From contig CBDCYI010000005.1 of the NCBI GenBank assembly GCA_965224085.1, positions 1,280,001 to 1,344,000 of the forward strand: a stretch of 64,000 bases of DNA, written 5' to 3'. A model generated the notes under the pieces. That model was not told where the DNA came from. It was given only the letters and a program-made list of their open reading frames with translations, and did not search any database. This document shows positions 1 to 64,000 of this stretch, piece by piece. This DNA is from Candidatus Marinacidobacterales bacterium. GTDB lineage: Bacteria > Acidobacteriota > Vicinamibacteria > Marinacidobacterales > SMYC01. How positions within the stretch are numbered: position 1 is the first letter of the stretch; each line of letters opens with the position of its first letter. The position numbers were made by a program, and so were the translations under genes.

Positions 1-7
1 CGAAGGC

Positions 8-775
8 ATGGATTCGTCGCTCGCGGTGGCGCGTGCTGAGCTCCACGCCGTTTTCGCGCGGGTCTCCGGTGAGAGCCCGGCAAGAGCGGAGAGCACACCC
101 GATCTCGAAGCGGAGCACTACCTCGCTTTCGAGGAGCGCTTCCGCGGAAGCTCCGATGCGATTCGGGAACGCCTCGCCGACTACGTACCCTACTTCGAAG
201 GAAAGAACCCTGTGCTCGAGCTCGGGTGCGGGCGCGGAGAGTTTCTCGAGCTCTTGAAAGAAGCCGGCATCGAGGCGGAAGGCGTGGACGGCAATCGCGA
301 GATGATCCATGCTTGCCGCGACAAAGGCGTCGAAGCGAAAGTCGGGGATCTCGTGACTGTCCTTGCGGATCGCGCCGCCGGATCGGCCGGCGGTATCTTC
401 GCGGCTCAAGTGATCGAGCACTTGCCGCCTTCGCTTCTGAGAAAAGTGCTCGCCGATGGCTACCGCGTTCTCCGTCCCAAAGGCCGCATCATCCTCGAGA
501 CCGTGAACCCCACGAGTGTCATAGCACTCGTGGAATCGTTCTACCGGGACCTCACCCACCAAAAGCCGCTTCACCCCGAGACACTCGAATTCATGCTACG
601 CGCCGTAGGCTTTCCCGAAGTGACCGTCCGCACCACGAGCCCGGTCGGCGAGCGAGCGCGCTTGCTTCCGGTGATGGCGTCGATGGATGGAAGCGACACA
701 GTCAATCAGAACTTCGAAAAGCTCAACGCGCTGCTCTTCGCCGACCAGGACTACGCGGTCATCGCGACCAAGTAA
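8..775 (+). CDS. Class I SAM-dependent methyltransferase (probably 5'-truncated by window edge)
   Basis: VLELGCGRGEF motif I, QVIEHL, 'LRPKGRIILET'; frame is open to the window start. Confidence 0.85.
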   Translation: MDSSLAVARAELHAVFARVSGESPARAESTPDLEAEHYLAFEERFRGSSDAIRERLADYVPYFEGKNPVLELGCGRGEFLELLKEAGIEAEGVDGNREMIHACRDKGVEAKVGDLVTVLADRAAGSAGGIFAAQVIEHLPPSLLRKVLADGYRVLRPKGRIILETVNPTSVIALVESFYRDLTHQKPLHPETLEFMLRAVGFPEVTVRTTSPVGERARLLPVMASMDGSDTVNQNFEKLNALLFADQDYAVIATK

Positions 776-785
776 TGGCAGCTAT

Positions 786-1094
786 ATGATGAAGAGGATG
801 GTGAAGGTAGCCACCCAGAGCGAAATCGAAATGGGCACCTGCAAGGCCATCGAAGCCGACGGCAAGACCATCGTTGTCTACAACGTCGACGGCGAGTTCT
901 TCGCCTCTTCGAGCCAATGCGCACACCAGGGCGGACCGCTCGGGGACGGGCTCGTCGACGGCAAGACCGTGGCTTGTCCGTGGCATGCGTGGCAGTTCGA
1001 CCTCGTCACCGGAGAAGCCATCTTCGACCCCGGCTTCAAGATCGACTGCTTCAAAGTCGAGCTCCAAGGCGATGACATTCTCGTCGAGGTATAG
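786..1094 (+). CDS. Rieske [2Fe-2S] ferredoxin (NirD/dioxygenase-ferredoxin-like)
   Basis: CAHQGGPL...CPWH Rieske motifs; start at ATG 786, 789 or 798. Confidence 0.9.
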   Translation: MMKRMVKVATQSEIEMGTCKAIEADGKTIVVYNVDGEFFASSSQCAHQGGPLGDGLVDGKTVACPWHAWQFDLVTGEAIFDPGFKIDCFKVELQGDDILVEV

Positions 1095-1096
1095 AT

Positions 1097-1864
1097 CTGG
1101 CTAAAGAAGCGAGCGTCCAAGACACCCCAACCGGTGAGAGCCTGGAGGAGCTGTCCCGCCGCGCTCGGACTCTCGCGCGCAAGCTCCGGAAAGCCTATCC
1201 CGACGCGAAATGCGCGCTCGACCACGACAACGCGCTCCAGCTGCTCATCGCTACGATCTTGTCAGCCCAATGCACCGACGCGCGGGTCAACAAAGTGACG
1301 CCGGCTCTGTTCGCGCGCTACTCGGAAGCGAAAGACTTCGCTGCTTCCGAGAGGAGCGAGCTCGAGGAGCTCGTCCGCACGACGGGTTTTTACCGCAACA
1401 AATCCAAGTCGATCCAGGGCGCCACGTCGAACATCACCGACACGTTCGGTGGCGAAGTCCCGAAGACGATGGAAGAGCTTTTGACCCTCCCCGGCGTCGC
1501 GCGCAAGACGGCGAATGTCGTGCTCGGGACGGCTTTCGGCATTGCTTCCGGTTTCGTCGTCGACACGCACGTCTTCCGGCTCTCCCACCGCATGGGGCTC
1601 GCGAAAGCGAAGACCCCGGAGCAAGTCGAGAGACAATTGATGGCGCGCCTCCCGAAAAAGGATTGGATCGATTTAGCGCATATCCTGATCCATCACGGCC
1701 GCGCCATCTGCGCCGCTCGCTCGCCGCAATGCGATGAGTGTATGGTCGAAGCCGATTGTCCCAAGATCGGCGTCGAGCCGCCCAAAGCGAAAACCGTCGC
1801 GCGCGACATTTCCAATCGGGGCCGGCCACTGAAAGACCGCATCGCCGCCGCAAAGAAGAAGTGA
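1097..1864 (+). CDS. nth: Endonuclease III (HhH-GPD, 4Fe-4S); start probably non-canonical CTG
   Basis: LLIATILSAQCTDARVN, LPGVARKTANVVL, VDTHV, C-x6-C-x2-C-x5-C; conserved N-terminal part lies upstream of the first TTG (1259). Confidence 0.92.
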   Translation: MAKEASVQDTPTGESLEELSRRARTLARKLRKAYPDAKCALDHDNALQLLIATILSAQCTDARVNKVTPALFARYSEAKDFAASERSELEELVRTTGFYRNKSKSIQGATSNITDTFGGEVPKTMEELLTLPGVARKTANVVLGTAFGIASGFVVDTHVFRLSHRMGLAKAKTPEQVERQLMARLPKKDWIDLAHILIHHGRAICAARSPQCDECMVEADCPKIGVEPPKAKTVARDISNRGRPLKDRIAAAKKK

Positions 1865-1868
1865 CGCC

Positions 1869-2900
1869 ATGAAGCTCGGGCTCAATATCGGCTTTCTGAC
1901 TTCCGCGAATCCCGACCCAGTGCCGCTCGCCGTCGAAGCCGAGCGGCTCGGCTATAACTCTGTGTGGGCGGCCGAAGCGTGGGGCTCGGACGCCGTCAGC
2001 CTCATCGCTTGGGTGGGTGCCAAGACTGAGCGCATCGGCCTCGGCACCGCGATTCTTCAAATTCCGTCGCGCACACCCGCGTTGACGGCGATGACCGCTG
2101 CCACGCTCGACCGCTTGAGCCACGAACGCCTGCTTCTCGGGCTCGGCGTCTCCGGCCCTCAAGTCGTCGAAGGTTGGCACGGAGTGCCGTATGGGAAGCC
2201 GCTCGCGCGCACGCGTGAAGCCGTCGCCATCATCCGCCGCGTGCTCGAGGGTAGCGAGCCGCTCCGTTGGGACGGCGAGGTCTATCGTGTCCCGCACCCA
2301 GGTGGTACCGGGCTCGGCAAGCCACTGAAGTTGATGATGGCTCCTGCGCGTCCGTCCATCCCGATCTATCTCGCCGCCATCGGCCCGAAGAACGTGGCGC
2401 TCGCCGCGGAGATCGCCGATGGCTGGCTACCTGTGTTCTACTCGCCGTTTCATCCCGAGAGCTTTCGAGGCGCACTCGAGAGCGGGTCGGCCCGGCGCAC
2501 GCCCGCGCGCCAGGCTCTCGACTTCGACGTGGCGCCGAGCGTTCAAGTCGCGATTGGCGACGATTTAGACCGCTGCCGCAATGCCGTCAAACCGACGCTC
2601 GCGCTCTATATCGGTGGCATGGGGGCGAAAGGCAAGAACTTTTACAACAGCCTCGCTTGCCGATACGGCTACGAAGCCGAAGCCGAGACCATCCAGGATC
2701 TCTACTTGGCAGGACGCAAGAAAGAAGCGATCGCGGCGGTTCCCGATGCGCTCGTGGATCAAGTCGCCCTTTGTGGTCCCGAAGCGCGCGTCGCCGAGCG
2801 GGTGCAGGCGTGGAAAGAAGCAGGCGTGACGACGCTCATCTGCATGCTACAGGACGTGGGGACGCTGCAGACAATGGCAGCGATCAGGGAGCGTCTATAG
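1869..2900 (+). CDS. LLM-class (luciferase-like) F420-dependent oxidoreductase
   Basis: AEAWGSDA, LGLGVSGPQVVEGWHG, IYLAAIGPKN, ADGW motifs. Confidence 0.88.
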   Translation: MKLGLNIGFLTSANPDPVPLAVEAERLGYNSVWAAEAWGSDAVSLIAWVGAKTERIGLGTAILQIPSRTPALTAMTAATLDRLSHERLLLGLGVSGPQVVEGWHGVPYGKPLARTREAVAIIRRVLEGSEPLRWDGEVYRVPHPGGTGLGKPLKLMMAPARPSIPIYLAAIGPKNVALAAEIADGWLPVFYSPFHPESFRGALESGSARRTPARQALDFDVAPSVQVAIGDDLDRCRNAVKPTLALYIGGMGAKGKNFYNSLACRYGYEAEAETIQDLYLAGRKKEAIAAVPDALVDQVALCGPEARVAERVQAWKEAGVTTLICMLQDVGTLQTMAAIRERL

Positions 2901-3732
2901 TTTCGGAAATACGATAGAGCTTCGTCTGCGTGCGGAGATAGAGGCTCTCTCCTACGATGGCGGGGCTAGCAAAGCTCATTTCACCGAGGCTGTTTTTTCC
3001 GAGCTCCTCGTGCTCGTCGACGCCCGCGCGGGCGACGAACGTGTCCCCGTCTTCGCTCAAGAAGAACACGTTCCCGCCATAGGCCCAAGGAGAGGCAGAG
3101 AACGTGTGACCGCCCCCGCCCACGCGCGCGCGGTAAAGGCGCTCGCCGCTTTCCGCGTCGAGCACCGAAAGGATCCCGTTGTCGTTCACGATGTAGAGAC
3201 GGCCTCGATAGAGAAGGGGCGACGACGTGTAAGCCGAAGCGCGGGGGTGTCTCCATGCGACGAAGGCGTTGGCTTCTTCGCCTTCAGCTAGAGAGATGTC
3301 GCCCGACGCTCCCGGCCGGACGGCGTAGACGGGTCGGTTCGATTCGCCTTGAGAGCCGGTGCTGAGAAACAGGAGGTTCGCTCCCTCGAGCGGCGTCGGC
3401 GTTGCTTGTCCGGACAGCCCTGAGAGACGCCAGAGCTCCTTGCCCTGGTCGTCATAGCCGACGGCGATACCGTGCCCAACGGAAACGATTTCCTCGCGCC
3501 CCTTCGTCTTCCAAAAGAAAGGCGTCGACCAACCCGAGGCAATCATCCTCTTCCCTTCGCCACGGGCGACACGAAAGATCTCTTTGCCCGTCTTCCTGTC
3601 GACCGCGGCGAGAAACGATTCTTCCTGATTGTCGTGCTGTATGTAGACCCGCTCGCCGGCGACGATCGGTGAGGATGCCGTCCCGAAATCCGAATAGATC
3701 TCCTGGGGCTCCCAGTGCTTCTTCCAGACTAG
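2884..3732 (-). pseudogene. C-terminal part of PQQ-like beta-propeller (BamB-like) protein interrupted by IS
   Basis: WSTP, YTSSP, FSASP propeller repeats; joins in frame with 5423-5992 when 3733-5422 is removed (…GELVWKK…). Confidence 0.85.
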
Positions 3733-5422
3733 CTAGTACCCGTCCTGACAGGTGTAAGAGGTTGAGAAAAAAGGGGTAATCGCAAATTTAGGGCTAGCCT
3801 TCTGAGGGAGTGTCGTTTAGTATCGAGTCGACAAAAACGCAGATTCTAAACGACTTAACTCCAAAGGAGACCAGCCCTAAATGCGAAAAACGATCAACCC
3901 ACAACCAAGCCTTCGCGAGCCCTGGCTGGAGCTGGAGCACGCACGCGAGCTCGAAACGATATCATCGCTGCTCGATGCCCATCCTAAGCTGAATGAGCTG
4001 GTACTGCAAGACCTGAGGTCGGTCACCCCATCGGCAGGGAGCGATGTTGGTCGTGGGGGAATGAGCGCGGAGCAGGTTCTCCGGGCGTTGTTGGTCAAGC
4101 AGCTGAATCAGTTCACCTATCGGGAGCTGGCGTTTCACTTGGCAGACTCTCGAAGCTATCGGACGTTTTGCCAGCTCGGCATCATAGAGCCGAGCCCGTC
4201 GAAGTCGACCCTAGCAGCAAACATCAAAGCCGTGAAGTTCGAAACGCTGGAGAAAATCAACCGAGAGTTGGTGAGTGTTGCCGAGAAGACCGCGATCGAA
4301 AAAGGAAGAAAAGTACGAGTGGACTGCACGGTAGTGGAGTCGAATATTCATTCTCCTACGGACTCCGAGCTTCTTTATGACTGCGTCCGAGTTCTCACTC
4401 GCCTCATGTGCCGAACTCGCGAACTGCTGGGTACAGTAGTGGTCTTCGGCAATCGAACGCGTCAAGCGAAGAGACGTCGACTGGGAGTTCTAAACGCGAA
4501 GGATAAGGAACAAAGGCGTCGCGTCTATCGAGATCTACTGAAGGTGTCGGAAGAAACCTATCGCTCCGCTCAACGCGTTGCAGACCAGTTGGACGAGTCC
4601 GGCTTGACCGAGCCGGTGAAGCGAGCGAGTGCGGAGAAGATCGCCGCGGATTTTAAGCACTTTCTCGTCCTCACCGAAAAAGTCATCAACCAAACTCGGC
4701 GTAGAGTGATTGATGAAGAGCGTGTGCCTGCGGAGGAAAAGGTCGTTTCGATCTTCGAAGAACACACCGACATTATTCGCAAAGACCGGCGCGAGACTCT
4801 CTACGGTCACAAGGTGTGTTTGACTGGTGGCTCGTCCTCGATGATTTTGGATTGCGTGATCTTGGATGGGAATCCGTCCGATTCAACTCTCGCGGAAACC
4901 ATGATCGACCGTCAAGTCGAACTCTACGAACGGGCCCCGCGCCAGGTTGCCTACGATGGCGCGTTTTCTTCAAAGGCAAACTTGGAAGCCATCAAAGGCA
5001 AGGGAGTTGAAGATGTTGCCTTTACCAAGGCTCACTTCGCGGTGACCGATATGGTCAAGAGTTCCTGGGTCTATCAACGCCTACGGCGATTTCGCTGCGG
5101 AATCGAAGGCGTCATTTCGTTCTTGAAACGAGTCTTTGGTCTCGACCGATGCACATGGCGCTCATTGCCTTCTTTCAAATCCTACGTATGGAGTTCCATC
5201 ATCACCTGCAACCTGTTGGTAATGGCAAGGCACCTATTACGATAATAATGATTACTCTTACTGCGTTTATAGCCATGGATTGCTGACGATTCGCCTCTCG
5301 TTTCGTCCAAGATTTTCATTCGCTTCCGAGCCTACGAGGTGCCGGCTGAAAACGTATAATACCCACATCTTCGATAGGCCTCTCGTACACCACAAGTTAT
5401 GGTGTTTCTGGACAGGAACTAG
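3733..5422 (+). mobile_element. Insertion sequence, 1690 bp, ISNCY/IS5-like DDE (copy 1)
   Basis: Imperfect terminal IRs CTAGTACCCGTCCTGACA / CTAGTTCCTGTCCAGAAA (14/18); near-identical inverted copy at 45381-47070. Confidence 0.92.
3881..5245 (+). CDS. DDE transposase (ISNCY/IS5-like), 454 aa
   Basis: RVDCTVVESNIH, AYDGAF, R-x-R-CGIEGVIS-x-LKR DDE signature. Confidence 0.9.
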   Translation: MRKTINPQPSLREPWLELEHARELETISSLLDAHPKLNELVLQDLRSVTPSAGSDVGRGGMSAEQVLRALLVKQLNQFTYRELAFHLADSRSYRTFCQLGIIEPSPSKSTLAANIKAVKFETLEKINRELVSVAEKTAIEKGRKVRVDCTVVESNIHSPTDSELLYDCVRVLTRLMCRTRELLGTVVVFGNRTRQAKRRRLGVLNAKDKEQRRRVYRDLLKVSEETYRSAQRVADQLDESGLTEPVKRASAEKIAADFKHFLVLTEKVINQTRRRVIDEERVPAEEKVVSIFEEHTDIIRKDRRETLYGHKVCLTGGSSSMILDCVILDGNPSDSTLAETMIDRQVELYERAPRQVAYDGAFSSKANLEAIKGKGVEDVAFTKAHFAVTDMVKSSWVYQRLRRFRCGIEGVISFLKRVFGLDRCTWRSLPSFKSYVWSSIITCNLLVMARHLLR

Positions 5423-5992
5423 CTCGCCTGTCATGGAATAACAGAAAAGCCCAACGTTTCCGAAATAAGCGTAGACGTGCTCGCCATCTGTGGCCGGTGT
5501 CTCGGAAGCATAAGTGTTCTTGCGATGCCGGCCACCGAACGGCTTGCCGCGATGCGCTTCGCGTTCCCACAGGATTTCACCGCTTTCCACAGCGACGGCA
5601 TAGAGCATGTAACGGATAGCTTCGGTCTCGCTCGCGAGCTCGATGTCGCGCGTGACGACGCGATCCATCACTTCCTCGTCGCTCAAGCCTTGCTCGGCAA
5701 GCTCCGCGGCATAGTCGTTTCCGAAGATTCCGGTGGAAGGCTCTTTGAAAGAGCCGTCGACGGTGACGGCGGAGGTCACGAAAAGCGTCGAGCCGCACAC
5801 GATGGGTGACGACCATCCGCGGCCGGGTATTGTCGCGACCCAAGCAACGTTGTCGGTCTCGGACCACTTCGTGGGAGGTGTTGCTGTCTCGGAGACGCCA
5901 GAGCTTCCGGGACCGCGGAATTGCGGCCAGTTGTCAGCGGAGGCGATGAGGGACCAGAGGAGCAAGAACGGAATCCAGCGAGAGCTCGTCAT
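5423..5992 (-). pseudogene. N-terminal part of PQQ-like beta-propeller protein (signal peptide) interrupted by IS
   Basis: Signal peptide, NWPQFRGP, GRGWSSPIV, NTYASETPATDG. Confidence 0.85.
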
Positions 5993-6231
5993 ATGCCCGC
6001 AATGTTTTCGTGAAGCGGCACGGCTGTCAATCCGAAGACGGTTACTGCTTTGGCGGCGAGCTACGGTTTCGTTTACCTCGGAGTGGATGGCGCGTGGCAC
6101 GGTGGCGGCCGGCCGGAGGTAAGAGCGCTTCGGTAGAGAACCTTTGACCGTCGTGTCGTGCACCCGAGCGCGAGCACGTGATTGCCAAAGTCCTCGTCGC
6201 GAGCGTAAGATGAACTAGACCCACAAAAAAT

Positions 6232-7236
6232 TTGCCAATGTCTTCGCCGAGTTCACGCGAATTTCTCGAGCTCTCCGAGGCCTGCGACCTCGAGGGTAAC
6301 CGCTTCGTGCTCACACCGCGCCCGTGTCCCACCTGTGGCGTGGTTGCTAGGGAGGTTCTCGGATTGCGCGGAGGCGAATACCAGCGCTACCACCAAGGCA
6401 TCGTCTCTCGCATCGTGCGTTGCCACGAGTGCGGTCTCATTTATCCCGATCCGTTTCCCCTCCCGTGCGATTCTCAGAAGCTTTACAGCGACCCCGACAA
6501 GTACTTCGGTGGGGACGACTCGGAGAATAAAGTGGAGTCCTACCGTGGTCTGGTGAGGGAGGTGGGCGAGCGTCTGGGCGGCTTTCCGTTTCGCTTACTC
6601 GACGTTGGGAGTGGCCGGGGCGAGATTCTCGCGGCCGCACGTCTCGAAGGTGTCACTGCCGTCGGTCTCGAGCTGAGCCAGGCTATGATCGCCGAAGCCG
6701 ACGCGCGCTACAACGTCGAAGTGCGCTCCCAAACAATCGAGGAGTTTTCGGGGACCATCCGGGACGCGTTCGACGCCATTACCCTATGCGCCGTCCTCGA
6801 GCACGTCTATGACCCAAACTCCATGATCTCGTGCGCAGCCCAGCTGCTTCGTCCTGGGGGCATACTGTACGTCGACGTCCCCAACGAGCCTAACTTGCTC
6901 ACGCACGTTGGCAACACCTGGAACCGACTCACGGGCAGCCCCGCCGTTTACAACATTCAGCCGACCTGGCCTCCGTACCATGTCTTTGGCTTCAACCGCC
7001 GAGCCCTCAACGTCTTGCTGTCGAAACACGGATTCACCCTGCAATCGGTTCAGATTCACGCCGCGCCCAACGTGCCGGCCCACAGCCATTGGAAGGATCA
7101 GGCGCGCGCCTTCGTCGCGACCCAGATCAATCGACTCGCGAACTACACTGGGACCGCCGCCAACATGTTCGTTTGGGCCCGACTCGCGGAGGGCGACGCC
7201 AGTGATCCGCCCGGCAAGGACCAAGCGCAGCAGTAG
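6232..7236 (+). CDS. Class I SAM-dependent methyltransferase with N-terminal Zn-binding CxxC pairs
   Basis: CPTC…CHEC, LLDVGSGRG, AVLEHV, LRPGGILY. Confidence 0.85.
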   Translation: MPMSSPSSREFLELSEACDLEGNRFVLTPRPCPTCGVVAREVLGLRGGEYQRYHQGIVSRIVRCHECGLIYPDPFPLPCDSQKLYSDPDKYFGGDDSENKVESYRGLVREVGERLGGFPFRLLDVGSGRGEILAAARLEGVTAVGLELSQAMIAEADARYNVEVRSQTIEEFSGTIRDAFDAITLCAVLEHVYDPNSMISCAAQLLRPGGILYVDVPNEPNLLTHVGNTWNRLTGSPAVYNIQPTWPPYHVFGFNRRALNVLLSKHGFTLQSVQIHAAPNVPAHSHWKDQARAFVATQINRLANYTGTAANMFVWARLAEGDASDPPGKDQAQQ

Positions 7237-7313
7237 CACCGTCGTGCGCGCATCTTCCTTGGCCCGGACTAGGCTGCCTAGCCGCCTCCAGTGTCTCGAG
7301 CATCGGCGAACCT

Positions 7314-7799
7314 TCACGGTTTCCCGATAGCCGCCGCGAGTCGTTCCGGATCTTCGCTTCCGAGCAGAAACCGCCGCGTCCGGGCGCCGCTGATGCGCCG
7401 GGCCTCGGTCAGCTCCAGGAGGACGCCTCGCGTCCCCCGTACCGAGTAGATGCTCGTCTTCTCTCCTTCGAAACGGCCGACGCGGATCCCCCAGCCACCA
7501 AATTGACGGATGGGACGGTAGGATACGATGCGCGCCCTTTCGATGCGGGACAGAGGCACGCGTTGCGCGAGCCAGCCGGGATCGCCGAAACGCGCGGCGA
7601 CCCCTTCCTCGTCGACTTGGAAGACGAGGCGGCCGAACATCGCGGGGAGTATCACGAGTCCCGCGCCAATCAGAAGCGGGATCCAGGGTAAATCCGGCAC
7701 GGCCTGGAGCTGGACCCAGACGAAAACGCCGAGCGCGACCAGGTACAGGACCTGCACGATCGGCGAGAACGAGACCGTCTGCTCGAAGCGATGTGCCAT
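7314..7799 (-). CDS. Hypothetical membrane protein (2 TM, FGGWGIR motif)
   Basis: ATG at 7799 (MAHRFEQ), two hydrophobic helices, GGWGIR motif. Confidence 0.65.
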   Translation of the reverse strand: MAHRFEQTVSFSPIVQVLYLVALGVFVWVQLQAVPDLPWIPLLIGAGLVILPAMFGRLVFQVDEEGVAARFGDPGWLAQRVPLSRIERARIVSYRPIRQFGGWGIRVGRFEGEKTSIYSVRGTRGVLLELTEARRISGARTRRFLLGSEDPERLAAAIGKP

Positions 7800-7912
7800 G
7801 CTATTCGCCGAGTGTAGGTGGGAAGAGGTCGCCGGTCTACGGTTTCGCCCGACGTTGCCGAGGTCCACCCGAGGACGCTCGCAAACGGAGGGTCCCCGGG
7901 TCCTCGAGGCGT

Positions 7913-8305
7913 TCAACTGCTCGTCTTGCGCTTGCGCGGAACGACTTTGATCTGCTTGGGCTCGCGGATGAGGATGTAGAACTTACCCTCCTGTTCCGCC
8001 ACTTCGCCCGTGACGCGCACGTTGCGGCGGGTATATTTCTTCTCTATGTCCACTTTGAACTTGTGTACCTCGCTCGCGAGCACGATGGCCTGAAAGGCTT
8101 TGGTCGTATCAGCGCCGAAATAGAGGTGGATCCCCGATTCCGACTTACCGTTGGTGTAGATCCTACCCTCCACAGCAATCTCTTTACCGACTTGTTCTGC
8201 GGTGACGGCAGTTGGCCGCATAGGTTCCATTTGGGCGAAGGCGGTAGCGCCGAGTAGGAAAAGCCCGAGCAGGAAAAGGCTAAGGGCTGAAGCTGAGGCT
8301 CTCAT
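7913..8305 (-). CDS. Secreted OB-fold-like hypothetical protein
   Basis: Signal peptide, AAGGAGG RBS, 'VEGRI…HLYFG…VRVTGEV…QI' OB-fold pattern. Confidence 0.7.
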   Translation of the reverse strand: MRASASALSLFLLGLFLLGATAFAQMEPMRPTAVTAEQVGKEIAVEGRIYTNGKSESGIHLYFGADTTKAFQAIVLASEVHKFKVDIEKKYTRRNVRVTGEVAEQEGKFYILIREPKQIKVVPRKRKTSS

Positions 8306-8457
8306 GAAGACCTCCTTTTAGGACAAGACAGATGCCGGACGAGAAGGGGCCGACGACACGAGGCCCCTCTTGTCGCCTAACGTGTTGTGTCTATCACCGA
8401 TTACGGAGGTTGTCAATCGTACGTGGCCATTGCGAAACCCGGAGGGAGCGCTAAGCG

Positions 8458-9228
8458 CTAATGCAACGTCGGGCCGTCGTCGCCACCGGAGCGCTTCTCG
8501 TAATAATCCTCGAACTTCTTGCGAAGTCGTTTCATCCGCCAGCGCCGATACGCGTCTCGCCAGGAGCCGCCGAGCTCGGCGCGCAAACCGCCCAACGAAC
8601 GGCGACGCCCCCTGCCGGCGACGCCCACCCATCGAAGCAACAAATAGCCGGTGACTAAACCGCCGAGGTGCACGCTATGCGCAACCCCTTGCTGCCCGTT
8701 GATGGAGCTCGCGAAGGCCAAGATCCCGAACATCGCGACGAAGAAACGCGCTTCCATCGGGAAGACGAAGAACAACAACACTTGCTGGCGCGGGAAAAGA
8801 TAACCGAAGGCAATCATGACCCCATAGACCGCGCCCGAGGCGCCGAGGATGGGGATATTCGAGCTCCAAAACAGATAGGACAAGAAAGCGAACGCCGCAC
8901 CGCCGAGACCACAAAGAAAGTAGTAACGATAAAAAGATCGACTGTCCCACGTTCTCTCGATCGCGCATCCAAATATGAACAGGCCAAACATGTTCAAAAG
9001 GATATGGCTGAGTCCATATCGGTCGTGCAAGAACATGTACGTAGCGACCCGCCAAATCTCAAAGTTCCAAGGCAGCACGAGCGACGGGACCAAAGTGAAC
9101 CACGCGGTGAAGTTCTGGATTAGGACTTGGAGCACGTAGACGACGACGTTGGCGATGATGAGGTTCTTGACCGCAGGGGTCACAGGACCTCCGAACATCG
9201 AGCTCAAGTCGCGCCGGTAGTAGGACAT
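8458..9228 (-). CDS. Rhomboid family intramembrane serine protease
   Basis: WR..TYMFLH, HILLNM, GASG catalytic motif, AHSVHLGG. Confidence 0.93.
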   Translation of the reverse strand: MSYYRRDLSSMFGGPVTPAVKNLIIANVVVYVLQVLIQNFTAWFTLVPSLVLPWNFEIWRVATYMFLHDRYGLSHILLNMFGLFIFGCAIERTWDSRSFYRYYFLCGLGGAAFAFLSYLFWSSNIPILGASGAVYGVMIAFGYLFPRQQVLLFFVFPMEARFFVAMFGILAFASSINGQQGVAHSVHLGGLVTGYLLLRWVGVAGRGRRRSLGGLRAELGGSWRDAYRRWRMKRLRKKFEDYYEKRSGGDDGPTLH

Positions 9229-9252
9229 GCAAAGAGCTTAGCACACGGTTTT

Positions 9253-9437
9253 TTACCGCGGCCCCGCCCCGCGAAGGAATCTACGCACGGCGTAGCTCGC
9301 TTTGGCGTGGTCGAGCCGCGCGGCGGCGAGAAGCGCGCTGCGATCGGAGCGCGCGACGTGCGGCGCCAAGATTTGCCAGATCCGCTCGCGCGCCACTGAC
9401 GTTGCGTTCCCCGAAAGTTCTAAATAGAGCTTCACCG
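9253..9437 (-). pseudogene. C-terminal gene remnant truncated by IS6
   Basis: Open frame runs up to the IS6 end at 9438; no clear RBS/start. Confidence 0.4.
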
Positions 9438-10304
9438 GGTACTTTCGAGTGAACGAACGATTTCGGTCACTCCCCGATGACCTCCGCCCACGCGGGCGGT
9501 GCCATTGCTGTCAAATTGAGCTGGTGACTGACAGAATGGTCCAATGAAGACCGATGCGCCAAGCTACCACGGCTATCGATTTCCACCGGAAATCATCAGC
9601 CACGCCGTCTGGCTCTACCACCGATTCTGCGTGAGCTTTCGAAACGTCGAAGAGCTGCTTGCTCAGCGAGGTATCACGGTTTCTTACGAAGCGGTCCGAC
9701 TGTGGTGCATTAAGTTCGGGCCGGAATACGCTCGGCGACTGAAGCGTCGGCAGGGTCGTCTCGGTGACACATGGCACCTGGACGAGGTCTTCATAAAGAT
9801 ACAAGGTGAACGCCAATACCTCTGGCGCGCGGTAGACCAAGACGGTGATGTAATCGATATCCTCGTCCAGCCTCGCCGTGATCAGAAAGCCGCCAAACGA
9901 TTCTTCCGCAAGCTGTTGAAGGGGCAAGGCCGTCCGCCCTGGCAGCTGGTCACCGACAAACTGAGAAGCTACAGCGCCGCTCACCGCGAGGTCATGCCGT
10001 CCGTTCGTCCACGACCAGTACAGAAACAACCTAGCCGAAGTCTCGCACGAACCGACGCGACAACGGGAACGACAGATGCGGAAGTTTAAAGCTCCTGGGC
10101 AGGCGCAACGATTCTTGACCGTGCATGGACTCGTGCAAAATCTCTTTCGCGTCGGACGGCATTTGTTGCAAGCGCATCATCATCGGGAGCTACGAGACCG
10201 CGCTTTCATCGTCTGGCAGGAGGTAACCTGTGCCGTCCGATGAGAGCAAAGGAAATCAGCTCGACGCGATAGGTTCGCTCGCTCAACGTCAACTTGACAA
10301 TACC
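9438..10304 (+). mobile_element. IS6 family element (copy 1, frameshifted)
   Basis: Near-identical to 18616-19487 (inverted); end GGTATTGTCAAGTT. Confidence 0.9.
9544..10241 (+). pseudogene. IS6 transposase, frameshifted (+1 nt and -6 nt near 10000-10016 relative to copy 2)
   Basis: RFPPEII…WHLDEV…YLWRAVD…VTDKL; indels seen by comparison with the intact copy. Confidence 0.9.
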
Positions 10305-10311
10305 CTTTTTT

Positions 10312-10361
10312 GCTTCTTCGTAATCAGCAGGTCGGAAGTTCAAGTCCTCTCGCCGACTCTA
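10312..10361 (+). pseudogene. Degenerate 3' half of tRNA-Thr(CGT), att-like remnant
   Basis: TT-CGT-AA anticodon loop, TCAGC, AGGTC variable loop, GTTCAAGTC T-loop, CGCCGAC-T-CTA acceptor end. Confidence 0.65.
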
Positions 10362-10396
10362 TTTTGTCAGTGATCCGTAGAAAGTGACTGTCGCTC

Positions 10397-10783
10397 CTAT
10401 CCCACTTTCTGTTTGATCTGATGAATCCGTTGATGGGAAAGTCCTAGTAGGTCGGCCTGGTCGCGTGTGCTCAACTTCAGGCGTTCGCTGAGTTGTTTGA
10501 TTGCTTTCTCGAGTGCTCCTGCGCTTTGTTTTTGAAGCCTTTCCACATCGTGCCGATAATCGGCCACCTTCCGTAACATCTTCTGGACGTCCTTCGGCAG
10601 TTTTATCTCGTCCCGCAGTTCAACGCTATCGGCATCGTCGATATACAGCGTCAGAGCCTCCCGAATCCGCCGCCGGGCCTCGTCGAGACTTCTCCCTTGT
10701 GTATGGCAGCCACGGAATCGTACGACGGTCGCCACCCACCATCCGCCTTCGTCGCGTTCATACCGGACCGTGTAGCGCTTCAT
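10397..10783 (-). CDS. hicB: HicB family antitoxin with C-terminal HTH
   Basis: GWWVA…GCHTQG.SLDEA..RIREAL; ATGA overlap with hicA; C-terminal 'ADLLGLSHQRIHQI'. Confidence 0.88.
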   Translation of the reverse strand: MKRYTVRYERDEGGWWVATVVRFRGCHTQGRSLDEARRRIREALTLYIDDADSVELRDEIKLPKDVQKMLRKVADYRHDVERLQKQSAGALEKAIKQLSERLKLSTRDQADLLGLSHQRIHQIKQKVG

Positions 10784-10983
10784 GCTTTCACCCATTTCTT
10801 TCCGAGGCACGGCTCGAGATCGCGCTCGATACTCCTCAAGAGTCCAGGCCCCAGCTCTTCACCTTTGTGAATGGGCACTGTCGTGGAACATCTCCCGCAT
10901 CTGACCCGGACATGCGAGCCCTTCTGTCGAACAACCTCACAGCCGAGCTTGCGAAGCCTGCGTAAAAGGTCGCTCCCTTTCAC
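10780..10983 (-). CDS. hicA: HicA family mRNA interferase toxin
   Basis: RQKGSH, TTVPIH, GLLRSI motifs; 67 aa. Confidence 0.9.
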   Translation of the reverse strand: MKGSDLLRRLRKLGCEVVRQKGSHVRVRCGRCSTTVPIHKGEELGPGLLRSIERDLEPCLGKKWVKA

Positions 10984-11347
10984 AGATATATTATACGTTG
11001 AGGGCGCATATCTGTCTAGTTTGCTAGACGGATGCGGCTGACCCCGCTGGGCTCGAGATCATCCGACCTTTACATGTCCCCTCGCCGTCTATGCCGCGCA
11101 CGCGCTGCAGCTCGCGCTCGGGGCTGCCGATCGCTCGCCGAGCTCAAGCGAAACGCGCGTATCGGGTTCGCGACCAGGCCATCGACGGCGAAACCTATTC
11201 GAAGCTTCTACGGAGTGAGGAAGAGCGGGCGCGAGCGCGCAAATATTACTTGACGTAGCTGATGCACTTCCGCTCCGAGAAAATGGCGGGAGTTTCCGCA
11301 ACTCGTTCCAGCCGTTCTCGCCCTCGCTCGCTGCGTCGTCAGGCGGC

Positions 11348-11965
11348 TCAGTTCCCGACGCGGTGTCGTTCGCGCAAGACCTCCGTCACCTCCGAAAGCG
11401 TGCGATCCGAGGCCGCGAGCACCACCAGGAGGTGATAGATAAGATCCGCGGCTTCTTCCACCACGCGCCCGTCGCGGCTCGTCGCCGAGACCGCAACCTC
11501 CACACCCTCCTCCCCGACCTTCTTCGCCATTGTCTCGATACCATCCGCAAACAATCGTGCCGTATAGCTCCCGTCGGGATCGGACGTCTTCCGATCATCG
11601 ATGATCTCGGCCAGCCGCGCGAGCCAGCCGAGCCCGGGCGCATCGTCATCGCCGAAACAGCTCGTCGTACCACGGTGGCACGTCGCTCCCTTCGGCCGGG
11701 CGAAAACGAGGAGCGTGTCGCCGTCGCAGTCGATCTCGACGCTTTCGATCTCGAGTGTGTTTCCGGAGGTTTCGCCCTTTCGCCACAGGCGTTTTTTGGC
11801 GCGGCTGTAAAACGTTACCACACCGCTCTCCCGGGTGCGCTCGAGGGCGGCACGGTCCATGTAGCCCAACATGAGAACCTGAAGCGTCCTCGCATCTTGA
11901 ACGATCGCGGGGACGAGCCCGTTTCCCTTCTCCCAATCGATCGTGAGGCCGTCGATCGACGTCAT
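11348..11965 (-). CDS. hisIE: Bifunctional phosphoribosyl-AMP cyclohydrolase / phosphoribosyl-ATP pyrophosphatase
   Basis: [45 protein letters not shown]. Confidence 0.95.
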
Positions 11966-12729
11966 ATTCGCACCTCGATGCCTTCCTCGACAAGATAACG
12001 TTTGAGTGCCCCGATCGCGATGGAACGCTTGTGAAACACGCTCGCCGCTAGAGCCCCATCGACGTTCACCTCGCGGAAGACGTCGCGAAAATGCTCCGGG
12101 CTTCCCGCACCTCCCGAAGCAACGAGCGGAATCTCGATGGCCTCGCGCACCAGCTTCAACTGTTCGAGATCGTAGCCCTGGCGCACACCATCCTGGTTCA
12201 TACAGTTGAGAACTATCTCTCCGGCACCGCGCCGCGCGACTTCCTGAGCCCATTTGAGCGTGCGCCGTCCACTCGCAAACGTCTTGTTCGGGTCACCAGT
12301 GTATTGATAGGTGACATACTCGCCGCCTTCGCTCTTCGAATCGATCCCGATCACCACGCACTGCGTCCCGAAAACATCCGCGAGCTCGTCGACTAGCTCC
12401 GGTCTCTCGAGCGCGGGCGAGTTGATCGAGATCTTCTCCGCGCCTCTCGACAAAACCGCGTGCGCGTCTTCGACCGAGCGGATTCCACCAGCGACGCAAA
12501 ACGGAATGTCGAGCTCACGCGCCACACGCTCTACCCAATCCCGGCTCACGGAGCGGCCTTCGGCGGAGGCGGTAATGTCGTAGAACACGAGCTCGTCGGC
12601 ACCTTCATCCCGGTAACGGCGCGCCAAGTCGAGTATGTTACCGACGTTTTCGTGATCCCGAAAACGGACTCCCTTCACGACCATCCCGTCGCGAACGTCG
12701 AGGCATGGGATGATGCGCTTCGCTAGCAT
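11962..12729 (-). CDS. hisF: Imidazole glycerol phosphate synthase cyclase subunit
   Basis: [37 protein letters not shown]. Confidence 0.96.
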
Positions 12730-13466
12730 GCGATCGCCTCGGAGAGATCGATGCGTTTCTCGTACAGCGCTTTGCCAACAATCGTACCGGCGAGCCCCAT
12801 AAGCTTCAGCGTACGGAGATCGGAAAGTGCGGACACGCCGCCGGATGCGAGAACGTCGAGCCCAGGGAAACGCTGGCGGATCTCACGGTAGAGCCGGGTG
12901 TTGGGCCCACCAAGTGTCCCGTCGCGTTCGATGTCCGTGCACAGCACGTACCGCAAGCCGGAGCCTTCGTAGCTTTGGTAGCTTTCGTATTCGGCCAGAA
13001 GAACCCAAAGCGACGTTGCGCTCTCCGTTTGCCAGCCGTGGGTTGCCGGAAACGGCACACCCCGTTTCATTCGTACATCGAACGCAAGCACCAAAGCATC
13101 GGGACCGAAGGCGGACAGCCACTCGCGAACCTCGGACGGCGCGTCGACGGCCCGGCTCCCCACCACGACGCGATCGACACCGGCGTTCAAGAGCGTCTCG
13201 ACCTGCGTCGCCTGACGGATGCCGCCACCAACCTGTAACTTGAGATCCGTCACGCGGGCGAGCCTGAGGATCGTTTCCGTCTGTGACGCCGCCCCATCTC
13301 TCGCCCCGTCGAGGTCGACGACGTGCAGCCATTCCGCACCCGCGCGCTGAAACTCGCGAGCGCGCTCGAGCGGGTCGCGTGAGTAGACGGTTTTCGAGGC
13401 GAAGTCTCCCTGATAGAGACGAACGCACTCACCTGCCGAGAGATCGATCGCGGGGTAGATGATCAC
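12723..13466 (-). CDS. hisA: ProFAR isomerase
   Basis: [44 protein letters not shown]. Confidence 0.95.
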
Positions 13467-14062
13467 GACAGGCTCACGAAATTTTGGAGCAGGCGCGCGC
13501 CCGCACGCGCGGAGCGCTCCGGGTGGAATTGGCAGCCGAAGAAATTATCTCGCGCCACTATTGCGCTGATGTCCACACCATGACAGGTCGTTGCGATCGT
13601 GTGCTCGGACACGGCCGCGTAGTAGCTGTGGACGAAATAGACACGCGCGGCGGACTCGATGCCTTCGAGTAGAGGATGGGCACGCACACCGAACACGAGC
13701 CGGTTCCAGCCCATATGCGGGATCGTGAGAGCGTCACCACCCGGCAGATGCGCTATACGTCCGGGAAGAATATCGAGCGTCTCCGTATCACCTTCTTCGG
13801 ATCGCTCGAACATCGCCTGCATCCCGAGGCAGATGCCGAGACAGGGTTGTCGCAAGGACCGCAGACACTCCGTGAGCTGACGCTCGCGCATTCGCGCCAT
13901 GAAAGACGTCGCCGCGCCGACGCCCGGCAGTACGACGTGTGTTGCCGCCCGGATCACACTTCTCTCGAAAGTGACCTCGGGAGAGACGCCGAGCCGCTCG
14001 AGCGCGAACGTTACCGAGGCGACGTTGGCACAGCCGCTGTCGACGATCGCGACGCGTGTCAC
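13463..14062 (-). CDS. hisH: Imidazole glycerol phosphate synthase glutaminase subunit
   Basis: LPGVG, LGICLGMQ, PHMGWN, YFVHSY, QFHPERS; GTGA overlap. Confidence 0.95.
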   Translation of the reverse strand: MTRVAIVDSGCANVASVTFALERLGVSPEVTFERSVIRAATHVVLPGVGAATSFMARMRERQLTECLRSLRQPCLGICLGMQAMFERSEEGDTETLDILPGRIAHLPGGDALTIPHMGWNRLVFGVRAHPLLEGIESAARVYFVHSYYAAVSEHTIATTCHGVDISAIVARDNFFGCQFHPERSARAGARLLQNFVSLS

Positions 14063-15708
14063 AGGATCCCTTTCGTGGAGGGGATTTCGGTTCCAGAGCA
14101 ACGGATTGCCTGCCGCAGTGCACGCCCGAACCCTTTGAAGCAGGACTCGACCATGTGGTGTGTGTTCTGCCCGGACACGCGAACGTGGATCGCGGCGCCG
14201 AGACTCTGCGCTAGCGATTCGAAGACGTGGGGCACCAATTCGGTCGCGAGCTCACCGACGCGGAGATCCGGAAGCGTGCCTTCGAAGACGGCGGCGGGTC
14301 GGCCGCTGAGATCGACGAGGACTTCGGCGCGCGCCTCGTCCATCGGGAGCACGAAGCCGTACCGCTCGATACCGCGTTTTTCCCCCAACGCCTCCCGCAA
14401 GGCTTGGCCGAGAACGAGGGTGGCGTCCTCGACGGTATGATGGGCGTCAATGTGAAGGTCCCCTTCACACAACAGACGAAGCCCGAACCCACCGTGCCGC
14501 GCCACCTGCTCGAGCATGTGATCGAAAAACCCGATCCCGGTGCTCACCTCGACGTGGCCACCGCCATCGAGCTCGACGGACGCCGAGATTCTCGTTTCCT
14601 TCGTCTCGCGGGCGACGATCGCGCGCCTCTCGGGTCGGGACCTCGTCCCGGCGACACCGAGCGCTTCGAGAAGCAAGGCGTTATCTTCCGGTGCCCCCAC
14701 GCTGACACGCACGCCGTCACGAAGACTTCCTGCGAAGTGCCGGACCAGAATGCCGCGGGAGCGCAATCTCTTGGCGAAAGCCGCGCCATCCGCGACATCG
14801 AGCAGCAGGAAATTGGCGTCGCTCGGGTGCACGCGGCAAATGTCCGCGCAGCCCGTGAGCGCACGCGATAGCTCGTCGCGTGCCTGTCTCAATCGAGCGA
14901 CGCGCACGCGGACCTCGGCAAGTCCATGGGGCGTCAGCGCGGCGAGCACCGCCTTCACGGTCGGTGCTGGAATCGGATAGGGCGCGAGCGCACGTTCCAT
15001 GAGCTCGAGGATCTCGGGCGAGCCAACCGTCGCGCCGCAGCGTGCCCCCGCGAGAGCAAAGGCTTTCGATAGCGTCCGTAGGACGACCAGGTTCGGCACC
15101 TCTGAGACCCGGCTTGCGAGGCTCCCCATCGACGAAAACTCGACATAGGCCTCGTCGACGACGAGAATCTGTTTTTCGAGTTTATCGGCAATCTCCAGAA
15201 TCACGTCTGGGTCGGTGGCGCCTCCCGTCGGATTGTTGGGTGAGCAAAGGAAGACGAGCTTCGCCGAGCTTTCCGGACTCGTGGCAACCTCGACGAGACG
15301 CTCGTCATCGACGGTAAAGCCGTCGCCGAGGGCAACCGAAACGATCCGAGCTCCCTGGATCTCGGCTGCAACGCGGTAGTAGCCGAACGTGGGCGGGCAG
15401 ATGACGACCGCGTCTTGCGAGGGTCGGCAGAAGACACGCACGAGAAGATCGATGGCTTCGTCGCTTCCGCGAGTCACGAGGAGTTGATCCGTGGACACGC
15501 CGTAGAGGTCAGCGAGTCGACGCGTGAGCTCGACCGGCTGTTTTGCCGGGTAGCGGTTGAGACCCACCTGCGATGGAAAGGCAGGCCACGGGCTCTCGTT
15601 CGCATCCAGCCGGATACACTCTTCCGCTTCGGGAACGGCGTTTCGGGCAGACGCATACGGTCGAAGGCTCAGGACCTCCGGCCGCGCCAGCTCGCGAATC
15701 GTCGTCAC
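14059..15708 (-). CDS. hisCB: Fused histidinol-phosphate aminotransferase (HisC) + imidazoleglycerol-phosphate dehydratase (HisB/IGPD)
   Basis: N: LDANE, NRYP, GSDEAI, CSPNNPTG, DEAY, RTLSKA; C: RETKET, TGIGFFDHML, DAHHTVED, NTHHMVE, PSTKG. Confidence 0.92.
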   Translation of the reverse strand: MTTIRELARPEVLSLRPYASARNAVPEAEECIRLDANESPWPAFPSQVGLNRYPAKQPVELTRRLADLYGVSTDQLLVTRGSDEAIDLLVRVFCRPSQDAVVICPPTFGYYRVAAEIQGARIVSVALGDGFTVDDERLVEVATSPESSAKLVFLCSPNNPTGGATDPDVILEIADKLEKQILVVDEAYVEFSSMGSLASRVSEVPNLVVLRTLSKAFALAGARCGATVGSPEILELMERALAPYPIPAPTVKAVLAALTPHGLAEVRVRVARLRQARDELSRALTGCADICRVHPSDANFLLLDVADGAAFAKRLRSRGILVRHFAGSLRDGVRVSVGAPEDNALLLEALGVAGTRSRPERRAIVARETKETRISASVELDGGGHVEVSTGIGFFDHMLEQVARHGGFGLRLLCEGDLHIDAHHTVEDATLVLGQALREALGEKRGIERYGFVLPMDEARAEVLVDLSGRPAAVFEGTLPDLRVGELATELVPHVFESLAQSLGAAIHVRVSGQNTHHMVESCFKGFGRALRQAIRCSGTEIPSTKGIL

Positions 15709-17027
15709 TTGGACACCTTTTGCGCCAAGACCCTCCTGCGAAGCCCGATCGCTCGGGCGTGCGCCTCGAGGCCTTCGAGCCGCGCGAGCCGTTCGACGCT
15801 AGGCCCGAGTCCTTCGATCCCCTCCTCGGTGAGACACTGGACGGTCATCGTCTTGCAGAACGATTCCAAAGTGAGGCCCCCGTAGGCGCGCGCGTGCCCG
15901 TAGGTCGGCAGGACGTGATTGGTCCCGCTCGCGTAGTCTCCGAACGCCTCCGCTGACCACGGCCCGACAAAAACCGAGCCCGCGTGTCGGACGGATTCGA
16001 CGATTTCATCGGCGCCGTCGCAATTGAGAATCAGGTGCTCGGGAGCGTATTCGTTCGATACATCGATGGCCTGTGAAAGATCGCGGACAACGATGGCGCG
16101 AGCGCCGCTCATTGCCATCTCGGCAATCGCGCGACGCGGAAGATCCGCGAGCTGCCGCGTGAGCTCGCGCTCGACACGATTCGCGAGCGACGGGGACGGC
16201 GTGACGAGGACGACCTGAGCTGTTTCGTCGTGCTCCGCCTGGCTCAACAGATCCGCAGCCACGAACGCGGGCTCGGCGGAATCGTCGGCAATGACGAGAA
16301 CCTCGCTCGGACCCGCCGGGAAGTCGATCGCCGGTCCGCTAGGCGCACTCGAGACCAGCTGCTTCGCGGCTGCTACGTACGCATTGCCGGGACCGAAGAT
16401 CTTGTCGACGCGGGCAATGGTCTCGGTACCATAGGCCATAGCCGCCACCGCTTGCGCACCCCCCACTTTGAACACCATCGATACCCCGCAAAGCTCCGCG
16501 GCTGCGAGAACGTGCTCGTTGACACGGCCATCGCGGCCAGGCGGTGTGCAAACGATGCTTTCCCGGCATCCGGCAAGTCGCGCCGGGGCGGCGAGCATGA
16601 GGAGCGTCGACACGAGTGGAGCGCTTCCCCCCGGGACGTAGAGCCCGACCCGATCCACAGGCCGGCTCACGCGCCGGCACGAGACACCCGGCTCCGTCTC
16701 CACCTCCACGCTAGGAGCGCGCTGCAGACGGTGAAAGACCTCGATGTTCTGCAGGGCGCGCGCCAGGCAATTCGTATCTTCCGGGTCGATCGCGGCACTG
16801 GCCGCCGCGATCTCGTCATCGGCGACGCGCAAGCTCTCGAGACGCGCGCCATCGAATCGCTCGGTGAAAGCGAACAAGGCGTCGTCGCCGCGCCGAGCGA
16901 CCTCCGCGCAGATGCTACGAACCGCCGTGGCGACGGCGGCGGCGTGCGCGAGCGAAGGACGGGCAAGCGCAAGCCGCCGTGCCTCGTCGTCAAGGTGTGC
17001 CCATGGAACACGTTTCAGAGACACCAT
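15705..17027 (-). CDS. hisD: Histidinol dehydrogenase
   Basis: GLYVPGG, GPGNAYV, AGPSEV, DLLSQAEHD, APEHL, GTNHVLPT. Confidence 0.96.
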   Translation of the reverse strand: MVSLKRVPWAHLDDEARRLALARPSLAHAAAVATAVRSICAEVARRGDDALFAFTERFDGARLESLRVADDEIAAASAAIDPEDTNCLARALQNIEVFHRLQRAPSVEVETEPGVSCRRVSRPVDRVGLYVPGGSAPLVSTLLMLAAPARLAGCRESIVCTPPGRDGRVNEHVLAAAELCGVSMVFKVGGAQAVAAMAYGTETIARVDKIFGPGNAYVAAAKQLVSSAPSGPAIDFPAGPSEVLVIADDSAEPAFVAADLLSQAEHDETAQVVLVTPSPSLANRVERELTRQLADLPRRAIAEMAMSGARAIVVRDLSQAIDVSNEYAPEHLILNCDGADEIVESVRHAGSVFVGPWSAEAFGDYASGTNHVLPTYGHARAYGGLTLESFCKTMTVQCLTEEGIEGLGPSVERLARLEGLEAHARAIGLRRRVLAQKVSK

Positions 17028-17031
17028 GGGC

Positions 17032-17928
17032 TCATGCCAACATTTTCTCGATGGGCAACACGAGAATGGCGCTCGCCCCGGCGCTTCTCAGCTTCTCCAT
17101 CGTTTCCCAGAAGACACTTTCTTCGCAGACGGCATGGACGGCGACTTGGTCTCCATCACCCGCAAGCGGCATCACCGTCGGCGACGCGGCCCCCGGAAGG
17201 ACCGATACGATGGCGTCCACCGACGCGCTCGGGGCGTTCATCATGATGTACTTGGTGTTCGCCGAGCGGATCACGCCCCGAATGCGCCGAATGAGACGCT
17301 CTGCAGTGTCGCGTTTGAGGTCTGAGAGACCGTTGGAACGCTTGAGGAGGAGTGCCTCGCTCTCGAGAACTGTCGAAATTTCTTCCAGTTGGTTCGCCTC
17401 GAGCGTGGCTCCAGTCGAGACTAAATCGCAAACGGCATCAGCGATTTTGATGCGGGGCGCGACCTCGACCGAGCCCGTCATTTCGACGATGTCCGCGCAT
17501 ACGCTTTGGGCGTCGAGGTAGTGTTTGAGGGTCGCCGGGTACGACGTTGCGATCCGCAACCCGTCGAGTTGGGACGGCGTCGACAGTCCCGATGCCGTCG
17601 GGACCGCGACGGCTAGCCGGCAACGTGAAAAGCCGAGCGGCAGGACCACCTCGGCCTCGAAGCCCGGGCCATTCCGGAGTTCCACTTCCCGGAGAACGTT
17701 TTCCCCAACGATACCGAGATCGCTCACGCCGTCGCTGACGAAGCCCGGGATGTTGTCGTCACGCACGAGCAACACGTCGATGGGAAGCTCTTCGATCCGC
17801 GAGTACAGCTCGCTCTTGCTCTTCGAGAGATGGAGGCCGCACTGCCGTAACAGGTTGAGGCTGGCGTCGGCGAGGCGGCCCGACTTCTGCATAGCGACGC
17901 GGAGCCGCTCGGCATCTCTAACGGGCAC
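17032..17928 (-). CDS. hisG: ATP phosphoribosyltransferase (long form)
   Basis: QKSGRL, IATSYP, GSVEVAP, DLVSTGATL, C-terminal regulatory domain ending PIEKML. Confidence 0.95.
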   Translation of the reverse strand: MPVRDAERLRVAMQKSGRLADASLNLLRQCGLHLSKSKSELYSRIEELPIDVLLVRDDNIPGFVSDGVSDLGIVGENVLREVELRNGPGFEAEVVLPLGFSRCRLAVAVPTASGLSTPSQLDGLRIATSYPATLKHYLDAQSVCADIVEMTGSVEVAPRIKIADAVCDLVSTGATLEANQLEEISTVLESEALLLKRSNGLSDLKRDTAERLIRRIRGVIRSANTKYIMMNAPSASVDAIVSVLPGAASPTVMPLAGDGDQVAVHAVCEESVFWETMEKLRSAGASAILVLPIEKMLA

Positions 17929-18226
17929 GGCTCTGCTTCAGGCGGTCCAGTAGCAGTCGGTAACCCCGGTTCGGCTCCTGCCCGAGAAAACGAGCAACCC
18001 GCGTGATCGTGGTGGTACTGACGCCGGTCTCGTCGTGGATTTCGCGGTACGAGAGCTCGCCTTCGTCGAGAAGCCGGGCCACGTGCCACCTCTCTGATAG
18101 AGCCTTCAGCTCGGCGGGGGTCGTGATGTCTTTGAAGAATCTCCGACATTCACGGACCGTGTCGAGGGCCAGGACGGCGTGGAAGAGATCGTCGTACGGT
18201 TCGGCTTTGCGCTTGCGCTTCATCAT
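17918..18226 (-). CDS. TrpR-like YerC/YecD family regulator (putative HisR)
   Basis: FFKDITTPAEL…RW.VA.LL…YREI…TGVSTTTITRVAR; first gene of his operon. Confidence 0.88.
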   Translation of the reverse strand: MMKRKRKAEPYDDLFHAVLALDTVRECRRFFKDITTPAELKALSERWHVARLLDEGELSYREIHDETGVSTTTITRVARFLGQEPNRGYRLLLDRLKQSRAR

Positions 18227-18229
18227 ATC

Positions 18230-18247
18230 GTATTAGCATACTAATAC
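18230..18247. promoter_or_regulatory. Palindromic operator GTATTAG-N4-CTAATAC overlapping the his operon promoter
   Basis: Perfect 7-bp IR just upstream of the regulator ATG; minus-strand TTGCTT-17-TAGTAT promoter overlaps it. Confidence 0.7.
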
Positions 18248-18351
18248 AGTACGACGGACCAAGCAAGCGAATTCCGACCGCTTGATGAAGGGACGCAATT
18301 GATGGCGGAAGCACCAAGAAGTGATGAACAGAGGACCCGGGCGCGCAAGTA

Positions 18352-18615
18352 TCAACTGACGTAGCTCGCGAAACGGCGCACGCCTTCTTCGATCTGGCCG
18401 ACGTCCAAGCTGCCATAGCCGAACAAAAGGCCCGCGCGCGCTTTTTTGGGCGTCGCATAGTACGGTGCGGCCGAGTAGAGGCCGACTCCATCCTCCGCCG
18501 CCCGTTGGGTCAGCTCCGAGAGCGCGCGCTCGTCGAACCCGGAAAGCCACACGAGGACATGGATGCCCGCGTTCGAGCCCGAGACTTCGAAACGGTCGCC
18601 GAGGTAGCGCTCGAG
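18352..18615 (-). pseudogene. C-terminal fragment of MocR/GabR-type PLP-dependent regulator truncated by IS6
   Basis: AGIHVLVWL, GLLFGYGSL…IEEGVRR typical C-terminus; abuts IS6 end. Confidence 0.75.
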
Positions 18616-19487
18616 GGTATTGTCAAGTTGACGTTGAGCGAGCGAACCTATTGCGTCGAGCTGATTTCCTTTGCTCTCATCGGACGGCACAGGTTACCTC
18701 CTGCCAGACGATGAAAGCGCGGTCTCGTAGCTCCCGATGATGATGCGCTTGCAACAAATGCCGTCCGACGCGAAAGAGGTTTTGCACGAGTCCATGCACG
18801 GTCAAGAATCGTTGCGCCTGTCCCGGAGTCTTAAACTTCCGCATCTGTCGTTCCCGTTGTCGCGTCGGCTCGTGCGAGACTTCGGCTAGATTGTTTCTGT
18901 ACTGGTCAGTGTCGTGGACGACGGACGGCATGACCTCGCGGTGAGCGGCGCTGTAGCTTCTCAGTTTGTCGGTGACCAGCTGCCAGGGCGGACGGCCTTG
19001 CCCCTTCAACAGCTTGCGGAAGAATCGTTTGGCGGCTTTCTGATCACGGCGAAGCTGGACGAGGATATCGATTACATCACCATCTTGGTCTACCGCGCGC
19101 CAGAGGTATTGGCGTTCACCTTGTATCTTTATGAAGACCTCGTCCAGGTGCCATGTGTCACCGAGACGACCCTGCCGACGCTTCAGTCGCCGAGCGTATT
19201 CCGGCCCGAACTTAATGCACCACAGTCGGACCGCTTCGTAAGAAACTGTGATGCCTCGCTGAGCGAGCAGCTCTTCGACGTTTCGAAAGCTCACGCAGAA
19301 TCGGTGGTAGAGCCAGACGGCGTGGCTGATGATTTCCGGTGGAAATCGATAGCCGTGGTAGCTTGGCGCATCGGTCTTCATTGGACCATTCTGTCAGTCA
19401 CCAGCTCAATTTGACAGCAATGGCACCGCCCGTGCGGGCGGAGGTCATCGGGGAGTGACCGAAATCGTTCGTTCACTCGAAAGTACC
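18616..19487 (-). mobile_element. IS6 family element (copy 2, intact)
   Basis: 872 bp, ends GGTATTGTCAAG… and GGTACTTTCGAG…; identity to copy 1. Confidence 0.92.
18677..19381 (-). CDS. IS6 family transposase, 234 aa
   Basis: WHLDE, VTDK, NNLAEVSH DDE motif. Confidence 0.93.
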   Translation of the reverse strand: MKTDAPSYHGYRFPPEIISHAVWLYHRFCVSFRNVEELLAQRGITVSYEAVRLWCIKFGPEYARRLKRRQGRLGDTWHLDEVFIKIQGERQYLWRAVDQDGDVIDILVQLRRDQKAAKRFFRKLLKGQGRPPWQLVTDKLRSYSAAHREVMPSVVHDTDQYRNNLAEVSHEPTRQRERQMRKFKTPGQAQRFLTVHGLVQNLFRVGRHLLQAHHHRELRDRAFIVWQEVTCAVR

Positions 19488-19683
19488 TACAGCTGGGTTC
19501 TGGGCGGACCAAGCGCGTCGTCACGCGCGGCACCGCTCGCGCCAACTCGATCCTGACTGCACTCGGAATCGTTGAACGCGACCCGCCAGCCTTCTCCGAG
19601 GAGGTGCTGTCAGCGTAGAGACAAACCGCGGATCTCAGTCCTTTGTTTATGATGACTTAGAGACCTAAAAGGAAAACATGGGC
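19488..19683 (+). mobile_element. 3' remnant of IS1634-like element
   Basis: C-terminal peptide …TRGTARANSILTALGIVERDPP…* then end-like AAACATGGG. Confidence 0.5.
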
Positions 19684-19735
19684 TAGAATTCCCGTTACCT
19701 ACCTACTCATCTTCCTTCGTTACATAGCAGCAAAG

Positions 19736-20127
19736 TGTCAATGCCCGCGCCGACCGTGGTTCCCCTAAGTGATGCAAAAAGGGGGTACCTGAGGTATGGA
19801 CCAAGCCGCGAAAGCGCCTCCTGCCGCGATTCTCGCGGTCGTTTCGTCGACTCATGGGGAGATCATGCCTTTTCCCTGTTTTGTGCCGTCTTGGCCGCTC
19901 TCGCTTTGTTGTTCTTCGATTGCTCGAGTCGATAGCTCGCAACGTTGAGTTCCAAGATGATGCTGTGGTGTACGAGCCGGTCGATCGCCGCGGCCGTCGT
20001 CATGGGGTCCTTGAAGATCTTCTCCCATTTCGAGAACGGCAGATTGCTCGTGAGGATGATGCTGCCTCGTTCGTAGCGCTCGGCCAACAGCGTGAACAGG
20101 GCCTCCATCTCTTCGCGATCTTGCTGC
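19736..20127 (-). mobile_element. istB: IS21 family remnant: istB C-terminus and right end
   Basis: LFTLLAERYERGSIILTSNLPF.KW…AAIDRLVHH; TGTCAA terminal dinucleotide end at 19736. Confidence 0.85.
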
Positions 20128-21174
20128 TGTCCCTCAACAATAAAGGTCCGCGTTTTGGAATCAGAGGCTTACGAGCCCCACTCGATTCGGTCCAGGAACG
20201 CATTTCGCCACTTGAGATCTCGCAGCTGGGCGCACAAACTGCGCGGCGCTATGCTCCGCATTCTTGTCTTCATCGTCTCGCTCGTAGTCCGAGCAGTCTG
20301 TCGTCGTAAGGCCGACCTCGTGCTCGAGAATCTCGCCCTTCGGCAACAAGTGACGGCGCTCAAGAAGGAGCGGCCCCGCCCATCGTTAGACGACGTCGAC
20401 CGCGCCTTCTGGGTCGCACTTCGTGCCTCCTGGCCCTCGTGGGCAAGTCGGCTCGTGATCGTCAACGCCGACACCGTGGCGCGCTGGCATCGAGAACGAT
20501 TCCGTCGATACTGGGCGAAGATCTCGCGTCGTCGCTATCCGGGACGGCCTCGTATCGAGGCAGAGATTCGCGAGCTCATTCGCACTATGGCGCAAGACGG
20601 CTGGGGCGCTCCGCGCATCCACGCCGAGTTCATGAAGCTCGGATTTGCCGTCTCCGAGATGACGGTGTCGCGATACCTGCCGCGGCGCCCAGCCGAGCCC
20701 GACCAGGTGAAGCGATGGGTCGCGTTCTTGCGCAATCACAGGAACGACATCGCTGCGATGGATCTGTTCACCGTTCCGACGGCGTCGCTCCGGCTCCTTT
20801 ACGGTTTCTTCGTCATCGAGCACGGCCGGCGACACATTGTTCACTTCAACGCTACATTCCATCCGACGGCGGCATGGGTGATGCAGCAACTGCGCGACGC
20901 TTTTCCGTACGACAGCGCCCCGAGGTATTTGATCTTCGATCGCGACTCTATCTTCAGCCCGGCCGTCGTTCGGTTCGTCAGGGCGCGCGGCATCAAACCC
21001 AAGCGCACGTCGTATCGAAGCCCATGGCAGAACGGAACGGCCGAACGTTGGATCGGGAATTGTCGGCGCGAGATCCTCGAACACGTTGTCGTCTTCGGCG
21101 AGCACCATCTCGTGCGGCTCATGCGCTTGTATCTTAGCTACTACCACGAGGACCGGGTAGTGGGGTCTTTTTAA
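20128..21174 (+). mobile_element. Integrase-core (rve) transposase element, C-terminally truncated (CDS from ATG 20251)
   Basis: LENLALRQQ, WGAPRIHAE, AAMDLF, LIFDRD, SPWQNGTAER; TGT start; reading stops after YYHEDR. Confidence 0.8.
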
Positions 21175-21188
21175 AAGACCCCACTACC
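21156..21188. repeat. Perfect 16-bp-arm palindrome (GTAG-type REP-like)
   Basis: GGTAGTGGGGTCTTTT-T-AAAAGACCCCACTACC. Confidence 0.75.
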
Positions 21189-21242
21189 GCATTCAGGTTC
21201 CTCTTGCGGAATCCAGCGGAATGCTGGATGCTGCATGCTGAA

Positions 21243-22637
21243 ATGACGACAGAGCAAGACATTCTCGACAAGTTATCGGCGGTGCGGGACCCGGATCTCG
21301 GGCGGGACATCGTCTCTCTCGGATACGCCAAGAACATTCGGGTTTGCGCGCCCATTGTGAGCTGCGATATCGAGCTTCTGAACCCTGCGAGCGAAGCGAA
21401 GGATCACATCAAGGCCGAAGCTACCCAGGCGCTCCTGGAGCTTCCCGAGATCGATGAGGCCAACGTCAACTTGACGTGGCAGGTGAGCGCCTCGCCTGAA
21501 GGCGTTCAGCGCACGTTGCCTGGTGGTCAAGTTGCTCCGGCGCCGCAGAAGCCCGCTGGCGTAAAAAACCTGATCGCGGTTGCGTCGGGGAAGGGCGGCG
21601 TGGGCAAGTCCACCGTGGCTACCAACCTTGCCGTCGCGCTTCACCAAACGGGAGCAAGCGTGGGGCTTCTGGACGCGGACGTCTACGGGCCGTCGCAAGG
21701 CACGATGTTCGGGCTCGACCGGCGCGCGGAGGCCGATGAGAACCAGCGTTTGATCCCTCTCGAATCGCACGGCGTGCGCATCATGTCCATGGGGCTTTTG
21801 ACGACCAAGGAAACGCCTGTGATCTGGCGCGGTCCGATGGCGTCGCGGCTCATCCAGCAGTTTCTGTCGGGTGTCGCTTGGGGTGAGCTCGACTATCTCA
21901 TCATCGATTTGCCCCCAGGGACGGGTGACGTCCAGCTCACGTTGACGCAAAGTGTCCCGCTCACTGGAGCCGTGATCGTGACGACGCCTCAGGATGTCGC
22001 GCGGACGATCGCCGAGAAAGGGCTGCGCATGTTCCGGCCGGTCCAAGTCCCGGTGCTCGGCGTGATCGAGAACATGAGCTTTTTCGTCTGTTCCCATTGC
22101 GACGAGAAGACGCATATCTTCAGCCAGGGTGGCGGCGAGCGAATCAGCCAGGAGCTCGGCATCCCCTTTCTCGGAGGGATCCCGATCGATCCCGAAGTCG
22201 TACGCTCGGGCGACGAGGGCGAGCCAATCGTGGCCCGTCAGCCCGATGCGCCGGCCTCAGTGGCCTATCGCGAGATCGCCGCGCGCGTTGCAGCGGCCAT
22301 AGCGCGCGCCAACTATGAAAGTGCCTCCGCCGATCGGCCCAAAGAGATCATGGAAGGCGACGGAAAGCTCAAGATCGTCTGGGCCGATGACTCGGAGTCC
22401 GTTTTTCCGTTCGACTTCCTCCGCAATCACTGTCCGTGCGCGGTCTGTGTCGACGAATGGACCGGCAAGCGCACGAGCTTGATTCTGCTCCTACCAACCA
22501 ACTTCCGCCCGATGACGGTCGAACCCGTTGGGAACTATGCGATCCAGATCGCGTGGTCCGATGGACACAATACGGGCATTTATAGTTTCAAGGGGTTGAA
22601 GGAGCTCGAACGCGAGCTCGAAGCAAGAAAGACCTAG
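21243..22637 (+). CDS. mrp: Mrp/NBP35 (ApbC) Fe-S carrier ATPase with N-terminal DUF59 and C-terminal DUF971-like domain
   Basis: DPDLGRDIVSLG, ASGKGGVGKST, DADVYGPS, DLPPGTGD, ENMS..CxxC; C-term LRNHCPCAVC…VGNYAI.I.WSDGH.TGIY. Confidence 0.9.
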   Translation: MTTEQDILDKLSAVRDPDLGRDIVSLGYAKNIRVCAPIVSCDIELLNPASEAKDHIKAEATQALLELPEIDEANVNLTWQVSASPEGVQRTLPGGQVAPAPQKPAGVKNLIAVASGKGGVGKSTVATNLAVALHQTGASVGLLDADVYGPSQGTMFGLDRRAEADENQRLIPLESHGVRIMSMGLLTTKETPVIWRGPMASRLIQQFLSGVAWGELDYLIIDLPPGTGDVQLTLTQSVPLTGAVIVTTPQDVARTIAEKGLRMFRPVQVPVLGVIENMSFFVCSHCDEKTHIFSQGGGERISQELGIPFLGGIPIDPEVVRSGDEGEPIVARQPDAPASVAYREIAARVAAAIARANYESASADRPKEIMEGDGKLKIVWADDSESVFPFDFLRNHCPCAVCVDEWTGKRTSLILLLPTNFRPMTVEPVGNYAIQIAWSDGHNTGIYSFKGLKELERELEARKT

Positions 22638-22639
22638 CA

Positions 22640-22780
22640 TTGAGGGCGTCCCTGGCCGGAGCTTTCGCGGCCGCGGCAACGCTACTCGCGATGATCGGGC
22701 TCTACGGTGTCCTCGAGAGCTACATACCCGCCCGAAGAGCGACACTCGTCGATCCAAACGTCGCACTACGGCACGAATAA
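22640..22780 (+). pseudogene. Internally deleted C-terminal remnant of ADOP/FtsX-like ABC permease
   Basis: LLAMIGLYGVLESY fused directly to IPARRATLVDPNVALRHE*. Confidence 0.65.
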
Positions 22781-22797
22781 GATTGAGGGCTAGCTCG

Positions 22798-22864
22798 GGG
22801 GGAGATCTTCACAGCGACGTCCCGTTCTGGGCGAGTATCCCGAGCCCCCGCGGAACTGCCCCAT
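22798..22864 (-). pseudogene. Degenerate N-terminal fragment of Ser/Thr protein kinase
   Basis: MG…/GARDTRPERDVAVKISP resembles MGEVYRARDTRLxRDVAIKVLP; frameshifted. Confidence 0.5.
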
Positions 22865-22958
22865 CGAGTTGTCGCCGTGCCGGCGCGTGTTTGAACCCTG
22901 CACCCCCGTGGAACTATAATCCTGGAGTTATCATTCGTTCGATACTTAGGAGGACGCC

Positions 22959-23540
22959 ATGAAGCGCCTCGAATTTTTACTACTGGCCTCGTTTGTTGGA
23001 ATCGGACTGCTTGCCGTCGGCTGCGGAGGAAGCGGCGACACCGGGGGGGCGGCCCCGCAGGATCAGCCCGCGGCATCCGCGCCTGCCGAAGCGGGTGAGC
23101 CAACCTCGGAACGGGCATCCGCCACCGAGCCCTCGGAAGCTCGCGCCGGAGATCAAGGCGCCGCCGAGGGCAAGCGGCCTGCTCGGAGGAGGCGGATATC
23201 AAGGCCTCCGCCGGTACGCGGCGTCGCGAGCGTTCGGATCGTCACCGAGACAAAGGTCGAAGGCAACGAGGTGATCAGCACGATCCGGGCGCGCAACATG
23301 TCGAGGGGCTCGATAACGCGGTTTACCGCGTCGGAGTACTGGTACGACGATCAGGGCAACGCCACGCCGGGTGGCTCGCGGACGTACCGAAAACCGTTCT
23401 TGCCGGGCGAGGTTATAGAGCTAGAGCTGCGAACGGGCAAGAACGAAAATTTCTACCAGAACCAGTTCGAGTTCTCGCACGCGAACGGCGACATCCGGGC
23501 CACGGTCGTCAAGAGCCTCCCGAAGCCGGGCGCAGAGTAA
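22959..23540 (+). CDS. Hypothetical lipoprotein
   Basis: AGGAGG RBS, lipobox LAVGC, Pro/Ala linker, beta-rich C-domain. Confidence 0.75.
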   Translation: MKRLEFLLLASFVGIGLLAVGCGGSGDTGGAAPQDQPAASAPAEAGEPTSERASATEPSEARAGDQGAAEGKRPARRRRISRPPPVRGVASVRIVTETKVEGNEVISTIRARNMSRGSITRFTASEYWYDDQGNATPGGSRTYRKPFLPGEVIELELRTGKNENFYQNQFEFSHANGDIRATVVKSLPKPGAE

Positions 23541-23773
23541 CGCGACCACACGGTCGAGGGTGGCAGAACCGCTCGCGTAGGTCGCAGGAAACGGAGCGGG
23601 TTTGGTGTTGCGCCGCACGGCCACGGGCGTCATCTCCGTCTAGCGGACGTGCTCTCATCGCGAAGGCGCAGAACCGTGGTTCCCGGACGGCGTCCGCAAA
23701 GCTGATACCTGGTCACTGAAAGTTGCGTCGGAGTCCCGACTCTTTCGCTTGCGGCTCGGCTGCGCCAGACCGC

Positions 23774-24457
23774 CTAGGTCGGTGCCTTTTCCTGGATGTC
23801 GACGATGATCCAGCGCGCAGGCTCGGTGCGATCGCCCAGCGGACCGGAGAGGTCGTACTTTCGAAGCGTAACATTATAGGGCTTCTCGTCGGCATCTGGG
23901 AATTGGAGCATGAGCAGCATTTCCGTCACCGCGACGTCTCCATTGAAATCCTCGAGGGCCACCTGTCTGATGACTGATCTAGTGACGAGCTTGGTTTCGT
24001 CGTCGACGGCCCGCTTGGTCTCTTGAAATGCGCGTTCCTTCACTTTGCGCGCTTCAACCAGCTTCAACCACTCTTCTTGAGTCTCACCAAGCGCTCCGCG
24101 GAACTCGAACTCTGAGTCCTCTTGGAGCTTCGGGATGATTTTTGCGAGAGCCTCTTCGTTGTCGGCGCGAAACGTTTTGCCTTCCTCCAAGGTAGCCTCT
24201 CGTTCCTTCTCGGCGGCCTCAAACCGAACGCGAAGCTCCGGCAACGCGAAAGGCTCCGTCGATCGGGAGCTGACCTCGACCAACTGCCACGACTCGACCT
24301 CCCCGGGAGGGCTGACGGCCGACATGGCAGCAACGGTGGCCGTGTCGTTGGTCCGGGCGGCACGGAAGAATTGTTCGATGGTCGCTTGCTCCGGGCTACC
24401 GCAGGCCCAGAGGCACGCTAGCGTCGCACCTACTACCCATTCCCTGAGCTTCGTCAT
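23774..24457 (-). CDS. Hypothetical lipoprotein
   Basis: AAGGAGG RBS, lipobox LWAC, coiled-coil middle. Confidence 0.75.
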   Translation of the reverse strand: MTKLREWVVGATLACLWACGSPEQATIEQFFRAARTNDTATVAAMSAVSPPGEVESWQLVEVSSRSTEPFALPELRVRFEAAEKEREATLEEGKTFRADNEEALAKIIPKLQEDSEFEFRGALGETQEEWLKLVEARKVKERAFQETKRAVDDETKLVTRSVIRQVALEDFNGDVAVTEMLLMLQFPDADEKPYNVTLRKYDLSGPLGDRTEPARWIIVDIQEKAPT

Positions 24458-24650
24458 CTGATCCTCCTTTTGGAAAGCAGACAGAAGCGTGTAAAACGAG
24501 CGGGCATTATAACAGATAGGAACGGATTGGAAATCTTGTCCGGGGATGGAGGGTGTCACGCTCTGTAGATGCGCGCCGGCGGTCCCTCCCAACGACAAAC
24601 TCATTAGCTACGCCTCGCGGCTGGCGATAGGCCCATCAGGCAGGCTCGTC

Positions 24651-25031
24651 TCAGTCTGCCGCGATGACCTCGATCTCGATCCGCGCGTCGCGCGGCAAGC
24701 GTGCGGGTTGGACGGCGGCGCGAGCTGGCGGCGTTCCATCCGTGAAATAGGTTCCGTCGACCTTGTTCATCGCCGTGAAGTCCCCCATGTCGGCGAGGTA
24801 AATATTCGTCTTCACGATGTTTCTTGCCGTCATGCCGCCCGCTTCCAAAATGGCGAGAACGCTGTCCATCGCGCGCCGCGTGAGTGCTTGGATGTCACCT
24901 TCGATCATCTCAGCCGTTGCCGGATCGAAGGGGACTTGGCCCGATACGAAGACGAGGTTTCCAGTGCGTATCGCTTGAGAATAGGGCCCGATTGGGGCCG
25001 GTGCTTTTTCGCTCTGAATCGCTTCTTTCAT
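24651..25031 (-). CDS. ridA: RidA/YjgF family enamine deaminase
   Basis: PIGPYSQA, VSGQ, PAR, LPRDARIEIE. Confidence 0.92.
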   Translation of the reverse strand: MKEAIQSEKAPAPIGPYSQAIRTGNLVFVSGQVPFDPATAEMIEGDIQALTRRAMDSVLAILEAGGMTARNIVKTNIYLADMGDFTAMNKVDGTYFTDGTPPARAAVQPARLPRDARIEIEVIAAD

Positions 25032-27223
25032 GCCATTGTGCTCCTGTCAGGGTCTTTGTTCGATTCTTTGTTCGAGCTTGGCCGCGCTACGCCGAGGACG
25101 CCGTCCACCTCCCGGATGGATTTGGTAATGCGCTCGAGCTCCTTGACGTTCGAGATCGAGACCGTGACGTCGATAGCACCTTTTTGATCTTCGAACGTCT
25201 TGGCCTCGACGGTACGGATATCGGTATTCGTGTCTGCGATGATCGATGTGATGTCGGCGAGTATGCCCTTGCGGTCTTCCACGTTGACCGAAAGCGTGAT
25301 GTCGTATTTCGTGCCTTTCTCGGCTTCCCAGGACACATCGATGCGGCGCTCCGGGTCCACCATCAAGTTGAGCAGGTTCGGACAATTGACCGAGTGGACC
25401 GAAACGCCTTTGCCGCGGGTGATGTAGCCGGTGATGCTCTCGCCCGGTACCGGGTTACAGCAATTGGCGCGGTAGACCATGAGGTCGTCCATCCCGTTGA
25501 CTTTGATCTTGTCCTCTCCACCGCGCAGCACGCGCCGCACAGCACGGGCGAGGCTCGCACCGGCACCTGCTTTCTCGTCGAGCTGATCGGCGGGGATGAG
25601 GCGCGCGAGCACGTTGCGCGGGGACAGCTTGCCGTAGCCCACGGCCGCGTAGAGATCGTCGGTCTTGCTGAAGCCGTAATCCTTCAGCGCGTCCGCGAAC
25701 TGTTTCGACGCGGTCGCTTGCTTGAGATTGACCGAGCCTCGGCCGGCCTCTTTTTCGAGAAGCTTCCGGCCGATCTCAATGCTTCGGTTCTTCTCCGTCG
25801 CGTTTAAATACGTCCGGATCTTGTTCCTCGCGCGTGATGTGGCGACGAAGCTCAGCCAATCGCGGCTCGGCTTGTGTCCTCGCGCCGTGAGGACTTCGAC
25901 GATATCGCCGTTTTTGAGCTGGTAGCGGAGCGGCACCATCAGGCCGTTGACGCGCGAGCCGACGCATTGATTCCCCACGTCGGTATGGATGGAATAGGCG
26001 AAGTCGACGGGTGTGGCGCCGCGCGGAAAAGATTTTACGTCCCCCTTGGGCGTGAAGCAGAAGACGTCTTCTGGATAGAGGTCGACTTTGAGCTCGTTCA
26101 AGAACTCGTGCGGATCGTCGACTTCGAGCTGCCAGTCCAGTATCTGGCGAAGCCATGCGAAGTTCTTGACGTCGTCTTCTTCGAAGGGGCGGCCTTCTTT
26201 GTATTTCCAATGTGCCGCGATACCTTGTTCGGCGACTTTGTGCATTTCCGGTGTTCGAATCTGCACCTCGAAAGGCGCACCGGAATCCGTGATGACGCTC
26301 GTGTGAAGCGAGCGGTAGCCGTTCGGGCGAGGCATCGCGATGAAATCTTTGATCCGTCCCGGGACCGGGCGCCATGTGTTGTGAATGATTCCGAGTGTGC
26401 CGTAGCAGTCCTTTATGCTATCCGTAACGATCCGCAAAGCGATGAAGTCGTAGACCTGATCGAGCTCGATGCGTTGGCGCTTCATTTTCTGGTGGATGCT
26501 GTAAATGTTCTTGGTTCGCCCCTGGATCTCTGCCTCGATGCCGTTATCGCTCAGCGTTTTCTCGAGCTTGCCTTGGATTTCGGTGATGAAGTCCTGGGCC
26601 CATTTGCGCTTGGCGTCTACGCGGGCGACGAGGATGCCGTAAGCTTTCGACTCGAGGTTTTTGAGGCAGAGCTCCTCGAGCTCGGACTTGATTCTTCCTA
26701 TCCCGAGCCGGCTGGCAAGCGGAGCGTAAATTTCGAGCGTCTCGTTTGCGATGCGCACCCGGCGCTCCTCGGAGAGATGTTGCAACGTGCGCATGTTGTG
26801 CAAGCGGTCGGCGAGCTTGATGAGGATGATCCGGATGTCGTCCACCATCGCCATCAGCATCTTTCGGAAGTTCTCGGCTTGGTGCTCCTCGACCGAAGAG
26901 AAGTTCATCTTGCTGATTTTCGTCAGCCCGTCGATGATGTGCGCGACTTCCTTGCCGAAGTACTCCTCGACGGTCTCGCTCGTCGTGAGCGTGTCTTCGA
27001 CGACGTCGTGCAAAAGGCCGCAGACCACGCAGACGATGTCGAGCTGCATCTCCGCGAGGATGTTCGCCACCTCGAGCGGGTGGATGAGGTAGGGCTCTCC
27101 CGACTTGCGCAGCTGCCCTCGGTGCTCACGCGCGGAAAAGACATACGCGCGGCGAAGGAGGTCGATGTCTCCGTCGGGCTGGTACGCGCGGACCTTTTCC
27201 AGGATATTCTCGAAGCGGATCAT
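25028..27223 (-). CDS. relA: Bifunctional (p)ppGpp synthetase/hydrolase (HD-SYNTH-TGS-ACT)
   Basis: RKSGEPYLIHP, LHDVVED, KLADRLHNMRT, YRSLHT, FAYSIHT, C-terminal ACT. Confidence 0.96.
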   Translation of the reverse strand: MIRFENILEKVRAYQPDGDIDLLRRAYVFSAREHRGQLRKSGEPYLIHPLEVANILAEMQLDIVCVVCGLLHDVVEDTLTTSETVEEYFGKEVAHIIDGLTKISKMNFSSVEEHQAENFRKMLMAMVDDIRIILIKLADRLHNMRTLQHLSEERRVRIANETLEIYAPLASRLGIGRIKSELEELCLKNLESKAYGILVARVDAKRKWAQDFITEIQGKLEKTLSDNGIEAEIQGRTKNIYSIHQKMKRQRIELDQVYDFIALRIVTDSIKDCYGTLGIIHNTWRPVPGRIKDFIAMPRPNGYRSLHTSVITDSGAPFEVQIRTPEMHKVAEQGIAAHWKYKEGRPFEEDDVKNFAWLRQILDWQLEVDDPHEFLNELKVDLYPEDVFCFTPKGDVKSFPRGATPVDFAYSIHTDVGNQCVGSRVNGLMVPLRYQLKNGDIVEVLTARGHKPSRDWLSFVATSRARNKIRTYLNATEKNRSIEIGRKLLEKEAGRGSVNLKQATASKQFADALKDYGFSKTDDLYAAVGYGKLSPRNVLARLIPADQLDEKAGAGASLARAVRRVLRGGEDKIKVNGMDDLMVYRANCCNPVPGESITGYITRGKGVSVHSVNCPNLLNLMVDPERRIDVSWEAEKGTKYDITLSVNVEDRKGILADITSIIADTNTDIRTVEAKTFEDQKGAIDVTVSISNVKELERITKSIREVDGVLGVARPSSNKESNKDPDRSTMA

Positions 27224-27429
27224 CGGCGTTCGGGAAAAGGGGTCAATAATCTAATAATGGCCAAAAACTCGATCCGTGTCCATGATAGGCTTGGCGGCAG
27301 CGGAGGATCAAGGGCGGAGCGTCAAGAGGCCGCCGATCTCGTATTGGAGATTCTTGACTTGAATTGAGAGCCCATAATATACTGCGTTCCCCAGTTTGAT
27401 AGTGCCATAGGAAGAGGGGGTTTTTCGAG

Positions 27430-28464
27430 ATGCGGAGCCGAATCGCATTCGTAATACTAATTTTGATCGCGCTGAATGGCTGCGGCGTGCAAGACAGTTG
27501 GAACATGCTCAAGTCGCGCCGCGCGTTCAAACAGGCGAATCTGGCCTATGCCGGCAGGGACTATGAGAAGGCCATCGACTTGTACAACGCCACGCTGGAG
27601 CTGGACAGGAATCCGGACCCCCGTGTGCTCGTCACGTCGGTCTTCTATCGGGGTAGTAGTCACCACCTGATCTACCGCCCCGGCCGTTTCGACGACCCTG
27701 AGAACGAGGACCACTTGGATGCCGGAATCGGGGATTACGAGGAAGCTATAGAGCTGGCTCGGGAGCACGGTGAGGAGTACGAGATGCTGCAGGTCTATCA
27801 GCAGTATTCAATGGAGCAGCTCGCGGCCATCTATCGTGACAATCTAGACGACTTCGAGAACGCGGTGCGTTACTTCAAGGGGCTCATCGAGATCGATATC
27901 GAAACCCCAGAGCGCTACTACGCGCTCGCGGATGTCTACGAGCGCTTTCACGACCCCGAGGCGATGCCTTTGCTCGAGCAAGCCATCGAGGCTTACAAGA
28001 CACCGGTCGAGATGAGCCCGGACGATCCCCTCGGCTATCGCCAGGTCGCCAATCTCCTCAACAAATATGGTCGTTTCGACGAGACGATGGACTGGCTCGC
28101 CAAGGCGCGCGACGTCCACGCGGCCGATCCGGAAGGGTACTACCTCATCGCCGTTCACTACTGGGACAAGGTGTATCGGGACCCGGATCTGATCACAAAT
28201 GACAAGGTCGACTTTATCGAGCGCGGGATCGCCCAGCTCGACCAGGCACTCGAGATCGATGGCGAGTACGTGGACGCCCTGATCTACAAGAACCTGCTCC
28301 TGCGCGAGAAAGCCAAAGTCATGCCGAGGGAGGCCGAAGCCCTGACCGCGGAAGCGAACGTGCTTCGCGACCGCGCTTTGGAGCTCCGCGTGGCGCAGGA
28401 AGAAATTGAACGGGCAGCTAAGGCGGCAGCAGCCGAAGCGGCCGCTCGCGAGCCGAGCAACTAA
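27430..28464 (+). CDS. Tetratricopeptide-repeat lipoprotein
   Basis: Lipobox LNGC, repeated TPR-like helices. Confidence 0.8.
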   Translation: MRSRIAFVILILIALNGCGVQDSWNMLKSRRAFKQANLAYAGRDYEKAIDLYNATLELDRNPDPRVLVTSVFYRGSSHHLIYRPGRFDDPENEDHLDAGIGDYEEAIELAREHGEEYEMLQVYQQYSMEQLAAIYRDNLDDFENAVRYFKGLIEIDIETPERYYALADVYERFHDPEAMPLLEQAIEAYKTPVEMSPDDPLGYRQVANLLNKYGRFDETMDWLAKARDVHAADPEGYYLIAVHYWDKVYRDPDLITNDKVDFIERGIAQLDQALEIDGEYVDALIYKNLLLREKAKVMPREAEALTAEANVLRDRALELRVAQEEIERAAKAAAAEAAAREPSN

Positions 28465-28538
28465 AGCCGTTTGTAACCCTCTTCTTCTGGCGAGGCCGCG
28501 ATTCTTAGAGTCGCGGCCTCGCCTTGTTCGTTTGGGCC

Positions 28539-29231
28539 GTGGCGGATAAAGTCCTCATCCTCGTCGACGACGAGGAGCTTGCCAGAATGCTGGCCGAATA
28601 TCTAGGAGCCCGTGGCTTCGAGGTTTCGCTCGCGTCACATCCATCGTCAGGGCTCGAGGCGCTTCAGGACGGGGCTTTCGACATCCTCGTTCTGGACGTT
28701 ATGCTTCCCGAGACCGATGGCTTCGAGATCCTCGGGCGCCTCCGAGCCACGAATGACATCCTGATTCTGATGCTCACCGCCCGAGGCGACGAGACCGACC
28801 GGATTGTGGGTCTCGAGCTCGGTGCCGACGACTACCTGCCGAAGCCGTTCAATCCGAGAGAGCTGACGGCGCGCCTCCGTGCGCTGTTGAGGCGCCAGAG
28901 ACGCGCGGTAAAGGCGCCGGGTGTAATACTGCGCTTCGGAGCGCTTGAGATCGATCGCGACGGCCGCCGAGTACGGCTCGCCGGCGAGCCGCGCGAGCTA
29001 ACGAGATACCAATTCGACCTCCTCCTCGCACTGGCGGAGAACCCCGGCCGTGTCATGACCCGTGACGCCCTGCTGCACCGCGTGCGGGGATCGGGACTCG
29101 AGCCCTTCGATCGCAGTATCGATGTCCACATCTCGCGCATCCGGGCCGCGGTCGAGGAGGACCCCAAAAAGCCCAAACGGATCCTGACGATCCGCGGCAC
29201 CGGATACGTATTCACCCCGATCGAAAGCTGA
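28539..29231 (+). CDS. OmpR-family response regulator
   Basis: LDVMLP, MLTARG, GADDYLPKPF, RSIDVHISRIR, IRGTGY. Confidence 0.92.
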   Translation: MADKVLILVDDEELARMLAEYLGARGFEVSLASHPSSGLEALQDGAFDILVLDVMLPETDGFEILGRLRATNDILILMLTARGDETDRIVGLELGADDYLPKPFNPRELTARLRALLRRQRRAVKAPGVILRFGALEIDRDGRRVRLAGEPRELTRYQFDLLLALAENPGRVMTRDALLHRVRGSGLEPFDRSIDVHISRIRAAVEEDPKKPKRILTIRGTGYVFTPIES

Positions 29232-29238
29232 AACCAGT

Positions 29239-30504
29239 ATGCACCGGCTCTATTGGCAGGTCTATCTGAGCTTCGTGATGATTCTTCTGCTCTTTGGTGT
29301 ACTCATGTTGTTTGCGTTCTTTTCGGTGTCGTCGCGCGACGGTCGAGGTATCGACGCCCTTACGACGCTCGCCGAGGCTGCGCTCCCGGCGGCGGGTGCG
29401 TCTGACACCGAGCTCCGAGGAGCCCTCGAGCGGCTGCGGGAGACGTTCGACGTCAGCTTGGCTATTTGGGACGACGGCGAGCGGATCGCCGCCACGGGCG
29501 CGCTTCTACCGGCGCCGGGTCAGGGTTGGACGGTGAGCCGCGTGATCCCGTCACGCGGAAGAGGTTTTACCGTGGCGCTCTTTCTCTCTGACGGACGGTG
29601 GGTGGTGGCGCGGCATCATCGACAGATCCACGCGACGGGAGGTGCGCTTGCCGTCCTGCTGCTTCTCGGCATCGCGGTGGCCCTGGGGGCCTATCCGCTC
29701 GTCCGACGGCTCACAGGGCGGGTAGAACGCCTCCAGAGGCAAGTCGAGGCGCTGGGTGCCGGTGAGCTCGGAGCCCGGGTCGACGTCGAAGGCAACGACG
29801 AGGTGGCCGGGCTCGCTCGAAGCGTCAACCGTGCCGCGGAGCGCATCGAGCGCCTCGTGGAGGCACAGCGGACGCTCCTGACCGGAGTTTCACACGAGCT
29901 CCGCTCTCCGCTTGCGCGCATTCGCGTGGCGACCGAGCTTCTCGGTGAAGGCGAGGGAACACGGCTCGAGCTCCTGGAGCGCGTCTCGGCGGACATCTCT
30001 GTGCTCGATGAACTCATTGGCGAGCTCTTGCTCGCCGCGCGGCTGGACACGCTCGAGGCCGTAGAACGTACCGCGGAGGTCGACCTTTTGGCGCTCGCCG
30101 CCGAGGTCTCGGCCGAGTTCGACGCGGACGTAAGCGGCAAGATCGCCATCGTGCGCGGCGACGGCCGTCTTCTGAGACGCCTCATCTCGAACCTGCTCTC
30201 GAATGCTCGCCGCTACGGCGGTGGCGAAACGGTCGAGGTGGATGTCCGCCCCGGCACGCCAGGGAATGTGGTCTTCACCGTATCCGATCGCGGCCCCGGC
30301 ATCCCTGAGGCGGAGCGCGAGCAAATATTCGAGCCCTTCTACCGTGCGAAAGACACTGAGCGCGCTGTCGACGGCCTCGGCCTAGCCATCGTCCGCCGCA
30401 TCGCCCAACACCACGGCGGCGAAGCGCGCTGCCTCCCAAGACCGGGAGGCGGAACCCGCTTCGAGGTGATGCTCCCCGGTTCGTGCCCGCTAGATCAACA
30501 TTAA
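29239..30504 (+). CDS. HAMP-domain sensor histidine kinase
   Basis: 2 TM, HAMP, SHELRSPL, NLLSNA, DRGPGI, FEPF, GLGLAIV. Confidence 0.92.
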   Translation: MHRLYWQVYLSFVMILLLFGVLMLFAFFSVSSRDGRGIDALTTLAEAALPAAGASDTELRGALERLRETFDVSLAIWDDGERIAATGALLPAPGQGWTVSRVIPSRGRGFTVALFLSDGRWVVARHHRQIHATGGALAVLLLLGIAVALGAYPLVRRLTGRVERLQRQVEALGAGELGARVDVEGNDEVAGLARSVNRAAERIERLVEAQRTLLTGVSHELRSPLARIRVATELLGEGEGTRLELLERVSADISVLDELIGELLLAARLDTLEAVERTAEVDLLALAAEVSAEFDADVSGKIAIVRGDGRLLRRLISNLLSNARRYGGGETVEVDVRPGTPGNVVFTVSDRGPGIPEAEREQIFEPFYRAKDTERAVDGLGLAIVRRIAQHHGGEARCLPRPGGGTRFEVMLPGSCPLDQH

Positions 30505-30534
30505 GAAAAGCGCTACCCTTTTCTTATTATTGAT

Positions 30535-31169
30535 TTAGCGAGCACTCCACTCGACAGTAGCCACGTCGCCAAGAGTCAGAGAGATACCGGGCTCGAGGCG
30601 GGAGGCGCGTTCGCGGGCGTCGTGGTCGAACACACCGTTCGAGCTCGCGGTGTCGATCGCGTATAGGACGCCCGCGATCTCGATGATGAGAAGATGCACG
30701 CGCGAGATCGTCCGGTCCGCCAGAACTCTGCCGGCATCGCAACGGCGGGAGCGGCCGAGCAGAATCCCCGACTGCGCGGCGCGGTGCCCGAGGATGACCG
30801 TCGCGACACCACGCGACGAGGTAATGAGCAACTCGCCATACGGCGCTTCGTTCTGGCCGACGAGCTCGTGGACCGCCATCTCGGGACCGGCCACGTTGTG
30901 AACGAGGGTTGGAGAGGAGGAGAGCGAGGGCAGATCGTCGACCTCCCATGCTTTGTCGCTCTCGGCTTCCCAGTGATGTGATTTCTCGTCTGTCTCGACC
31001 TCGTCGAGGTAGAGGCGGGACGGAATCTGAGCCCAGCCCGTAGGACGTCGTCGACGGAAACACCCAACAGAGTCTTTTCGTCCCTGGACGTGGACGGGGG
31101 ATCCGAATCGCTCTTGACCCAAAATATCCGGGACTCGTCGCTCGCTGGTCTCCGGGACTCGTTGCTCAT
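30535..31169 (-). pseudogene. FHA-domain protein remnant (frameshifted/deleted)
   Basis: LLGRSRRC…ISRVH…DTASSNG FHA motifs; plausible start (MSNESRR) is in another frame. Confidence 0.6.
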
Positions 31170-31332
31170 TGGAACCTCGGCGCTATTATGCGCGACCCGA
31201 GCGCGGTCCTCAACAGTCGCAAGGTCGGTCGTCGACGAGGTGGCGTTATCTGGCCAGACGGCTACAGACAAAAGAAAAGGCCGGGAGGCGCCGCCCCTCG
31301 ACGCTCCCGGTTAGAATGACGAACGAAAATCG

Positions 31333-31788
31333 CTAGGGCCTTCCGCCGCCGCCGCCCGCGAACGGATCAGGCGGGACGATCCCAACGCGCTCCACGCCAT
31401 TTCCTCGAGCCACGTCCAGGATCGCGACGATCTCGCCGTACTTCAGCGAAGGCGCAGCACGGAGGAAGATCGTCTTGTCCGAACGGGTCTCGAAGATGTC
31501 TCGAATGCGAAGCGGGAGCTCATCGAGCGTGACCGGTTGCTTGTTGATGGTCACATTGCCTGCCGTGTCGATATTGAGCACTAGCTGGTTTGGATCGGGC
31601 GGGGTGTCTTCCGCGAGGTTTTCCGCTGATTCGGGCAGCTCTACGTCATGGCCCGCTTGGGTCAGTGGCGTCACCACCATGAAGATGATGAGCAGTACCA
31701 ACATGACGTCGATAATCGGCGTCACATTGATATCCTTCATGGAACCGCCAGAAGCAGCACTTCCACTTCCACTTGTTGCCATTCCCAT
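31333..31788 (-). CDS. exbD: ExbD/TolR family protein
   Basis: INVTPIIDVMLVLLIIFMV. Confidence 0.93.
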   Translation of the reverse strand: MGMATSGSGSAASGGSMKDINVTPIIDVMLVLLIIFMVVTPLTQAGHDVELPESAENLAEDTPPDPNQLVLNIDTAGNVTINKQPVTLDELPLRIRDIFETRSDKTIFLRAAPSLKYGEIVAILDVARGNGVERVGIVPPDPFAGGGGGRP

Positions 31789-31813
31789 AAGATTGCTCCT
31801 TTAAAAAAGACGA

Positions 31814-32227
31814 CTAGCCGGTCGCTCTCTCCGTGATCAAGCCGATTTCGTCGGCTCCTGCGTCGCGGCAAAGCTCCATCACCCGCATGACATCGCGGTA
31901 TTCCAATCCCTCATCTGCCTTGAGAAAAAGAATTTTTTCCGTTTTGCCTGCGAAGACTTCCGAAAGCTGGGTGACGAGCAGCGCTTCGGCTACAGGCTGC
32001 ATGTTGAGAAAGATCGTGAGGTCCAACCGGATGGCTACGTTGACGACGTCCTCAGTGTCCGGATGCTCGCTGGAATATTCCGCTACCGGAAGTTTGACGT
32101 CGACGCCTTTTTGGAGCAGCGGGGTGATGACCATGAAGATGATGAGCAGCACCAGCATGACGTCCGCGAGCGGCGTCACGTTGATCTGGCTGTTAAGATT
32201 GTCCTCCCGGCCTGTGCCCATTGCCAT
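31814..32227 (-). CDS. exbD: ExbD/TolR family protein
   Basis: INVTPLADVMLVLLIIFMV, LKAD. Confidence 0.93.
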   Translation of the reverse strand: MAMGTGREDNLNSQINVTPLADVMLVLLIIFMVITPLLQKGVDVKLPVAEYSSEHPDTEDVVNVAIRLDLTIFLNMQPVAEALLVTQLSEVFAGKTEKILFLKADEGLEYRDVMRVMELCRDAGADEIGLITERATG

Positions 32228-32276
32228 AACTGTGTCTCCTTTACTGCGTCATTGTGCTCAATGCGACGACAGCAGT

Positions 32277-32954
32277 TTAGCCGGCCGTCCTCTTGGCCAT
32301 GTAGTCGATGAGCTCGGAGGCGCTGTTGTCCATCTCGACGGTGAAGCCTTCCACGCGCGCGATGAGATAGTTGAACGCCCACACGGCTGGGATCGCTACG
32401 AAGAGACCGAAAGCCGTAGCGACGAGAGCCTCGGCGATTCCAGCCGAGACGGCGCCGATTCCACCGGAGCCCGTGAGAGCCATGCCGCGGAAAGCGTTGA
32501 TAATGCCCGCAACCGTTCCGAAGAGGCCGACGAAAACAGCCGTCGCTCCCACCGTGGCGAGACCCGAAAGGCCCCTCTTGAGGTCGGTAAGATTGAGCGC
32601 GGTGGCGCGCTCGATCGCGCGGTGAGCCGCTTCCATCATGTCGCCGCGGGATCCTTCACCACTCTCTTTCTGGTACTGGTACTCTTGAAGGCCAGCAAGA
32701 AGAACTCTCGCCAAGTGGCTGTTCTTCACGTCCTTCCCGCTCGAAACCTTGATGGCTTCCTGGATCTTGCCGTCTTTCAACAGCTTGGCCACCTTCGGCG
32801 CGTAGACTCTGGACTGCTTCTTCGCTTTGCGGAAGGTCATCCACCGCTCGATCATTACGCTCAAGGAATAAATGGACATGATCAACAACGTGAAGTTCAC
32901 TCCCCTCGCGGTGAATCCCATGTGCTGCCAAATATCGATTAAGCTAAACGACAT
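32277..32954 (-). CDS. exbB: MotA/TolQ/ExbB proton channel protein
   Basis: LATVG..A.FVGLFGTV.GI, GIAEALVATAFGL.VAIPA. Confidence 0.93.
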   Translation of the reverse strand: MSFSLIDIWQHMGFTARGVNFTLLIMSIYSLSVMIERWMTFRKAKKQSRVYAPKVAKLLKDGKIQEAIKVSSGKDVKNSHLARVLLAGLQEYQYQKESGEGSRGDMMEAAHRAIERATALNLTDLKRGLSGLATVGATAVFVGLFGTVAGIINAFRGMALTGSGGIGAVSAGIAEALVATAFGLFVAIPAVWAFNYLIARVEGFTVEMDNSASELIDYMAKRTAG

Positions 32955-33045
32955 TATTTCCTCCTGTTTGCCTTAGGTGCTCTGAACTCACAACCGCCAC
33001 TCTGGTGGGGTACGAACTCGTCAAATGTAAAATAACCAAAAGAAA

Positions 33046-33786
33046 CTAACCCAATGTGAAATTAACCGTCACCGTCATCACGATCGGCACCGGTACGCCG
33101 TTCAACAACGTGGGCTCGTATTGCCAATTCCGGACGGCGTCGATGGCCGACTGATCCAGGAGCGGGATCGAGCGCAGAACGCGCACGTTCGTGACGTTTC
33201 CCGTAGGATCGATGATGGCTTCGAGGATGACGATACCCTGCACCCGCGCCTGTTTGGCGATATCGGGATATTTCGGGGCGACATCTTTGATCTTGTTCGG
33301 CGGACGGATGTCACCGCCCACGCGCACCGGCTCTTGCTTTACCGGCGGGGGAGGTGCGTCCGGCAGCCCGCCAACAATACCGCCGATGACGCCGCCCGGG
33401 ACGCCGCCTTCGACACCACCTGCGACACCGAAATCCATGCCCATGTCGTCCATCGAGATTTCGTCCGGGATCTCGACGGGCGCCACGAACTGCGGCGTCA
33501 CGGCGAGCACGGGACGCGGCGGTCTCGGCCGCGCTTTCGGCGGCGGCGGCGGTGGCGGCGGCGGCGGCGGCGGCGGCGGCTGGGCCATGAAACTCATGAT
33601 CCCTTGCGGTGTCGGCATATTATCGGTCGCCATCAAAGGAATGATGACCATACCTGCCACGATTCCGCCCTGAAAGAGCAGAGACGTCATAAAGGTCGCG
33701 AAAGACCTGCCCGTGGTAGTCGTGTTGGGCGTAAGCGCGAACATCTCTTTCTTGGGTACATCCGTTTCTTTAACGTTGTTGGCCAC
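33046..33786 (-). CDS. tonB: Energy transducer TonB
   Basis: TM anchor, polyproline, GGVxGG repeats, YP..AK.ARVQG TonB_C. Confidence 0.9.
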   Translation of the reverse strand: MANNVKETDVPKKEMFALTPNTTTTGRSFATFMTSLLFQGGIVAGMVIIPLMATDNMPTPQGIMSFMAQPPPPPPPPPPPPPPKARPRPPRPVLAVTPQFVAPVEIPDEISMDDMGMDFGVAGGVEGGVPGGVIGGIVGGLPDAPPPPVKQEPVRVGGDIRPPNKIKDVAPKYPDIAKQARVQGIVILEAIIDPTGNVTNVRVLRSIPLLDQSAIDAVRNWQYEPTLLNGVPVPIVMTVTVNFTLG

Positions 33787-34113
33787 GGCGTTCGGCGCTC
33801 CTTTCGGGAGATTTATGAACGACTCTGACTAATAAGTTCGCTCTAATCCGTATCGCTTTATCACCAAGCGGGATATGAGGGAGATCCCATCTCGGCTTGT
33901 TTAGGCCTTAGACACCAGGATTCCGACAAAGGTTCCCGTCCACTCGAGAAATCTATGGGAGCGAAGAATCGTAGGCACGGTGCCTCTAAATACACACACG
34001 ACGAAGTTAGAGGGACCCGTCGAGTGGTGTATGAGATATATGGAGCGTATTCCATTTGTTCGAGTAAATCTACGACGGGTGCTTGAAGGACCCCCGTCCA
34101 ATTCGAGCGGGCT

Positions 34114-34142
34114 ATATTAATTCGCGATTCGCAGCGTGTCAA
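34114..34142 (-). promoter_or_regulatory. Putative sigma70 promoter for tonB-exbB-exbD operon
   Basis: TTGACA-17-TAATAT on minus strand. Confidence 0.55.
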
Positions 34143-34273
34143 CCCTCCTTCGCCCTCTCCGCCGTCGCCCTTCGGGCGAGGCGAATAGGGCTACGGCGGG
34201 GCAAGACCACCGTCGGCCTGCGGGGGCCTTGGCTCGCCGGAGCTAAATTGAAATAGATTTAGCGAAGGCGGCG
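34143..34273. repeat. REP-like intergenic palindromic element
   Basis: CCTTCGCC…GGGCTACGGCGGGGCAAG…GCGAAGGCGG with internal hairpin TCGCCCTTCGGGCGA. Confidence 0.45.
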
Positions 34274-34274
34274 A

Positions 34275-35078
34275 CTAGTGCAAATTGAAACGGACGACGA
34301 GGTCCGCTAGGCACTTTATGGGACGTCCGTTCTTGGTCGCCGGCGAGAAGCGCCAGCTGGACTCGACGACGCGGACGGCTTGCTCATCGAGCTCGGGAAT
34401 CGAGGTTAGAATCTTCACCACGTGGACGAGGCCTTGCTCGTCGATGATCACCCGCAGCTTTACGGAGCCCGTGACTTTCTCGCGAATCGCCTCCTCCGTG
34501 TAGCGAGGTAGAGGCCTCCGGATCGGGCGGGGGCCCACGTCGGGCTTCGGAAATCGTGGGAGCTCGGCGCCCGTGCCGCCGAGCACGCCACCGGGCAAAC
34601 CGCCCGGTACGCCGCCGATGACGCCCATGGGCACGCCGCCGCGCAAGCCGCTCTGGTCGCCGTCGTCGAAGCCATCCTCGACGCCTGGGCCAAGCTCGAA
34701 CGCCGGACCCAATATCGCATCGGGGATCGCCGCAAAAACCATCTTGCTGTCGAAGACAGGGCTCGCGGCGATAACGGGTCGCGGCTCCGCCTCGGATGCA
34801 CGTGTGGCCTCCGAGGATCCCCTCCGGATGGGCGGTGGCGGCGGTGGCGCGAACTGCAAGATCGCTGCGGGCAGAGGCGGTGACAAATCGATTTCGGCGG
34901 AGAGAAGCGAGAGGATGGCGAGCGCGCCAATCGCAGCCGCGTGAATGGCAAAGCCGAGGGACGCACTCAACCGATGGCGAACACCAGCGTGATGACAGCC
35001 GGCAGCAAGAGCAAACAGATCCGCCGCCTGCTCCTCCTCCCGATCGCGTGAGAGCCCCTCGTCCACGATGCTCGCCAT
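34275..35078 (-). CDS. Energy transducer TonB-like protein
   Basis: TM, Pro-rich, GGVPGG repeats, YTEEA…V.GSV.L TonB_C. Confidence 0.85.
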   Translation of the reverse strand: MASIVDEGLSRDREEEQAADLFALAAGCHHAGVRHRLSASLGFAIHAAAIGALAILSLLSAEIDLSPPLPAAILQFAPPPPPPIRRGSSEATRASEAEPRPVIAASPVFDSKMVFAAIPDAILGPAFELGPGVEDGFDDGDQSGLRGGVPMGVIGGVPGGLPGGVLGGTGAELPRFPKPDVGPRPIRRPLPRYTEEAIREKVTGSVKLRVIIDEQGLVHVVKILTSIPELDEQAVRVVESSWRFSPATKNGRPIKCLADLVVRFNLH

Positions 35079-35167
35079 CGCAAAATAACCCCTGAACCCA
35101 TTCTACAACGGGAGCCGCGGACCTAATGTTCCTGAATCTCGCCGATGCCGCGAGGAGCGGCGCTGAA

Positions 35168-36118
35168 CTAGACTCGCGCTTCCGTTGTCTTCGGCTTGGC
35201 GCGGCTTCGGCTCCGCCCTTTCCCTGCCGCGCGCCACCACAGCACGATCGGTGCGGCGATCGCGATCGACGAATACGTGCCGATGATGACGCCTGCCACC
35301 AGCACAAAGGAGAACGGTCTCAAGACCGCGCCGCCCATGACGAATAGAGCAATCACGACGACGAGCGTGAGGCCCGACGTCAGTACCGTCCGACGCAAGG
35401 TCTGATTGATCGAGAGGTTGATGATCTCTTCGAGAGAGCTCCGGCGAACGAGCTTCCGGTTCTCGCGCACGCGATCGAAGATTACGATCGTGTCGTTGAC
35501 GGAGTAGCCCACTAGTGTCAAAAAGGCGGCGATGACGTAGAGCGTGATCTCGAGATTGAAGATCGAAACGAGCGCGAGCGTTAGCACCACGTCATGGATG
35601 ACCGCGACCGTCGCGCCGACGCCGTACACGAACTCGAAACGGAACGCGATGTAAAGGAGCATGGCCACGAGCGCAAAGAGCGTGGCATTACGCGCCTGGC
35701 GTCGAAGCTCCTCACCGACCACTGGGCCCACGATCTCGGTGCTCGAGTCCGCCAACCTATTGTTCGGGACGCTTTCGAGCGTTGCGAGGATCGTGTTGGC
35801 GGCCGTGTCGAGCTCGACGCGGTCACCGGCCTGCCGCCCGACGCGGATCATGACGGTGTTGAGCTCCTCGCGTCCGTAGCGTTGGATCACCGAGCCTTCG
35901 ATGCCTGCGCCGCGGAGCTCAGTTCGAATCACGTCGACTTCGGGTCTGTTCTCGAATTTGACGTAAACGATCGTTCCTTCGGAGAAGTCGATCCCATAGC
36001 TCAAGCCCCCTTTGCGGGCGACGTCGAGCCCTCCGAGGATGGTAACGATCAGAGAGAAGCCAATGAAGTACCATCGGTACTTCAGCCAATCGATTTTAGT
36101 GTCGCCAATGAAATCCAT
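35168..36118 (-). CDS. secF: Protein translocase subunit SecF
   Basis: GIDF, VGPVVG.EL, GYSVNDTIVIFDRVRE, GTYSSI. Confidence 0.95.
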   Translation of the reverse strand: MDFIGDTKIDWLKYRWYFIGFSLIVTILGGLDVARKGGLSYGIDFSEGTIVYVKFENRPEVDVIRTELRGAGIEGSVIQRYGREELNTVMIRVGRQAGDRVELDTAANTILATLESVPNNRLADSSTEIVGPVVGEELRRQARNATLFALVAMLLYIAFRFEFVYGVGATVAVIHDVVLTLALVSIFNLEITLYVIAAFLTLVGYSVNDTIVIFDRVRENRKLVRRSSLEEIINLSINQTLRRTVLTSGLTLVVVIALFVMGGAVLRPFSFVLVAGVIIGTYSSIAIAAPIVLWWRAAGKGRSRSRAKPKTTEARV

Positions 36119-36130
36119 CTTGCTCTCGCT

Positions 36131-37672
36131 CTAGATGCTCAGCGCTTCGACTTGCCGCCGCCCGCCGAGGACCGCGTCGAAAATGAAGCGTGAGACGAAA
36201 ATGGCCGTGAACATGTTGGAGAGAAGTCCAATGCTGAGTGTCACGGCGAATCCTTGAACCGGGCCCGTGCCGAACTGGAAGAGGATCGCCGCCGCGACGA
36301 GACTCGTGAAGTTGGCGTCGAAGATCGTCCAGAAGGCCTTGCCGAAGCCCGCGGAGATAGCCGTGCGCGGTGTCTTTCCGGCCCGCATTTCCTCTTTGAT
36401 GCGCTCGAAGATGAGCACATTGGCATCCACCCCCATTCCAATGGTCAAGATGACCCCCGCGATACCGGGCAACGTGAGAGTTGCCGAGAAATAAGCCAGG
36501 GCCCCGACTAGGATGAGTAGATTCAGGAGGAGGGCGACCACCGCGTTCACGCCGGAGAGGCGGTAATAGAGCAGAATGAATAGCACGACGCTCGCGAGCC
36601 CCACGACCGAGGCCGTGATACCGCTCCGGATAGAATCGGCGCCGAGGCTCGGGCCGACGGTGCGCTCTTCCTGATATTCGAGCGATGCGGGGAGCGCGCC
36701 GGAGCGCAGCTTCAACGCGAGATCGTAGGCGGAGTCTGTCGTGAAGTTCCCCGTGATTTGCCCGCGGTCATAGATGACCCCTTCGATGGTGGGCGCCGAG
36801 ATGACGGTGCCGTCGAGCACGATGGCGAGAGGGCGGCCGAGATTCTCCCGCGTCGCCGTCTGGAAGCGCCCGGCCGCCTCCGGCTTGAGCGTGAAGTTGA
36901 TGTCGGGTCGATTCGTTTGGGTGTCGAGGCCCGAGCTCGCGTTCTTCAAATCTCGGCCGGTGATGATAGAAGTGCGCTCCAGAAGGTAGTACGTTTTGTT
37001 GCCGGCTTCATCGGCCTCGCCGGGCAGGATCTCGGTTCCCGGCGGTTGCGGCTGAAACTGGTCCTCGGAGAGCCCCGTGGAACGCGCGATCTTCAGCTCG
37101 AGCTTGGCCGTTGATTTGATGACATCCTTCGCACGGGCCACGTCGTCGAAACCTGGGAGCTGCACGAGAATCTGGCTCCCGCGATCGCCATGGGGCGCGA
37201 TGACGGGCTCGGCGACGCCGAGTGCATCGACGCGTCGCCGGATCGTCTCGATGGCCTGGGTGACCGTGTCTTGCTGGAGGACGGCCAACTCGGCGGAACG
37301 CATTTCGAGCTCAAAGCCCGAAGAGCCCCCCAAGCTGCGCACGTCCCACGCCGGATAGCCGTTTTCGGTTAGCCTACGGAACTCGCTACTTTTATTAGTA
37401 TCGAGACCCGACACGACCAGTTTGCCGGGCTCCACAATCTCGATAGTGCCAAAGGCTATGCTCTCGTCATCGAGCACTTGTTCCAGGATGCCTACGAGCT
37501 CGTCCGTGACCGCGTTCAAGGCGTCGATCGTATTCACCCTCATTATGAGGTGGATGCCGCCTTTGAGATCGAGGCCGAGCTTGATCTTCTCTTCCGGTGG
37601 GTAGAAAGCCCAGGTGCATCCCGCCACGACGACGAGGATGAGCACGGCCTTCCAACGCAAGTTCTTCTTCAT
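36131..37672 (-). CDS. secD: Protein translocase subunit SecD
   Basis: LGLDLKGG, LRSGALP, VGPSLG, DANVLIFERI. Confidence 0.95.
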   Translation of the reverse strand: MKKNLRWKAVLILVVVAGCTWAFYPPEEKIKLGLDLKGGIHLIMRVNTIDALNAVTDELVGILEQVLDDESIAFGTIEIVEPGKLVVSGLDTNKSSEFRRLTENGYPAWDVRSLGGSSGFELEMRSAELAVLQQDTVTQAIETIRRRVDALGVAEPVIAPHGDRGSQILVQLPGFDDVARAKDVIKSTAKLELKIARSTGLSEDQFQPQPPGTEILPGEADEAGNKTYYLLERTSIITGRDLKNASSGLDTQTNRPDINFTLKPEAAGRFQTATRENLGRPLAIVLDGTVISAPTIEGVIYDRGQITGNFTTDSAYDLALKLRSGALPASLEYQEERTVGPSLGADSIRSGITASVVGLASVVLFILLYYRLSGVNAVVALLLNLLILVGALAYFSATLTLPGIAGVILTIGMGVDANVLIFERIKEEMRAGKTPRTAISAGFGKAFWTIFDANFTSLVAAAILFQFGTGPVQGFAVTLSIGLLSNMFTAIFVSRFIFDAVLGGRRQVEALSI

Positions 37673-37740
37673 GGGATCTCGACTCCAAATGTTGCGTTTC
37701 GTTCTTGGCGCTCTTGGTGGCGAAGCGAAGCGATTCGACG

Positions 37741-38088
37741 TCAGGAACGCTTCGATGGCTCCTCGACGAGTTGGGTGACGGCCGACTTCGCGACTTGAAC
37801 TTTCACGCTGTCGGCCACCCTCAAGTGGATGAGATCGTCGTGCACACTGACGACGGTCCCGTAGATGCCGCCGGTCGTCAAGACACGGTCGCCATTCTTC
37901 AACTCTTCCCTCATCGTCTCCGTTTCCTGCTGGCTTTTGCGCATGGGCCTAATCATGATCAAGTAAAACAAGCCGAAGATGATGAGGATCAGTATGAACT
38001 GGTTACCGAAGAACGAACCGGGAGCCTGCCATGGTACGAACCAAGGGCTGAACATCCATGTAATGATAGTGCACTGATTTTCGGGCAT
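37741..38088 (-). CDS. yajC: Preprotein translocase subunit YajC (start 38088 or 38055)
   Basis: FYLIMIRP, L..GD.V.T.GGIYG; between tgt and secD. Confidence 0.9.
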   Translation of the reverse strand: MPENQCTIITWMFSPWFVPWQAPGSFFGNQFILILIIFGLFYLIMIRPMRKSQQETETMREELKNGDRVLTTGGIYGTVVSVHDDLIHLRVADSVKVQVAKSAVTQLVEEPSKRS

Positions 38089-39215
38089 CAAGCCGAAGGC
38101 GCGTCCAATCGTTCGGAAAGCTCTTTTCGGAGCGTTTCGAAACGATCTTCTTCGATGGCGCGGCGCATGCGCCGCATGAGCTCCAAGTAGAAATGGAGAT
38201 TGTGGATGGTGTTGAGCGTCCGCGCCGTCATTTCTTTGGAGACGAACAGGTGTCGCAAATAGGCCCGGGAAAAGGTCCCGCAAGTGTAGCAGGAGCAGTC
38301 CGAATCGAGCGGCCCGTGGTCGTCGGTGTAGCGGGCGTTCTTGATCGCGAGCTTCCCAGTGCTCGTGAAGAGCGTTCCATTGCGGGCGTTTCGCGTGGGC
38401 AGCACACAATCGAACAAGTCCACACCGCGGGCGACGGATTCGATCAGGTCGCCCGGCGTTCCCGCACCCATAAGGTAACGCGGGCGATCCGCGGGCAGCT
38501 CTGCAGTCGACATCTCGGTCATCGCGCGCGTCAACTCCTTGGGCTCGCCCACCGCGAGGCCCCCGATCCCGTAACCGGGAAAGTCGAGCTCGGCGAGCTC
38601 CTTCGCGTGGTCGCGCCGAATGTTCTCGAAGACGCCGCCTTGAACGATGCCGAAAAGCGCTTGCTCTTCGCGGGACTTCGCTTTCAGGCACCGGCGTGCC
38701 CAGGCGCTCGTTCGTTCAGTGGCCTTGTGCACAGTGTCTTGCTCCGACGGATAGAGGAGGCACTCATCGAGAACCATCGCGATGTCCGCGCCCAGCTTTT
38801 CCTGGATCTCGACGGCTTTCTCGGGGCTGAGCGCGTGCAAGCTTCCGTCCAGGTGCGAGCGGAAGGTCACGCCTTCGTCATCGACGCGTCTGAGCGCGGC
38901 TAGGCTTGCGATTTGGAACCCGCCGCTATCCGTGAGAATGGGCTTCCGCCACGCCATCATCCCGTGAAGGCCGCCCAGCGAAACGACTCTCTCGGCACCG
39001 GGACGCAGCATCAAGTGATAAGTGTTCGAGAGAACGATTTGGGTGCCGAGCTCCTCCACTTGTTTCTGTGTGAGCGTCTTCACCGAGCCCTGTGTCGCCA
39101 CGGGCATGAACGCAGGCGTCTCGACCATCCCGTGCGGTGTCCTCAGGACGCCGCGCCGTGCCGCGACGGACCGAGCCCGAACCGAGAACGAAAACGACGA
39201 ATCGGATTGCGTCAT
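38088..39215 (-). CDS. tgt: tRNA-guanine transglycosylase
   Basis: TPAFMPV, NTYHL, TDSGGFQ, GIVQGG, DCVLPTR, CxCxxC, HNL. Confidence 0.96.
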   Translation of the reverse strand: MTQSDSSFSFSVRARSVAARRGVLRTPHGMVETPAFMPVATQGSVKTLTQKQVEELGTQIVLSNTYHLMLRPGAERVVSLGGLHGMMAWRKPILTDSGGFQIASLAALRRVDDEGVTFRSHLDGSLHALSPEKAVEIQEKLGADIAMVLDECLLYPSEQDTVHKATERTSAWARRCLKAKSREEQALFGIVQGGVFENIRRDHAKELAELDFPGYGIGGLAVGEPKELTRAMTEMSTAELPADRPRYLMGAGTPGDLIESVARGVDLFDCVLPTRNARNGTLFTSTGKLAIKNARYTDDHGPLDSDCSCYTCGTFSRAYLRHLFVSKEMTARTLNTIHNLHFYLELMRRMRRAIEEDRFETLRKELSERLDAPSA

Positions 39216-39349
39216 GCTCTTGCTTTATTGTCTCTCAGAAAAACGCCGAGTCGCTCTTGGCATACGTTGTGACTTGCTTTACGAAGTATGGCTCCCTGCT
39301 AACATCTTCAATCCAAAAGCCTCGAGGTTGACGTCGAACGAATTAGGCC

Positions 39350-39378
39350 TTGACAGGCCATATAGCCTTCTTTATGCT
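39350..39378 (+). promoter_or_regulatory. Putative sigma70 promoter of Lys-rich sORF unit
   Basis: TTGACA-17-TATGCT. Confidence 0.65.
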
Positions 39379-39596
39379 ACATCTAGTATGCCAAGGGCAG
39401 ACTCAAACGATTTCTAGTGTTGTGGCTCTTCGAAGCAAACAGCGTTCTTTGGACCTCGCGTCCAGAGAAGAAACTGTTTGAGTTTCTTGGCGTGCGAGCG
39501 GAAGTTCGAGATGTCATTTAGTAAAATTTCGATGTTGCAACCAAGTGACGTGTTCGGACCCCTTCGCTCTATCCCCTAAGGAGAGGAGGCGATTGT

Positions 39597-39671
39597 ATGG
39601 CAAAGAAAAAAGCTGCAAAGAAAAAGGCTAAGAAAAAAGCCACCAAAAAGAAAGCTGCAAAGAAGAAATAG
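39597..39671 (+). CDS. 24-aa Lys/Ala-rich small protein MAKKKAAKKKAKKKATKKKAAKKK (histone H1-tail-like)
   Basis: GAGGAGG RBS 7 nt upstream; mixed AAA/AAG codons keeping a KKK-A(A/T) repeat; own promoter and terminator; absent from ORF track (<60 aa). Confidence 0.75.
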   Translation: MAKKKAAKKKAKKKATKKKAAKKK

Positions 39672-39696
39672 CGACTTCCTCAGGGGTATCGAGAGC

Positions 39697-39725
39697 GGGG
39701 GTGAGTCCTTCACCCCCTTTTTTTT
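39697..39725 (+). terminator. Rho-independent terminator
   Basis: GGGGGTGA-gtcct-TCACCCCC followed by T8. Confidence 0.85.
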
Positions 39726-39742
39726 CAGCGTCAGAATTAGCA

Positions 39743-40678
39743 TTAACGATCTGCTTTTTTCGATGACACTCTCTCCAATTTGGAGTCGCACCCAAGTTTA
39801 GAGAGCTTCATCACCTGGAGTGAGTCCTGAATGCCTGATCGCAGAACGTAACGTCGGATCGCCCGAGCTACTCCCGCTTCGTCGTTGGTTTCGGTTTCTT
39901 CGAAGCCGCGCTCGCGAAGCTCTTGGGTGGCGTTTTGCATTACCACACCCATCCCGGCGTGCTCCAGCATATCTAGATCGTTCCAGTTGTCTCCGATGGC
40001 GAGCGTTTCAGACAACGGTATTCTCAAACGTTCGCTCACGAAACGAAGCGCCGCGGACTTCGTCGCTTCGGCTGCCAGGACATCGAGCAGAGCGAGGTCG
40101 TCAACTGGATATTCTGTGCGCGCCAGACTTACTTCGTTTCGTCGGGCGCCGAGCTCCGTATTCAGCAAAGTCGCGAAGCTACGGATGACCGAGACGCTGT
40201 TCGCGAAGCCGATCTGGACCGGGTCGCGCTCGAGTCGTATGACGTCGGTCCAAGCAGGTGGGGGAGTCGATCGAGTCAGATAGCGCAAGAGGTGCGGGAG
40301 CTCGCGCGCGCTTTTCCTTAGAATGAGATGGCCCTCTGCGTTGGGGCCATCATGCACGACGACTTCCATCGCGCTGCGCTCCGCGATATCGAGCACCTGC
40401 TCGGCGACGGGGCGCGCGAGGAGACGCCGCCTCAAAATGGGGCCGTCGATCCCTTCCATTATGATGGCGCCGCTATTTGCGACGACGAACGCGTCGAGGT
40501 CGAGCGCCCGCAAGTAGGGAAGGACAGAAGGAAAGCGGCGGCCAGTGACGATGGCGATGGCGACGCCTGCCGAGGCGCACTCCGCGAGGGCGCGGTGATT
40601 CTCAGCGGGGATCTCGTGAGACGAGCTCAGCAGGGTACCGTCGAGGTCGACGGCGACGAGACGATAATTACCGCTCAC
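39743..40678 (-). CDS. Cof-type HAD-IIB hydrolase
   Basis: DLDGTLL, VTGR, K, GDNWNDLDML, ND..GVA. Confidence 0.9.
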   Translation of the reverse strand: MSGNYRLVAVDLDGTLLSSSHEIPAENHRALAECASAGVAIAIVTGRRFPSVLPYLRALDLDAFVVANSGAIIMEGIDGPILRRRLLARPVAEQVLDIAERSAMEVVVHDGPNAEGHLILRKSARELPHLLRYLTRSTPPPAWTDVIRLERDPVQIGFANSVSVIRSFATLLNTELGARRNEVSLARTEYPVDDLALLDVLAAEATKSAALRFVSERLRIPLSETLAIGDNWNDLDMLEHAGMGVVMQNATQELRERGFEETETNDEAGVARAIRRYVLRSGIQDSLQVMKLSKLGCDSKLERVSSKKADR

Positions 40679-42827
40679 GATAAGGAGAGTTGAAACCGTC
40701 CCAGATCGTGACCTCTTCGATGGTGTCGGAAGGCTCGATGCGGTCCACGATCTCCATCCCTCTCGTGACTTGCCCGAATACCGTGTGTAGGCCGTCGAGG
40801 TCAGGCCTCGGCAAGTGGGTGATGAAGAATTGGCTGCCGGCGGTGTCTTTGCCGTGATCCGCCATAACGAGCGTGCCGCGCGCGATGGGCCGCGTGTTGA
40901 TTTCCGAGCGGATGGCATAGCCCGGACCGCCATTGCCGTCGCCGCGTGGATCCCCGCTCTGGACGAAGCCGTTGGGCACGACGCGATGGAAGGAGAGGCC
41001 ATCGAAAAAGCCCTGCCGCGCGAGACGGACAAAATTTCGAACCGTGAGCGGCGCATCCAGCACGAACAGCTCGAGCTCGATCGTGCCCCCCCGGCTCGTG
41101 CGGATGAAGGCTTGGGGTGAATAGGGTGGGCTCACATAAGGCTCGTAGGTCCCGAGGCCCTGCTGGCTGGGCCGTGCGATCACCCGCACGTTTTTCGACC
41201 CGCCGTGTCTCAAGATCGACGCGGCTCGGATGCGGACGAGATAGTTGGTGTCCTTGAGCGCTTCGCGCGCCATCGATTCGGCTTCGGCCGCATCCAGCTT
41301 GGCGAGCGCCGCGAGAAGCTCTGCTTTGACCCGAGGCTCGTTGGAGCTCTCGATGAGGAAGGCCTGTTTGACGGGCGCCACACCGTCACGCGCTCGGAGC
41401 GCCGCGAGGCCGCGCGCGGCGGCCAGCCGCTCGAACGGGTCCTTTGCCGTCAAATGCTGAATAAGCACCGTGACCGCACCGCCCGGATCGCGCGTCGCGA
41501 GCGCGGTCAACGCGTGCGCCCGAACCCGAGGATCCAGCTCGTCCACCATCGTTCGCAGGAGCGCTACGCTACGCTCGGACGCCAAGCGTCCCAACAAATC
41601 GGCGAGGGCCGCTCGGACCCGCCAATGCTTGTCTTGGCCGAGGCCCGCCAAAAGAAGCCAAAACCCGTTGGTGTCTTGGCGCGCGAGTGCTCCGAGCGTG
41701 AGCCCACGTATCCATGGGCTCGCGCTCCCGAGCCGATCGATGAGAGGCTCGACGGCCGTCTCCGCGCGCAACTCCGCTAACGCTTTCAGCACTTCGGTCT
41801 GAACATAGCGGGTGTCCCTGTCCAAGAGTGGCACGAGATCATCGGCGCGTGCATGCAGCCGATGGGCTCCCGCGGCGCGAATAGCCTCGATGCGGACGCT
41901 CTCGTTCGGGTCCGCGATGAGGAGGCGTACATAGTCCTGCGCTTGTTCTGAGCTGATGGATCGCAGCCCTCGTGCACCCCAATACCGGAACTCGGGGTTC
42001 CTCGAACCGGCGTAAAAGCGCAGGATGGGAGCGAGCTCGTCGCCCGAGAGTGCTGTGGCTGTCCAAGCCGCGGGCCACCATACGAAACGCGGCGTGCTCC
42101 CCTGGGTCGCAAGTAGTCCCCAGCCGTAGCGAAGGCTATCGAGCCGCGCTAGCGCGAACAAACCGAGGCGCAAATCGAAATGTGGATAGCTCAAAGCCGA
42201 CGCTTGCACATCGTCGCTCCATTGGTAGGGCTCTCCGCCTTTCGGCATCCGGGCGAGAAGCGTCGTCGCGATCGCCTCGGCAGAGCTGGCATCTCCGTTT
42301 TTCCCGAGTGCTTCCACCGCTCGGGCTCGAACCCGCTCGCTCGTGTCGTCCAAAAGCTCGGTCAAACGGTCGATCGCGTCCTTAGGCAGCTCGTCTTCCA
42401 GAAGGCCGAGTGCAAACGCAGCTGTTGCACGCACATAAGGCGACGCGTCATCGAGAAGGGTTGCGATGGTGAGCGCGGCACCAGGGCCGCCGATACGGGC
42501 GCGCACGAGCGCGGCCTGCCCTCGGACTCTGCCAGCGGGATCGCTCAGCCTTGCCTCCACCTCGCCGTCGCCGAGAGAGCGCTCGTCTTCGAGCTTCATG
42601 AGCCGGGAGAGCTTGCTCTCGAGGGTCGGACCGGCCGGTGTCACAGGCGCTGACGCGCACCCCGCGGCAATCCAGATCAAGAAAAAGGCTGCCGGCAAGC
42701 TGACGAAAAAGTACAGCGGCTCGACTGGGCCGACTGCGGAGAGCCGAGCGAGGAGCGAGGGGACGTGCGCGCGAACGAGGCGTTCGCGCGCACGGATCAG
42801 TGGTATTGGGCGCAGCCGCCGTGTCAT
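40668..42827 (-). CDS. HEAT-repeat protein with C-terminal cyclophilin-type PPIase domain (start uncertain)
   Basis: VR..A..ALG repeats; FHRVVP..VQSGDP, GSQFFIT, TVFGQV; lipobox-like IAAGC. Confidence 0.85.
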   Translation of the reverse strand: MTRRLRPIPLIRARERLVRAHVPSLLARLSAVGPVEPLYFFVSLPAAFFLIWIAAGCASAPVTPAGPTLESKLSRLMKLEDERSLGDGEVEARLSDPAGRVRGQAALVRARIGGPGAALTIATLLDDASPYVRATAAFALGLLEDELPKDAIDRLTELLDDTSERVRARAVEALGKNGDASSAEAIATTLLARMPKGGEPYQWSDDVQASALSYPHFDLRLGLFALARLDSLRYGWGLLATQGSTPRFVWWPAAWTATALSGDELAPILRFYAGSRNPEFRYWGARGLRSISSEQAQDYVRLLIADPNESVRIEAIRAAGAHRLHARADDLVPLLDRDTRYVQTEVLKALAELRAETAVEPLIDRLGSASPWIRGLTLGALARQDTNGFWLLLAGLGQDKHWRVRAALADLLGRLASERSVALLRTMVDELDPRVRAHALTALATRDPGGAVTVLIQHLTAKDPFERLAAARGLAALRARDGVAPVKQAFLIESSNEPRVKAELLAALAKLDAAEAESMAREALKDTNYLVRIRAASILRHGGSKNVRVIARPSQQGLGTYEPYVSPPYSPQAFIRTSRGGTIELELFVLDAPLTVRNFVRLARQGFFDGLSFHRVVPNGFVQSGDPRGDGNGGPGYAIRSEINTRPIARGTLVMADHGKDTAGSQFFITHLPRPDLDGLHTVFGQVTRGMEIVDRIEPSDTIEEVTIWDGFNSPYRER

Positions 42828-42856
42828 CGGGCGGCATTATATCTCGCCGCCATCTG

Positions 42857-43969
42857 CTACGACGGCGTGAGCACGCGATGGGAGATGCGGTGTTTCGCGA
42901 TCCGATCCTCGAGCACCGTGTAGCCGATCCCAGGGCCGTCGGGCACTTGAATCGTGCCGTCGCTCCGGACTTCAACCGTGGGCTCGATGAGCTCCTCGAC
43001 GAAATAGCGCTTGGAGTCCGCGACGTCTCCCGGCAGCGCAAAATTCGGGAGCGTGGAGAGGTGGACGTTATGCGCGCGTCCAATCCCGCTCTCGAGCATA
43101 CCGCCACACCAGACCGGGATGTCGTGCTCGGCGGCGAGCTTCTGGATGTTCGAAGCGCTCGAGAGTCCACCCACGCGGCCGGCTTTGACGTTGATGATAC
43201 GGGTTGCGGACATCTCGATCGCCCGTCTTGCGTCGTCGAGCGAGTGGACGGATTCATCGAGACATACCGGAGTCTTGATTTGCTTTTGGAGCGCCGCGTG
43301 GTCCCACATGTCGTGGTAGTCCAGAGGCTGCTCGATCATCATCAGATCGTAAGCGTCCATTTCTTGAAAGAGCTTCACGTCGTCCAAGGTATAGGCACTA
43401 TTGGCGTCCACCATCAGGAGGATATCGGGAAAGCGCTCGCGCACTTGCCGCACGATGTCGAGGTCCCAGCCCGGTTTGATTTTGATCTTGATCCGCCGGT
43501 AACCGTCCGCGAGCTCGCCTTCGATTTTCGACAGAAGCTGGTCGACGCTGTCTTGGATGCCGATCGAGGCACCGGAAGCGATCTCCGTGCGCGTCCCCCC
43601 GAGCGCCTTCGAGAGGGACTCGTCCCGCATCCGGGCATAAGCTTCCCAAAAACCCATCTCGACGGCTGCTTTCGCCATGTTGTGACCGCGGATGGCGTGG
43701 AGCGAGGGAAGCAGCTCGTCGGGATGGGCGTAGTCGCGTCTGAACACTATGGGTGCGATGAAATCTTCAATCGCATGGAGCGCGGTCTGGACCGTTTCCG
43801 ATGAGTAAAACGGTGACTCGCTAGCGACGCATTCGCTCCAGCCGGTCACCCCGTCGACCGTGACCTGAAGCAGCAAGAAACGCTCGTAGGTGACGCGCGC
43901 AAAACTCGTCTCGAAGAAGTTTTTGAGGTCCAGCTTGACCTCGTGGATCCCGATCGATTCGATTTTCAT
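42857..43969 (-). CDS. menC: o-succinylbenzoate synthase / N-acyl amino acid racemase (enolase superfamily)
   Basis: KIKIKPG, VDAN, EQP, DES, WCGGMLESGIGRAHN, PGD. Confidence 0.85.
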   Translation of the reverse strand: MKIESIGIHEVKLDLKNFFETSFARVTYERFLLLQVTVDGVTGWSECVASESPFYSSETVQTALHAIEDFIAPIVFRRDYAHPDELLPSLHAIRGHNMAKAAVEMGFWEAYARMRDESLSKALGGTRTEIASGASIGIQDSVDQLLSKIEGELADGYRRIKIKIKPGWDLDIVRQVRERFPDILLMVDANSAYTLDDVKLFQEMDAYDLMMIEQPLDYHDMWDHAALQKQIKTPVCLDESVHSLDDARRAIEMSATRIINVKAGRVGGLSSASNIQKLAAEHDIPVWCGGMLESGIGRAHNVHLSTLPNFALPGDVADSKRYFVEELIEPTVEVRSDGTIQVPDGPGIGYTVLEDRIAKHRISHRVLTPS

Positions 43970-44033
43970 CGCGGGATCGTAGCGCAGTTGACCGTCATTC
44001 GCTGCTGCTATCCGCTACTCCTCTGCTAACGAT

Positions 44034-45350
44034 TTACCAAGGCAGATATTTGCCGATCGCGTCGATTTTAGACAGATCGACAGCGAGGACGGTCACCATC
44101 AGAAGCAGCAGCATCACGAAGCCGACTTGCAGGATGCGCTCTTTGACCTGCCGGCTGAAATCACGGCCGGCGAGGCCCTCGAGCGCGATGACCGCCATGT
44201 GGCCGCCATCGAGAAGCGGTATAGGAAGCAGATTCAAGATTCCGAGGTTCAGGCTGAGAAATGCCATGAACATGAAGAGCTGTCGGGCGCCGCGTCGCGC
44301 TGTCTCGCCTGCGGCGACGCCGATCCCCACCGGCCCTGAGAGCGTATTCAGCGAGGCGCGCCCGGTCACGAGCCGTCCGAGCACGATGAAGGTCAGGCGG
44401 GTGAAACGCGACGTTTCCCCGAGTGCCTCCTTCAGGGCGAGCGCGGGATTCGTGACGCGAAAGAGCACCGTCGGTGTTGCGTCGAAGTTGATGCCGATGA
44501 GCCAGCGGCCGTCGTCTTGTTGAGGCGTGAGAATGAACTCCATGCTCTCCTGGTTGCGAAGGATCCCGAGCGTAACTGGCTCTCCCTGGCGAGCCTCGAT
44601 CCCTTCGATGAGCTCGGTGAAATGGAAGATGGGTTTGCCGCCCACTTTCGTGATGATGTCGCCTTCTCGCATCCCCGCGCGCTCGGCAGGGAAATCCTCG
44701 AACAGCGCGGCGACTTGAGGCTGAATGGCGGGAAACAATCCGGCATAGCCGATTTCTTCATCGCCGCGGGCCTCGATCTCGATAGGAAACTGGATGGTTT
44801 GAGCGTCCCGCTCGACGCTCAGCATGAGGGTATCGTTCGCGCTGACGATGAACTTGTCGAGCGCCGCCTTCCAGCTCACGACCGGTTCCCCGTCGATGGC
44901 GGTAATACGGTCGCCAGGCTGCACGCCGCCTCGGCTGGCCGGCGAGTCCTCAGCGACGAAACGGACGTCGACCGGATCGTCGAGACCCGCGGGTCGCTCG
45001 ACGCCGACCATGAACAAAACGGTCAGAATAAGGATCGACAGTACGATGTTCATGGCTGGGCCAGCGAGCAGAATGGCGAGCCGTTCCCACTTGGAGTGGC
45101 TCATGAACTCTTCGGGATCGCCCGTGGCCTCCATCGGGTTGTCCCCGGCCATCTTCACGTAGCCGCCGAGAGGCAACGCGCCGATTCGATACTCCGTATC
45201 TCCCCAGGTGCGGCCGACGATCTTGGGCGGAAAGCCTAGCGAGAAGACTTTGACTTTGACACCTACCCATTTCGCGACGAGGAAATGACCTGCCTCGTGC
45301 ACGAAGACGAGCACCCCCAGAACGAAAACAAAAGCCAGCATATAGGTCAT
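44034..45350 (-). CDS. rseP: RIP metalloprotease RseP (2 PDZ)
   Basis: HEAGH, LGGYVKM, AGP, NLLPIPLLDGG. Confidence 0.95.
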   Translation of the reverse strand: MTYMLAFVFVLGVLVFVHEAGHFLVAKWVGVKVKVFSLGFPPKIVGRTWGDTEYRIGALPLGGYVKMAGDNPMEATGDPEEFMSHSKWERLAILLAGPAMNIVLSILILTVLFMVGVERPAGLDDPVDVRFVAEDSPASRGGVQPGDRITAIDGEPVVSWKAALDKFIVSANDTLMLSVERDAQTIQFPIEIEARGDEEIGYAGLFPAIQPQVAALFEDFPAERAGMREGDIITKVGGKPIFHFTELIEGIEARQGEPVTLGILRNQESMEFILTPQQDDGRWLIGINFDATPTVLFRVTNPALALKEALGETSRFTRLTFIVLGRLVTGRASLNTLSGPVGIGVAAGETARRGARQLFMFMAFLSLNLGILNLLPIPLLDGGHMAVIALEGLAGRDFSRQVKERILQVGFVMLLLLMVTVLAVDLSKIDAIGKYLPW

Positions 45351-45380
45351 GAAATTGAAATCTCCTCGCTGCGCACTAGA

Positions 45381-47070
45381 CTAGTTCCTGTCCAGAAACA
45401 CCATAACTTGTGGTGTACGAGAGGCCTATCGAAGATGTGGGTATTATACGTTTTCAGTCGGCACCTCGTAGGCTCGGAAGCGAATGAAAATCTTGGACGA
45501 AACGAGAGGCGAATCGTCAGCAATCCATGGCTATAAACGCAGTAAGAGTAATCATTATTATCGTAATAGGTGCCTTGCCATTACCAACAGGTTGCAGGTG
45601 ATGATGGAACTCCATACGTAGGATTTGAAAGAAGGCAATGAGCGCCATGTGCATCGGTCGAGACCAAAGACTCGTTTCAAGAACGAAATGACGCCTTCGA
45701 TTCCGCAGCGAAATCGCCGTAGGCGTTGATAGACCCAGGAACTCTTGACCATATCGGTCACCGCGAAGTGAGCCTTGGTAAAGGCAACATCTTCAACTCC
45801 CTTGCCTTTGATGGCTTCCAAGTTTGCCTTTGAAGAAAACGCGCCATCGTAGGCGACCTGGCGCGGGGCCCGTTCGTAGAGTTCGACTTGACGGTCGATC
45901 ATGGTTTCCGCGAGAGTTGAATCGGACGGATTCCCATCCAAGATCACGCAATCCAAAATCATCGAGGACGAGCCACCAGTCAAACACACCTTGTGACCGT
46001 AGAGAGTCTCGCGCCGGTCTTTGCGAATAATGTCGGTGTGTTCTTCGAAGATCGAAACGACCTTTTCCTCCGCAGGCACACGCTCTTCATCAATCACTCT
46101 ACGCCGAGTTTGGTTGATGACTTTTTCGGTGAGGACGAGAAAGTGCTTAAAATCCGCGGCGATCTTCTCCGCACTCGCTCGCTTCACCGGCTCGGTCAAG
46201 CCGGACTCGTCCAACTGGTCTGCAACGCGTTGAGCGGAGCGATAGGTTTCTTCCGACACCTTCAGTAGATCTCGATAGACGCGACGCCTTTGTTCCTTAT
46301 CCTTCGCGTTTAGAACTCCCAGTCGACGTCTCTTCGCTCGACGCGTTCGATTGCCGAAGACCACTACTGTACCCAGCAGTTCGCGAGTTCGGCACATGAG
46401 GCGAGTGAGAACTCGGACGCAGTCATAAAGAAGCTCGGAGTCCGTAGGAGAATGAATATTCGACTCCACTACCGTGCAGTCCACTCGTACTTTTCTTCCT
46501 TTTTCGATCGCGGTCTTCTCGGCAACACTCACCAACTCTCGGTTGATTTTCTCCAGCGTTTCGAACTTCACGGCTTTGATGTTTGCTGCTAGGGTCGACT
46601 TCGACGGGCTCGGCTCTATGATGCCGAGCTGGCAAAACGTCCGATAGCTTCGAGAGTCTGCCAAGTGAAACGCCAGCTCCCGATAGGTGAACTGATTCAG
46701 CTGCTTGACCAACAACGCCCGGAGAACCTGCTCCGCGCTCATTCCCCCACGACCAACATCGCTCCCTGCCGATGGGGTGACCGACCTCAGGTCTTGCAGT
46801 ACCAGCTCATTGAGCTTAGGATGGGCATCGAGCAGCGATGATATCGTTTCGAGCTCGCGTGCGTGCTCCAGCTCCAGCCAGGGCTCGCGAAGGCTTGGTT
46901 GTGGGTTGATCGTTTTTCGCATTTAGGGCTGGTCTCCTTTGGAGTTAAGTCGTTTAGAATCTGCGTTTTTGTCGACTCGATACTAAACGACACTCCCTCA
47001 GAAGGCTAGCCCTAAATTTGCGATTACCCCTTTTTTCTCAACCTCTTACACCTGTCAGGACGGGTACTAG
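45381..47070 (-). mobile_element. Insertion sequence, 1690 bp, ISNCY/IS5-like DDE (copy 2) between dxr and rseP
   Basis: Inverted near-identical copy of 3733-5422 (a few SNPs). Confidence 0.92.
45558..46922 (-). CDS. DDE transposase, 454 aa
   Basis: Same as 3881-5245 except one visible substitution (RTRQAK/RTRRAK). Confidence 0.9.
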   Translation of the reverse strand: MRKTINPQPSLREPWLELEHARELETISSLLDAHPKLNELVLQDLRSVTPSAGSDVGRGGMSAEQVLRALLVKQLNQFTYRELAFHLADSRSYRTFCQLGIIEPSPSKSTLAANIKAVKFETLEKINRELVSVAEKTAIEKGRKVRVDCTVVESNIHSPTDSELLYDCVRVLTRLMCRTRELLGTVVVFGNRTRRAKRRRLGVLNAKDKEQRRRVYRDLLKVSEETYRSAQRVADQLDESGLTEPVKRASAEKIAADFKHFLVLTEKVINQTRRRVIDEERVPAEEKVVSIFEEHTDIIRKDRRETLYGHKVCLTGGSSSMILDCVILDGNPSDSTLAETMIDRQVELYERAPRQVAYDGAFSSKANLEAIKGKGVEDVAFTKAHFAVTDMVKSSWVYQRLRRFRCGIEGVISFLKRVFGLDRCTWRSLPSFKSYVWSSIITCNLLVMARHLLR

Positions 47071-48233
47071 ACTAACGTGGCTGGCGCGGCCGGCGCCTGG
47101 ATGAGGCCCTCGGCGCATTCTCGCGCCCAGCGATCGGCCTCGAGCACGGTCTCGATCTCCCGCGCTGGCTTCGGGTCGTGCCGAGCGAGCGTGGTCTGGA
47201 GCGTTTCCACGATCGACAAGAATCCGATGCGCTCGTCCAGAAAGGCTGCCACGGCGACTTCGTTGGCCGCGTTCAGAACAGCGGGCGCCGTGCCTCCCTG
47301 TGACAGTGCTTCATAAGCGAGGCGGAGGCAGGCGAATCGTTCGAAATCCGGGGGGCCTAGCTCGAGCTGCAAAGGCGTTTCGAGATCGAGAGGCGGCAAT
47401 CCGGTATCGAGCCGCTCCGGATAGGTCAACGCATATTGGATCGGCAGGCGCATATCCGTGACACCGAGCTGCGCGATGAGCGACCCGTCCTCGAGCTCGA
47501 CCATCGAATGGATGACGGATTGGGGGTGGACGACGACGCGCACCTGCTCGGGGCGCACGCCGAAAAGCCAATAAGCTTCGATGATCTCGAGTCCTTTATT
47601 CATCATCGTCGCTGAGTCGATCGTGATTTTCGGCCCCATTTTCCACGTCGGGTGCTGAAGGGCGCGCTCGGGAGTCGCCTCCTGCATCTCGGAAAGGCTC
47701 GCGGTCCGAAACGGGCCGCCCGAAGCCGTCAACCAAATGCGCTTCACGGGCTGGTCGCGGCCGTCGAGGCATTGATGGATGGCGTTGTGCTCGCTATCCA
47801 CAGGGAGCAGCGTGGCGCCCGCCGCAGCGACGGCTTTTGTCATGAGCTCTCCCGCCATGACGAGCGTTTCTTTGTTCGCGAGCCCAACGCTCTTCCCGGC
47901 TTCGATCGCGCGCAGCGTCGGCACGAGACCGACCGCTCCGACCGTGGCGGAGACGACGAAATCGACTTCTAGATGCGTGGCGACGTCAACGAGCCCGTCG
48001 ACACCGCTCCGGACGTCGAGCTCTGGAAAATCGCGACGGAGAGTCTCGGCCTGATTCGAGCTTGCCACGCTGACGATAAGGGGGCAGTATTTCCGAATCT
48101 GTGCGCTGAGCGCATCCACGCTGCGACCCGCGGCAAGCCCGATGACGCGGAAACGGTCTGGGAAACGATCGATGACCCGTAGCGTATTGGTGCCGATCGA
48201 GCCGGTAGATCCGAGGATCGAGACGCCTTTCAT
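47067..48233 (-). CDS. dxr: 1-deoxy-D-xylulose 5-phosphate reductoisomerase
   Basis: LGSTGSIG, LANKE, PVDSEH, TASGGPF, HPTW.MG.KITIDSATMMNKGLE. Confidence 0.96.
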   Translation of the reverse strand: MKGVSILGSTGSIGTNTLRVIDRFPDRFRVIGLAAGRSVDALSAQIRKYCPLIVSVASSNQAETLRRDFPELDVRSGVDGLVDVATHLEVDFVVSATVGAVGLVPTLRAIEAGKSVGLANKETLVMAGELMTKAVAAAGATLLPVDSEHNAIHQCLDGRDQPVKRIWLTASGGPFRTASLSEMQEATPERALQHPTWKMGPKITIDSATMMNKGLEIIEAYWLFGVRPEQVRVVVHPQSVIHSMVELEDGSLIAQLGVTDMRLPIQYALTYPERLDTGLPPLDLETPLQLELGPPDFERFACLRLAYEALSQGGTAPAVLNAANEVAVAAFLDERIGFLSIVETLQTTLARHDPKPAREIETVLEADRWARECAEGLIQAPAAPATLV

Positions 48234-48252
48234 ATCACTATTCTAGCGAATT

Positions 48253-49065
48253 TCACGCCATCCACAGGAGGCAAAGAAGGAGGGCAGGCCCTGCGAACAA
48301 AACCGAGTCGATCCGGTCCAGGACGCCTCCGTGGCCGGGAATCAGCGCCGAGGTGTCCTTCACGCCGGCCGAGCGTTTGAGGAACGACTCGAAGAGATCG
48401 CCGAGGACCCCCAGGAGGCTGAGCATCAAGCCGAGTCCGATCGCGTTGGCCGTTTTGAGCTCCGGAGACCAAAGCTCGACGAGTGCGACCGACACGGCGA
48501 TCGAAGCGACGATGCCGCCCACGAGACCCTCCACGGTTTTCTTGGGGCTCAGTCGTGGCGCGAGCGCGTGACGGCCGAGGGAGCGACCCGCGTAATAAGC
48601 GCCTGCGTCGCCGACAAAGACGACCGCGAGCAGAAAGATCACCGAGTGCCGCCCGGCGGGCTCCGGGCCAAGCATCCGAAGCGCGACGATACTGCCCAGG
48701 AGGGCCCCCACGTAGAAGGTCGCAAAAAAAGTACCCATGGCCCCGACGAGCCTTCCCCTGCTAGGGCTCCACTGGACGACGACCGTTCCGCCGATCACGA
48801 GAATCGATAGGAGTGTCGCGTGGGTGAGCGTGAGCGCCTCGAAATAGAAGGCGCTCGTGACCAGTAGCACCGTGAGATAGCCCGCCCCGAGAAGCTCTTG
48901 ACCTGAGCCCTTAATCCCGGACGAGCTCTTCATCAATGAAGCGAGCTCCCCATAGCCGAGAAGCGCCACGACCAGCGCGAGGGCAAAGAACAGCCAGTCC
49001 GGGCCGAGTAGAATGATCGCGAGAAGAAGAGGAACAGCGACGGCGGCGGTCAAGAGGCGACTCAT
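48253..49065 (-). CDS. cdsA: Phosphatidate cytidylyltransferase
   Basis: SPKKTVEG, GDLFES..KR..GVKD, PGHGGVLDRIDS. Confidence 0.95.
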   Translation of the reverse strand: MSRLLTAAVAVPLLLAIILLGPDWLFFALALVVALLGYGELASLMKSSSGIKGSGQELLGAGYLTVLLVTSAFYFEALTLTHATLLSILVIGGTVVVQWSPSRGRLVGAMGTFFATFYVGALLGSIVALRMLGPEPAGRHSVIFLLAVVFVGDAGAYYAGRSLGRHALAPRLSPKKTVEGLVGGIVASIAVSVALVELWSPELKTANAIGLGLMLSLLGVLGDLFESFLKRSAGVKDTSALIPGHGGVLDRIDSVLFAGPALLLCLLWMA

Positions 49066-49073
49066 CGTCGCGA

Positions 49074-49290
49074 CTAGTGCCCTATATCAGTGATTCGTCG
49101 CATAGAGCTCGAGGCCGTTTTGTAGGCTGGCGAGGCCGTGACGACGCAGTCATATCCAGATATCTCTGGCCGCTTTCCGAGTGTCGAATGGAGCGCTCGG
49201 CCGAGGCCGCACTGCAAGGATTGCTAAAACCAAGCCAGGCCGCAAACGGGCCCGAGATTTGTGTGACGAATCACTGATACAGCGCACTAG
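49074..49290. mobile_element. MITE-like non-coding element (about 210 bp) bounded by CTAG
   Basis: 26-bp terminal IRs, 24/26 match, plus nested inner IR; sits at the uppS stop codon. Confidence 0.75.
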
Positions 49291-50081
49291 GCCGTGCTGC
49301 GCGTCGAAGCGGCGATGCCTCCGTAGCGGCGGTCGCGCTTTTGGAAGTCGATGATCGCCTCGAAAAGCTCCCGCTTTCGAAAATCCGGCCACAACGTGTC
49401 TGTAACCCAAATCTCCGCATAGGCGATTTGCCAAAGAAGGAAGTTGGAGATGCGGAGCTCGCCGCTCGTCCGGATCATCAGGTCCGGGTCGGCGATACCC
49501 GCTGTGTACAGACGTTCCGCGAAGAAGGCTTCGTCAATCTCAGGCGCCTCACCGCGGGCGAGCGCCTCGTTCACGATGCGCTGGCACGCATCCGTGATCT
49601 CGGCGCGGCCCCCGTAATTGAGTGCGATGTTGAACAAGAGGCCCCGGTTGTTTCGCGTACGTTCCATCCCGGCCTTGAGCTCGCTGACGACATCGCCGGG
49701 TAGCTCAGACAGGCGGCCGATCACCTGGAAGCGGATATTGTTCTTCATAAGCGTCGAAAGCTCGAGCCGCAGATATTGTTTGAGCAGCTTCATCAGAACG
49801 TCGACTTCCGTACGTGGACGTTTCCAGTTCTCGACAGAGAACGCGTAGAGCGTCAAAACGGGAACATCGAGCCGAGTGCAAGTCTCGACGATCTCTCGAA
49901 CGGAGGCGATTCCAGACCGGTGTCCTTCGACGCGCGGCAGGCCGTGCCCTTTCGCCCATCGACCGTTGCCGTCCATGATGACGGCGATATGGGCCGGGAG
50001 CCTCGAGAGGTCGATCTTCTCGAAGAGCAGTCTTTCGATGGAGCCTTCTTCTGTCGTATCCAAAATATCTTGGCGGCTCAT
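49287..50081 (-). CDS. uppS: Undecaprenyl diphosphate synthase
   Basis: HIAVIMDGNGRWA, FSVENWKRP, NYGGR, RTSGELRISNFLLWQ. Confidence 0.96.
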   Translation of the reverse strand: MSRQDILDTTEEGSIERLLFEKIDLSRLPAHIAVIMDGNGRWAKGHGLPRVEGHRSGIASVREIVETCTRLDVPVLTLYAFSVENWKRPRTEVDVLMKLLKQYLRLELSTLMKNNIRFQVIGRLSELPGDVVSELKAGMERTRNNRGLLFNIALNYGGRAEITDACQRIVNEALARGEAPEIDEAFFAERLYTAGIADPDLMIRTSGELRISNFLLWQIAYAEIWVTDTLWPDFRKRELFEAIIDFQKRDRRYGGIAASTRSTA

Positions 50082-50156
50082 GGCTAGAAGATTACTCTAG
50101 CATATCGACCACGCTCAGGCCCTTTCGGGCGTTTGAGGGTGTGCTATTCTCCGGTC

Positions 50157-51746
50157 GTGACGGTCGTGATCCTCGCGCTCCTGGGGTTTCAGCCGTCACC
50201 GTTATCCGAGCATCATCGCGTTTGGCTTGCGGAAGAGGTTCATTTCCTCATCAGCTCTGAGGAGCGTGGGAGCTTTGTCGCGCTCGAAACAGATGCCGCT
50301 CGCGACAACTTCATCGATGCCTTTTGGGCGCTACGCGACCGCGAGGATCACGCCGCACGTATACGCACCTCGGATCGACTCTTCGGCGTTCGCGGACGCC
50401 ACTCGGCTAGAGGACGGGTTTATCAACTCTTGGGCCCGCCTACGTTCCGCGAGGACTATACGCATGCCGGAGCCCGTCTCTTCCCGGCGGAGTTGTGGCA
50501 CTACACGGGCGTCGCGCAGCCATACCTTCCAGACGCCTTCTACCTCGTATTCTTCAAACCGGGTGGCACGGCTCCGTTTCGACTTTGGCACCCCGAGGGC
50601 GATGGTGTTGCAGGTTTGGTGGTGGCACCGGAGCCCGGGCGATGGCAGCACGGCGCCAGTATCGATGAGGTTGACGCGATCGATGCCGAGCTTGCGCTAG
50701 CGCTAAAAGAGCTCGTGCCTGGAGGCGGGCGCGCGCAGTCGGTCTCTCTTCTCGCGAACCTGGAAGGGTTTCACGATATCGTCGCGCGCGCGCGTCGCAT
50801 GGGCGCGCGGGTCGAGACGTCCGCCAGCTTGCGACGCCTGAAGGCACACTTCGTCGCGCGCGTTTTCCATGACGATGCCGGGGTGCCCGAAATCCACCAT
50901 GTCCTCGAGCTCGACCTCGATGAGAACGTTCACTTGCCTTGGAAACGCAACGATGGACGCTGGCACACTCGATTCGCGCTGACGGGTCGCCTGCTTGACT
51001 CGGCGAGGGAGCTCGAGCGCTGGGAAGACACGATCCAGCTCGACGTGACCGACGCGGAGCGCGACGCGTTAAAGTCGACGACCCTGAGCTTTCAAGGCCG
51101 ACGTTTTCTCCCGCCGGAAGCCCATCGCATCGAGCTTGCGGTGGTAGCCGAGAACGGCTCCTCGGCCGTCGGCAAGACAACCGTCGGCCGGTCTTTGCCG
51201 CCGCTACCGCTTCTCGCGCGCCGAATACAAAGAGTGGAAGCGTCGAGGCGGCTGCCGTTTCTGGTCGGCAACCGGCTCGTGCTGCCCTGGCCGGCTTCGG
51301 TCCTCCGTGGGCCAGAGCTATTCGCAGTGACCGAAATCGCGGCGCCGGCGCGTGGCACTCCTTTCGTTTGGGAGATCCGAAGGGACGGTGAGCTGGAATT
51401 TACCGAAGAGCGCATTCTTCATGGCCAGAACCCGACACTGGTGACGACCGCGATTAAGTTAAACGCGCCCGGAGGGCGCTATCGCGTCCGCGCTCTTTAT
51501 GGTGACCGCGCGCGCGCGATCGACTTCGAGGTCGGGAGTGGGCCCGACGCGGCTTCCGTGCGGGTGCTCGCACGTGAGTCGACACCTTCAGAGGAAAGTC
51601 GCTACCGCTGGGCCCGTGGACGCGCGTTCTGGGGACGTGGATTGGGCGCGCTCGCTCTTCGCGAGCTCGAGAGCGCACTCGCGCTCGATCCCGACAACGT
51701 CGCGGCAGCGAAAGCGCTCGAGGGGATGCGCTCCGCGGCCCGGTAA
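50157..51746 (+). CDS. GWxTD-domain-like protein with C-terminal TPR
   Basis: WL.EEV..LIS.EE…F…RD.FI..FW..RD…RGRVY.LLGPP…ELWHY; C-terminal ALALDPDN. Confidence 0.7.
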   Translation: MTVVILALLGFQPSPLSEHHRVWLAEEVHFLISSEERGSFVALETDAARDNFIDAFWALRDREDHAARIRTSDRLFGVRGRHSARGRVYQLLGPPTFREDYTHAGARLFPAELWHYTGVAQPYLPDAFYLVFFKPGGTAPFRLWHPEGDGVAGLVVAPEPGRWQHGASIDEVDAIDAELALALKELVPGGGRAQSVSLLANLEGFHDIVARARRMGARVETSASLRRLKAHFVARVFHDDAGVPEIHHVLELDLDENVHLPWKRNDGRWHTRFALTGRLLDSARELERWEDTIQLDVTDAERDALKSTTLSFQGRRFLPPEAHRIELAVVAENGSSAVGKTTVGRSLPPLPLLARRIQRVEASRRLPFLVGNRLVLPWPASVLRGPELFAVTEIAAPARGTPFVWEIRRDGELEFTEERILHGQNPTLVTTAIKLNAPGGRYRVRALYGDRARAIDFEVGSGPDAASVRVLARESTPSEESRYRWARGRAFWGRGLGALALRELESALALDPDNVAAAKALEGMRSAAR

Positions 51747-51909
51747 GGTGTCGGGATTCCTGACGGGCTGCCCAGCATTGCCACAAACCCATGTAGACAA
51801 AAAGTTACGCTAGATGCTTGTTCTGAGCGCGTCGGATTCACTTACAATTCTGGTGCGCTGGAAGTGACTCCTCAGCGTCAATCTACTGAAACAACAGCGC
51901 TTAGCTCGA

Positions 51910-51925
51910 TGGCACAGCCGTTGCA
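51910..51925 (+). promoter_or_regulatory. Putative sigma54 -24/-12 promoter
   Basis: TGGCACAGCCGTTGCA matches TGGCAC-N5-TTGCA. Confidence 0.65.
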
Positions 51926-52019
51926 AAACTCTCGGGCAGGCTGATCGGCCAAAAAGTATCACTCGCTATCTCTTAATTAGAAGAGCTCAACGACCGGAAC
52001 AATCGACCTGAGCACTTAC

Positions 52020-52062
52020 CCCCCTCGGGCACCCCTCTCCTTTGAACGGGAGAGGGGGAGGC
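52020..52062. repeat. REP-like hairpin
   Basis: CCCCTCTCC-tttgaacg-GGAGAGGGG. Confidence 0.45.
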
Positions 52063-52118
52063 TCGAATCATCGCATCGGTACAGACACGGCCGGGGCGAA
52101 AGTTCGGATTTCGGGCCC

Positions 52119-52448
52119 TCAGGGTGTTGCGGACCCGAGTCGCACGTTCAACGCGGTGGTCTCGCCCGCGTGCACATCGACCGTCGTGATGAATGTGCCG
52201 TAACCCTCTTTCTCGAGCTTCAGCTCGTAGCGCCCCGTGGGGAGATGCACCGTCATGCGCTCGGTGCTTCCGGGAAAGTGCCAGCGCTCGCCATCGATCC
52301 AAACCTCGGCGTTGCTCGGCTGCGAGCGCACAGCCAATACACCGTGCTCGGACGTGACCGATGCGCTCGAAGTCGATGCTGAGGCGGGCGCCGCCGCCGG
52401 CGCTGAAGACGGAGGAGGCGGCGCGGGCTCGCCGGGCTCGCTGTATTC
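52119..52448 (-). pseudogene. C-terminal PEGA-domain remnant
   Basis: L.VRSQP.NAEV.IDG…L..G.Y.LKLEKEGY…V..GET..LNV.L; no start, joined to uvrA remnant. Confidence 0.7.
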
Positions 52449-52965
52449 CCTGCATCGACGAGCGCATTCAGGACACCCATGAGCTTTCCGATGTCCGCGG
52501 GGTGAAGGCCGGTCGTCGGCTCATCGAGAATGTAGAGCGCGCGGCCACGCGACGGCTTGGCAAGCTCGTAGGCAAGCTTGATGCGTTGTGCTTCGCCGCC
52601 AGACAGTGTGTTCGAGGGCTGTCCCAAGGTGAGATAGCCGAGTCCAATCGCGTTCAGCAGAGCGATGGGTCGTTGCATCGAAGGGACGTTTTTAAAGAGG
52701 ACCTCTGCATCGGCGAGCGTCATCTCGAGAATCTCATGGATGTTCTTGTCCCGAAAGCGTTCCGAGAGCGTCTCTTCGTTGAACCGGCGGCCACGACAGC
52801 TCTCGCAATGCACGTAAACGTTCGGGAGAAAGCTCATCTCCATTTTGATCGTGCCGGTAACGGCGAGAAGGCTTCCACGGGGATTTCGAGGTCGAGATTC
52901 TTTAGGTTGTTTTGCCGTACGCCGCAGAGCCGGATCAACGATGGCGCTTTCGAGGAGCGCTTCAT
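52441..52965 (-). pseudogene. uvrA: UvrA remnant with large internal deletion and frameshift
   Basis: N-term GVRQNNLKNLDLEIP; then CESCRGRRF, LGYL.LGQ, LSGGEAQRIKLA, ILDEPTTGLH; truncated at GNT. Confidence 0.85.
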
Positions 52966-53714
52966 GCGTCTTCGTAGTGGACTTTGACGAGCTTTAGCCC
53001 TTTCGCGGCGGCGGTCGGTCCCGCTTCCGTTCGATCGCCGCGCTCGAGAAGGCGCGGGATCGACTCGGCCGCGCGTTTTCCCCGCCCGATCTCGAGCAAC
53101 GTGCCGACCATGTTGCGAATCATGTGCTGCAGAAAGCCGGTCGCCGTCACTTCGTAAACGAGCTCGCTACCGTCGTCGAGCCACCGCGAGGCGAGCACCG
53201 TTCGGGTCGTCGTTTTGGCGTTACAGGACGAAGCCCGAAAAGCCTTGAAATCGTGCTCCCCGGCAAACGCGCGGGCGCCTTGCTCCATAGCCTCGTGGTC
53301 GAGCTCGTAAGGATAGTGGAGAGTAAAGCGGCTTGTGAACGGCAGAGGCACAGGGGCGCGCTCGAGGTGGTAGCGATAGGTCTTCGAGCGGGCGCTGTAG
53401 CGCGCGTGAAACTCCGGCTCGGCTTCCTCCACCGTGCGGACGCGGATGTCACCCGGAAGCATTGTGTTCAGGCCTCGGAGGATGCCCCCGGGAGGGATTT
53501 CGCGCACGAGCTGAAAATGCGCTACTTGCCCGAGCGCGTGGACACCGGCATCCGTGCGCCCGGCTGCGACGACGTCAACGGACCTTTTCGCCATGCGCGT
53601 GAGTGCGACTTGGACGCGTTCCTGAATGGTGTCGCCCTCGGGTTGCACTTGCCAACCCTTATATGCAGTGCCGTCATACGCGAGGGTCAACTTATATAAC
53701 GGCACGGGCCCCAC
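52962..53714 (-). CDS. truA: tRNA pseudouridine(38-40) synthase
   Basis: YDGT.Y.GWQ, GRTDAGVHA.GQ, FHAR, GEHDF, FL.HMIR. Confidence 0.95.
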   Translation of the reverse strand: MGPVPLYKLTLAYDGTAYKGWQVQPEGDTIQERVQVALTRMAKRSVDVVAAGRTDAGVHALGQVAHFQLVREIPPGGILRGLNTMLPGDIRVRTVEEAEPEFHARYSARSKTYRYHLERAPVPLPFTSRFTLHYPYELDHEAMEQGARAFAGEHDFKAFRASSCNAKTTTRTVLASRWLDDGSELVYEVTATGFLQHMIRNMVGTLLEIGRGKRAAESIPRLLERGDRTEAGPTAAAKGLKLVKVHYEDA

Positions 53715-53916
53715 ATTCTAGCCTGCAGGTCAAATCGAGCGAAACGTCTGTTTTTGGAGTGTTTTAGCGCGGTCTCTTCTGCATGGCGCGCGGTGGCGTA
53801 CTACAATGGTGGTCCTTGACGGGAACATAAATACCGGAGCTCGCGTATGTTGCAGTCGAGGTCCGCACGGTTAGAGGAGAGTTCCCGTCCGACACCGAGC
53901 AACAAGAGGATAACCC

Positions 53917-55479
53917 ATGAACGTGAAGCGCCTTTTCTTCGTGCTGTTGATCTGCCTCGCCGCTGGCGCGAGCGCTTACGGGCAGGACACCGAGCCCGAA
54001 CGGACCGCAGATCCCAACGCGATACAGCTCGCCCTCGAAGACGCCATCGAAATGGCTCTCGAGAACAATCTCGACATCGTCGTCTCGCGCCTCGATACGC
54101 AAGTTCAGGCAGAGGGCGTGCGATTCGCAAAAGGGGTGTATCAGCCCTTCATCTTCGGAAGCTTCAACAACCTCGATAGCTCTTCGCCCGCCCAGACCCA
54201 GCTCGTCGGTGCGCCAACGCTCACGAGCACACGGACGAACTACAACATAACGTGGCAGCAAGAGATCTCGACGGGCGCGAATTACAACATTACGTGGCAG
54301 AACCTGCGCTCCACCACCAACAGCGCGTTCTCCGGCTTCAACCCGCTTTACGACGCCTCCATCACCGGCCAGATCGTCCAGCCGCTCATGCAGAGCTTCG
54401 GGACCGATCCACGAAAGCAGCAAATCGTTGTGGCGAATAACGGTGAGCGTATCTCCCGCAACGCTTTCGAAGTCCAGGTGATGAATACGGTGCGGGATGT
54501 GGAGTTTGCGTACTGGGACCTGGTGTTCGCCATTCGGGATTTGGAGGTGGCGCAGACGTCGCTCGGGCTCGCCCAGGATCTTCTCAGGAACAATCGGATC
54601 CAAGTGGAAGTGGGCACGATGGCGCCCATTGACGTTCTCGAAGCCGAGGCTGAGGTGGCCTCTCGCGAGGAAGCCGTCATCCTGGCCGAGGAGGCGATCC
54701 GTCTGACCGAAGACATGCTGAAGCGTCTCATCAACGATCCCGAGACCGAGGCGTTTTGGACGAGCACCTACTCGCCCGTCGACCAGCCGACGATCGAGGA
54801 GATCCAGATCAACCTCGAGGAGTCGGTGCGCATCGCGCTCGAGCGTCGCCCCGTCCTCGATCAGAGTCGGGTCGAACTCGAGACCCGCAATTATAACGTG
54901 CGTTTCAGCAAGAACCAGCTGATGCCCCAGCTCGATCTCGTGGGATCCATCGCGTTTAACGGTATCGGCGGAACCGAGCTCGTGCGCGAGGGTTTTGCGG
55001 GGGACCCAACCCTCGTCATCCCGGGCGGTTACGGGGATGCGATCGATCAAGTTTTCGGTGGAGATTTTCGCGATTGGTCATTGGGGTTGAATATCTCCTA
55101 CCCGCTCGGAAACTCGCACGCTCAAGCTCAATACGCGCAAGCGCAGGTGGCCGAGCGCCAACAAAGGGCCGCGATCGACTCGAACGAGATTCTCATCGCG
55201 CAAGAAGTTCGCTCGACGGGGCGCGCCGTCCAGACGAACCGCAAGCGGATCGATGCGACGCGCGTGGCGCGCGACCTCGCGGAGCGACGCCTCGATGCCG
55301 AACTCAAAAAATTCCAAGTAGGTATGTCGACGAGCTTTCTCATCGTCCAAGCTCAGCGCGACCTCTCCCAAGCCGCGGCCAACGAGCTGCGCGCCCTCAT
55401 CGACTACGTCAAAGCGATCGCCGCCTTCGAGCGCGCCCAAGGAACGATTCTAGACGGACCCAATATATCTATCCGTTGA
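53917..55479 (+). CDS. TolC family outer membrane protein
   Basis: Signal peptide, L.LEDAI..ALENN, AYWDL, P.LDL, two OEP-like repeats. Confidence 0.85.
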   Translation: MNVKRLFFVLLICLAAGASAYGQDTEPERTADPNAIQLALEDAIEMALENNLDIVVSRLDTQVQAEGVRFAKGVYQPFIFGSFNNLDSSSPAQTQLVGAPTLTSTRTNYNITWQQEISTGANYNITWQNLRSTTNSAFSGFNPLYDASITGQIVQPLMQSFGTDPRKQQIVVANNGERISRNAFEVQVMNTVRDVEFAYWDLVFAIRDLEVAQTSLGLAQDLLRNNRIQVEVGTMAPIDVLEAEAEVASREEAVILAEEAIRLTEDMLKRLINDPETEAFWTSTYSPVDQPTIEEIQINLEESVRIALERRPVLDQSRVELETRNYNVRFSKNQLMPQLDLVGSIAFNGIGGTELVREGFAGDPTLVIPGGYGDAIDQVFGGDFRDWSLGLNISYPLGNSHAQAQYAQAQVAERQQRAAIDSNEILIAQEVRSTGRAVQTNRKRIDATRVARDLAERRLDAELKKFQVGMSTSFLIVQAQRDLSQAAANELRALIDYVKAIAAFERAQGTILDGPNISIR

Positions 55480-55600
55480 TTCGAGCATTCAGCATTCAAG
55501 AACATCTAGCTGAATGCGAAGTTTTCGGCGAATATTTCGCGTCGCACGCCACTGTTTCGACATCACGTTTAATATTCCTGGATCCTGAATGCTGGAAAAC

Positions 55601-55629
55601 TTGACAGATCTTTCTCGCTCGCATAAGTT
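55601..55629 (+). promoter_or_regulatory. Putative sigma70 promoter of 62-aa sORF
   Basis: TTGACA-17-TAAGTT. Confidence 0.5.
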
Positions 55630-55677
55630 GTTCCGAACATCTTTTGGAAACATCCGTGACCGCGAAGGGAGCTTGAT

Positions 55678-55866
55678 ATGGCCAAGAGCAACAAGAATTC
55701 GAAACCCGATTTCTTGGCAAAGCGACGGCAGACGATTGCCGAAATGGCAAACAAGCGAAGGCAACAGCAATTATTGCGTGGGCCCGGCATATCGGTCGGG
55801 GACAACAGACACAAAATGACGGCTCCGATTTCGCTTTCGGGGACGCCACGAGCGACCCAAAGTTAA
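55678..55866 (+). CDS. Small basic hypothetical protein (62 aa)
   Basis: AAGGGAG RBS, MAK start, upstream promoter, intergenic location. Confidence 0.5.
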   Translation: MAKSNKNSKPDFLAKRRQTIAEMANKRRQQQLLRGPGISVGDNRHKMTAPISLSGTPRATQS

Positions 55867-55960
55867 TTTTATCTCGACCTACCTCCTTCCCTGCCGGGCC
55901 TCGGCACACAATCCCTTCGGTTCGAAACAAAACCTAAAGTAAAGCTAGAGGGATGGCTAT

Positions 55961-56932
55961 CTAAATTCCTACGGAGAGTGAATCGATCTGTTCGAAGAAG
56001 CGCAGCACGCGATCCGCGGCCCAAAAGAAACGAGGCGCACGTGAAGTGCCTACGAAGCCGACATGGCCGGCGCCTTTTGCGATCTCGAGCGTGACGGCGC
56101 CGGAATGTTGCCAATGATGCACGCTGTCATACGGGATGAACGGATCGTTCGTCGACGATAGAACGAGCGTCGGCCGCTCAACGTCGGCCAAGACAGGGCC
56201 GGTGCTGACGGACTGATAGTAGTCCTCTGCGTTGCGATAGCCGCCATAAAAGGCCGTGATGACGTCGTCGAATTGGCGCAAGGTGGTTATCCCGCGCTCA
56301 CGGCCGAGCTCGTAGCGCTCGGGGGCGCGACGCTGTCGCCGTTTATAGGACGCACAGAGCGAACCGGTGAACCGAGACTGGTAGATGAAATTCGCGCGCT
56401 CTTCGAGAGCGTCGGCGCATCGCGTCATATCAAGCGGTGGGCAGACGGCAGAAGCGGCTTTGAGCGCCTCAGGTAGGTGCCTTCTCTCCCGTGCAAGCGT
56501 GAGAAGCGTCAGTCCCGCGCCGAGGGAAAAGCCGACGATGGCGAAACGGGCCACCCGACTCGCGAGCCACTCCGCCGCGGCGAGTAAATCTCCCGTGAGG
56601 CCCGCGTTATAGAGCTGCGGGCACAGTGAGATGGAATCGCCACATCCGCGCATGTTCATGCGGATCACGTGCCATCCGGAACGGAAAGCTGCCACTCCCG
56701 TGCTCACGAGGTAATGCGCCTCGTCCGTGCCTTCGAGGCCGTGCACGAGCAACAATGCCGGCCGGTCGGCGTCTTTCTCCTGCCACGAAGCGCGCAGTAA
56801 GAGGCGTACGTCGAGGCCGGTGTCGACGACGACGTTTTCAGAGGGGAAGGGCCATTTCAAAAAAGATCGCGCGAGCACGCCTCCGAGCGTCTGAAGGTGG
56901 CCTCCCGGCAAGAGGGGGCGAAAACGGCTCAC
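55961..56932 (-). CDS. YheT-family alpha/beta hydrolase
   Basis: GGHLQT, HGLEG, RGCG, GFSLGA, NDPF, GHVGF. Confidence 0.9.
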   Translation of the reverse strand: MSRFRPLLPGGHLQTLGGVLARSFLKWPFPSENVVVDTGLDVRLLLRASWQEKDADRPALLLVHGLEGTDEAHYLVSTGVAAFRSGWHVIRMNMRGCGDSISLCPQLYNAGLTGDLLAAAEWLASRVARFAIVGFSLGAGLTLLTLARERRHLPEALKAASAVCPPLDMTRCADALEERANFIYQSRFTGSLCASYKRRQRRAPERYELGRERGITTLRQFDDVITAFYGGYRNAEDYYQSVSTGPVLADVERPTLVLSSTNDPFIPYDSVHHWQHSGAVTLEIAKGAGHVGFVGTSRAPRFFWAADRVLRFFEQIDSLSVGI

Positions 56933-57153
56933 AGATTCGATTCGGAAGGTCGCGGCTTGGCGATGACCGAGATCGTACCGTGGGTGGCGGTCTCGGCGGC
57001 GACGCCATGTTTCGCGAGCTCCTCGAGAGTGTGCGCGAAGTCTCTAGCGTTTTGATAGGCCAAGAGCAGCGCACCGCACGCGTCACAGGTCGCGACGTCG
57101 CCATGACGTGCCAGGCTATTTCGTGCTTCTTGCTCACAGCAGGTCTTCATCAC
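56929..57153 (-). CDS. Small Cys-containing hypothetical protein (CC…CxxC)
   Basis: 4-nt overlaps with both neighbours; possible Zn ligands. Confidence 0.65.
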   Translation of the reverse strand: MMKTCCEQEARNSLARHGDVATCDACGALLLAYQNARDFAHTLEELAKHGVAAETATHGTISVIAKPRPSESNL

Positions 57154-57998
57154 AGTCGCTTCTTCAAGTTACAGAGCTCGCAATTACGCGCGTTGTTGTG
57201 GCGCGGGCAATTTTCGAGGATACCCATGCGCGACAGCGCGAAATCGTATTTGATTGGATCGACCGGGTCGAGCCGCCGAAGGCGTTCGGTGATATCGAGC
57301 GCGGTACGAAATCCCGTCGTTTTCCTTTGGCTCCAACCGAGGTGGTGGCCGATGCGATAAATATGCGTGTCGAGCGGGATGACGAGATCGCATGCTGGGA
57401 TGAATGGCCAGAGCCCCAAATCCAAGCCGTCATCGGCGCGCACCATCCACCGAAGAAACATATTCATCCGCTTACAGGCACCGGTGCGCGGGCTTGTGAA
57501 AAAAAAGCGAACGCCCGCTTTCGTCGGAAGGCCGTGCCCGCGATACAGTCCTGCGTGGTCTAGCGCGAGCGCCCTCTGGGAAAACCGCATCAAGCTCGTG
57601 GCCATGTCGTTTTCGACGAAACTCTCCTCGAAGAATCGCCCTACGCTTCCGTGACTCTGGAGCATCTGGCCGGCGAAGTGTACGAGGCAGACGACGTCCC
57701 GGCCTCGTGACCACCGGTGCTGGAACTTTCCGAGCGAGGCGAGTGCTTGCTTCGGCTCGAGGGTGCGAGCGAGCTCGGCGGGACGCGGACCCATCCACAA
57801 CAGGATCCGCTCCATGCTATTGGCGATGGTCTTGACGTTCCCATAGGCCAAAGCGGAGGCCACGAGGCCGACGACTTCTCGATCGTCGCTCCGCGTAAAA
57901 CGACGGGGAAACGCCAGAGGGTCGGACGCCAGATAGCGTGCGTCGTAATGTCTTCTGAGCTCTTCCAAACCTTCGCGAAGAACGGCGAGATGTGTCAT
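57150..57998 (-). CDS. TIGR02757/DUF2400 family protein (HhH-GPD-like)
   Basis: SDP, D.EVVG…LAYG, CKR.NMFLRWMVR, DLGLW, PLDTH, DP.KYDFAL. Confidence 0.85.
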   Translation of the reverse strand: MTHLAVLREGLEELRRHYDARYLASDPLAFPRRFTRSDDREVVGLVASALAYGNVKTIANSMERILLWMGPRPAELARTLEPKQALASLGKFQHRWSRGRDVVCLVHFAGQMLQSHGSVGRFFEESFVENDMATSLMRFSQRALALDHAGLYRGHGLPTKAGVRFFFTSPRTGACKRMNMFLRWMVRADDGLDLGLWPFIPACDLVIPLDTHIYRIGHHLGWSQRKTTGFRTALDITERLRRLDPVDPIKYDFALSRMGILENCPRHNNARNCELCNLKKRL

Positions 57999-59281
57999 TC
58001 GAGCGACCAGGCGATGCGCCCTCCGACAATCGTGGTCACGGGCCGGCCTTCGAGCTCCCAACCCGCGAAAGGCGTGTTCTTGCCGCGCGAGTGAAACGAT
58101 TCCGGGTCGACCCGAACGTGCCGCGTTGCATCGAGAAGCGTCACGTCGGCGGGGGAGCCCACTTTCAGCGTGCCGCCGGCTACGCCGAGCACCCGCGCCG
58201 GTCCCGAGGAGAGAAGCTCCACCATGCGCGACAGCGAAATGACGCCCGGCTTGACGAGGCGATCGAGACAAAGCGAGACCGCCGTCTCGAGCCCGACAAT
58301 GCCGAACGGAGCTCGATCGAAGTCCTCGCGTTTCTCGTCGGGGTGATGGGGCGCGTGGTCGGTGGCGATGGCGTCCACCGTTCCGTCCGCGAGCCCCTCG
58401 AGAAGTGCTTCGCGATCCGCTTCGGTGACGAGAGGCGGCTTCATCTTGGCGTCCGTGTCGTAGCTCTTGAGGCTCTCATCCGTGAGAACCAGATGATGCG
58501 GCGTGACCTCACAGCTCACCGCGAGCCCACGCGCTTTCGCTTCGCGCACCCTTCGAAGCGCTCCCGACGTTGACAGGTGCGCGACATGGAAGCGGGCGCC
58601 GGTGAGCTCGGCGAGCACGACGTTACGATCGACCGAAATGATCTCGGAGGCTCGGGGAATGCCTAAAAGCCCGAGAGCCGTGGACCAATAGCCCTCGTTC
58701 ATCACCCCTTTGGGATGAAGCTCGGGCGTCTCGCAATGCTCGACGACGGGAAGGTCGAAAACGGTCGCATATTCCATGGCGCGTCGCATGACGTTCACGT
58801 CGCGTACGGGAAGGCCGTCATCGGAGACGGCGACGACGCCCGCCTCCACCATCTCGCCCATCTCGGAGAGTTGTTCTCCTTGCATTCCTTTCGTAATGGT
58901 CCCGATGGGGTAAACGCGCGCCTTGTCTGCTTGCGCTGCTTTCCTGAGGATGAACTCCGTCACCGCCGCGCTATCGTTGGGTGGGTCGGTATTAGCCATC
59001 GCCGCCACCGCAGTGAAGCCGCCCGCCACCGCCGCTCGAGATCCTGTCGCGATCGTCTCCTTGTACTCGAAGCCGGGCTCTCTCAAATGCACGTGCATAT
59101 CGATGAAACCCGGCGTGGCGACGAGCCCGTCCGCATCTAGAACGTCAACGTCGACGTCTTCGGCGGTCGTTCGAGCGCCGATGGCCTTGACGATGCCGTC
59201 CTCGAGCAGCAGATCGCCGATCTCGTCGAGCTCCTGGCTCGGGTCGACGATGCGTGCCCGCCGAACGAGAAGCCGCGTCAT
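57995..59281 (-). CDS. pyrC: Dihydroorotase
   Basis: [31 protein letters not shown]. Confidence 0.94.
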
Positions 59282-60210
59282 GTTGTTTCTCCATGCCCGC
59301 CTGCGAGCAAGTACAAGACTGCCATGCGGATGGCCACACCGTTCGTCACCTGCTCGAGGATGAGGGAATAAGGACCATCGGCGACGGCCGAGTCGATCTC
59401 GAGGCCGCGGTTGAGAGGACCAGGATGCATGAGGATGACATCGGGCTTGGCGCGCTCGAGCCGCGCGGGCGTGAGCGCGTAGAGGCGAAAATATTCTCGG
59501 ACGGACGGAAAAAAGGCGCCCGTCATGCGTTCTTCTTGAACGCGCAACATCATTACGACATCAGCGTCGATGAGGGCCTGGTCCATCGTGGGCGCGACTT
59601 CGGCTCCGAGCTCCTGGATGTGCGGGGGGATCAGGGTCGGGGGACCGCTCACAACGACGTGCGAGCCCATCTTCGTGAGCAGCTGAAGGTTCGATCGAAA
59701 CACGCGGCTGTGTAGCAAATCCCCGACGATGACGACCTTGAGCTCCGACAGTTTTTGTTTGGCCTCGAGGATCGTGAAGGCATCGAGGAGAGCCTGCGTC
59801 GGATGCTCGTGCATCCCGTCTCCGGCATTGACGACCGCTGCTTTCACTTCACTCGCGACGATGTGAGGCGCACCTGAAGCATGATGGCGCATGACGATGA
59901 CGTCTGGCGCCATCGCCTGGAGGTTGCGAACGGTATCGACGAGCGTCTCGCCCTTGGCCACCGAACTGCCCGAGACGCTGACATTGATGGCGTCGGCCGA
60001 GAGACGCTTTGCCGCGATCTCGAAGGAGACGCGCGTGCGCGTGCTTGGTTCGTAGAAAAGGTTGATGATCGTGCGGCCCCGGAGAGTCGGAACTTTCTTG
60101 ATTGTCCGAGCACCGACTTCTTTGAAAGACGCGGCCGTCGTTAGGAAAAGCTCGATCTCCGCTGCGCTGAGGGTCTCGATACCCAGGAGGTCCTTGTGCC
60201 GAAGGGTCAT
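59278..60210 (-). CDS. pyrB: Aspartate carbamoyltransferase catalytic subunit
   Basis: [32 protein letters not shown]. Confidence 0.96.
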
Positions 60211-60749
60211 CCTGCGAGCACCACTTCGTCGCGGCCGTCCTGCTCACCCACGTGGACGTACACCATCTGGCTTTTCGTCGTCTCGAGGGTCGCTCCCGCA
60301 TAGTTGGCGTGAATGGGGAGCTCGCGACAGCCGCGATCCACCATGGCGAGAAGCTCGATCTTTCGCGGCCTCCCGAAATCGATAAGCGCTGTGATCGCTG
60401 CTCGGACCGTGCGACCGGTATAGAGGACGTCATCCACGAGCACGATCCACGTATCGTCGACCGGGAACGGAAGATCCGTACTTCCGACGATCGGCTGTTC
60501 CGCGACCGCGGTCAAGTCGTCCCGATAAAGAGTAATATCCAAAACCCCGAGGGCGGGCCGCTCACCGGTTTTAGCTTCGATGAGCGTCGCGATCCGTTGC
60601 GACAACGGAACGCCGCGCGTGCGTATCCCGACCAAGGCGAGACGGCCCGTAAAACCGCTCGCCCGACTCGTTTTAGACGCTATCTCGTCGGCGAGCCTCA
60701 GAAGCGCCGCCTCGAACGCGGCGCTATCCATCACGAGCTCATCGGTCAT
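60207..60749 (-). CDS. pyrR: PyrR bifunctional regulator / uracil phosphoribosyltransferase
   Basis: [32 protein letters not shown]. Confidence 0.93.
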
Positions 60750-60789
60750 AGCCGCGGCATGCTACCACCAATTCAAGAAACTGTTGCCC

Positions 60790-62628
60790 TCACTCGGGGA
60801 TCTCGAGGAGATCGGGGACAGCGTCCAGAGGGGAGCCTTCGAAATCATCGGGGCGTCGGGGCTCGATGAGGAAGTTCTTGTAGGACGAGATGAAGGTCAA
60901 GGGTTGGGAGCGCAGCAGATCTTCTTCGAGCGCTTCCGTCAGGAGGGTCCCGTTCATGTCGTGGCCTCGCGGAAGGCCCATCAGATAGAGAAGCGTGGGC
61001 GTGATGTCGAGTACCGACGCGCCCCGGATCTTGGCGCCAGCGGCGACGCCGGAACCATGGAGGATGAGAAGACCGTCCGGCGCGTCTTCGTGATACCCAG
61101 ACAGATGGTCATTGCCTTTGAACGGCTCGATCACGCGTCGGGCGAGCGGGAGCGGCTCCATGCCGTGGCCCGAGACGACAACCAGCGTCTCGTCGTCGGT
61201 TCGAGCTTGGATGTAGCTGCCAAGAATCGTGTCCAGACGGCTGTAATACGCCTCGACGACGCGGCCGTATTTTCGAGTTTCGGCATCGCTGACGTCTCCG
61301 AAGCGATCGGGCAGCTGGTAGCGCGTGAAAGTGTGCCCGATCGCGTCCAGTCCGAAGAAGTAAATCGCGTAGACATCAGGCCGCTCTTCATCACGCAGGA
61401 GCGTTCCGATGTTTTGGTAAGTCGAGTCGTCGGCGAGGGCCCGCCGAAGCGCCTTCTGCCAGGGGACGGTGTCTCCCGGGATGTCGACCGAGGTGTCCAC
61501 GAATGGGTCGAGCGTAGCGGCATCGATATGCTCCGGCAGGACTGCGTGGGCGCTGAGACGAGAGGTGAGCCCGTCTGGATAGGTGAGATGGGGCAGGGGT
61601 GGGTCGAATCCCTCGCGCATCTGACGATGAAAGAACTCGGAGATGATGAAACCATCGATTTCGGAAGCCGGATAGGTCCCCCACCAACGGAGGAGTCCGA
61701 CACGCAGGCCGAAGCCACTCATGATGCTCCAGAAAGGTTCTGCGCGACGCGACGCCGCTGTGACGGCGCTTCGATTCAAAGCACCGAGTCGATCGAGCGT
61801 TCGGAAATCGAGCCCGCGCGGACGGAGCGAGAACGGCGTCTGGACCCATGGAAAGCGGTAGCGGTAGAAAGCTTTGAGGCCATGCTCTCGGGGGAGCTTG
61901 CCGGTCGCGATGCTCGTCCAGACTGCGAGCGATTCCGTAGGGTACAGGGTTCTCAACGCTCCCGAGGCGCCGCCTTCGATGAGGCGCGCAAAGTTCGGGA
62001 GCTTGCCTTCGGCTACGGCTGGGAGCACGTAGGATAACGAGGCCCCTTCGATACCGATGATGGTCAGACGCCGCTTTGCGGGCATGTCTTGAAGGGGCAT
62101 GCGCGGGACGGCGTCTTCGGCCTCGGGCTGCGGCCGCATGACGAGGGGCAGCACAGTTGCGGCGACAAAGAAGAAGCTGGAGAGAGCATAGCTGACGACC
62201 GCGCCCCGCCGCCCGAAGGAATAATGGAAGAGCCCCACAACGAGCAGCACCAAAGCGGCCGCCGTTTCCACCGTGGCGGCGATGGCGACCCCCGAGAGCG
62301 TTTGCGACGGGATAAACATGCGCAGATGAAGCAGATTGAACCAGAGTAGGGTGGCGGCGCTCGCGAGCGCCATCATCAAGAGCCACGTCAACACTCTGAT
62401 GGACAACCACGCCGGGCCGAGCGGCTTGCCACGGAAGGCTTCGACGACTTTGAGCAGCAGCCAAAAGGCGAGGCTTGCCGCGAGCCCGTAGGTAAGCGCG
62501 AACGTGCCCCAGACCGAGAGCACCGTTTGAAAAGTGTGGGGCACCTCGGGATTCAGCAAGAAAACACACTCCGCCAAGAGCAGCGCCACGACCTGGCCGG
62601 CGACGAGGCAGTTTGTTGCTTTCCGCAT
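60790..62628 (-). CDS. Membrane-anchored alkaline phosphatase-superfamily (NPP-type) protein
   Basis: Several N-terminal TMs; IIGIEGA, WTSIATGK.P..HG, VVSGHG, D.TPTLL. Confidence 0.8.
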   Translation of the reverse strand: MRKATNCLVAGQVVALLLAECVFLLNPEVPHTFQTVLSVWGTFALTYGLAASLAFWLLLKVVEAFRGKPLGPAWLSIRVLTWLLMMALASAATLLWFNLLHLRMFIPSQTLSGVAIAATVETAAALVLLVVGLFHYSFGRRGAVVSYALSSFFFVAATVLPLVMRPQPEAEDAVPRMPLQDMPAKRRLTIIGIEGASLSYVLPAVAEGKLPNFARLIEGGASGALRTLYPTESLAVWTSIATGKLPREHGLKAFYRYRFPWVQTPFSLRPRGLDFRTLDRLGALNRSAVTAASRRAEPFWSIMSGFGLRVGLLRWWGTYPASEIDGFIISEFFHRQMREGFDPPLPHLTYPDGLTSRLSAHAVLPEHIDAATLDPFVDTSVDIPGDTVPWQKALRRALADDSTYQNIGTLLRDEERPDVYAIYFFGLDAIGHTFTRYQLPDRFGDVSDAETRKYGRVVEAYYSRLDTILGSYIQARTDDETLVVVSGHGMEPLPLARRVIEPFKGNDHLSGYHEDAPDGLLILHGSGVAAGAKIRGASVLDITPTLLYLMGLPRGHDMNGTLLTEALEEDLLRSQPLTFISSYKNFLIEPRRPDDFEGSPLDAVPDLLEIPE

Positions 62629-62664
62629 TTCGTTGTTTGCTGACGGTTACCTGTTTCCTGTTAC

Positions 62665-63618
62665 CTATATCCGCCTCAGTTTTTTTAGGAGGTCATTCAT
62701 GTCATTTGGGATTGGGGCGGTCCATTGCATCGTCTCGTCGTTGTTTGGGTGGGTTAGTGCCAGGGACTCGGCGTGAAGGGCTGGGCGGGGGAACTGGCTC
62801 AGCCATTTGAAGGCGAGTGCGTCTTGTCCAGATGCTCGTTTTCGCCGCGCTCTGTAGTCTTGGTCGCCGGCAATCGGATAGCCGGCTTCGCTCAAATGTA
62901 CGCGGATTTGATGGGTGCGTCCCGTGTGTATTTGGATCGCGAGGAGCGCTGAGTGCGGAAGTTGTTCCAGGCGCTCGATAGTGCTCTTCGCCGATCTCGG
63001 GTGCTTGGTGCGCGTTGACATTTTGGTGCGGTGCAACCGGTCACGGCCGATCGCGCGGTCGATGACGAGGTGCTCGGGCAGCGCGCCGTGCACGACGGCC
63101 AGGTAGCGCTTGCGCACGCGGCGTTTCCGAAACTGTGTGGCGAGATGTTGGTGCGCTCGGTCGTGTTTGGCGACCACGAGCACCCCTGTCGTTCCCGAGT
63201 CCAGACGATGCACGATTCCGGGTCGTTCCACGCCGCCGATGCCGCTCAAATCGTGGCAGTGGGCCAAGAGCGCGTTCACCAGCGTTTTCGAAGGATGACC
63301 TGGTGATGGATGCACTACCATCCCTGCCGGTTTGTCGACCACGACGAGATGCTCGTCTTCATAGAGGATGGAAAGAGGGATAGGCTCGGCTTCCGGGCTT
63401 GCGGGCACCGGGGCGGGGATCACCACTTCCACGGACTCGCCTTCGTAACAGAGGCGGGACGGTCGAGCGATTTTGCCGTCGACGCGTACCCGCCCATCTT
63501 TGATCCACTTCTTGACTCGAGCGCGGCTCACATCTTCGAGGTGGCTCGCCACGGCTACGTCGAGCCGGAGAGCCGATTCCGAGGGCTCGATCTTCCAGGA
63601 TTCGAGCCGTTCGCTCAC
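62665..63618 (-). CDS. RluA/RluD family pseudouridine synthase with S4 domain
   Basis: RLD…SR S4, DKPAGMVVHP, IVHRLDSGTTG, TGRTHQIRVH, LHA. Confidence 0.93.
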   Translation of the reverse strand: MSERLESWKIEPSESALRLDVAVASHLEDVSRARVKKWIKDGRVRVDGKIARPSRLCYEGESVEVVIPAPVPASPEAEPIPLSILYEDEHLVVVDKPAGMVVHPSPGHPSKTLVNALLAHCHDLSGIGGVERPGIVHRLDSGTTGVLVVAKHDRAHQHLATQFRKRRVRKRYLAVVHGALPEHLVIDRAIGRDRLHRTKMSTRTKHPRSAKSTIERLEQLPHSALLAIQIHTGRTHQIRVHLSEAGYPIAGDQDYRARRKRASGQDALAFKWLSQFPRPALHAESLALTHPNNDETMQWTAPIPNDMNDLLKKLRRI

Positions 63619-64000
63619 GCCGTCCGCTTTTGGGGGAAGCGACGAAGGGTCGAGAGCGCGAACACAGAAAAGCCGAGGAGCACGAAAGCGATGATCTGTG
63701 ACGTCGAGACGGCGCCTCCGAGAACGAAACCTCTCGCGAGGTCTCCGCGAAAGAACTCGATCACGAAACGCGCCGTCGAATAGAGAGCGACGTAGCTCCA
63801 AAAGACTTGACCGTCGAACTTCTTCCGGCCCGCGAGAAAGATCAAGAATCCGAAGATGGCGAACTCCACGATCGATTCGTAGAGCTGCGTCGGATGGAGC
63901 GCGATACCGAGCGGCACCCCTACGATTTCGCGCGCATAGGGATCCGTGAAGGTAACGCCCCACGGCGCGGTTGTCGGTTTTCCGTAACAGCATCCGGCGC
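63615..64000 (-). CDS. lgt: Prolipoprotein diacylglyceryl transferase (3' part; continues beyond window)
   Basis: GCCYG…PWG, HPTQLYES, RFVIEFFRGD. Confidence 0.92.
   Translation of the reverse strand, partial: AGCCYGKPTTAPWGVTFTDPYAREIVGVPLGIALHPTQLYESIVEFAIFGFLIFLAGRKKFDGQVFWSYVALYSTARFVIEFFRGDLARGFVLGGAVSTSQIIAFVLLGFSVFALSTLRRFPQKRTA

Follow-up and report, generated by a model that had tools for sequence, protein, structure and literature searches.

A conserved lineage-specific gene for a predicted tiny Lys/Ala peptide in Candidatus Marinacidobacterales, with a structured leader and a proposed clamp over its Shine-Dalgarno sequence

Organization of the locus

The window, that is, the whole 64,000-nt stretch of DNA that was analyzed, corresponds to C5:1280001-1344000 of genome G000, and all positions given here are counted from its first letter unless a contig is named. 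A TGT gene (PF01702, E 3.9e-157) lies on the minus strand at 38088-39215, and a convergent gene for a Cof-type HAD hydrolase (PF08282, E 1.1e-32), also on the minus strand, ends at 39743. The two domain matches confirm the original prediction, which had placed a Lys-rich ORF between tgt and a Cof hydrolase. The region between these genes has a G+C content of 0.44-0.48, compared to ~0.60-0.66 in the flanks. The promoter, the leader of ~210 nt, the GAGGAGG motif, the ORF at 39597-39671, and the terminator that had been described there are all present at these positions. The features of the unit are the following:

39350..39378, plus strand: promoter TTGACA-17-TATGCT, 10/12 match in a consensus scan
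39379..39390, plus strand: conserved box ACATCTAGTATG at the likely transcription start, common to both paralog types
39388..39417, plus strand: possible 9-codon upstream ORF (MPRADSNDF), whose AUG lies 2-4 nt from the likely 5′ end
39386..39494, plus strand: predicted leader domain P1, a long branched hairpin (MFE fold, single-sequence folds, covariation)
39495..39569, plus strand: predicted leader domain P2, a hairpin with the closing stem GAGCGG/CCGCUC (MFE fold, single-sequence folds, covariation)
39573-39577 and 39583-39589, plus strand: CCCCU and the Shine-Dalgarno sequence GAGGAGG, together the 5′ strand of a proposed clamp
39597..39671, plus strand: Lys/Ala peptide ORF of 24 codons, with the stop codon TAG at 39669-39671
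39675..39688, plus strand: 3′UTR box CUUCCUCAGGGGUA, 3 nt past the stop codon, the anti-Shine-Dalgarno strand of the proposed clamp
39697..39725, plus strand: intrinsic terminator GGGGGUGAG-UCC-UUCACCCCC followed by U8, kept in relatives
39396..39641, strand not given by the contigs: stretch covered by metatranscriptome contigs from four libraries of one study

Within 1.2 kb, the consensus scan finds 2 promoter-like sites, compared to 0.5 ± 0.7 in shuffled sequences. The form TTGACA-N17-TA(T/C)(G/C)CT is kept in relatives both at loci of the window type (copy A) and at those of a second paralog (copy B), and an A-rich stretch precedes the promoter in most orthologs. The minus strand carries a single promoter-like site (39619-39592, 9/12) that sits in sequence variable among the orthologs. 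With a transcription start ~7 nt past the −10 hexamer, the leader is predicted to be about 212 nt long. On the plus strand, one terminator-like site is found at 39697-39717, consisting of 9 pairs (6 G-C) followed by T8, and its stem starts 25 nt past the stop codon of the ORF.

The box at the transcription start occurs in the variants ACATCTAGTrT and, in the copy-B alignment, ACAGCTAGyG in copy B of the genus of G000. A regular expression requiring ACATCTAGT gives 37 matching places among the loci scanned. In G000, the sequence CTACATCTAG occurs four times, just one of which is behind a promoter-like TTGACA. The idea that the ACATCTAG start box marks a regulon was rejected, as this box stands behind a promoter in G000 at the Lys/Ala gene only. 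An upstream AUG with an in-frame UAG nine codons on is present in 20/23 copy-A leaders; its residues are poorly conserved, and it may be untranslated. Copy-B leaders contain a GTG-started frame.

The main ORF starts with an ATG 7 nt downstream of GAGGAGG and encodes the peptide MAKKKAAKKKAKKKATKKKAAKKK, which is composed of 15 K, 7 A, 1 T, and 1 M. It forms an imperfect 15-nt tandem repeat of 4.8 copies, and its length changes because of this repeat. In the whole 6.87-Mb genome of G000, only four ORFs of 12-150 aa have a Lys content of at least 35%. Besides the window ORF and its paralog, these are two ORFs of 12 and 14 aa that have no GGAGG within 20 nt upstream of their start.

Distribution, paralogs, and neighboring genes

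A DNA search with 39216-39742 (527 nt) matches 26/41 genomes including G000. Within one uncultured marine acidobacterial order, 18/18 genomes of the first family (f1), 7/8 of the second (f2), and 0/14 of the third (f3) carry the locus. The only unmatched f2 genome, G027, is 83% complete and was used for the tallies only. An in-frame Lys/Ala ORF stands behind GGAGG at each of the 20 best loci (L001-L020), the twentieth (L011) being recognized from its start codon adjoining the Shine-Dalgarno sequence. The genome records of the relatives are metagenome-assembled genomes.

G000 carries its second paralog, copy B, at C4:585235-585312, and second copies are present in 11 further f1 genomes that were read, so that most f1 genomes hold two paralogs. 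Copy B is located downstream of a gene of the enolase superfamily (MR_MLE_C) and has a leader of ~100 nt. The two copies share the promoter box, the start box, GAGAGGAGG, the type of ORF, the 3′UTR box, and the terminator. In G000, both paralogs end at a terminator that faces a convergent gene, in agreement with the stand-alone transcription unit that had been proposed. Synteny next to tgt in relatives, which had been proposed as a check, holds in part: copy A has cof as its neighbor in f1 as well as in the five f2 loci read, but tgt adjoins it in f1 only and is absent within ~1.5 kb on each side in those five f2 loci. Among the copy-A loci compared, cof is co-directional with the small gene in G029 only.

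Pattern searches of wider scope delimit the family. A Shine-Dalgarno sequence followed by MAK(K/R)(K/R) is found in 17/18 f1, 3/8 f2, and 1/28 f3 genomes. The f3 match looks like uS11 and was set aside, as were the further matches read, which are ordinary proteins of 59-334 aa (two loci of G027 lay outside this reading). A pattern for tiny ORFs of ~13-23 codons matches 9/151 genomes of the class, all of them f1, and 0/100 genomes outside the order. A phylum search for the 3′UTR box hits 5/401 genomes including G000, where each of the other four matches deviates at 2 positions and lacks a Lys-rich ORF. As a control, the reversed pattern gives 7 matches (counted by hand). In the phylum, class, and order pattern searches, nothing comparable is thus found outside f1 and f2. 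Taken together, these distributions show that the gene belongs to a lineage-specific family that usually has two paralogs in each genome and occurs in two families of “Candidatus Marinacidobacterales.”

Selection on the peptide

For the codon analysis, 34 genes (33 distinct ORFs) were extracted with the 3′UTR box as an anchor. Six members (L016, L019, L038, L042, L044, and L045) are excluded from the count because their box departs from the anchor pattern; five of them show Lys/Ala ORFs, and in L038, only the Shine-Dalgarno-plus-start motif is matched. The 769 internal codons of the 33 ORFs encode K (470), A (199), T (69), S (13), R (12), V (4), and G (2), and no other residue. The all-purine triplets are AAA (144), AAG (326), AGA (10), AGG (2), and GGA (1), with GAA and GAG at 0, and AAC or AAT make up 0 of the 769 codons. 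Within the AAR codons, G is therefore frequent at the third position, rare at the second, where it gives Arg, and absent at the first, where it would give Glu. Ala, Thr, and Ser codons are in frame throughout. If the frame is shifted by two bases, 26 stops appear in the same 33 sequences.

The surroundings of the ORF are equally constant. All 34 extracted genes have an ATG or GTG 4-9 nt past GGAGG (GGGGG in L029), and in all of them, the stop codon directly follows the last KKK(K). The peptides are 14-62 residues long, with 14-41 codons in the extracted set and 62 in L016. The original prediction's claim of protein-level selection is upheld by these codon statistics and by the conservation across two families, and the conserved frame, ribosome-binding site, and Lys-rich composition that it had asked for in relatives are found in 34/34 extracted genes. 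The codon pattern, with G at the third position of AAR and never at the first, points to selection on the protein, and the gene is a real conserved gene under such selection and not a chance ORF. A purine-rich or A-R-N motif in the RNA fails to predict this pattern. A-R-N triplets are the motif bound by the distal face of Hfq, and as the Lys codons are also A-R-N triplets, the A-rich stretch could still have a role at the RNA level.

The peptide has no named counterpart in the collections searched. None of ten exact peptides (0/10) is present in a 15-billion-protein collection, which bears out the expectation that gene callers would miss the ORF. With the 24-aa peptide as query and E up to 10, 0 families are returned by Pfam (HC2, PF07382, included; the short low-complexity query makes this weak evidence), 0 families by NCBIfam, and 0 matches by a sequence search of PDB chains. 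For a low-complexity peptide of 24 residues, these empty searches speak neither for nor against a role in the nucleoid or the ribosome. A protein homology search with a 41-aa ortholog gives one match of E 0.21 among 477 candidates, which is uninformative for a low-complexity sequence. In the ESM Atlas, the nearest clusters are unnamed hypothetical proteins of 39-43 aa (score 0.96-0.97; a lead only, given the low recognition value of 1256), and the nearest Pfam-bearing cluster, likewise a lead only, has HC2 (PF07382) on 17% of its members (score 0.90). The literature searched, from which subscription journals and supplementary files were left out, holds no report of such a peptide or of Marinacidobacterales.

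Two further assignments do not fit. The idea that the peptide is a detached tail of HU was dropped, as the HU-family frames are alike in length in families with and without the gene. A type I toxin-antitoxin mRNA, with its hydrophobic peptide and conserved antisense RNA, is not indicated either, since the peptides contain no hydrophobic residue except rare Val and the single promoter-like site on the minus strand sits in variable sequence.

A two-domain leader in copy A

The predicted transcript folds with an MFE of -122.9 kcal/mol (z -4.83 against shuffled sequences). The two-domain shape of P1 and P2 is read in each of 23 single-sequence folds of copy-A leaders, and the closing stem of P2 changes from GAGCGG/CCGCUC to GGCAUG/CAUGCC and to other pairs among them. 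A covariance model was built from a seed of seven close sequences, to which 19/25 sources could be aligned, only one f2 leader among them. In this alignment, 86.7% of the cells are paired, compared to 75.4% in shuffles, and 45/68 pairs are changed on both sides, compared to 24.5 ± 2.8, a number that is reached by 0/500 shuffles; as the alignment is fitted to the model structure, these pairing figures lean toward that structure. Slid controls show 38.8-42.6% pairing and 14-21 double-changed pairs. Helices 7 and 8, which belong to P2, are paired at 96.2% and 90.3%, and 17/21 of their pairs are changed on both sides.

MAFFT combined with RNAalifold gives no consensus structure for the 23 leaders, because the variable middle of the leader is misaligned. 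An Rfam search of 39000-40000 with E up to 10 yields chance-level matches only (best E 2.4-6.2, far under the gathering scores). By its folds and the covariance model, the copy-A leader is a ~190-nt two-domain RNA with covarying pairs.

A 3′UTR box complementary to the Shine-Dalgarno sequence

The 3′UTR box (CUUCCUCAGGGG) is near-invariant in both paralog types and starts 1-9 nt past the stop codon across the family. It is complementary to the region of the Shine-Dalgarno sequence in two parts: GAGGAGG is matched by CUUCCUC, and CCCCU (AUCC in copy B) is matched by AGGGG (GGGU). If the box pairs with the Shine-Dalgarno region as predicted, a clamp would result that has the whole ORF as its loop. 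For 30 distinct Shine-Dalgarno/3′UTR pairs, the mean duplex energy is -17.9 kcal/mol, compared to -9.4 for shuffled 3′UTRs (mean z -3.0; p <= 0.05 in 27/30). In 32 aligned sequences, the helix between the Shine-Dalgarno sequence and the box is 96.4% paired, and the CCCCU:AGGGG helix is 81.3% paired.

Covariation in these helices stays at the level of shuffles, with 4 double-changed pairs compared to 3.4 (222/500 shuffles are as high), because both strands are almost invariant. The clamp is therefore best described as a well-conserved complementarity rather than a proven pairing. Conservation of the Shine-Dalgarno strand is expected even without a clamp.

Conservation is stronger in the box, the terminator stem, and the 5′ box than in the ORF or in the central part of the leader. 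At a third conserved locus, upstream of a permease gene, the same box is followed 11 nt later by GAGGAGG and no Lys-rich ORF is present, so that the same two strands recur in another setting; Rfam has no match to this locus. The original prediction had described neither the second paralog nor the covarying leader nor the 3′UTR box complementary to the Shine-Dalgarno sequence, and with these features, the RNA is no less remarkable than the peptide.

Traces in sponge metatranscriptomes

Near-identical sequence is present in four sponge metatranscriptome libraries of one study, which contain 25-35% of the sampled words of a 545-base query (39216-39760). The main contig starts at 39396 in three runs, which is 18 nt past the −10 hexamer, and at 39402 in one run. 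The contigs end at 39587, 39637, or 39641, the latter two ends lying inside the repeat, and differ by 1-3 letters each, with an additional 4-base gap in one of them. They thus cover the leader together with the first part of the ORF; they give neither the strand nor the true ends of an RNA, and an RNA library can hold DNA. Within 39000-40000, no contig of the four libraries lies on the flanking tgt or cof gene, which is not evidence that the small gene alone is transcribed. To our knowledge, the lineage is known only from metagenome-assembled genomes, and near-identical sequence is present in sponge metatranscriptomes; if confirmed, the RNA and the peptide could therefore serve as markers of its physiology.

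Possible function of the gene and its mRNA

The favored reading, to which about an even chance is given, is that the clamp, perhaps together with the leader, gates the translation of a real small gene whose peptide acts as a polycation on nucleic acids. The mRNA appears to be built for this purpose: the 3′UTR box would pair with CCCCU...GAGGAGG over the Shine-Dalgarno sequence, placing the whole ORF in the clamp loop directly ahead of the terminator and holding basal translation low. Given the known footprint of a ribosome on mRNA, a terminating ribosome would cover the box, which starts 1-9 nt past the stop. In doing so, it would unwind the box and free the start site for the next ribosome. 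Copy A would add the ~190-nt structured leader to this arrangement. The best guess for the product, which is drawn from composition and analogy, is a nucleic acid-binding polycation under tight gating; the favored form is a binder or condenser of DNA or RNA resembling a histone H1 tail that would be made under particular conditions.

A bolder form of this reading, which is tentative and rather unlikely to hold in full, sees a genetically encoded oligolysine, comparable to a polyamine or a bacterial protamine, under a self-priming clamp switch with the leader as a threshold sensor. As each terminating ribosome would re-open the start site, expression would be all-or-none. If this is true, throwing the switch could fill the cell with a peptide that carries a charge of ~+10 to +40 and compacts DNA, RNA, or ribosomes as a dormant or host-associated state is entered.

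It is rather unlikely that the peptide is instead a ribosome-bound microprotein like bTHX, bL37, or bS22, with the structured leader exerting feedback control. The tiny size and extreme basicity of the peptide, the near-consensus −35 element, the strong Shine-Dalgarno sequence, and the occurrence of the locus in 18/18 f1 and 7/8 f2 genomes would all suit such a protein, and members of this group are likewise missed by annotation. Studies of bS22 and bL37 reportedly cover mycobacteria, Cutibacterium, Borreliella, and Porphyromonas. G000 also encodes an ORF with a Lys-rich N-terminal extension, which we take to be uL30-like. The peptide, however, has no match in NCBIfam, Pfam, or PDB chains even at E up to 10, and its length varies between 14 and 62 residues through gain and loss of repeats, so that it fits poorly to one fixed rRNA pocket. 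The gene further exists as two paralogs and is lacking in the third family of the order, and the lineage has no solved ribosome structure.

The RNA itself may be the working part, either as a ~340-nt regulatory RNA or as a 3′UTR-derived sRNA, with translation of the ORF merely switching it, for example by sensing translation capacity or lysyl-tRNA; this is considered possible but improbable. The exposed CUUCCUCAGGGG would then pair with the Shine-Dalgarno sequences of other mRNAs or soak up an RNA-binding protein. Such a role would agree with the stronger conservation of the box, the terminator stem, and the 5′ box, with the covarying leader, with the box at the third locus that lacks a Lys-rich ORF, and with the run of one amino acid ahead of a terminator as in attenuator leader peptides. 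It is opposed by the codons: Asn, Glu, Asp, and Gln are absent from all 769, only purines occupy the third position of the 470 AAR codons, and the Ala, Thr, and Ser codons are always in frame, a pattern that would hardly arise if the peptide were not selected. The start context is perfect in all 34 extracted genes, no co-directional gene lies 3′ of either G000 paralog (cof is co-directional in G029), and the RNA has no identified target.

Distinctly unlikely is a target other than nucleic acids, such as polyphosphate granules or the membrane, or a function as a released cationic antimicrobial or host-directed peptide or as a nitrogen or lysine store. AlgP-like Lys/Ala repeats associate with polyphosphate granules, and the sole support in the present case is the extreme positive charge. 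The near-identical sequences in sponge metatranscriptomes make a host-associated setting conceivable. The peptide, however, lacks both a signal peptide and a hydrophobic segment, linked genes for a transporter or for processing are missing from the surroundings of either paralog, and none of the present tests points to such targets. That the ORF arose by chance in a simple, purine-rich intergenic repeat and has no function is very unlikely: the 15-nt imperfect repeat, the T-poor sequence that easily keeps frames open, and the lack of protein evidence would allow for it, but the whole unit, with promoter, Shine-Dalgarno sequence, start, stop, and terminator, is kept in two families and in both paralogs, which differ in their leaders and neighbors, the codon pattern is strict, and the frame shifted by two bases contains 26 stops in the 33 sequences.

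Comparison with known systems

Lys/Ala-rich proteins of the histone H1 type include Hc1 and Hc2 of Chlamydia, AlgP of Pseudomonas, and the tail of mycobacterial HupB. Like the peptide of the nucleic acid-binding reading favored here, they consist of Lys/Ala(/Thr) repeats without acidic residues. The known examples, however, are about a hundred to several hundred residues long or are tails on folded domains, whereas the present peptides have 14-62 residues and no other domain, and the HC2 profile (PF07382) is not among the Pfam results, which hold 0 families for the 24-aa peptide. The ribosomal proteins bTHX, bL37, and bS22, which were found only through ribosome structures, are likewise ~24-33 residues long, very basic, and missed by gene callers. 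They have fixed sequences, whereas the peptide is a variable-length repeat with no match in NCBIfam or the PDB.

Leader peptides of attenuators (his, trp, thr, and phe type) are also short ORFs of mainly one amino acid that are followed by an intrinsic terminator, and the ORF, with 15/24 Lys codons ahead of its terminator, shares this layout. An attenuator precedes an operon, but neither G000 paralog has a co-directional downstream operon, and each is a free-standing unit.

On the RNA side, the icaR mRNA of Staphylococcus aureus carries a UCCCCUG motif in its 3′UTR that pairs with its own Shine-Dalgarno region, and cleavage by RNase III and blocked initiation were shown for it (PMC3868564). 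A C-rich 3′UTR motif that is complementary to the Shine-Dalgarno sequence of the same mRNA is common to both cases, and the complementarity is conserved here. The difference is that the present ORF is only 45-190 nt long and that the predicted pairing would close a small hairpin around the entire ORF with the box 1-9 nt past the stop codon. The hbs mRNA for HU of Bacillus subtilis is described as having a structured 5′UTR, a strong Shine-Dalgarno sequence, and a 14-bp interaction that links the 5′UTR with the 3′UTR (PMC5737220). It resembles the present unit in being short, in coding for a small basic protein, and in combining a structured leader and a strong Shine-Dalgarno sequence with 5′/3′ pairing, which is predicted here; in the present unit, the complementarity differs in covering the Shine-Dalgarno sequence itself.

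The gene is conserved as a core gene of its lineage and absent from protein catalogs, which illustrates concretely what escapes notice through length cut-offs and low-complexity filters. If confirmed, no smaller free-standing bacterial gene for a Lys/Ala polycation, here an H1/HupB-type “tail” without a folded domain, would be known to us, and the layout of its mRNA would provide a compact, testable model for translation control through 5′ and 3′UTRs in bacteria. By analogy, its parts appear to belong to known kinds, namely Lys/Ala polycations and mRNAs in which the transcript itself sequesters the Shine-Dalgarno sequence, with icaR and hbs as the closest known mechanisms.

A third locus with the 3'UTR box

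The box of about 30 nt that marks the 3'UTR of the small gene (GACTTCCTCAGGGGTAA.AAGAGGAGGGTGGCAC) is shared with a third conserved locus (L169-L177 in the genomes compared), which lies outside the window in the source genome, G000, and harbors no Lys-rich ORF.

G000:C5:1602049-1602319, - strand: third box locus

Here the box comes directly after a hairpin that resembles a terminator. About 110 nt downstream of it lies a permease gene that resembles the acidobacterial duplicated (ADOP) type. GAGGAGG follows 11 nt after the box, so that, judged by sequence, the two could pair in a local hairpin. Among the three families compared, the locus is kept in f1 (10 of the 12 relatives searched) and was not found in four f2 or three f3 genomes. 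A search against Rfam gave no match for it.

Leaders of the two small-gene copies

The leader of copy A, the paralog beside cof, carries a possible short upstream ORF and is preceded by a conserved stretch.

39388-39417: 9-codon ORF (MPRADSNDF), starting 2-4 nt from the probable transcript 5' end
39216-39349: stretch conserved in most f1 orthologs (GCTAACATCTTCAATCCAAAAGC, with variants), found between the start of tgt and the small-gene promoter

An AUG with an in-frame UAG nine codons on is present in 20 of 23 copy-A leaders, and the encoded residues vary among them. Possible readings of the frame are a leaderless upstream ORF and an incidental product of the two conserved CTAG boxes. The stretch at 39216-39349 could belong to tgt, as its promoter or 5'UTR, or to the small gene, as an upstream element.

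The leaders of copy B, the second paralog, contain a different frame of 29 or 40 codons (9/14; for example L031 on G000:C4, L026, and L028). It is opened by the GTG (GCG in L030) of the start box, the conserved CTAG-containing box around the likely transcription start, and it ends at a TGA that overlaps the SD (GGAGGTGA) of the Lys-rich ORF. Its residues are poorly conserved.

The cof side of the locus

Two long reading frames lie on this side.

39743-41056, - strand: 437-aa ORF, the longest over the Cof-type hydrolase
40668-42827, - strand: 719-aa ORF, a long repeat-rich N-terminal region followed by a C-terminal part

The hydrolase gene probably starts near 40600, and the upstream part of the 437-aa ORF may be spurious; the last 285 residues served as the Cof query. 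The C-terminal part of the 719-aa ORF reads like a cyclophilin-type peptidyl-prolyl isomerase. In one f2 genome (L012, G029:C21), cof lies downstream of the small-gene terminator on the same strand; it is convergent with the small gene in the remaining copy-A loci compared.

Other Lys-rich ORFs of the source genome

Candidate identities for three ORFs with Lys-rich extensions, and for a fourth ORF at C5:1701212 outside the window, were read from sequence.

C5:738599: GyrA/ParC-like ORF
C4:564785: phasin-like ORF
C5:1226461: uL30-like ORF
C5:1701212, + strand: 175-aa ORF

The N-terminal ~100 residues of the 175-aa ORF consist of Lys/Ala/Thr/Arg repeats and its C-terminus is acidic; the predicted protein resembles H1/HC2-like proteins.
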